Of a DNA stretch of 26,585 nucleotides, positions 1-26,585 are shown one piece after another. Every line of letters starts with the position of its first letter. Within the stretch, counting starts at the first letter, position 1. Below the pieces are notes generated by a model. It was not told where the DNA came from and searched no databases. It worked only from the letters and a program-made list of their open reading frames with translations. The DNA comes from Ignisphaera sp. (lineage in GTDB: Archaea > Thermoproteota > Thermoprotei_A > Sulfolobales > Ignisphaeraceae). The translations under genes were made by a program, and so were the position numbers. Where the stretch lies: NCBI GenBank assembly GCA_038821645.1, contig JAWBDT010000021.1:1-26585 (forward strand). The letters run 5' to 3'.

Positions 1-395
1 AAAGATGAGCCGTGTAACTCTATGGTTATCTGACCTTCAAATCCTCCATCTATTATTGTCGGCGGTATAGATAGACCCATTCGAGCAAATGTTGATCGAA
101 GTTCTACAAATGCCATAAGCTCTGGAGGCACCTTTATGTATTCAAGTGTTGTTAAGAGGTATCTTCTGTAGGGCTTCACAACAAATGTATTGTTCTTCCA
201 GCATCTGTAGAATCTACTTAGATCAATTTCATTAGCATATGGGTCTAGTACTTCGTCGACTTCCATTAATTCGCATACCTCATCTCCAATCCTTAGATCA
301 AGGCCATTTTCACGTACAATACTTTCATCGAAAGGCTCTATAGCTATTCTACCAGATTTGATGTAGTTCTTTAGATCGAAATCAGAGAGTATCAT
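1..395 (-). CDS. dcd: dCTP deaminase (3'-truncated by window edge; not in ORF track)
   Basis: Manual translation from ATG at 395: MILSDFDLKNYIKSGRIAIEPF...ENGLDLRIG...LLTTLEYIKVP...ELRSTFARMGL...PTIIDGGFEGQITIEL. These are the dCTP deaminase motifs (RSxxAR, IDxGFxGxITIE). A GGTGG SD lies upstream. Confidence 0.93.
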   Translation of the reverse strand, partial: MILSDFDLKNYIKSGRIAIEPFDESIVRENGLDLRIGDEVCELMEVDEVLDPYANEIDLSRFYRCWKNNTFVVKPYRRYLLTTLEYIKVPPELMAFVELRSTFARMGLSIPPTIIDGGFEGQITIELHGSS

Positions 396-514
396 ATACC
401 CACCGTAGACCCAAGTTATGCCGCAACAACTATTAAGCTGTCTAGCGTAATAAAACGGTAATAGGTTTTTTAAGGTGGTTTAACATTAATAGTTCCTACG
501 AGATATAGTGATGC

Positions 515-1204
515 TTAGGTGCTTGGTTCAAGTAACCATGCGCATTTCATTTTGTATTCATCTAGTAGATTCCTCATCTTTATAGTGCTTCTGGGATCTT
601 CTTCATAGAATATAACAGCCTCGTAGACATATATACGTGTCCTAGGATCTAACCAGCAGTCAGGATCTAAACCAGCTTTTAAACAGCATTCAGCTAAGAA
701 TGTTTCTCTATCCCAACAATACTCTATAGGAACTTGAGGTAATAGTGTTCCATTATACCAGCCTCTGGAAACTATAAGTCCGTGTTTACCCACTACAATA
801 TCATTGATACTTTTTATCTGTCTAGGCATTGATAGAATAGAGACTTCTATCACTATGTTATCAAGCTCATCTTTTGATAATGGAGGAAATCTAGGATCTT
901 CTGTAGCTGCTGCTATAGCAGCATTTATAACAGTTTTAACAAGAGGTGTTATAGGTTGAAGAAACCCTATACATCCTCTAAGCTCTTTTATTTCACTATA
1001 TCTCTCTATAGTTACAAAAGCCATACCAGGTTTTGTGAGCTTTTCTGGTGTATCTTTTGGTGGCTCAATCTTTACTCCTTCGGCTACATACTTCTCTATG
1101 GCTTGTCTAGCTAGTTTCACAAGAAATAATCCATCATTATATGTTAATTCGCTGGGTTCTATAGGATTTGACTCTAGAGACCTCATATATTTACCACTAT
1201 ACAT
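515..1204 (-). CDS. AMMECR1-domain (TIGR00296) protein
   Basis: Contains LRGCIG, AAxxDPRF, G.HGLIV, GTLLPQVP and CLKAG, the hallmark AMMECR1 motifs. Overlaps the upstream gene's stop. Confidence 0.92.
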   Translation of the reverse strand: MYSGKYMRSLESNPIEPSELTYNDGLFLVKLARQAIEKYVAEGVKIEPPKDTPEKLTKPGMAFVTIERYSEIKELRGCIGFLQPITPLVKTVINAAIAAATEDPRFPPLSKDELDNIVIEVSILSMPRQIKSINDIVVGKHGLIVSRGWYNGTLLPQVPIEYCWDRETFLAECCLKAGLDPDCWLDPRTRIYVYEAVIFYEEDPRSTIKMRNLLDEYKMKCAWLLEPST

Positions 1205-1721
1205 TTTTTTCTAATGGTTTAACTCTATTTAAAATCTTTAGTTTTTCTATTTTAGCTCTATCTAACAACTCTGTAATTGTTTTCCAGTGGTTTCCTTGCC
1301 AATAAATCTTACCACATGAATTGCATACCCAGAATTCATTGTATTTTAATGCTATATTTTTATCTATTTTATGTGACACCTCTATTAATGATGTTGTGTA
1401 TTTCAATTGATTGTTACAGCTAGGACATCGTGTATCGTTTTTATCGAAATCAAGCCTAATACTGTATTTAATTGATAATATTGCTAGAACTTTCTCTAAA
1501 GATGGCTCTTCTATAAATAGCGTTCTAACACCGTTTTTTCTAGCTCTCCTATAGAGCCCCAGATCTCTTGTGAGTAGTATTCTATCCTCTTCTTTAGCTA
1601 TCTTCATTAACCGCCAATCACTAATGGCACGATAATATAGGGTATCGTATCCAAGCAACCTTAACCATCTAGCTATATGCCCAAGCATTGAATCTGCTAT
1701 AAACCTTGGATAGCTAGGCAT
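1197..1721 (-). CDS. Mut7-C RNase domain protein (PIN-like fold plus Zn ribbon, DUF82)
   Basis: FIADSMLGHIARWLRLLGYDT, RILLTRD, RCPSCN and CNSCGKIYWQGNHW. Confidence 0.92.
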   Translation of the reverse strand: MPSYPRFIADSMLGHIARWLRLLGYDTLYYRAISDWRLMKIAKEEDRILLTRDLGLYRRARKNGVRTLFIEEPSLEKVLAILSIKYSIRLDFDKNDTRCPSCNNQLKYTTSLIEVSHKIDKNIALKYNEFWVCNSCGKIYWQGNHWKTITELLDRAKIEKLKILNRVKPLEKNV

Positions 1722-1884
1722 AGACTATTACCTTATACTTGCTACTCACTCGCCTCGTCTAGACACTGCTGTAGATCCTTACCCACTAATATGTATAAAT
1801 ATGAATTGTATACTAAAATTAAAAATGTTAACATATGTACTGTTGATGGATAGAGTGGTTAGGTGAATGTTTAATGTATTCTAA

Positions 1885-2577
1885 CTATAATCCACAACCG
1901 TGAAGATATCTATCTAACGTTTCCCTTGATCTTATAATTTTATCAACTGTTTTCCATGATCTTCTGACAATAGGCGGTAACTCTTTATGCTCATTATAGT
2001 AGGTTTTCAGCCATTCTATTGTACGTTTATCACTAGGATATCCACTACCGAAATCTCCGTAGAACTGTTTGAGCATATCTATATGACTATCTCGTAGAAC
2101 TTTAGCAATAATACTTGCAGCACTAACTACAACATACTTGTCATCTGCTTTATACTCTATTACTATGTTATGCAGATTCATGCAAATATTATTACATAAC
2201 TTAATGTACTCCATAATCTTTTGGTGATGTGTAAATGCATCTATGTAAATCCGATCTATCTTCAGGAGGCTACATGCATGTGATATAAGTCTACAGAGAG
2301 CTCTAGCTTCAAGAATATTGAGGTTTTCGCTATCTATTTCATGTGGTTGTATTCTGGTTACTATAACTGCTTCAAGTAGATTCAATACTGTACTAAACAA
2401 TCTCTCTCTATCAGCTTTCGTTAATTTCTTGCTGTCTTTAACACCCACAGACTTCAACTTCTGTACATCACCTTCTTTAATAATGACGATAACCATAAAC
2501 ATATCTCCTATAAGAGGTCCTCTACCAGCTTCATCAATTCCCGCGACTATGGGCTCCATGATTTCATGCAACCTCAT
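1885..2577 (-). CDS. rnhB: Ribonuclease HII
   Basis: GIDEAGRGP, DSKKL, KADDKYVVVSAASIIAKV and GDFGSGYPSD. The true start may be ATG 2559 (MEPIV). Confidence 0.97.
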   Translation of the reverse strand: MRLHEIMEPIVAGIDEAGRGPLIGDMFMVIVIIKEGDVQKLKSVGVKDSKKLTKADRERLFSTVLNLLEAVIVTRIQPHEIDSENLNILEARALCRLISHACSLLKIDRIYIDAFTHHQKIMEYIKLCNNICMNLHNIVIEYKADDKYVVVSAASIIAKVLRDSHIDMLKQFYGDFGSGYPSDKRTIEWLKTYYNEHKELPPIVRRSWKTVDKIIRSRETLDRYLHGCGL

Positions 2578-3619
2578 TAATAATTTTCAGTACATAATCT
2601 GATGGTTTCTCAAATTCTTTCAATAGACTTAATGCGTATCCCTTATACCTTTCAGGCTCCTTTAGATAGCTGGTTATTATTGCTAGACATTCCTCTATGT
2701 TTTTGCATCTTGAGAGAGGAAGCATCTTTTCTTGAAGACATTTATCTACATAGAGATCTTCTGGAAAAAGACTTAGTCCCGGTGTTCCTAATAGAGCAGC
2801 TTCTCTAGCTAATGATGCTCCACCTGTTACAACAATAGATGCATAGTAGATAAGTTTATGCCCTACTACTCCTTTCTCCAACTTTGGAATAAATATTCTC
2901 TTATCATGTCCAATTGATTTAAGTATAGAATCCTCTCTATACCTAGGTAGATACACTATCGTTAGATTATTCTCGAGCAACTTCTTAACAATGTTTCTGA
3001 AGAGCTCTACTGCATCACTATACCTATAATACGAAGCCTTAATCTCTGGAGGTCTAACAACAGCATAATTATATGGTTCAAGCTCCAAGAGCTTTACATA
3101 ATGTATATCTGGTGTAAAATCCTTGAGCCATTCAACTTCATCTACACCATTGTATTGAATAAGCTTCGATTTATTCTTATATACATAGACTTCTATGGCT
3201 TCACGAGGTATACAGCTAGAGAATATAACATAATCTGCTAGAGGTAGAGAAAGTCTTGAGGGTATCTCGCTATGTGGACTATCCGTTAACACTATGTAGG
3301 GTTTACCTAAACCGAATGCGATCCTAGCTGCTAGAGGGTTTGGATAGGATATCGCTAAATCAAATCTATTGTTAACAATATTCAGTAGCTCATACATTCT
3401 TTCAATTTCTTTAACAAGCTTCTCATACCTATCTTCTCCATATCCTCCAACAGAAATAAAGCTTATTCCAAGATTCTTAAGAACCGCTTCTGTGTAATCA
3501 TAGCTCCGTGTAGTTACAACAATATTAAAACCATGCTTATTTAATCTGATGGATAGTGTACCAAGCAGTAACGCTTGTTTTGGAGTTAGTATATCTAACC
3601 ATATCGATATTCTTGACAT
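2564..3619 (-). CDS. DUF354 family protein (GT-B glycosyltransferase-like fold)
   Basis: IWLDILTPKQ N-terminus, VTTR, ARIAFGLGKP, YNGVDEVEW, VVRP and GGASLAREAALLGTP. Confidence 0.85.
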   Translation of the reverse strand: MSRISIWLDILTPKQALLLGTLSIRLNKHGFNIVVTTRSYDYTEAVLKNLGISFISVGGYGEDRYEKLVKEIERMYELLNIVNNRFDLAISYPNPLAARIAFGLGKPYIVLTDSPHSEIPSRLSLPLADYVIFSSCIPREAIEVYVYKNKSKLIQYNGVDEVEWLKDFTPDIHYVKLLELEPYNYAVVRPPEIKASYYRYSDAVELFRNIVKKLLENNLTIVYLPRYREDSILKSIGHDKRIFIPKLEKGVVGHKLIYYASIVVTGGASLAREAALLGTPGLSLFPEDLYVDKCLQEKMLPLSRCKNIEECLAIITSYLKEPERYKGYALSLLKEFEKPSDYVLKIINEVA

Positions 3620-3748
3620 CGCTAGCTATGCACCATTAGATCCTATCTAAGACAAGAAAATAAGGATTATCAAAAACTTGTGAAAGCTATCACAGTTATG
3701 TTGTGATTAATGGAAATATATTTTTACTCTAAAACCTAAGGACTAAAG

Positions 3749-5140
3749 ATGGTGTCTGGTATGGATATTGAGCGCAAACTGTTTGGTACAGATGGTGTTA
3801 GATGGATTGTGGATAAAGAGTCAATAGAATTTGTACTAAGGTTGGCATATGCTATTGCAAGTTATTTTCCTTCAGGTTCTAGAGCTTTAGTAGGTATGGA
3901 TGGAAGAGTGGGGAATCCAGCTATCTATGGAGCTATAATGAGTGCATTAGCCTCTAGTGGATCAAAAGTTTATGATGCTGGTTTACTCCCTACACCTGCT
4001 TTACAGCTATGTGTTAGAGACTTAGGATTTGATTATGGAATAATGGTTACAGCTAGCCATAATCCTCCTGAATGGGTTGGTATAAAGGTCGTTCTTAGTG
4101 ACGGTATAGAAGCTCCACCGGAGGTCGATAAACAAATCGAAGAAATATTTTTCTCAAATAGATTCAGGAGAGTTTCGTGGTATAACATCAAATCCATAGA
4201 GAAATTCGATACAGCATTGATTCACTATATAGAGGCTGTAAAAAAACATATAGATAGTGAAGCTATACAACGTAGAAAACCTAAAATAGTTGTAGATTGT
4301 GCAAATAGCGTTTCAGCTTTAACAACTCCACGCATACTGAAGGAGCTAGGCGCTAAGGTGCTTTCAGTAAACTGTGATATTGGTATTCCGTATAGAGCTT
4401 ATGAACCTACACCAGAATCATTGAGAGACTTTATGGAGATAGTCAGAGGTATTGGTGCTGACTTTGGTGTTGCTCATGATGGTGATGGTGATAGAGCTAT
4501 AGTTATTGACGAAAAAGGCAATTTTGTAGCTGGCGATATATTTGCCGTTACACTCACAAACTATGTAGCTAGAAAGAATCCTGAGCTTCCTAAAAGAATT
4601 GTAACAGCAATATCCACAAGTCACTTCTTGGTTCAGAAAAACATTATGTCAAGAGGTATTGATGTTATATGGACTAAAGTAGGGTTTCTCAATATAGCTA
4701 GAAAGATAAAGGAGCTGGGTAGTGCTCTCTCAGGTTTTGAAGATAATGGTGGATTTGCATATATTCCTCATCAATTAGTTAGAGATGGATCCATGACAGC
4801 AGCTCTCGTTACTGAAATGATAAGTACTGAAACCAGATCTTTGTCTCAATTTATTAATGAGGTTGAAAATCCTGTTATAATAAGGACCAAGATACCTATA
4901 TCAAGTAGGGAAGAAGTTTTCAAGATAATTGAAACTCTTAGAAATAGTTTCACTAATTATAACCGTATCGAAATAGACGGTATAAAGATTGTGACCAATA
5001 GCTATGCATTTCTTGTAAGGCCAAGTGGAACAGAGCCCCTCATAAGGATAACTGTCGAGTCCTGGGACAGAGATATAGCTGAAAGAGTTTTAACTGAATT
5101 AATATCTATTATACAGAAGTCTCGTGGTGACATAAACTGA
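3749..5140 (+). CDS. Phosphoglucomutase/phosphomannomutase (alpha-D-phosphohexomutase family)
   Basis: LFGTDGVR, catalytic TASHNP, metal loop DGDGDR and RPSGTEP. The start may be ATG 3761, which follows a GGTG SD. Confidence 0.95.
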   Translation: MVSGMDIERKLFGTDGVRWIVDKESIEFVLRLAYAIASYFPSGSRALVGMDGRVGNPAIYGAIMSALASSGSKVYDAGLLPTPALQLCVRDLGFDYGIMVTASHNPPEWVGIKVVLSDGIEAPPEVDKQIEEIFFSNRFRRVSWYNIKSIEKFDTALIHYIEAVKKHIDSEAIQRRKPKIVVDCANSVSALTTPRILKELGAKVLSVNCDIGIPYRAYEPTPESLRDFMEIVRGIGADFGVAHDGDGDRAIVIDEKGNFVAGDIFAVTLTNYVARKNPELPKRIVTAISTSHFLVQKNIMSRGIDVIWTKVGFLNIARKIKELGSALSGFEDNGGFAYIPHQLVRDGSMTAALVTEMISTETRSLSQFINEVENPVIIRTKIPISSREEVFKIIETLRNSFTNYNRIEIDGIKIVTNSYAFLVRPSGTEPLIRITVESWDRDIAERVLTELISIIQKSRGDIN

Positions 5141-5532
5141 AATACCGATTATTGAACTATATTGCATGTCCTTATTGCAAAGATGGAGGCTTTCCATTGA
5201 AGCTTATTGTTTTTGAAATCTCTATCCATGAAAAAAGATCTATACCACCACAAACATCTAAACCTCTTTGCGATCTATATTGTGGTTATAAAAATTCTTA
5301 TATAAGGGATTTAACAGAGTACAGTTGTGATGAGTGTATAAAGATTGAAATTAAGGATGGTATACTGTATTGCAGTTCATGTATGAGATGGTATCCAATA
5401 ATAGATGAAATACCGAGAATTCTTCCAGATAACTACAGAAAATCTGAAGAAGATCTAAAGTTTCTATCCATGTATAGGGATAAAGTTCCTGAAGAAATAA
5501 GAAGACAAGGTAGACCTTTCAAACTAGATTAA
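5137..5532 (+). CDS. Trm112-family methyltransferase activator with Cys-rich insertion; probable CTG start
   Basis: IACPYCK..FPL and DGILYCSSCMRWYPIIDEIPRILPD are Trm112 motifs. The in-frame extension CTG AAA TAC CGA TTA TTG gives (M)KYRLLNYIAC. GGTGA SD at 5126-5130 is 6 nt upstream of the CTG. The ORF track starts at TTG 5152. Confidence 0.88.
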   Translation: MKYRLLNYIACPYCKDGGFPLKLIVFEISIHEKRSIPPQTSKPLCDLYCGYKNSYIRDLTEYSCDECIKIEIKDGILYCSSCMRWYPIIDEIPRILPDNYRKSEEDLKFLSMYRDKVPEEIRRQGRPFKLD

Positions 5533-5597
5533 GTAGAGAAACATCCTCATATTAAGTTAAAATCCGTGTAAAGTATAATGAGATCTAGTGCTGAAAC

Positions 5598-6008
5598 ATG
5601 TCTTCATTATATGAGAGTTTAACTCGTTGGGTAGAAATGCAAAAGAAAGTAAAGGAATGGTTTGATAGTGTATACAGTAATGTAAAGAACGGAGACAGAC
5701 TTGAGCTAATACTCTATACAAGAATGGCTTTCCAACACATACTAAGAACAGTAAAAGCTTTTGATAACTGGCTCCAGGATCCCTTCATAATAAGCAATAT
5801 GCCAAAAGAAGAACTAGAATCTGTGTGGGAGTCCACATACAACTTGCTTCAGCAACTTCTTGATCTCGATGTAAAACACACTAGTGGTGTACGAGATTAT
5901 TTGATGAAACTTGAGAAAGAAGGTAAAATCAATCCCATGCTTGTTGAAATCTTTGGTGAAGGTTCTAGAAGAAGAGAGAATAGAGAAAGAGTAACATTAT
6001 CTATATAG
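5598..6008 (+). CDS. DUF2153 family conserved crenarchaeal protein
   Basis: WVEMQKKV, DRLELIL.TRMAFQHILRTVKAFDNWLQDP, MPKEEL and LDVKHTS. Confidence 0.85.
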   Translation: MSSLYESLTRWVEMQKKVKEWFDSVYSNVKNGDRLELILYTRMAFQHILRTVKAFDNWLQDPFIISNMPKEELESVWESTYNLLQQLLDLDVKHTSGVRDYLMKLEKEGKINPMLVEIFGEGSRRRENRERVTLSI

Positions 6009-6096
6009 CAGTAAAGTAGAATAGATTAGAAGATAGTGAAATATTTTTGATAATTGATGTATAAATCTAAACATTTGTTATTATTTGACTTCTATT

Positions 6097-6564
6097 TTAT
6101 CTTCTGCCTGTAGCTATTAGCGATACCTCTTCATCAACAAGCTGAACTCTTGTCTTTAACTCTTCTGCTGCTTGTAACACATCATTAAAATTCTCTACTT
6201 CTTTAGCTATTGATTCTAGAAACTCTTGACCATTGCTTGTAACTTTAAGCTTCTTATTCTTTGGATTAACCTCAATAAGACCTGTATACAGTAGTGCCTT
6301 AATATCGTCTTGTAATTCTCTGATTACTGTCCTATTACCTAATTTGACTATGGTGTAATTTATATTAAATCCTTTTTCATCCTTAAGTAACGTTATGAGA
6401 TAAGCCAAGCCTTTTTCACTTACCTCATTATAGTTCCTTATGATGTTGAGTAGTAGTAGCTTTCTTTTGTCCTTTTTTATCTGATCTAATGTTATTATCT
6501 GTGTTGAAAATATTTTTAGCTCCTTTGTTTTTTGTTGAGTTCCTACTGTTTTTTCAGGAGACAA
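6097..6564 (-). CDS. Conserved hypothetical protein, probable winged-helix domain
   Basis: 155-aa ORF with TTG start after a GAAGGTGA SD. The segment L.YTGLIEVNPKNKKLKVTSNGQEFL resembles a wHTH wing. Confidence 0.65.
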   Translation of the reverse strand: MSPEKTVGTQQKTKELKIFSTQIITLDQIKKDKRKLLLLNIIRNYNEVSEKGLAYLITLLKDEKGFNINYTIVKLGNRTVIRELQDDIKALLYTGLIEVNPKNKKLKVTSNGQEFLESIAKEVENFNDVLQAAEELKTRVQLVDEEVSLIATGRR

Positions 6565-6585
6565 ACTTCTATCACCTTCTTCAGA

Positions 6586-7386
6586 TTAGGATAGTTTTTG
6601 CATATCGCTTATATATTTGATGAGTTCATAAGCTTTATCGCCGTATATGTTTAAATACTTTTCTAGATCGACTGAGGCTTCTACTTGTTTCTTACTAAAT
6701 AATTCATGTATTACTTCTGCAAGATGATGTAACTTTTTCTCTAAATTAAATGCTGTTAACATCAACTTCTTGTAGTTATCGATATTCTGTGACAAGAATA
6801 GTAATGCAATAATTGATGCAATTATGTGTAGCATTAGTACATAACGCATTTTATCAACTTCCAAACCTATGTTTATAAGTACCATAATCATGGAAACTAA
6901 AGGAAGAGCTGTAATGAAGAATAATGATGATTGTATATCGAGCAGAAGTAGAGTTACTATAGCTATATTTAGCCATAGGATCATATTTACTGATATTAAT
7001 GTGTTTTCTGTAGCTACAGTTAGTGCTGTTATCGATATAGATGTAATAACGTACAATGTTGTTAATAGTATTACAATAAATTTAGTTCTTATGTAATTAG
7101 AGCGAATATTATTAACAACTCTATCTATATTGGTAATAAAGTTTTCTATTTCACTCTTGATTACCTCCTTACTTTCTTTTTGATTTTGTATTTTTTCATT
7201 AATGTGTGATATCATGCCATAGAATTCATTAAACATATCTATGTACTTTCCACTGAATATAGTTACTTTCTCTATTTCTCTAAAGTTATCTATAGATTTT
7301 TCGAGACGTTGCGCTGTACTCTCCATCCCTATATTTTTTAATATCTCAATTAATTTTGACAAACTATCAATTAATCTTCTATACAC
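6586..7386 (-). CDS. Hypothetical membrane protein (coiled-coil ends, about 4 central TM helices)
   Basis: 266-aa ORF with hydrophobic block at about aa 103-198, tightly packed between co-oriented genes. Confidence 0.7.
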   Translation of the reverse strand: MYRRLIDSLSKLIEILKNIGMESTAQRLEKSIDNFREIEKVTIFSGKYIDMFNEFYGMISHINEKIQNQKESKEVIKSEIENFITNIDRVVNNIRSNYIRTKFIVILLTTLYVITSISITALTVATENTLISVNMILWLNIAIVTLLLLDIQSSLFFITALPLVSMIMVLINIGLEVDKMRYVLMLHIIASIIALLFLSQNIDNYKKLMLTAFNLEKKLHHLAEVIHELFSKKQVEASVDLEKYLNIYGDKAYELIKYISDMQKLS

Positions 7387-7401
7387 AGTTGGAATAGCTA
7401 T

Positions 7402-8862
7402 TCACCTAAATATATTGAAGATTGTTTTTTCTAGACCTAAAGCTAGTTTCCTCCAAAGATTTATTGTTTCAATTATATTTTCTCTATTTAGGTATTCATG
7501 TAACTGAATAATCAGGTAGCTATATACTAATGGTGTTAGCTGAACTGCATAGAAACTATATTGTGTTCTACTCCCTAGCAACCATATGATTAGATAACCT
7601 AAGAAGATGCCGAAGATCATGTACCATGCTTTTCTAGATGTTCTATCATTTACCATACTTGGTAAAGCAAACCACATTAGAATAAAACTTATGGCATATG
7701 CTGGTACAAATCCTTGTGCAGGTATGTTTGGAGAAAGATATAGTACAAAAGAATTGATTCCAAAGAACCATTCCCAAGGAGCTGAATAAGGAGGACATTT
7801 AGTGGGGTCAACACATTTAGCTGATAGATGCCATGATATTGCACCAAAGATTCCTTGTTTAAGCCATTCACCTAATCCTATTCTAAGGATAAATGGCACA
7901 GATACAAGCAGTTGGAAAAAGATAAAGGATAGAATCATCAAGATCACAAAGTAAGTTGTACTACTTATCACATCAGATGTTTTGAATCCCTTCTTAAACA
8001 TATGATTTAGGTACATAAATACTAGAGGTATAGCTGCAATAACTGCAGTAAACTTAAACGTAGATGCAAAACCTAAGAGTAAGGCAGCTTCCTTAAACCT
8101 GCCTTTAGCAGCAACATATAGTGTTAATGTCGTGAAGGCAGCTACATATATGTCTAGCAATGCTACCGCAGACATAACCTTAATGAGAGGATCTACTGCT
8201 ACAACTGCAGCTGCTATAAGACCTAGTTCTTGAGATTTCGTTAATTCATAAACTAGTAGAAACGTAAATATAACGGTTAATACACCCATTATTATTGATG
8301 GAATCCTCCAAATAAAAGGTTTGTCGCCTAACATATATATGGATAAAGCTATGATGTACTTGGCTGTTGGTGGATGCTCGAGATTAAGGTAGTTATTTAT
8401 GTTTTCATGATCACCTACAATCCACCCATAGACTATATCACCTGCATTTACATCTTTGGCAAAATTGGTTATTGATTCAATTGATTGAGCTTCAACGTAT
8501 AGCACGTTTAATTTACTAAAAACATTAGCACCAGCAATTATCTTTATGTCATAAAAGTTTGCAAGAGTTTCTGCTCTTAATAAACTTTCTTTTGAGGTAA
8601 ATATAATTGATGCTCTAATAGGAGATGTAGATGGTACTAAATTGAATATCTTGTGCAATATATTTCGAGCAGAATTGACATACCATACTTCATCAGATAC
8701 ATAGCCCTTGGTGTTAGGAAATGTTGATAACTCTTTTTTCTCTAGAAATAGTGCAAGATCACAATATGTGTATACAGCTATTGCTACAATTAATGTAAGT
8801 ACTATATACACCATAAATTTATTTAACATAGTATTCCACCCATTGCGTAATGTAGTCACCAT
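7402..8862 (-). CDS. GT39/PMT-like (dolichyl-phosphate-mannose-protein mannosyltransferase family) glycosyltransferase
   Basis: SDEVWYV (DE acceptor motif), NLEHPP.AKYII, WRIPS, ALLDIY, S.KF and SAPWEW, with many TM helices. Start uncertain (8862 or a later ATG). Confidence 0.85.
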   Translation of the reverse strand: MVTTLRNGWNTMLNKFMVYIVLTLIVAIAVYTYCDLALFLEKKELSTFPNTKGYVSDEVWYVNSARNILHKIFNLVPSTSPIRASIIFTSKESLLRAETLANFYDIKIIAGANVFSKLNVLYVEAQSIESITNFAKDVNAGDIVYGWIVGDHENINNYLNLEHPPTAKYIIALSIYMLGDKPFIWRIPSIIMGVLTVIFTFLLVYELTKSQELGLIAAAVVAVDPLIKVMSAVALLDIYVAAFTTLTLYVAAKGRFKEAALLLGFASTFKFTAVIAAIPLVFMYLNHMFKKGFKTSDVISSTTYFVILMILSFIFFQLLVSVPFILRIGLGEWLKQGIFGAISWHLSAKCVDPTKCPPYSAPWEWFFGINSFVLYLSPNIPAQGFVPAYAISFILMWFALPSMVNDRTSRKAWYMIFGIFLGYLIIWLLGSRTQYSFYAVQLTPLVYSYLIIQLHEYLNRENIIETINLWRKLALGLEKTIFNIFR

Positions 8863-9021
8863 GTTAAGTTTTATATAAATAGTCTATATACCTTTATGAA
8901 GTTTGTCACTTTGTATGTAATACTATGTTTAGGTTTAGACATTTATACATGTTGAATTGATGTATTTTCACTTAGAGGTATTGTGATAATATAGAAAAAA
9001 TGAAATTGATGAACTTGATCA

Positions 9022-9441
9022 CTAATTTCGCACTTTCGAGAAACTACTTCTATCTGCGTAATTAGCCGTAAAGTATTTTGGATTCAAACACTTCACTATA
9101 TATTCAAATGCTTTCCAAGGATCACTCTTTTCTCCACATGTGTATACATCTACTGTTGCATAACCATATTCAAGCCATGTATGTATAGCTATATGACTTT
9201 CAACAATAAGCGCTATAACAGAAACCCCACCCTTCCTACCACCAAAACTCCACGACTTTATATCGTATAATGTCATGTTAGCTATTTTCGCTGCCTCTAT
9301 AACTACTTGTCTCAATTTTTCTTCATTTCCTGCTACCTCTATATCTACATCATAGAGATTGCCATAGACATGTTTTCCTATAACTCTGTCCATACCCTCA
9401 TTATTATGCTCTACGTTTTGATTATTTCCTTTATCTACCAT
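9022..9441 (-). CDS. Pyruvoyl-dependent decarboxylase proenzyme, AdoMetDC family; probably the crenarchaeal arginine decarboxylase paralog
   Basis: ESHIAIHTW self-cleavage motif and [17 protein letters not shown] and [12 protein letters not shown] resemble the ArgDC clade as recalled for Sulfolobus SSO0536. Confidence 0.9.
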
Positions 9442-9518
9442 CCCATTTTAACCCATTATGCTAACAATCTCTCGCTAGCATGTTCTCCGGTTTATAAGCA
9501 CTACGGTCATAATATCAT

Positions 9519-10160
9519 TTACTGTTCATTGGGGTTACTCGTATGTTTTTTATTCGGACACAGAATTGAATATGCACAGTAAGAGCATTCCCATAGATAT
9601 CTAGGGGCCGGAGAACCAGAAAGTGTACTTCTAATTAAATCTGAAACTTCTCCTTCTGTAACGGGTTTATCTACAACATATTCTGCAACTCTACTGGATG
9701 TTATATACAGAAGGAGAGCTTTTTTGAAGCCTGTTAACCATAGATATATCCGTGTTTGAAGTACATGATGATTTTGTGGAATAGATATATCGAATCTACT
9801 AGTCTTTATCTCGACAATATAGTCGCCCACTATTACATCAATACGTCCGCTAATTATATATGTAATGCCATCTACATCTATGCTCTTTTCATATTCTACC
9901 TCTGTCTTTATGTTATCGTGACCTAATGTTTCTATTAGAAACTTTTCTACTCCATAATGCGAAAATTCACCCAAGATTGTTGTAGGATTTACTGCTGAAG
10001 ATATTGCTAATTCTTTATAGATTTTTTGATACCTATATTTCATTGGACAATAAACAAGGTCTGTTACATAGAGCTCGTTATCAAGCTTTTTCTCAATCCT
10101 TTTCATGTTTTCAGTTATTCTCCATTTATATATTATGTCAACTATACTCAAGTTACTCAT
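9519..10160 (-). CDS. cas4: Cas4-family (RecB-like PD-(D/E)xK, [4Fe-4S]) exonuclease, not linked to CRISPR
   Basis: N-terminal YCP, GRID...VEIKT, QTRIY (QxxxY) and C-terminal WECSYCAYSILCP give the four-Cys Fe-S pattern. Confidence 0.88.
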   Translation of the reverse strand: MSNLSIVDIIYKWRITENMKRIEKKLDNELYVTDLVYCPMKYRYQKIYKELAISSAVNPTTILGEFSHYGVEKFLIETLGHDNIKTEVEYEKSIDVDGITYIISGRIDVIVGDYIVEIKTSRFDISIPQNHHVLQTRIYLWLTGFKKALLLYITSSRVAEYVVDKPVTEGEVSDLIRSTLSGSPAPRYLWECSYCAYSILCPNKKHTSNPNEQ

Positions 10161-10271
10161 AACTACATCCTCTACTCATTAGACCGTAATTTTATTGTAT
10201 ACAGATTATGTATTGTGAATTGTTTACTAAAAACTTATCTAAATTTTTATTTAAATTGGAACTGGAGAAAC

Positions 10272-10330
10272 AAATGCTGAAGGGACCACGAACTGAAAAG
10301 AATATAGTGATGATCTAAGCTAGGCTGAGA
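10272..10330 (+). ncRNA. Box C/D 2'-O-methylation guide sRNA (candidate 1)
   Basis: C-like ATGCTGA 10274-10280; 12-nt guide AGGGACCACGAA; D' CTGA 10293-10296; C' GTGATGA 10307-10313; 11-nt guide TCTAAGCTAGG; D CTGA 10325-10328. Intergenic location. Confidence 0.72.
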
Positions 10331-10332
10331 AC

Positions 10333-11358
10333 TTGTTTGATATATGTCTTCATATGAATGGTTATAACAAGGTGCTATTTTTAGCTATTGGTGGTGGAGG
10401 AGATGTTGCTTTAGCTGCAACTCTAGCTCTATCGTATGAAAGATGTAGAGGGCAAGCTGTTGTTGGATCTATTGCTTGGGAACGTTATTCGGTAGATCCT
10501 GTTCCAGGACCTATATCAATAGATGAATTATTTAATACTGTAAAGAAGACTGAAGACTATGCTATTGTAAATGCTAACACCTTTGCTATAAGAGGTGGTA
10601 GAGTCGTTATACCTCAACCAGTTAATGTATCAAAATTTCTGAAAAGAGATATTGTTGTCTTTGAACTAAGCAAAGGTGCTAAAGGTTTAGCTAGAGCTAT
10701 AGAAAACTACATGAATAGTCATGGAATCGATGCTGTTATCGGTGTTGACGTTGGAGGAGATTCGCTAGCTGAAGGTTTTGAAGATGAGCTTTGGAGTCCT
10801 TTAGCTGATGGTATATCTGTAGCAGCATTAGCACGCGTCATGAGATCTTACTTGGCTGTAGCTTGTCCTGGAGCTGATGGAGAACTCCCTATAAACTATA
10901 TAGAGAAAAGACTACGCAGAATAGCTCGATTAAACGGTTATTTAGGAGGCTATATACTTTCTCGAAAGGATCTTGAGGTATTGAGAAACATACTTATTGA
11001 AGTAGTATCAGAAGCAAGCACAATACCATTAACAGTACTTAGTACAGATTTGGATAAAATTGTGATTAGAAATGGAAGTAGAGAAGTACGACTATCCATC
11101 ATAAATTTAGCAGTATTTCTACTGGATGCAGTTACTGTAGCCAGAGACACTATTGCTCGGTATATATATGATACTGATAGTTTTAATGAAGCAAAGTGGA
11201 TACTTAATAAGTTAGGAATAGTAACAGAATATGATATCGAAGAAGAGATATTTAATGAGATCGTTCAAGGAAGAAACTATGCTGATATAGATCTAGTAGA
11301 GATAAGAAATAGGTTAAGAAATAGACTTATAAAACTACATAAACCTAACAAAACATGA
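10333..11358 (+). CDS. DUF1152 family protein
   Basis: AIGGGGDV, WERY.VDPVPGP, GVDVGGD.LA.G.E..LWSPLAD, GADGEL and SEAS. The start may be ATG 10354. Confidence 0.85.
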   Translation: MFDICLHMNGYNKVLFLAIGGGGDVALAATLALSYERCRGQAVVGSIAWERYSVDPVPGPISIDELFNTVKKTEDYAIVNANTFAIRGGRVVIPQPVNVSKFLKRDIVVFELSKGAKGLARAIENYMNSHGIDAVIGVDVGGDSLAEGFEDELWSPLADGISVAALARVMRSYLAVACPGADGELPINYIEKRLRRIARLNGYLGGYILSRKDLEVLRNILIEVVSEASTIPLTVLSTDLDKIVIRNGSREVRLSIINLAVFLLDAVTVARDTIARYIYDTDSFNEAKWILNKLGIVTEYDIEEEIFNEIVQGRNYADIDLVEIRNRLRNRLIKLHKPNKT

Positions 11359-11429
11359 ACATTAGATGTATAAACCAAAATTTGCTTGAACATCATTAAC
11401 GATAATCTGATATTGTAAATTAAGTTCTG

Positions 11430-11467
11430 TATTAATATTACGTAACCATATTAATATTATGTAACCA
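11430..11467. repeat. Tandem direct repeat, 2 x 19 bp (TATTAATATTAYGTAACCA)
   Basis: 11430-11448 TATTAATATTACGTAACCA and 11449-11467 TATTAATATTATGTAACCA differ by one mismatch. A partial TTATGTA follows. Confidence 0.8.
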
Positions 11468-11578
11468 TTATGTATGATTTAAAAATAGTATAATCTTGAT
11501 TGCCACATAGAGGGAAAGAAATAAATTGTGATCTGATGAAGATTCCTATCTATCTAGAGCCACTAGTAATTATTGTGT

Positions 11579-11633
11579 TCATCAGAAACACAAGCCTTCA
11601 TCATTAAGTCAGTACAGCCGTGATCATCATTCT
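11579..11633 (-). ncRNA. Box C/D 2'-O-methylation guide sRNA (candidate 2)
   Basis: The minus strand reads ATGATGA(C, 11630-11624)-TCACGGCTGTA-CTGA(D', 11612-11609)-CTTA-ATGATGA(C', 11604-11598)-AGGCTTGTGTTT-CTGA(D, 11585-11582). All four boxes are perfect, with 11- and 12-nt guides. Confidence 0.9.
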
Positions 11634-11658
11634 TCGATACATTCTGGAATACGATAGC

Positions 11659-11931
11659 TTATCTACTACTAGGTCTTTGCTCTTTTTTAGCTCTTTTGTA
11701 TATGTGCACAAGTATAAGTCCTGCAAACGTTATTTTGTATCTTCCACTTCTTGTCCTCCTTATGAATCCTGCTTTACGTAACTTTCTTATCATTGTCTTA
11801 GTTCTATATGGGTCTAGATTCCATAGCTTAGAAAGTTCTTCTTCAGTAAATGATTTGTTCGGAGATGTATCAAGATCTTTGATAAAATATATATAGTTTT
11901 CGAGAGATGATACATCTATAGAATCTGTCAA
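11659..11931 (-). CDS. Small winged-helix DNA-binding protein
   Basis: FTEEELSKLWNLDPYRTKTMIRKLRKAGFIRRTRSGRYKITFAG is a wHTH with a basic wing. It lies 24 bp downstream of TIP49. Confidence 0.75.
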   Translation of the reverse strand: MTDSIDVSSLENYIYFIKDLDTSPNKSFTEEELSKLWNLDPYRTKTMIRKLRKAGFIRRTRSGRYKITFAGLILVHIYKRAKKEQRPSSR

Positions 11932-11955
11932 GTCTGTTCAGCTCAATGCTGATCT

Positions 11956-13347
11956 CTATTTCAAGAGCTTTGATTCCCATGACTTTGCTAATTCTGTGCT
12001 TTGTGAAATATCTATAAAGAGTTTGGTTACTTCCTCAATATCTTCAGATCTAACCTCTGATCTTCCCTTCCGTTCAGCTATTATTTTTGCTGGATGCATT
12101 AGCTGTACAGCATATCTTAAGCTTCTACTACCTGCAATCTTAACTAGATAGTCTATAGCTTCTGGAGTCAATTCTACTTCTTCTTCACTAGCTCTAATTT
12201 TTATTATCTCTTTAACCTCATTCTCTGTATAAGGTCTGAAGGGTATTATTAGAAGTCTGTCAAGAATGTCTAGCGGTATACCATGAGGAGATTCTATATC
12301 TGTTCCACGTATCTTGGTTATACCTCTATTTGTTGCCATTATTATTATAGGTGAGAACTCGCTCTCCATAACTCTCGATAAGAAGCTAAACGCCTCTATA
12401 TCAAGCATATGAACATCATCTATGAACAAGACCCCTGGAACTAACGATGCTTTGTTTTCAGATAAGAGTTTTCTGGCAGTTTCATCTGAAGCCTTCCTTA
12501 TCTCAGGATCTATCTCTTTTTCTTCAGCAAACAGACTTATTATTGATACAGCTCTTCTTTGAGCTAGATAAGCTTCATCTATATCATGAAGAGTTATCGT
12601 TCTCACAATCTCTTTCTCTTTAAATATCTTACCTTTGGGCATATCTTCATAAACTTTGTACGTCTCGACATCGAAATAACGAGCTTTTTCAATACCCTTC
12701 ACACGTCCAAGTTTAAAGACTTCGCCAGTATCACTATCAATGCTTATGAGATCTCCTCTCCTTATACCAAGTTGAGCTAACTGCATAGCTATGCTTTGAT
12801 CTACCTCTATAGTTTTTTCTTCATCTTTTGTAGATAAAGTTATTCTTGCTGCTCTTGGTATTTTTGCATAGGGATTAAATGGATGTGAAGCTAAAGAGAA
12901 CTTAAGTTCTTTAACAACACCCTCGTAGACTCTTCTAATCTCTTTATATCTAAGTCCTATAGCTCTTCTAACAGCTCTCATAAGTATCTCAGTTTTCTTT
13001 AGTTCTGTAGAATATAACTCAGATCCATTGAGCATTACAAAAGGTGTGTCTTCGCCAAGCTCTCTAGCTATACCTATTGCTAAAGCTGTTTTACCTACAC
13101 CAGGCGGACCTACAAAAAGTATTCCTCTGCCTGCAAGCTTACCTTCCTTAATCATCTTCACAATTATTCCTGCCGCCCGTCTAGCTTCTAACTGACCTAC
13201 AAGACCATCTGCAACAAATATTGGTTCACCTTTTTCATCAAGACCAAGTCCCCTTATGTGGCTATGTGCACTAATCCTCTTTAACATTTCAATCTTGCTT
13301 TCTTCTTTGATTTCTCTAATCATTCTAAGTCGCCTAATACAAATCAA
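11956..13347 (-). CDS. TIP49/RuvB-like (Rvb1/Rvb2 homolog) AAA+ ATPase
   Basis: RISAHSHIRGLGLD, GLVGQ..AR.AAG, Walker A GPPGVGKT, KKTE.L, TLHDID, PGVLFIDDVHMLDIE, ATNRG and SPHGIPLD.LDR. Likely start ATG 13323. Confidence 0.96.
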   Translation of the reverse strand: MICIRRLRMIREIKEESKIEMLKRISAHSHIRGLGLDEKGEPIFVADGLVGQLEARRAAGIIVKMIKEGKLAGRGILFVGPPGVGKTALAIGIARELGEDTPFVMLNGSELYSTELKKTEILMRAVRRAIGLRYKEIRRVYEGVVKELKFSLASHPFNPYAKIPRAARITLSTKDEEKTIEVDQSIAMQLAQLGIRRGDLISIDSDTGEVFKLGRVKGIEKARYFDVETYKVYEDMPKGKIFKEKEIVRTITLHDIDEAYLAQRRAVSIISLFAEEKEIDPEIRKASDETARKLLSENKASLVPGVLFIDDVHMLDIEAFSFLSRVMESEFSPIIIMATNRGITKIRGTDIESPHGIPLDILDRLLIIPFRPYTENEVKEIIKIRASEEEVELTPEAIDYLVKIAGSRSLRYAVQLMHPAKIIAERKGRSEVRSEDIEEVTKLFIDISQSTELAKSWESKLLK

Positions 13348-13666
13348 TTCTATATATGGTGCTTACAAATTTCATCTCAACTTTAGCTCTAAATATATTA
13401 CTGGATCCAGCTATAAATTTTGATAAAGATATAAATGACTATCTAATTGACTAATATAGACCTATAACTTGATATAGTTTTAGATGTGAAGAGAATCTTG
13501 CAAGAGGTATGGGGTTTCTGATTTTCTATAAAAACGATATATCTCTATTGTTAAACACAGTTTAGAGTTATTCAAGACCTTATAGATAAATCTATCAACA
13601 AAAATTCCATATCACTTCTCAATATAAAGTTTGCTTCAATACCTAACTTTAAGACCTAGGTTTGAG

Positions 13667-13687
13667 ATCATCATGAGATATGATGAT
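13667..13687. repeat. Perfect 8-bp inverted repeat ATCATCAT-GAGAT-ATGATGAT
   Basis: Seen directly, 6 bp past the ADH stop. Possible 3' hairpin or protein-binding site. Confidence 0.5.
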
Positions 13688-13693
13688 GTTAAA

Positions 13694-14848
13694 CTATAGA
13701 GCACTACGAACAATATCCATAACTACGTCCTCTGTGACGGCAAAGGGTGTGTTGCCGAACATATAGCTAAGTCTTGTGAGAGCTAGTTTAGCTATAGTTT
13801 TTAATTCTTTTTCAGTAAAGCCATAATCCCCTAAACGTTCATTGAATCCTACTTCCTCTTGGAATCTGAATACCGTTCTTGAAGCTTCTTCCGCATATTC
13901 AGGTGAGGGTTTTATAGATGGGTTTATGTGTCTAAGTAGTTTAGCTGATTGCTCTGGTCTAACTCTATGTGTGTAGTATACTGCTCTAGGTCCCAATAGA
14001 GCTAAACCACATGCGTGAGCTAGCTTCGGTTCTAATCCACTTAATGCGTGTTCAATTCCGTGAATAATATGTGTAGAGCCCATATCAATAGCTATTCCAG
14101 CAACCATTGCTGCATACATCATTTTGTACCTCAGTTCAATATTCTTAAGGTCGTTAACAAGTTGTGGAAGAACTTCCGATATTATTTTGGTTGCTTCTTC
14201 ACTAAGCATCTCTATGAAGATATTTGATGCAAGTGATGTAGCAGATTCATAAACATGGTAGAAGGCATCTAGAGATGTGTATAATGTCTGTCTTCTATCC
14301 AGTGTTAATGTGTATTTAGGATCGTCAATAGATACATCAGGATACTTAATGCTTAGACCATGCTTTTCCTTCACATCGTCTAACGTTATAACGGCGTATC
14401 TATCAACTTCGGTACCAGTTCCATGAGTCGTATTTATAGCTATTAAAGGTAGAGACTTTCTAGCCTTCTTAACGCCATCGATATAATCCTTAACCTTACC
14501 ACCATTTATTGCGATAGTTAATCCAATCTTAGCGGTATCTATTGGGCTTCCACCACCGATAGCTATAACGGCCTCAGCTCCCTCAAACCATATTGTTTTT
14601 GCAAGATCTTCAGCTTGACTTGCCCAGGGATTTGGTGAAACATTATCATAAACTATATATCTTATCCCTAGATCTCTGAGAATTTTCTCAGTATCGTTGA
14701 GGGCTCCTGAGAGTTTAGCTGAAGCTTTACCTGAAACAATTACGACTCTTTCAAATTTGGATAGATGCTCCTTGATATTTTGTACAGCGTCTAAGCCAAA
14801 GTATAGCGTTGTTTCTGCATACCTGAGTCTAAAGTTCTTGAGCTCCAT
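13694..14848 (-). CDS. Iron-containing (group III) alcohol dehydrogenase
   Basis: AIGGGSPIDTAK, TTHGTGTE, DAFYH.YE, HIIHGIEH and HACGL metal ligands. GGTGA SD upstream. Confidence 0.95.
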   Translation of the reverse strand: MELKNFRLRYAETTLYFGLDAVQNIKEHLSKFERVVIVSGKASAKLSGALNDTEKILRDLGIRYIVYDNVSPNPWASQAEDLAKTIWFEGAEAVIAIGGGSPIDTAKIGLTIAINGGKVKDYIDGVKKARKSLPLIAINTTHGTGTEVDRYAVITLDDVKEKHGLSIKYPDVSIDDPKYTLTLDRRQTLYTSLDAFYHVYESATSLASNIFIEMLSEEATKIISEVLPQLVNDLKNIELRYKMMYAAMVAGIAIDMGSTHIIHGIEHALSGLEPKLAHACGLALLGPRAVYYTHRVRPEQSAKLLRHINPSIKPSPEYAEEASRTVFRFQEEVGFNERLGDYGFTEKELKTIAKLALTRLSYMFGNTPFAVTEDVVMDIVRSAL

Positions 14849-14879
14849 GCAATCACCTATAAGCCTTATCTAGTGACAT

Positions 14880-14896
14880 AATTTAATAAATTTTGT
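14880..14896 (-). promoter_or_regulatory. Probable BRE/TATA promoter of the Fe-ADH gene
   Basis: The minus strand reads CAAAATTTATTAAAT about 35-45 nt upstream of ATG 14848, with a GGTGA SD in between. Confidence 0.5.
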
Positions 14897-14910
14897 GTAT
14901 GTGACTAAAC

Positions 14911-15876
14911 CTAAGTAACTCTGAATAAGCTCTGGTTTTTATATAGAGAATATATTGATATTGCTACTGCTACGATATCTGCTGTAGATCCTGGATTCAC
15001 TCTAGCCGAAGCTAATTCATCGTCAAATACCTTTAATTTTTCGAGACAATTAGCCCATGATTCTTCACACAACTTTAGAGTCTCTTTTGCCTCTTCTTTC
15101 ACTCTTTGAGCTACTTCATATCCATTTTTTCTTACAATAAGTGTATCTAGTTCTCTAGACAGTTGATATAGATATGTCTCTACAACAGCTCTATTCCATA
15201 CTCCATGATTTTTGAGACGATCAAATATGTAGTTTGAAAGTGTGTAGGCTCTGGGATAACATTCTACAATCTCTCTTGCCACAATATCGTAAGAACTACT
15301 ATACTCTATGATACTCCACAGCCTAAGATTCTTTTCAATCAATTCTTGTCTATACCTTTTGCTCCATACACTTGGAAACTCTCCAGTAACATCAGATTTC
15401 TTTATATAGCTAGGCCTAGCGATTCTTATAGCTCTATAGAAGTATATAGCATCTAATACAGTTGAGTATTTTTTAAAACACGCACAAGCATCAATCAATA
15501 TATTATCGATTTTGATTTCACCATATAGCATGAGATTTCTCCCTAAGGCAATCGATAGAGGAGATAATAGTAAGGCTGTACCAAGACATGTATTGCCGCC
15601 GCCACTGATAATTTTAGAGGTCTTGACCATATCTAGTATTACGTCTCCGTATACAATTCGTAGTCTATCTAAGCTTCTACCATATCTATAGCCTCTCCTA
15701 ATACCTCTGTAAAGAGGATACACAGACTCTATAGCTGTTGCTATGAAGTCTTCATAAATAGTATCATCAAAATCTCTTAGTCTGTGAACGTTACCCGGCT
15801 TAGGGAATGCTGAAACTTCTAGTGCTATTCCAAGAGCAAGTTTCTCGGCATATCTAATGAGACTTGAAGATAACAT
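14911..15876 (-). CDS. CitG-family triphosphoribosyl-dephospho-CoA synthase homolog
   Basis: LEVSAFPKPGNVHR, GGNTCLG, DTLIVRKNG and NPGSTADIV. Start set to ATG 15876 after a GGTG SD; the ORF track starts at 15894. Confidence 0.9.
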   Translation of the reverse strand: MLSSSLIRYAEKLALGIALEVSAFPKPGNVHRLRDFDDTIYEDFIATAIESVYPLYRGIRRGYRYGRSLDRLRIVYGDVILDMVKTSKIISGGGNTCLGTALLLSPLSIALGRNLMLYGEIKIDNILIDACACFKKYSTVLDAIYFYRAIRIARPSYIKKSDVTGEFPSVWSKRYRQELIEKNLRLWSIIEYSSSYDIVAREIVECYPRAYTLSNYIFDRLKNHGVWNRAVVETYLYQLSRELDTLIVRKNGYEVAQRVKEEAKETLKLCEESWANCLEKLKVFDDELASARVNPGSTADIVAVAISIYSLYKNQSLFRVT

Positions 15877-15998
15877 ATAACTACACCATACCATTATTCT
15901 AGATCTAGTTCATTATTATTGTTTCTTAATCTCCATACATTATCTAGGTATCTTGACATCAACGAAACATATTTTCTTTGTCTAGAAGTATTGTCCAC

Positions 15999-16039
15999 AA
16001 AAGTTTTTAACCAGACCCTGACCTCAAACCTTTGTCAGG
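15999..16039 (+). promoter_or_regulatory. Probable hydrogenase operon promoter (BRE-TATA) with downstream inverted repeat
   Basis: AAAAG-TTTTTAA at 15999-16010. CCTGAC-N11-GTCAGG at 16017-16039 spans the expected transcription start. Confidence 0.5.
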
Positions 16040-16047
16040 TTATGCTT

Positions 16048-16485
16048 ATGGATAAGGTGAGAGTTCTTAAGTATTCGCCATGGCTTGTTCATTTCAATAC
16101 TGGTGCCTGTAATGGATGTGATATAGAGGTTCTAGCCGCTATAACCCCTCTCTATGATCCTGAGAGATATGGGATAAAGCTTGCTCCTTCTGTTAGACAT
16201 GGAGATATCCTTGTAGTTACTGGTGTTGTTACTAAAAAGGCTGCAGAAAGACTGAAGAGACTCTATGACCAAATGCCAAATGTTAAATACGTTGTTGCTG
16301 TAGGTGCTTGTGCCTATAATGGAGGAGTTTTTAAGGGAAGCTACAGTATAGCTGGTGGAGCTAATAAGGTTGTCCCTGTACATGCGTATGTTCCTGGATG
16401 CCCTCCTAGACCCGAGGAAATACTTAGAGCACTTCTCATGCTTCTCGGCAGAGAAAAGACTGTAGAGGTAGATAGAGTTGGATAG
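16048..16485 (+). CDS. Group 4 [NiFe]-hydrogenase small subunit (MbhJ/NuoB-like)
   Basis: SPW..HFNTGACNGCDIE, YDPERYG, VGACA..GG and YVPGCPPRPE. The start is more likely ATG 16048 or 16042 (AGGT SD) than TTG 15919. Confidence 0.93.
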   Translation: MDKVRVLKYSPWLVHFNTGACNGCDIEVLAAITPLYDPERYGIKLAPSVRHGDILVVTGVVTKKAAERLKRLYDQMPNVKYVVAVGACAYNGGVFKGSYSIAGGANKVVPVHAYVPGCPPRPEEILRALLMLLGREKTVEVDRVG

Positions 16486-16927
16486 AGTTGAAGACATAGA
16501 TGGTATTCTAAAGCCTTACATTATTAAGAAAGATATTATGAAGCCAAATAGAGATGTTTATATAGTTGAGGCTAAAAACATTAGAGAAATTATGAAGAAT
16601 TTGAAGAATATTTATGAAGGTAACTTGTATCTAGCCACGATAGTGGGTGTTGATAGGATAAAGGAGAATCTATTTGAACTCAACTATTTCATCCATATAG
16701 TTTCCCTAGGTAAAACAATAGTGATAAAAACCTATATTCCTAGAAATGAGCCTAAAATAGACACTATACTAGACATATTCCCTGGTTCATATGAAGCTGA
16801 AGCAGAAATCTATGATTTACTAGGTATAGAATTTATAGGCAATAACTACCTTAGGCGTGGATTCTTTGTACCCGCTGATGTTGTTTCACAAAATATCTAT
16901 CCACTTCGGAAAGACGCACAGGTGTAA
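16478..16927 (+). CDS. Hydrogenase NuoC-like subunit (MbhK)
   Basis: YLATIVGVD, FELNY, EAEIYDLLGIEFIG and YPLRKD. TTG start after a GAGGT SD. Confidence 0.9.
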   Translation: MDRVEDIDGILKPYIIKKDIMKPNRDVYIVEAKNIREIMKNLKNIYEGNLYLATIVGVDRIKENLFELNYFIHIVSLGKTIVIKTYIPRNEPKIDTILDIFPGSYEAEAEIYDLLGIEFIGNNYLRRGFFVPADVVSQNIYPLRKDAQV

Positions 16928-16933
16928 CTCTCT

Positions 16934-18151
16934 ATGAGTTCTGACATAGAGAAGGAGGCAACAACATTAATAAAGATACCCATCACTCTTGATGTACCTA
17001 TAGGTCCTCAGCATCCAGCTCTTCATGAACCAGTTATGCTTAAATTGTATGCCGATGGAGAGGAGGTAGTTCATGTAGAGATTAATACTGGATATAACCA
17101 TAGAGGAATAGAGAAGCTCATGGAAAAGAACTCTTTTTATAAAGACAAATTTATTGCCTCTAGAGTTTGTGGAATATGTAATGGTGTTCATGAGAACTGC
17201 TACACACGTGCTGTTGAATATCTAGCCGGTATAGAACCTCCACCTCGAGCCAAGTATCTGAGGGTATTGGTTATGGAATTGGAAAGAATACATAGTCACA
17301 TGCTTATTAATGCCATAATGGCTGAGATAATAGGTTTTGATACATTGTTTATGTATATAATGAGAGATAGAGAACTTGTTATGAAAGCAAAAGAGATTGT
17401 ATTAGGCCATAGGGTTCAGGCAGATATACATATGTTTGGGGGTGTCAGAAGAGATATTGACGATGTAAAGAAGGACAAGATATTAGACTTACTAAATAAA
17501 TTAGAGCCTCGTATAAAGTACTATAGAAAGCTATTTGAAGAAGATCCCTCTATCTCCAGTAGATTAACTGAAGTAGGAAGACTTAAGCCTTCTGATGTTC
17601 TTAACAATACGCTTTTGGGTCCTGTACTCAGAGGGAGTGGTATCAAGAGTGATGTGAGATCAGAGGATAAGTATGACGCTTATGGAGATATACCTTGGTC
17701 CATAGCTGTGAGATCTGAAGGAGATTCTTTAGCTAGAATGCTTGTTAGATGGGATGAAGCTATAGAATCTCTAGAGATGTGTAGATATGTACTTGAACAT
17801 CTTCCTCAAGGACCAGCTGTAGTGGATGAAAGAAAACTTCCGAGAACATTTCCTTCAGGAGAATCATATGCTAGAGTTGAAGCGCCACGAGGAGAACTAA
17901 TATACTATATAGCTAGTATAGGAGGAGCCAATCCTTATAGAGTTAAGATAAGAACTCCATCTGCTACAAATATAATCAATAGTGGTTTCAGTTATATAGG
18001 TCATAGTATTGCCGACGTACCCGTAATACTTGTAAGCTACGACCCATGTATTTCGTGCATGGAGAGAGCAGTAATTGTAGACTTAAAGAGTAAGTCAGAG
18101 AAGAAGGTCTCATTAAAATATTTGGCACGAATCAATAAGGTGAGAGCATGA
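16934..18151 (+). CDS. Group 4 [NiFe]-hydrogenase large (catalytic) subunit (MbhL)
   Basis: GPQHPALHEP, GYNHRGIEK, L1 RVCGIC, EAPRGE, KIRTPS and L2 DPCISCMER, followed by a C-terminal extension. Confidence 0.96.
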   Translation: MSSDIEKEATTLIKIPITLDVPIGPQHPALHEPVMLKLYADGEEVVHVEINTGYNHRGIEKLMEKNSFYKDKFIASRVCGICNGVHENCYTRAVEYLAGIEPPPRAKYLRVLVMELERIHSHMLINAIMAEIIGFDTLFMYIMRDRELVMKAKEIVLGHRVQADIHMFGGVRRDIDDVKKDKILDLLNKLEPRIKYYRKLFEEDPSISSRLTEVGRLKPSDVLNNTLLGPVLRGSGIKSDVRSEDKYDAYGDIPWSIAVRSEGDSLARMLVRWDEAIESLEMCRYVLEHLPQGPAVVDERKLPRTFPSGESYARVEAPRGELIYYIASIGGANPYRVKIRTPSATNIINSGFSYIGHSIADVPVILVSYDPCISCMERAVIVDLKSKSEKKVSLKYLARINKVRA

Positions 18152-18531
18152 GTATAGTTAAAGAGGTTATTAAGAGTTTCCTATCAAAACCATCAACAAT
18201 AGAGTATCCACGAAAAGCCTCTATAGCCGTAGAGAAAGATCTAAGAGGACGCCATTATGCTAACTTAAATAAATGTATAGGATGCTCAATATGTGCTATA
18301 GAGTGTCCATCTAAAGCCATAGAAATGAAAAAGCTTTCCGAAGACACAAAACTCAAACATAATCCTAGAGGACTATACCCAGTTATAAACTATATGTCAT
18401 GTGTATTTTGTTATCGATGTGTAAGAGTATGTCCCGTAGATGCATATATAACTACACCCATATATCAGTTATCATCAGTAAAGGAGGTGTTTTCAGAGAA
18501 CTTAACACTAAAAACTCTTGAGGTGAAATAA
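18148..18531 (+). CDS. 2x[4Fe-4S] ferredoxin-like subunit (MbhN/NuoI-like)
   Basis: CIGCSICAIECP and CVFCYRCVRVCP, with a T..YP N-terminus. Confidence 0.93.
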   Translation: MSIVKEVIKSFLSKPSTIEYPRKASIAVEKDLRGRHYANLNKCIGCSICAIECPSKAIEMKKLSEDTKLKHNPRGLYPVINYMSCVFCYRCVRVCPVDAYITTPIYQLSSVKEVFSENLTLKTLEVK

Positions 18532-18815
18532 TGGACATAGAAACACATGTTACAATGGTTATGACCTTCGTTGTTCCAATTTTCGTGGTATCCATTATTC
18601 TCTACACTATAAGGCTTCTCAAGGGTCCCACAATACCGGATATGGTTATAGCTGTAGACGCCATTTCATATGATGTAGCTGTGTTTTTAGCAGTCTTATC
18701 CATACTCTTCAAGTCACCTATACTTATATCTTGTGCCATGATACTCATGCTTTGGGCATATGCCTTAGACATCTATGTAGCTAAACACCTTGAAGCAAAA
18801 GAGATGGGTGAATAG
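18531..18815 (+). CDS. Mrp antiporter subunit F-like (MbhB)
   Basis: RLLKGPTIPDMVIAVD; three TM helices. Confidence 0.9.
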   Translation: MDIETHVTMVMTFVVPIFVVSIILYTIRLLKGPTIPDMVIAVDAISYDVAVFLAVLSILFKSPILISCAMILMLWAYALDIYVAKHLEAKEMGE

Positions 18816-18817
18816 AT

Positions 18818-19183
18818 ATGATTGAATGGATATTAGTGATAATAGGGGAAATATTAGTGATAATAGGAGCCATATGTGATTTACTGGGAGCTATAGGATT
18901 GTTAAGATTTCCTAACTTCTATGTAAGACTACATGCATTAACTGTTGGAACTATTGGAGGTGCATTTGTACCCCTAATAGGTGTAGCTCTCATAGCTATA
19001 GGCTCTGAATTCCTAGGTCTCTATAGATGGGTTATAGCTGGAGCCTCAATCATAACAGCTCTCCTACTACTCTTTCTAGCTCCTGCAGGTTCTCATGCCA
19101 TAGCCAGAGCTGCTCATAGATCTCGAGCTGTAGAAGTTTTTCCGAAAGTTGTTGATAAACTTGAAGAAGATAAAGAGAGGTGA
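18818..19183 (+). CDS. Mrp antiporter subunit G-like (MbhC)
   Basis: AIGLLRFPNFYVRLHA and P.GSHAIARAA. Confidence 0.92.
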   Translation: MIEWILVIIGEILVIIGAICDLLGAIGLLRFPNFYVRLHALTVGTIGGAFVPLIGVALIAIGSEFLGLYRWVIAGASIITALLLLFLAPAGSHAIARAAHRSRAVEVFPKVVDKLEEDKER

Positions 19184-19192
19184 ACTAAAGCA

Positions 19193-19459
19193 ATGAATAT
19201 CGTGATAATACACTACACACTAATGGCCATAGCATCACTTCTCTCTGTGGTATCTGTCTATCTAGCTATAATAGAAAGAGATTTAGTAAAGGCTGTTGTG
19301 TATTCAGCTCTTCAAAGCACTTTCTATGCATTACTATTCTATCTGATTATGGCACCAGACATATTTTTAACATATGTTCCTGTGTCTGTAGGTCTCTATA
19401 CAGCCTTGATACTCGTTTTAATAAAAAAGACTGAGCGTTTTGAAGGTGAAGAGAAATGA
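19193..19459 (+). CDS. DUF4040/MbhD-like membrane subunit
   Basis: ERDLVKAV, MAPD and SVGL; three TM helices. Confidence 0.85.
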   Translation: MNIVIIHYTLMAIASLLSVVSVYLAIIERDLVKAVVYSALQSTFYALLFYLIMAPDIFLTYVPVSVGLYTALILVLIKKTERFEGEEK

Positions 19460-20277
19460 AGAGATATATTCATGTGGTAGTGATAGTAACACTAATAACG
19501 TTGACCATAGTCTTATCTGCAGCTTTTGCACTAGGTGGTATAGCTCTTTATCTACCTCCACGTAACGTTAGATCTCTTGCAGAAATATTCCTTAAAACTA
19601 CCTTTAACCCAGAATACCGTATAAGCCCTATGTCACCAGAAGCTGTTACAGCTATTGTATGGGACTATAGAGGGCTAGATACATTATTCGAGACTTCGGT
19701 TATGTTTTTAGCTATTGTTGGAGCACTCACACTCTTCAGAGGTCTTAGTGAAAAACTTCCACAAGAAGAGGCAGAATACAGAGGAGGATTATCTGTTATA
19801 GTTAAGACCGTTACTAGAATAGCAATAGTTATGATTATAGCTGTTGGTGCTTCATTAGCGCTTCATGGACATTTAACACCTGGTGGAGGCTTCCAAGGAG
19901 GTGCAACAATAGCTGTAGCTCCAATGCTTATCATAATCACATTCTCTACATATTTTATGTCTAGAAGCATATCCGTTAAAAAGGCTGTACTTCTTAGAAG
20001 CATAGGACTTAGTGTAATAGCTTTAACTACGTTCTTAGTACTCATTATAGCCTTAACACAAAATGGTACTGCCTATATATTTCAAAACCAACCTAAAGTT
20101 TATGCAGACTATGGAATACCATCATATCTAGGTGATACGATAGTATTAGGAGGAACACTTCTACTGTTTAACGCTGCAGAAACTTTTGCTGTTGCCTTTG
20201 GTTTTATAGCACTACTGATCCTGATAACAATACCAGAGGATTATGCTAAAACTATTATTCTAGAGGGTGAGGAGTGA
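19456..20277 (+). CDS. MrpB-like subunit (MbhE and MbhF regions in one ORF)
   Basis: VTAIVWDYRGLDTLFE (MbhE-type) and GHLTPGGGFQGG (MbhF/MnhB-type) occur in a single ORF. Confidence 0.88.
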   Translation: MKRYIHVVVIVTLITLTIVLSAAFALGGIALYLPPRNVRSLAEIFLKTTFNPEYRISPMSPEAVTAIVWDYRGLDTLFETSVMFLAIVGALTLFRGLSEKLPQEEAEYRGGLSVIVKTVTRIAIVMIIAVGASLALHGHLTPGGGFQGGATIAVAPMLIIITFSTYFMSRSISVKKAVLLRSIGLSVIALTTFLVLIIALTQNGTAYIFQNQPKVYADYGIPSYLGDTIVLGGTLLLFNAAETFAVAFGFIALLILITIPEDYAKTIILEGEE

Positions 20278-20672
20278 TGGAAGTGGTACAATTCTTATTC
20301 AATATAGTTGTTGTATCAATGATAATGAATATGGCTGTATCTCTCTATGGAGTTTTTGTGAGACCCAGCTTAATAAAAAAGATAATAGCTCTTACCATAT
20401 TTGGCGATACGATCAACTTAATGGTTATATTGATAGGATTTAGATATGTAGATCCAAACCCACTACCACCAATACTAACAACAATACCTCCTACCTCTAC
20501 AGATATCTTAACATTTGTTCAAAAAGCTGTAGACCCTCTACCTCAAGCTCTTGTACTAACTGCAATAGTTATTGGCTTAGCTGTAACCTTATTCCTGATA
20601 TTTTTGACAATACAGACATATCGTGTATATAGGACAACAGACGTTAAGAAGATAGCTAAATTGAGGGGATAG
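20274..20672 (+). CDS. Mrp antiporter subunit C-like (MbhG)
   Basis: LIKKIIAL and DPLPQALVLTAIVIG. Confidence 0.93.
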   Translation: MMEVVQFLFNIVVVSMIMNMAVSLYGVFVRPSLIKKIIALTIFGDTINLMVILIGFRYVDPNPLPPILTTIPPTSTDILTFVQKAVDPLPQALVLTAIVIGLAVTLFLIFLTIQTYRVYRTTDVKKIAKLRG

Positions 20673-20674
20673 AG

Positions 20675-21181
20675 ATGAGGAGAATACTAAAAACCATACC
20701 AGCTACACTACTAGCATTTGTAACATATATCGTTTTCTCAGGATCAATCACATTATACGATATATTGACAGGTATAGCAGTATCAATTCTTATAGGAGTT
20801 ATTACAGCAAATATGTTGTTAACAAATCCATTAAAGATACTGGACATTAGGAGATGGATATGGTTATTTGCATATACGTTGCATTACTTCTTTATAGATG
20901 AGGTAAAGGCTCATATAGATGTTATCAAAAGAATAATACATCCGAAAATGCCTATAAATCCAGGAATAGTAAAAGTTCCGATAAATGTTTCAACAGATTA
21001 CGCATTAACAGCTGTAGCAAACTCAATAACTAATACACCTGGAACAGTAGTTGTAGATGTAGATAAAGAAAAAGGTTATCTCTATATACATTGGATCGAT
21101 GTAAAGACTATAGAGCCTAATGAAGCATGGAAACAGATATCACAAGTTTTTGAAAAATTCGCTAAAAAGGTTTTCGATTAG
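20675..21181 (+). CDS. Mrp antiporter subunit E-like (MbhA)
   Basis: INPGIVKVP, ANSITNTPGT and LYIHWID. Confidence 0.93.
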   Translation: MRRILKTIPATLLAFVTYIVFSGSITLYDILTGIAVSILIGVITANMLLTNPLKILDIRRWIWLFAYTLHYFFIDEVKAHIDVIKRIIHPKMPINPGIVKVPINVSTDYALTAVANSITNTPGTVVVDVDKEKGYLYIHWIDVKTIEPNEAWKQISQVFEKFAKKVFD

Positions 21182-21190
21182 GTGATGCCC

Positions 21191-22813
21191 ATGATTTCGT
21201 TGTTCGATACCATCTATGGTATAGTTCCACCTCTACTTATATCTCTAGCTTTTGTGACCCCGCTTTTAGGTCTCTTTATAAAGAATAAAAAGTTTTTCAC
21301 AATATACATCATAGTTATAACAATGATAACCTTAGTAATGACGTGTCTAATAGCCTATAACATATTTTCTGGAAATATTGTAGCTATCTATCCTTTTGGT
21401 GGATGGCCTCCACCTATAGGCATAACCTATACCATAGATAAACTTAATGCATCACTAGCATTACTGGCTACATTAATAATATTTCTTTCAGCAATATCAA
21501 CAAAGGGTTATCTAAATAGATATAAAAAACCTTCAACTCTTTCATATATATACACAGCTTTAATAGGGTTTACAGCAGGCGCTATAGGGGCTCTATATAC
21601 TGGTGATATATTCAATCTTTTCGTAATGATGGAGGTTATGTGTATATCCCTGTATGTTTTAGTCGCTTTTCATAGAACTAGAGCAGAAGCTATTGAAGCA
21701 GCAATAAAGTATTCGCTTATCAGTATAGTTGCGCTTATAATCTACTTCTTCTCAACAATACTAATATATAGTGGCTATCAAACGCTAAACATGGCTGATT
21801 TAGCTGTAAAAGCTAGACCAACCATACTCGATATACTTAGGATGTATTCTATTGATATGCTTAGTGGTGGTTATTACTCCGATATATACATTATCACACC
21901 TATAGCTATAGCATTAATAATCTGGGTCTTCACTTTGGAATCTGCTTTATTCCCTAACCATTTCTGGTTACCAGATGCTATAAGTGAAGCACCTACACCA
22001 GTTTCAGCTATCCTTCCTATAGCAGAAATGGTGTCTATATACGTTGTTATTCGTTACCTCTTTACAATATTTGGTCCAGACTCTATTTTAGCTGAAAACA
22101 ATGTGAGGACTACAGTACTTTACATCCTATTGATATTAGGAATCATTGCTTCAATAGTTGGAAGCATCATGATGACGTTACAGAAAGATTCAAAGAGGCT
22201 TCTAGGATATAGTTCTGTAAGTCATATAGGGTTCATATACATTGCCATAGGCTTAACAGCATTTACATTAGAACCCACGATACCTCTTGTTGCCTCTATA
22301 TTCCATATGATTAACTATGTTGTATCGAGTTCATTACTATTCTTGGCTATAGGTGCTATAGAGAGTGTTATTGGTAGTCGAAACATCGATGATATGACGG
22401 GTCTAGGTAGAAGTGCTAAACTCGCTGGATTTAGTATTGTAATTGGTGTTCTTAATCTGATAGGTTTACCACCTCTAGGAGGATTCTTCAGCAAATTCAT
22501 GATGTATCAAGCTGCGTTAACTGTTTCACAACCAATAATAGCTCTTCTCATTGTTGTAGCTACAGCTATAAGTGTTATGGGTTACGCAAAACTACTCCTC
22601 ATACCATTTGGTATAAACAGTGAAAAGAACATAAAGGAAAGTTACAGCTTTTCGGTACCTAGCTTCATATTAGCATTAATGGTTATATTGTTAGGTCTGA
22701 TGCTTCCAATAGGGTTGAACAAATATCTAGAGGATATCGCTAAATCAGTATATGAATATGTATACTACGTTGAATCATTTCTTAAGTACATGGTTACATT
22801 ATGGCCTAGGTGA
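21191..22813 (+). CDS. MrpD/NuoN-like proton-conducting membrane subunit (MbhH)
   Basis: GGWPPPIGI, TGDIFNLFVMMEV, AAIKY, HFWLPDA.SEAP.PVSA, KRLLGYSS and G.PPL.GFFSKF. Start set to ATG 21191 after GGTGA; the ORF track starts at 21182. Confidence 0.93.
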   Translation: MISLFDTIYGIVPPLLISLAFVTPLLGLFIKNKKFFTIYIIVITMITLVMTCLIAYNIFSGNIVAIYPFGGWPPPIGITYTIDKLNASLALLATLIIFLSAISTKGYLNRYKKPSTLSYIYTALIGFTAGAIGALYTGDIFNLFVMMEVMCISLYVLVAFHRTRAEAIEAAIKYSLISIVALIIYFFSTILIYSGYQTLNMADLAVKARPTILDILRMYSIDMLSGGYYSDIYIITPIAIALIIWVFTLESALFPNHFWLPDAISEAPTPVSAILPIAEMVSIYVVIRYLFTIFGPDSILAENNVRTTVLYILLILGIIASIVGSIMMTLQKDSKRLLGYSSVSHIGFIYIAIGLTAFTLEPTIPLVASIFHMINYVVSSSLLFLAIGAIESVIGSRNIDDMTGLGRSAKLAGFSIVIGVLNLIGLPPLGGFFSKFMMYQAALTVSQPIIALLIVVATAISVMGYAKLLLIPFGINSEKNIKESYSFSVPSFILALMVILLGLMLPIGLNKYLEDIAKSVYEYVYYVESFLKYMVTLWPR

Positions 22814-22819
22814 ATGGAG

Positions 22820-23182
22820 ATGATGATACAGATATGGATATTGGATCCTGTAACCCTGAGCATAGTTGTTTCAGGATTAATGCTATTTGTAGCACTCGTT
22901 ATAGCTATAGTAATTAGTCTTTTTAGAGGAGGAAAGATCTCTACAGAAGGTAGCGAGATGTATATAGGTGGTGAAAATGAAGATGTATTGAAATATAGAG
23001 TTCCAAGTGTCATCGCATTATACTGGGGTATTGTGAAACGTGCATGGAGGAAAGCATTTGAATATCTTAGGGATGCTGTACATACTGGTGTACTTAATGA
23101 TTGGTATGGATTTATGAGTAGTTGGTTAGGATTTTTACTACTTATAGCATTGATCACAATACTTGTTTATCTAATTATGTAG
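22820..23182 (+). CDS. MbhI-like membrane subunit (lateral helix)
   Basis: N-terminal TM, YIGGE, amphipathic LYWG..K...Y, HTG.LNDW and a C-terminal TM. Lies between the MrpD-like and NuoH-like genes. Start 22820 or 22814. Confidence 0.75.
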   Translation: MMIQIWILDPVTLSIVVSGLMLFVALVIAIVISLFRGGKISTEGSEMYIGGENEDVLKYRVPSVIALYWGIVKRAWRKAFEYLRDAVHTGVLNDWYGFMSSWLGFLLLIALITILVYLIM

Positions 23183-23193
23183 AGGTGTGAAAC

Positions 23194-24189
23194 ATGATCA
23201 ATGAATATCTATATACATTATTTGTAGCAATAGTGTTTCCTGGACTATTTTTTATGATAGCTATAGCTCTATTTAGTGAATGGTTCTATAGAAAAGTTGT
23301 TGCTAGGATGCAAAACAGAATGGGTCCCGCTTACACAGGGCCTATGGGAATTCTACAGCCTTTAGCAGACATCCTGAAACTTTTATTGGTTAAGGAAGTT
23401 AAGAAACAGCGTTACTCATCTTTAATCTTGGCAGAAGTGGGTATGGCTATAGCTATAGCATCTATCATAGTTTCGGTATTTATGTTACCTATATCGCCTC
23501 TACGTTTTTCAGCTCCTTACGATATAGTTGTACTATTATATCTCTATGCTGTATGGCATTTCATAGGCTTAGCTATAGCTGTATTAGCATATCCTAACCC
23601 GTTCGTTATAGCAGGATTGTCAAGATTAATAGCTCTAACAGTAGTTATAGAGCCAGCAATATTTTCCTCTATACTTGTTCCTGCTATACTTACTTCAACC
23701 AACTGTTTACCAATATATTCAATTCTATGTATATCGACAAATTCATGGAGATTATGGTTTAACTCGCCTCTAACATTCATATCTATGTTCTTAGCACTAT
23801 TATCAATTATTGTAGCTACTCAAGCTAAATTAGGATTAAAACCTTTTGATATTCCAGAAGCTGAACAAGAACTTATAGCTGGACATATAACCGAATACTC
23901 AGGTAGTATTCTAGCTCTCTACAATCTATTACATGATATTAAGCTAGCTTTTTCAGCACTCTTAATAACCTATCTATTCCTAGGAGGTCCCTATCCATAC
24001 AGACATCTAAGCATAACGGGTATAACACTTCTTGTAATCAAGTATATAGCTGTTCTATATATACTCTCATTATTACGAGCATCTTTTGGACGTAGAAGGA
24101 TAGATCAAGGTATAGTAATGATCATGAAATACAGCCTGATACCATCCATAGCGGCTCTACTCATCAGCATCATCACCCTAATCATATAA
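23194..24189 (+). CDS. NuoH-like membrane anchor subunit (MbhM)
   Basis: RKVVARMQNRMGP, GILQPLADILKLL.KE and PFDIPEAEQELIAG..TEYSG. Confidence 0.94.
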   Translation: MINEYLYTLFVAIVFPGLFFMIAIALFSEWFYRKVVARMQNRMGPAYTGPMGILQPLADILKLLLVKEVKKQRYSSLILAEVGMAIAIASIIVSVFMLPISPLRFSAPYDIVVLLYLYAVWHFIGLAIAVLAYPNPFVIAGLSRLIALTVVIEPAIFSSILVPAILTSTNCLPIYSILCISTNSWRLWFNSPLTFISMFLALLSIIVATQAKLGLKPFDIPEAEQELIAGHITEYSGSILALYNLLHDIKLAFSALLITYLFLGGPYPYRHLSITGITLLVIKYIAVLYILSLLRASFGRRRIDQGIVMIMKYSLIPSIAALLISIITLII

Positions 24190-24307
24190 TACCGTAAATC
24201 TCTATCTATATCAATCTACTATATCAAGAAGATAATAATTAACATATAGAGATAAAAGTTGAATTTTAGATTTACTACACACGATAAGGTTATAAGGTAA
24301 ATGTATT

Positions 24308-24505
24308 ATGAGTGTAGTAGAGCTTCATAAATCCTATTTAACGATATTGGTATGGGGTCTAATATGTGAAATAATAGTTCTGATTTATTATTTATCGAAT
24401 AATAGATATACGTTTGAATTCTATTTAACTTTAGGTCTACTACCTATTACTTTAGGAGGAATAATGGCCATTGTGAGAACCATTAAGAAGGAAGTAAGTG
24501 ATTAA
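24308..24505 (+). CDS. Small hypothetical membrane protein (2 TM)
   Basis: 65-aa ORF with two hydrophobic segments and an AAGGT SD-like site upstream. Ends flush against the convergent gene. Confidence 0.6.
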   Translation: MSVVELHKSYLTILVWGLICEIIVLIYYLSNNRYTFEFYLTLGLLPITLGGIMAIVRTIKKEVSD

Positions 24506-25009
24506 CTATGTTTTAAAAACTCTATCGAAATATGGGTTCTTGGCTGATGCTGTTAAAGGTATAGCATACACTATATCACCCTCAATAAGCCCTAACTCTT
24601 GTGCTGCTACACCAGCACTAAACATAACCCTGTTGTCTACATTATGTATAGATGCTGTCTTTACTGCTGAACCTATAGCTATACCTAGATTTATCAAGCT
24701 GTTCACTACATTGGCATCCAAGTTCCATTTTTGTGGAGTTTTTAGACCCATATCAACGATTTTGCACCCTATCAGTATTACCGCTAAGCTTTTCCTAATG
24801 CTTTGAGCATCTCTTTTAAAGAAATCTCCGTATGTTGATGATAATTCCTCCATCTTATTTGCTAGACGCTCTATCTCCTCTGCATCATCAAGTATCTTTA
24901 TCGTTATATTGTCGTAACCTCTAGCTTTTGGTGCTGTTAGTGCTGATATAGCCATGAGTTTAGCAACATACACTATAACCTCTCTTTTGATACTCTCTAG
25001 ATCCAACAC
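24506..25009 (-). CDS. DUF2148 family protein (nitroreductase-like), lacking the usual Cys-rich insert
   Basis: A.TAPKARG.D, FF.RDA, VILIG, NLGIAIGSAVKTA, VDNRVMFSAG and SAKNPYFDR. Confidence 0.85.
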   Translation of the reverse strand: MLDLESIKREVIVYVAKLMAISALTAPKARGYDNITIKILDDAEEIERLANKMEELSSTYGDFFKRDAQSIRKSLAVILIGCKIVDMGLKTPQKWNLDANVVNSLINLGIAIGSAVKTASIHNVDNRVMFSAGVAAQELGLIEGDIVYAIPLTASAKNPYFDRVFKT

Positions 25010-25025
25010 TCAATAAACACCTATA

Positions 25026-25379
25026 CTACAGCTTTATTCTACGTATTTTAACGCCATTATCCCTACAGAGCTTCATAACATCATCATTGAGCTTAGGACT
25101 AGCAGAATACAGAATTAATACAGGTTTTGCTTTCAACAGTTTTGCTTTCTCGATAAAAACCTTAACCTTTTCTGCATCTACCTTCTCATTACTATCAACT
25201 ACCTCTATAGCCATTACAGATCCCTTTCCTCGCACTAGTAATGATACAGATCCATATCGTGTAGGATGATTGAATTCGACGCTATATCCTGCACCTATAT
25301 ATCTACTCGCTATCTTACCTAGCCTTCCATACTTCTTCTCATAAATGTTCTGTATATATCTAATTCTTGCTGAAGTCAT
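25026..25379 (-). CDS. Small basic restriction-endonuclease-like (PD-(D/E)xK fold) protein with degenerate active site
   Basis: AGYSVE....TRYGSVSLLVR.....AIEVV follows the GxxDIxA....IEVK pattern with D replaced by S and K by V. Confidence 0.6.
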   Translation of the reverse strand: MTSARIRYIQNIYEKKYGRLGKIASRYIGAGYSVEFNHPTRYGSVSLLVRGKGSVMAIEVVDSNEKVDAEKVKVFIEKAKLLKAKPVLILYSASPKLNDDVMKLCRDNGVKIRRIKL

Positions 25380-25432
25380 GGTATTTCGCCAGAAATAGTT
25401 TCGTATTAGAAAAAGGTTTTAAGGTTTTAACT

Positions 25433-25460
25433 GTGTAGACAATCTATAGTAAATCTACAC
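25433..25460. repeat. Imperfect 28-bp palindrome GTGTAGA-CAAT-CTATAG-TAAA-TCTACAC
   Basis: Seen directly, between the flavodiiron stop and the promoter region of the next gene. Confidence 0.55.
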
Positions 25461-25481
25461 GACATGAACATTTGATGAATA

Positions 25482-26585
25482 TCATGTCCCTATTTCTTTT
25501 AGAATATTTTGTATGAGTATCTCTAGCTTTTTCAATTCATCTTGATCTGGAATAGATTTTGTTTCAACTATAGGTTCTATAATTTTGAATCCAGCTTTTG
25601 TAGCCAAATCTACTGCATATCTAGCTGTTGGAGCCCATGAATATGTATTGACTATAGCTATACTCCTTCCTCTACCAATTTGTTTCAACTGGAATAGAGA
25701 CAATAAATTCTCCATGTATGGAAATATGCCTGAATCGTAAGAAGGATAAACAGCAATTACAACATAAGCTTCAACAACATCAGACAATATATAGGATGGA
25801 TGAGATAACGATACATCATGAACTATTAGCTTAATCCCTACATTACCTAATTCTCTAGATATCTTCTCAACAATTGCCTCACTTCTTCCATACATTGATC
25901 CATAGACTAAGACTACTCTATCTTTCTCTAGCTCAGGTTTAGACCACTTTCTATAAAGCTCTATAATTCTATTAATGTTCGATCTATATATAGGACCGTG
26001 CGATGGAGCTAAAACCTTTATTTCTAGGTTTTTCAGTTTCTCTAGAGTCTCCATAACGTTTTTAGTGTACTTGATAACTATGTTTGAGAAATACCTTCTG
26101 GCTTCCTCTAGATAGAAATCCATATCAAGTTCATCATCAAATATATTTGTACGTAAAGCTCCATAACTACCAAAGGCATCACATGAAAACAGTATCCTAT
26201 CTTCTTCAATATAGGTAACCATAGTTTCAGGCCAATGAAGCCACGGAGTATATATAAACCTTAGGGTCTTTCCGCCTAAGGTAATTCTATCGCTATCTCT
26301 AACAATATGTATTCTACCTTCTGGTATCCTATAGATAGATTTTAGAATCTTGCTACCAATAGGTGTTGTCACAACCTTTGTTTGAGGCATAACATCTAGA
26401 ACATGAGGTGTGGCTCCATGGTGATCTGGCTCTAAATGGTTAATAACTATGTATCGAATTCTATCAAAATCTTTAACAACTTCTTTAACCTTACCTAGAT
26501 ACTCATATGTATACCTCTCATCAACTGTATCAATAAGTGCAACAGCATCACTACCTATTACAGCATAAGCATTATACGATATACC
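25482..26585 (-). CDS. fprA: Flavodiiron (FprA/A-type flavoprotein) O2/NO reductase, 5'-truncated by window edge
   Basis: The frame is open to the window end: GISYNAY...ALIDTV...NHLEPDHHG, then PWLHWPETM, LFSCDAFG, APSHGP and flavodoxin motif YGSMYGRSE. Confidence 0.93.
   Translation of the reverse strand, partial: GISYNAYAVIGSDAVALIDTVDERYTYEYLGKVKEVVKDFDRIRYIVINHLEPDHHGATPHVLDVMPQTKVVTTPIGSKILKSIYRIPEGRIHIVRDSDRITLGGKTLRFIYTPWLHWPETMVTYIEEDRILFSCDAFGSYGALRTNIFDDELDMDFYLEEARRYFSNIVIKYTKNVMETLEKLKNLEIKVLAPSHGPIYRSNINRIIELYRKWSKPELEKDRVVLVYGSMYGRSEAIVEKISRELGNVGIKLIVHDVSLSHPSYILSDVVEAYVVIAVYPSYDSGIFPYMENLLSLFQLKQIGRGRSIAIVNTYSWAPTARYAVDLATKAGFKIIEPIVETKSIPDQDELKKLEILIQNILKEIGT

Follow-up and report, generated by a model that had tools for sequence, protein, structure and literature searches.

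The catalogue of Dennis et al. 2015 (PMC4644070, Additional file 1) includes two box C/D sRNAs, Sacs-R123 of Sulfolobus acidocaldarius and IHOsR401 of Ignicoccus hospitalis. The guide preceding box D in both of them, which ends in GGCCCGUGUUU and GACCCGUGUUA, respectively, addresses the 23S rRNA motif AAAC[A]CGGG. The same D guide was recognized in a four-box C/D sRNA encoded on the minus strand of the DNA studied here, a stretch of 26,585 nt from Ignisphaera sp. (contig JAWBDT010000021.1 of assembly GCA_038821645.1), hereafter referred to as the window, where the sRNA follows the genes for a TIP49-family protein and a small probable winged helix-turn-helix (wHTH) protein. Loci matching Sacs-R123 and IHOsR401 were found in three genomes (G045, G035 and G031) when the sRNA of the window was used as the query. 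On the other hand, the D' halves of these RNAs are different, as the D'/C' region is degenerate in Sacs-R123 and the D' guide is another one in IHOsR401, and their sites are unrelated to TIP49, lying, for example, about 0.67 Mb away from it in G035 and G045.

The search of the whole window against Rfam, an Infernal-type check proposed in the initial annotation, returned a single match at gathering level, sR5 (RF01304), whose 40.3 bits (E 3.2e-06) exceed the gathering score of 40. This match derives from the four boxes and their spacing, while the guide columns mostly disagree. The guides of Sac-sR5, AUGGUCGACGGAA and AUUGUUGCCGGA, have no similarity to UCACGGCUGUA and AGGCUUGUGUUU of the window, and the latter sRNA was therefore placed outside the sR5 guide family. 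An sRNA identical to Sac-sR5 abuts the stop codon of TIP49 in G045 (43 bits on the sR5 model). Judged by these sequences, Sac-sR5 is a positional analogue, and no demonstrated orthologue, of the sRNA of the window.

Among eukaryotic guides, U18 (yeast snR18, 25S Am649) is comparable, as the D guide of the window selects the adenosine in GAAAC[A]CGG, the context of yeast A649; the equivalence is one of rRNA motif only. In 10-23 DNAzymes the target purine stays unpaired. The yeast context was read from the DNAzyme arms as printed in Table 1 of PMC3938493. Finally, a role of TIP48/TIP49 (Rvb2/Rvb1, members of the R2TP complex) in box C/D snoRNP biogenesis is regarded as established for eukaryotes in the literature surveyed, and the gene upstream in the present locus encodes a clear TIP49-family AAA+ ATPase.

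Structure of the box C/D sRNA

The sRNA, boxes C and D included, spans 49 nt (11582..11630, minus strand), as delimited by sequence, the Rfam sR5 model, a strict pattern and the orthologues; the mature RNA probably extends a few nucleotides further on either side. Read along the minus strand, it comprises box C AUGAUGA (11624..11630), the D' guide UCACGGCUGUA of 11 nt (11613..11623), box D' CUGA (11609..11612) followed by the loop CUUA, box C' AUGAUGA (11598..11604), the D guide AGGCUUGUGUUU of 12 nt (11586..11597) and box D CUGA (11582..11585). Boxes C and D, internal D' and C', spacers of 11 and 12 nt and a loop of 4 nt are all those of a box C/D sRNA, and box C is in accordance with the consensus RUGAUGA, which was taken, as were the guide lengths, from the relevant part of PMC7994747. 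The same genome (G000) has a Nop5 gene (PF01798, C11:24159-24836, E 1.5e-75). In this genome the sequences flanking boxes C and D allow one pair only, and no terminal stem of at least 3 bp; in at least one relative, G004, a stem of about 6 bp is formable, as judged by eye from the flanks. Many archaeal sRNAs do not have a terminal stem, and its absence here was not treated as disqualifying for the C/D class.

Short boxes in an AT-rich genome might form such an array by chance, with no RNA gene behind it, and the metatranscriptome contigs described below do not reach the site. However, the strict four-box regular expression matched 5 times in the genome of 1.57 Mb, whereas none of 10 block shuffles gave a hit; the rRNA sites with which the two guides pair are neighbours, and orthologues were recovered from 13/13 sampled genomes of the genus, with boxes and guides kept while the flanks diverge. 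A chance array is already contradicted by this conservation and its probability is negligible. The four-box C/D sRNA is a genuine small guide RNA, and its description from the letters of the window, on the minus strand about 28 nt past the wHTH stop, was borne out by sequence, Rfam, shuffles and conservation.

Predicted targets in 23S rRNA

The two exact complements of the guides given in the initial annotation are correct as such, but these strings are absent from 16S rRNA, 23S rRNA and the 46 tRNAs and were rejected as targets. The actual pairings involve G-U wobbles and one end mismatch, and the recommended search of the guide complements against the rRNAs and tRNAs of the organism itself led to an assignment for each guide. 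The D guide pairs with positions 689-700 of 23S rRNA through 9 Watson-Crick and 2 G-U pairs, with A693 as the predicted methylated nucleotide; the D' guide pairs with positions 708-718 through 9 Watson-Crick pairs and 1 G-U pair, with G712 as the predicted methylated nucleotide. The fifth position upstream of D or D' is Watson-Crick paired in both duplexes. The predicted sites are 19 nt apart, G712 lying downstream in the neighbouring helix strand, and the best rRNA matches of the two guides share one 30-nt stretch of 23S rRNA. No match among the 46 tRNAs was as good as those in 23S rRNA. Archaeal dual guides typically have two targets within 100 nt, according to the passages of PMC4644070 that deal with them.

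Neither match is rare on its own, since 431/2000 shuffles of the D' guide and 531/2000 of the D guide scored as well somewhere in the rRNAs. When both guides were shuffled and tested jointly, two matches as good and at most 50 nt apart were obtained in 5/2000 shuffles.

Among the 12 genomes of the genus in which the target stretch was found, it shows no variation, the motif of the D guide site, UCUUGAAAC[A]CGGG (A693 in brackets), included. The cores of both guides, that of the D' guide being CACGGCUGU, are also kept in 13/13 orthologues. Most relatives have the D guide CCCGUGUU, which is fully Watson-Crick paired to the same 23S site; in the genome studied and in its closest relative this guide shows two C-to-U changes, with pairing kept as G-U. 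The spacer from C to D' measures 11 nt in the genome studied versus at least 12 nt in 12/12 relatives, and the D' target nucleotide is consequently shifted by one, A711 being the predicted one in relatives with a 12-nt spacer. The D' site in the genome studied could be guided less efficiently.

The mRNA of a Clp1-like protein was also considered as a target of the D guide and discarded. The only other exact copy of this guide in the genome (C3:127964; about 0.2 such copies expected by chance, by our own estimate) is on the sense strand of the 439-aa ORF, so that the mRNA carries the sequence of the guide itself and no complement of it.

These data bear on a possible action of the sRNA in cis, in which L7Ae bound to a k-turn in the 3' UTR would tune the stability or the translation of the TIP49-wHTH mRNA, rRNA guiding being secondary or lost. 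Binding of L7Ae to k-turns of mRNAs has been proposed as a form of translation regulation in archaea (PMC5539422, in the portion used here), and an effect of 3'-end sRNAs on mRNA stability is raised in the pertinent lines of PMC6009581. Nevertheless, throughout the genus the two guides are conserved and can pair with rRNA, as expected under selection for guiding, no complementarity to the host mRNA was seen, and the sole other exact copy of the D guide, being in sense orientation, offers no complement. We consider a predominant action in cis extremely unlikely.

Directed 2'-O-methylation at two nearby sites of 23S rRNA is the most likely function, as predicted from the guide duplexes. The sRNA would join L7Ae, Nop5 and fibrillarin and guide the 2'-O-methylation of the 23S rRNA of its own cell, the D guide selecting A693 and the D' guide G712 (or A711, with the longer spacer). 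Pairing at two close sites may also aid local folding of the rRNA.

The TIP49-wHTH-sRNA locus and its transcription

The TIP49 gene (RuvB-like AAA+ ATPase) is located at 11956..13323 of the minus strand (Pfam TIP49 2.1e-136, TIP49_C 1.1e-23). The listed ORF reaches a TTG at 13347, but relatives align only from residue 5-12 onward, and the ATG at 13323 is the likelier start. About 31 nt before this ATG, an ATATATA run (13351..13357, minus strand) is a possible TATA box of the unit, at the position and spacing expected for a crenarchaeal promoter. The small ORF (11659..11931, minus strand, 90 aa) follows 24 nt after TIP49; it probably encodes a winged helix-turn-helix protein, on the basis of sub-threshold Pfam matches (HTH_45, 22.4 bits versus a cut-off of 25.5; MarR, 21.6 versus 24.6; also DUF4423), and it was found behind TIP49 only in this genus. 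From its stop to box C there are 28 nt, and the coordinates agree with the initial annotation in that the sRNA is co-oriented with TIP49 and wHTH. The T-rich stretch UUUAUUUCUUUCCCU (11511..11526, minus strand), about 55 nt past box D, may represent the end of the transcription unit, which is closed downstream by a convergent DUF1152 gene (10333..11358, plus strand; Pfam DUF1152 9.7e-94). Of the 13 loci of the genus, 7 have DUF1152 as the downstream neighbour and 5 lack it; in the remaining case it is located elsewhere.

Contigs from four metatranscriptome runs were compared with the locus. One run covers 11661-13391, that is, TIP49 and wHTH, in part with sequence of a relative about 91% identical; in a second run one contig spans approximately 12870-13113 inside TIP49, and two other runs gave no contig over the locus. 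The coverage is thus of TIP49 and wHTH only, with 11582-11630 outside its span.

Most archaeal C/D sRNA genes overlap or adjoin ORFs, as far as can be taken from the corresponding parts of PMC7994747 and PMC6009581, and the first of these, in the same part, gives promoters of their own to only about 20% of such genes. In the genome studied, a loose pattern gave 26 distinct sRNA candidates, 8 of which overlap a co-oriented ORF at its 3' end or lie within 35 nt of that end; one of the eight is the sRNA of the window, behind its 90-aa ORF, and the ORFs at the other seven have 100 aa or more. Transcription of the sRNA within the TIP49-wHTH unit is plausible from this arrangement. Situated at the 3' end of the unit, the sRNA would probably be a read-through product in this genome, trimmed from the 3' UTR of the TIP49-wHTH transcript, and read-through with trimming is the commonest route of expression of archaeal C/D sRNA genes.

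Alternatively, the sRNA could have its own promoter, in or just past the end of the wHTH coding sequence, independent of the TIP49-wHTH transcript, as the published share of about one gene in five would allow. In 6/13 relatives box C is preceded, at a distance of 32-38 nt, by a ATATATAA run that codes at the same time for the IYK motif of wHTH, and an internal promoter is possible there; five further relatives have other A/T runs 29-45 nt before box C. By contrast, no A/T run of six or more is present within 50 nt upstream of box C in the genome studied, and its closest relative has only one, at -13. Moreover, the sRNA stays 8-63 nt past the wHTH stop in 13/13 genomes of the genus, while the outer neighbours on both flanks change. 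Independent transcription is accordingly judged rather unlikely.

Conservation of the linkage

The TIP49-wHTH-sRNA block is present in 13/13 sampled genomes of the genus and not in the sister genus. With tblastn, wHTH was found at 13/13 loci of the genus, and 17 TIP49 loci outside it gave no credible match (best E 5.2). The sRNA of the window was found at 0/117 scanned TIP49 loci outside the genus, and sRNAs with a like D guide, detected in four other families (12 genomes), are all away from TIP49. The linkage of this sRNA to TIP49 is therefore not conserved beyond close relatives. The synteny that the initial annotation wanted checked holds within the genus and fails outside it for this sRNA, other C/D sRNAs flanking TIP49 there. 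The placement behind TIP49-wHTH dates to the ancestor of the genus and has been retained since then.

A Pfam TIP49 search was also tried as a test of absence of the gene and rejected, as 14/14 named control genomes were positive, bacteria included. AAA+/RuvB likeness triggers matches, so this search cannot show which archaea lack TIP49.

Comparison of TIP49 with control genes

The sRNAs at TIP49 in other families are the material for a more far-reaching proposal, namely that archaeal TIP49 assembles or remodels C/D sRNPs as Rvb1/Rvb2 do in R2TP, with selection keeping sRNA genes beside TIP49 for co-expression. The TIP49 genes of Thermoprotei would then be preferred hosts of C/D sRNAs, and their part in sRNP assembly would be the ancestor of the R2TP role. 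The sRNAs adjoining TIP49 represent at least four unrelated lineages and are spread over six families and two orders; one of these lineages is that of the present genus with its 13/13 loci. In family f13 a downstream sRNA has its box C abutting the TIP49 stop (motif at 17/19 loci) and a divergent sRNA lies upstream; in G045 the two have exactly the sequences catalogued as Sac-sR5 and Sac-sR109. Families f10, f7 and f2, and f16 of another order (4/4 loci), have an upstream sRNA with an internal hairpin. C/D sRNA neighbours were recorded at 32/110 TIP49 loci of the order sample, well above the 14/385 arbitrary ORFs of at least 300 aa with an sRNA within 1 kb, and within 200 nt at 17/97 TIP49 loci outside the genus versus 6/385 such ORFs, the latter taken from 20-kb regions.

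The resulting eleven-fold excess was nevertheless set aside, because arbitrary ORFs from 20-kb regions are the wrong null: control genes gave 0 to 37%. In the matched sample, C/D sRNAs flank TIP49 of other families at 13/43 loci, enolase at 11/30, RadA at 5/30, MCM at 0/30 and Nop5 at 1/30. The TIP49 signal is real against arbitrary genes and vanishes against conserved control genes. Enolase and RadA have a recurrent, deeply conserved sRNA adjacency of the same kind; the sRNAs at enolase span five families, and the guide GGUUAAAAGCG, common to f7, f4 and f6, occurs in the catalogued Sac-sR26. Nearness to genes of the C/D RNP is no rule either, as Nop5 has an sRNA at only 1/30 loci. Nothing in the locus ties archaeal TIP49 to sRNPs, and the adjacency of an sRNA is no stronger than at enolase.

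L7Ae, Nop5 and fibrillarin suffice for the assembly of archaeal C/D sRNPs in vitro, which also counts against the proposal. The few published data found on archaeal TIP49 are pull-downs in which its partners are TFB3 and RNA polymerase or a protein kinase, and not sRNP proteins; no paper tying archaeal TIP49 to C/D sRNPs was found among the sources covered by our literature search. A functional link of this kind, against which the case was made with four control genes only, is not supported and is considered very unlikely. The hint of an ancestral connection between TIP49 and C/D RNP biogenesis in the initial annotation did not survive, in view of a block confined to the genus, like-guide sRNAs located elsewhere and control genes that behave alike; its own caveat, that archaeal sRNAs often sit beside unrelated ORFs, proved right. 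Were it true, the link would assign a function to archaeal TIP49, which is poorly understood, and would root R2TP in the archaea.

Conclusions

The sRNA of the window is most likely a bona fide dual-guide C/D sRNA for two nucleotides of 23S rRNA, whose placement behind TIP49-wHTH is a feature at genus level and uninformative on the function of TIP49. The adjacency to TIP49 is an ordinary arrangement of the genus, with no evidence of a functional tie. What is new is the well-supported annotation of one dual guide, directed at a pair of neighbouring sites in 23S rRNA. One of its targets matches a site methylated in yeast, which supports the view of this methylation as old. Additionally, C/D sRNA genes stay at the ends of conserved genes over long evolutionary times, as illustrated by enolase with its sR26-like guide in three families. 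Since C/D sRNAs persist beside conserved genes in this way, adjacency to a suggestively named gene needs matched controls.

Structure and gene context of the C/D sRNA

The TIP49 gene (ORF 11956-13347, minus strand; Pfam TIP49, 2.1e-136) is followed after 24 nt by a 90-aa ORF (wHTH; 11659-11931, minus strand), whose winged-helix matches were all sub-threshold, and 28 nt past the stop of this ORF starts a four-box C/D sRNA (11582-11630, minus strand), all three in one orientation. The sRNA comprises box C (AUGAUGA, 11630-11624), the D' guide (UCACGGCUGUA), box D' (CUGA, 11612-11609), a loop CUUA, box C' (AUGAUGA, 11604-11598), the D guide (AGGCUUGUGUUU) and box D (CUGA, 11585-11582). Within the whole 26.6-kb window it alone gave a gathering-level Rfam match (sR5; 40.3 bits, threshold 40), and it is single-copy in the 1.57-Mb genome. 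A strict four-box expression retrieved 5 genome sites and none across 10 shuffles, and a looser one 28 sites (26 distinct) and none in shuffles. Sequence, Rfam and shuffles thus bear out the co-oriented element described in the initial annotation.

Alignments with relatives begin at residue 5-12 and an ATATATA run (13351-13357) lies about 31 nt upstream of an ATG at 13323; therefore this ATG is likelier as the TIP49 start than TTG 13347 of the listed ORF. Run and ATG would also fit a promoter with a short-leader start better than TTG 13347. Downstream of the sRNA, before the convergent DUF1152 gene, the spacer contains two tandem 20-nt AT-rich units (11431-11470; minus strand UAAUGGUUACAUAAUAUUAA and UAUGGUUACGUAAUAUUAAU).

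Predicted rRNA targets

Targets, which had not been assigned by eye, were searched in the 16S rRNA, 23S rRNA and 46 tRNAs of this genome, and both guides were assigned to 23S rRNA. Exact complements of either guide were absent from these RNAs; the G+C content is 35% in the genome and 65% in rRNA. The top rRNA matches of the two guides adjoin each other: the D guide pairs with 23S 689-700 (AAAC[A]CGGGCCG; 9 Watson-Crick pairs, 2 G-U) and the D' guide with 23S 708-718 (CACA[G]CCGUGG; 9 Watson-Crick pairs, 1 G-U). Single-guide scores are unremarkable, being matched by 531/2000 shuffled D and 431/2000 shuffled D' guides; both guides matched within 50 nt in only 5 of 2000 shuffles. PMC4644070 concludes that an archaeal sRNA often has both its targets within 100 nt of each other.

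By the box-plus-five rule, the predicted methylation sites are 23S A693 (D guide) and G712 (D' guide), the latter being A711 in relatives owing to the different C to D' spacer, of 11 nt here and at least 12 nt there. The target stretch is invariant across the 12 genus genomes where it was located, CACGGCUGU is kept in 13/13 orthologous sRNAs of the genus, and most of these carry CCCGUGUU, wholly Watson-Crick paired with AACACGGG; two C-to-U changes in this genome and a 95%-identical relative retain the pairing as G-U. At the sequence level, these comparative data settle the predicted assignment of both guides. The context of A693, GAAAC[A]CGG, is the same as that of yeast 25S A649 (rRNA motif comparison). 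In DNAzyme designs of the type used for this comparison, the target purine remains unpaired. The A649 context was taken from the arms of DNAzymes designed against A649 (Table 1 of PMC3938493, in extract). Sacs-R123 and IHOsR401, in the extract of Additional file 1 of PMC4644070, have the same D guide as the window sRNA.

A second C/D sRNA of this genome (contig C2:67804-67855, minus strand) has guides, AACGGCUGUGAA and ACCGUGUUUAAU, that are related to those of the window sRNA. Pairing of its D' guide with 23S 706-717 involves 11 Watson-Crick pairs and predicts methylation at C710, two nucleotides away from the site predicted for the window sRNA. The pair look like paralogues whose targets have shifted. 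An exact sense-strand copy of the 12-nt D guide in a 439-aa ORF (contig C3:127050-128366) was judged due to chance; this ORF has a P-loop (GAVESGKT) and is Clp1/Grc3-like by eye.

Proposed expression and mode of action

An A/T run of at least 6 was absent from the 50 nt upstream of box C in this genome, and hence the sRNA would most likely derive from trimmed read-through transcripts of the TIP49-wHTH unit. In 6/13 relatives the IYK codons of wHTH are ATATATAA, 32-38 nt before box C, which could act there as a promoter of the sRNA. Among archaeal C/D sRNA genes, about 20% have an own promoter according to PMC7994747 and PMC6009581, which describe most as overlapping or abutting ORFs and excised from longer transcripts. 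Here, 8/26 sRNA candidates, the window's included, are at or ≤35 nt from the 3' end of a co-oriented ORF. The earlier caveat that archaeal sRNAs often sit beside unrelated ORFs holds.

The C/D motif of the sRNA would form a k-turn and the C'/D' motif a k-loop, and the RNA would bind L7Ae, Nop5 (gene found in this genome) and fibrillarin. The sRNP would methylate A693 and G712 of nascent 23S rRNA, and binding at two sites 19 nt apart might help local rRNA folding.

Conservation of the TIP49-sRNA linkage

Among 121 sampled genomes of the order, a TIP49 match was obtained in 121/121, a few being weak or partial. The TIP49-sRNA synteny, for which a wider survey had been proposed, is kept in 13/13 genus genomes, where the orthologous sRNA follows wHTH at 8-63 nt and the TIP49 stop at 271-340 nt (11 orthologues recovered by the loose pattern and 2 with longer D'-C' loops), but not beyond: the sister genus of the same family has neither wHTH nor sRNA at TIP49, and sRNAs with a similar D guide in families f6, f3, f13 and f9 are remote from TIP49 in 12/12 genomes, either on a different contig or at a distance of hundreds of kb. 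Linkage of this sRNA to TIP49 is thus a trait at genus level. Of f6, genome G028 was checked, and there the D' guide likewise pairs with the same 23S helix strand. wHTH is behind TIP49 in the 13 genus genomes only, and tblastn at 17 TIP49 loci outside the genus gave no credible wHTH match. Outer neighbours are variable within the genus: Fe-ADH is upstream in 2/13 loci. A convergent DUF1152 gene adjoins downstream in 7 of the 13; in 1 it is located elsewhere, and 5 loci lack it.

Other sRNAs flanking TIP49

A wider pattern, which retrieves 43 sites from this genome and 1-3 from shuffles, gave matches at 19/97 TIP49 loci outside the genus and at 11/20 additional loci. These sRNAs differ from the window sRNA, and the neighbouring protein genes are metabolic. 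In family f13 (L120 and L122, of genomes G045 and G035, and 15 other loci), the TIP49 stop codon is inside or against box C of a downstream sRNA (motif in 17/19 loci), and a second, divergent sRNA is encoded on the opposite strand, 46-365 nt upstream. Both sRNAs of G045 match the catalogued Sac-sR5 and Sac-sR109 letter for letter. The upstream sRNA of G035 precedes a divergent PfkB kinase gene by 14 nt. Families f10, f7 and f16, the last from another order (4/4 loci), have 52-167 nt upstream of TIP49 an sRNA whose D' and C' boxes are separated by a GC hairpin of unusual length, about GGCCUUAGGGGCUGGGGCC (loci L023, L031, L087, L088, L090, L020, L021, L219-L222 and L235), on TIP49's own strand in f10 and the opposite one in f7 and f16. 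The D guide of this sRNA, (C)UUCAGCGGC, is conserved and pairs with 23S 2061-2074; a search for this motif matched one f2 locus (L080) and retrieved no such sRNA in the window's genome.

TIP49 compared with control genes

Outside the genus, 17/97 TIP49 loci had an sRNA within 200 nt; the corresponding background, ORFs of ≥300 aa (n=385) in 1.2 Mb of arbitrary regions of the same genomes, was 6/385 within 200 nt and 14/385 within 1 kb. Against this background, TIP49 seemed in strong excess. Four control genes selected in advance were put through the identical scan: sRNAs were found at 0/30 loci of MCM, 5/30 of RadA (2 families), 11/30 of enolase (5 families) and 1/30 of the core sRNP gene Nop5, against 13/43 of TIP49 in the matched sample (32/110 overall). 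TIP49 is at the high end yet within the range of conserved genes, with Nop5 at the low end; a weak TIP49 preference is possible, as the controls are only four and related genomes are non-independent.

The enolase-flanking sRNAs of f7, f4 and f6 (L299, L300, L305, L306, L318, L323 and L327) share the guide GGUUAAAAGCG, also contained in the catalogued Sac-sR26, TtesR106 and IHOsR154; the listed position of Sac-sR26 is about 0.3 kb from the enolase match of G045. This adjacency is deeply conserved, without obvious functional meaning. In the genus a different sRNA is beside enolase (L320, L322 and L324), at contig C11:10858-10907 in the window's genome.

Archaeal TIP49 was mentioned twice in the literature extracts retrieved: in S. 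acidocaldarius it co-precipitates with TFB3 and with subunits of RNA polymerase, and in S. islandicus it co-purifies with a protein kinase. These extracts made no connection to sRNPs. The suggested ancestral link between TIP49 and C/D RNP biogenesis is not supported, given the genus-level adjacency, the similar behaviour of enolase and the 1/30 of Nop5; on present evidence, TIP49 as a suggestive neighbour does not have functional meaning. As a box C/D guide RNA, the window element is sound and ordinary; it adds a new member to a catalogued guide lineage, its targets are now assigned, and its location behind a gene unit is a typical 3'-end position.
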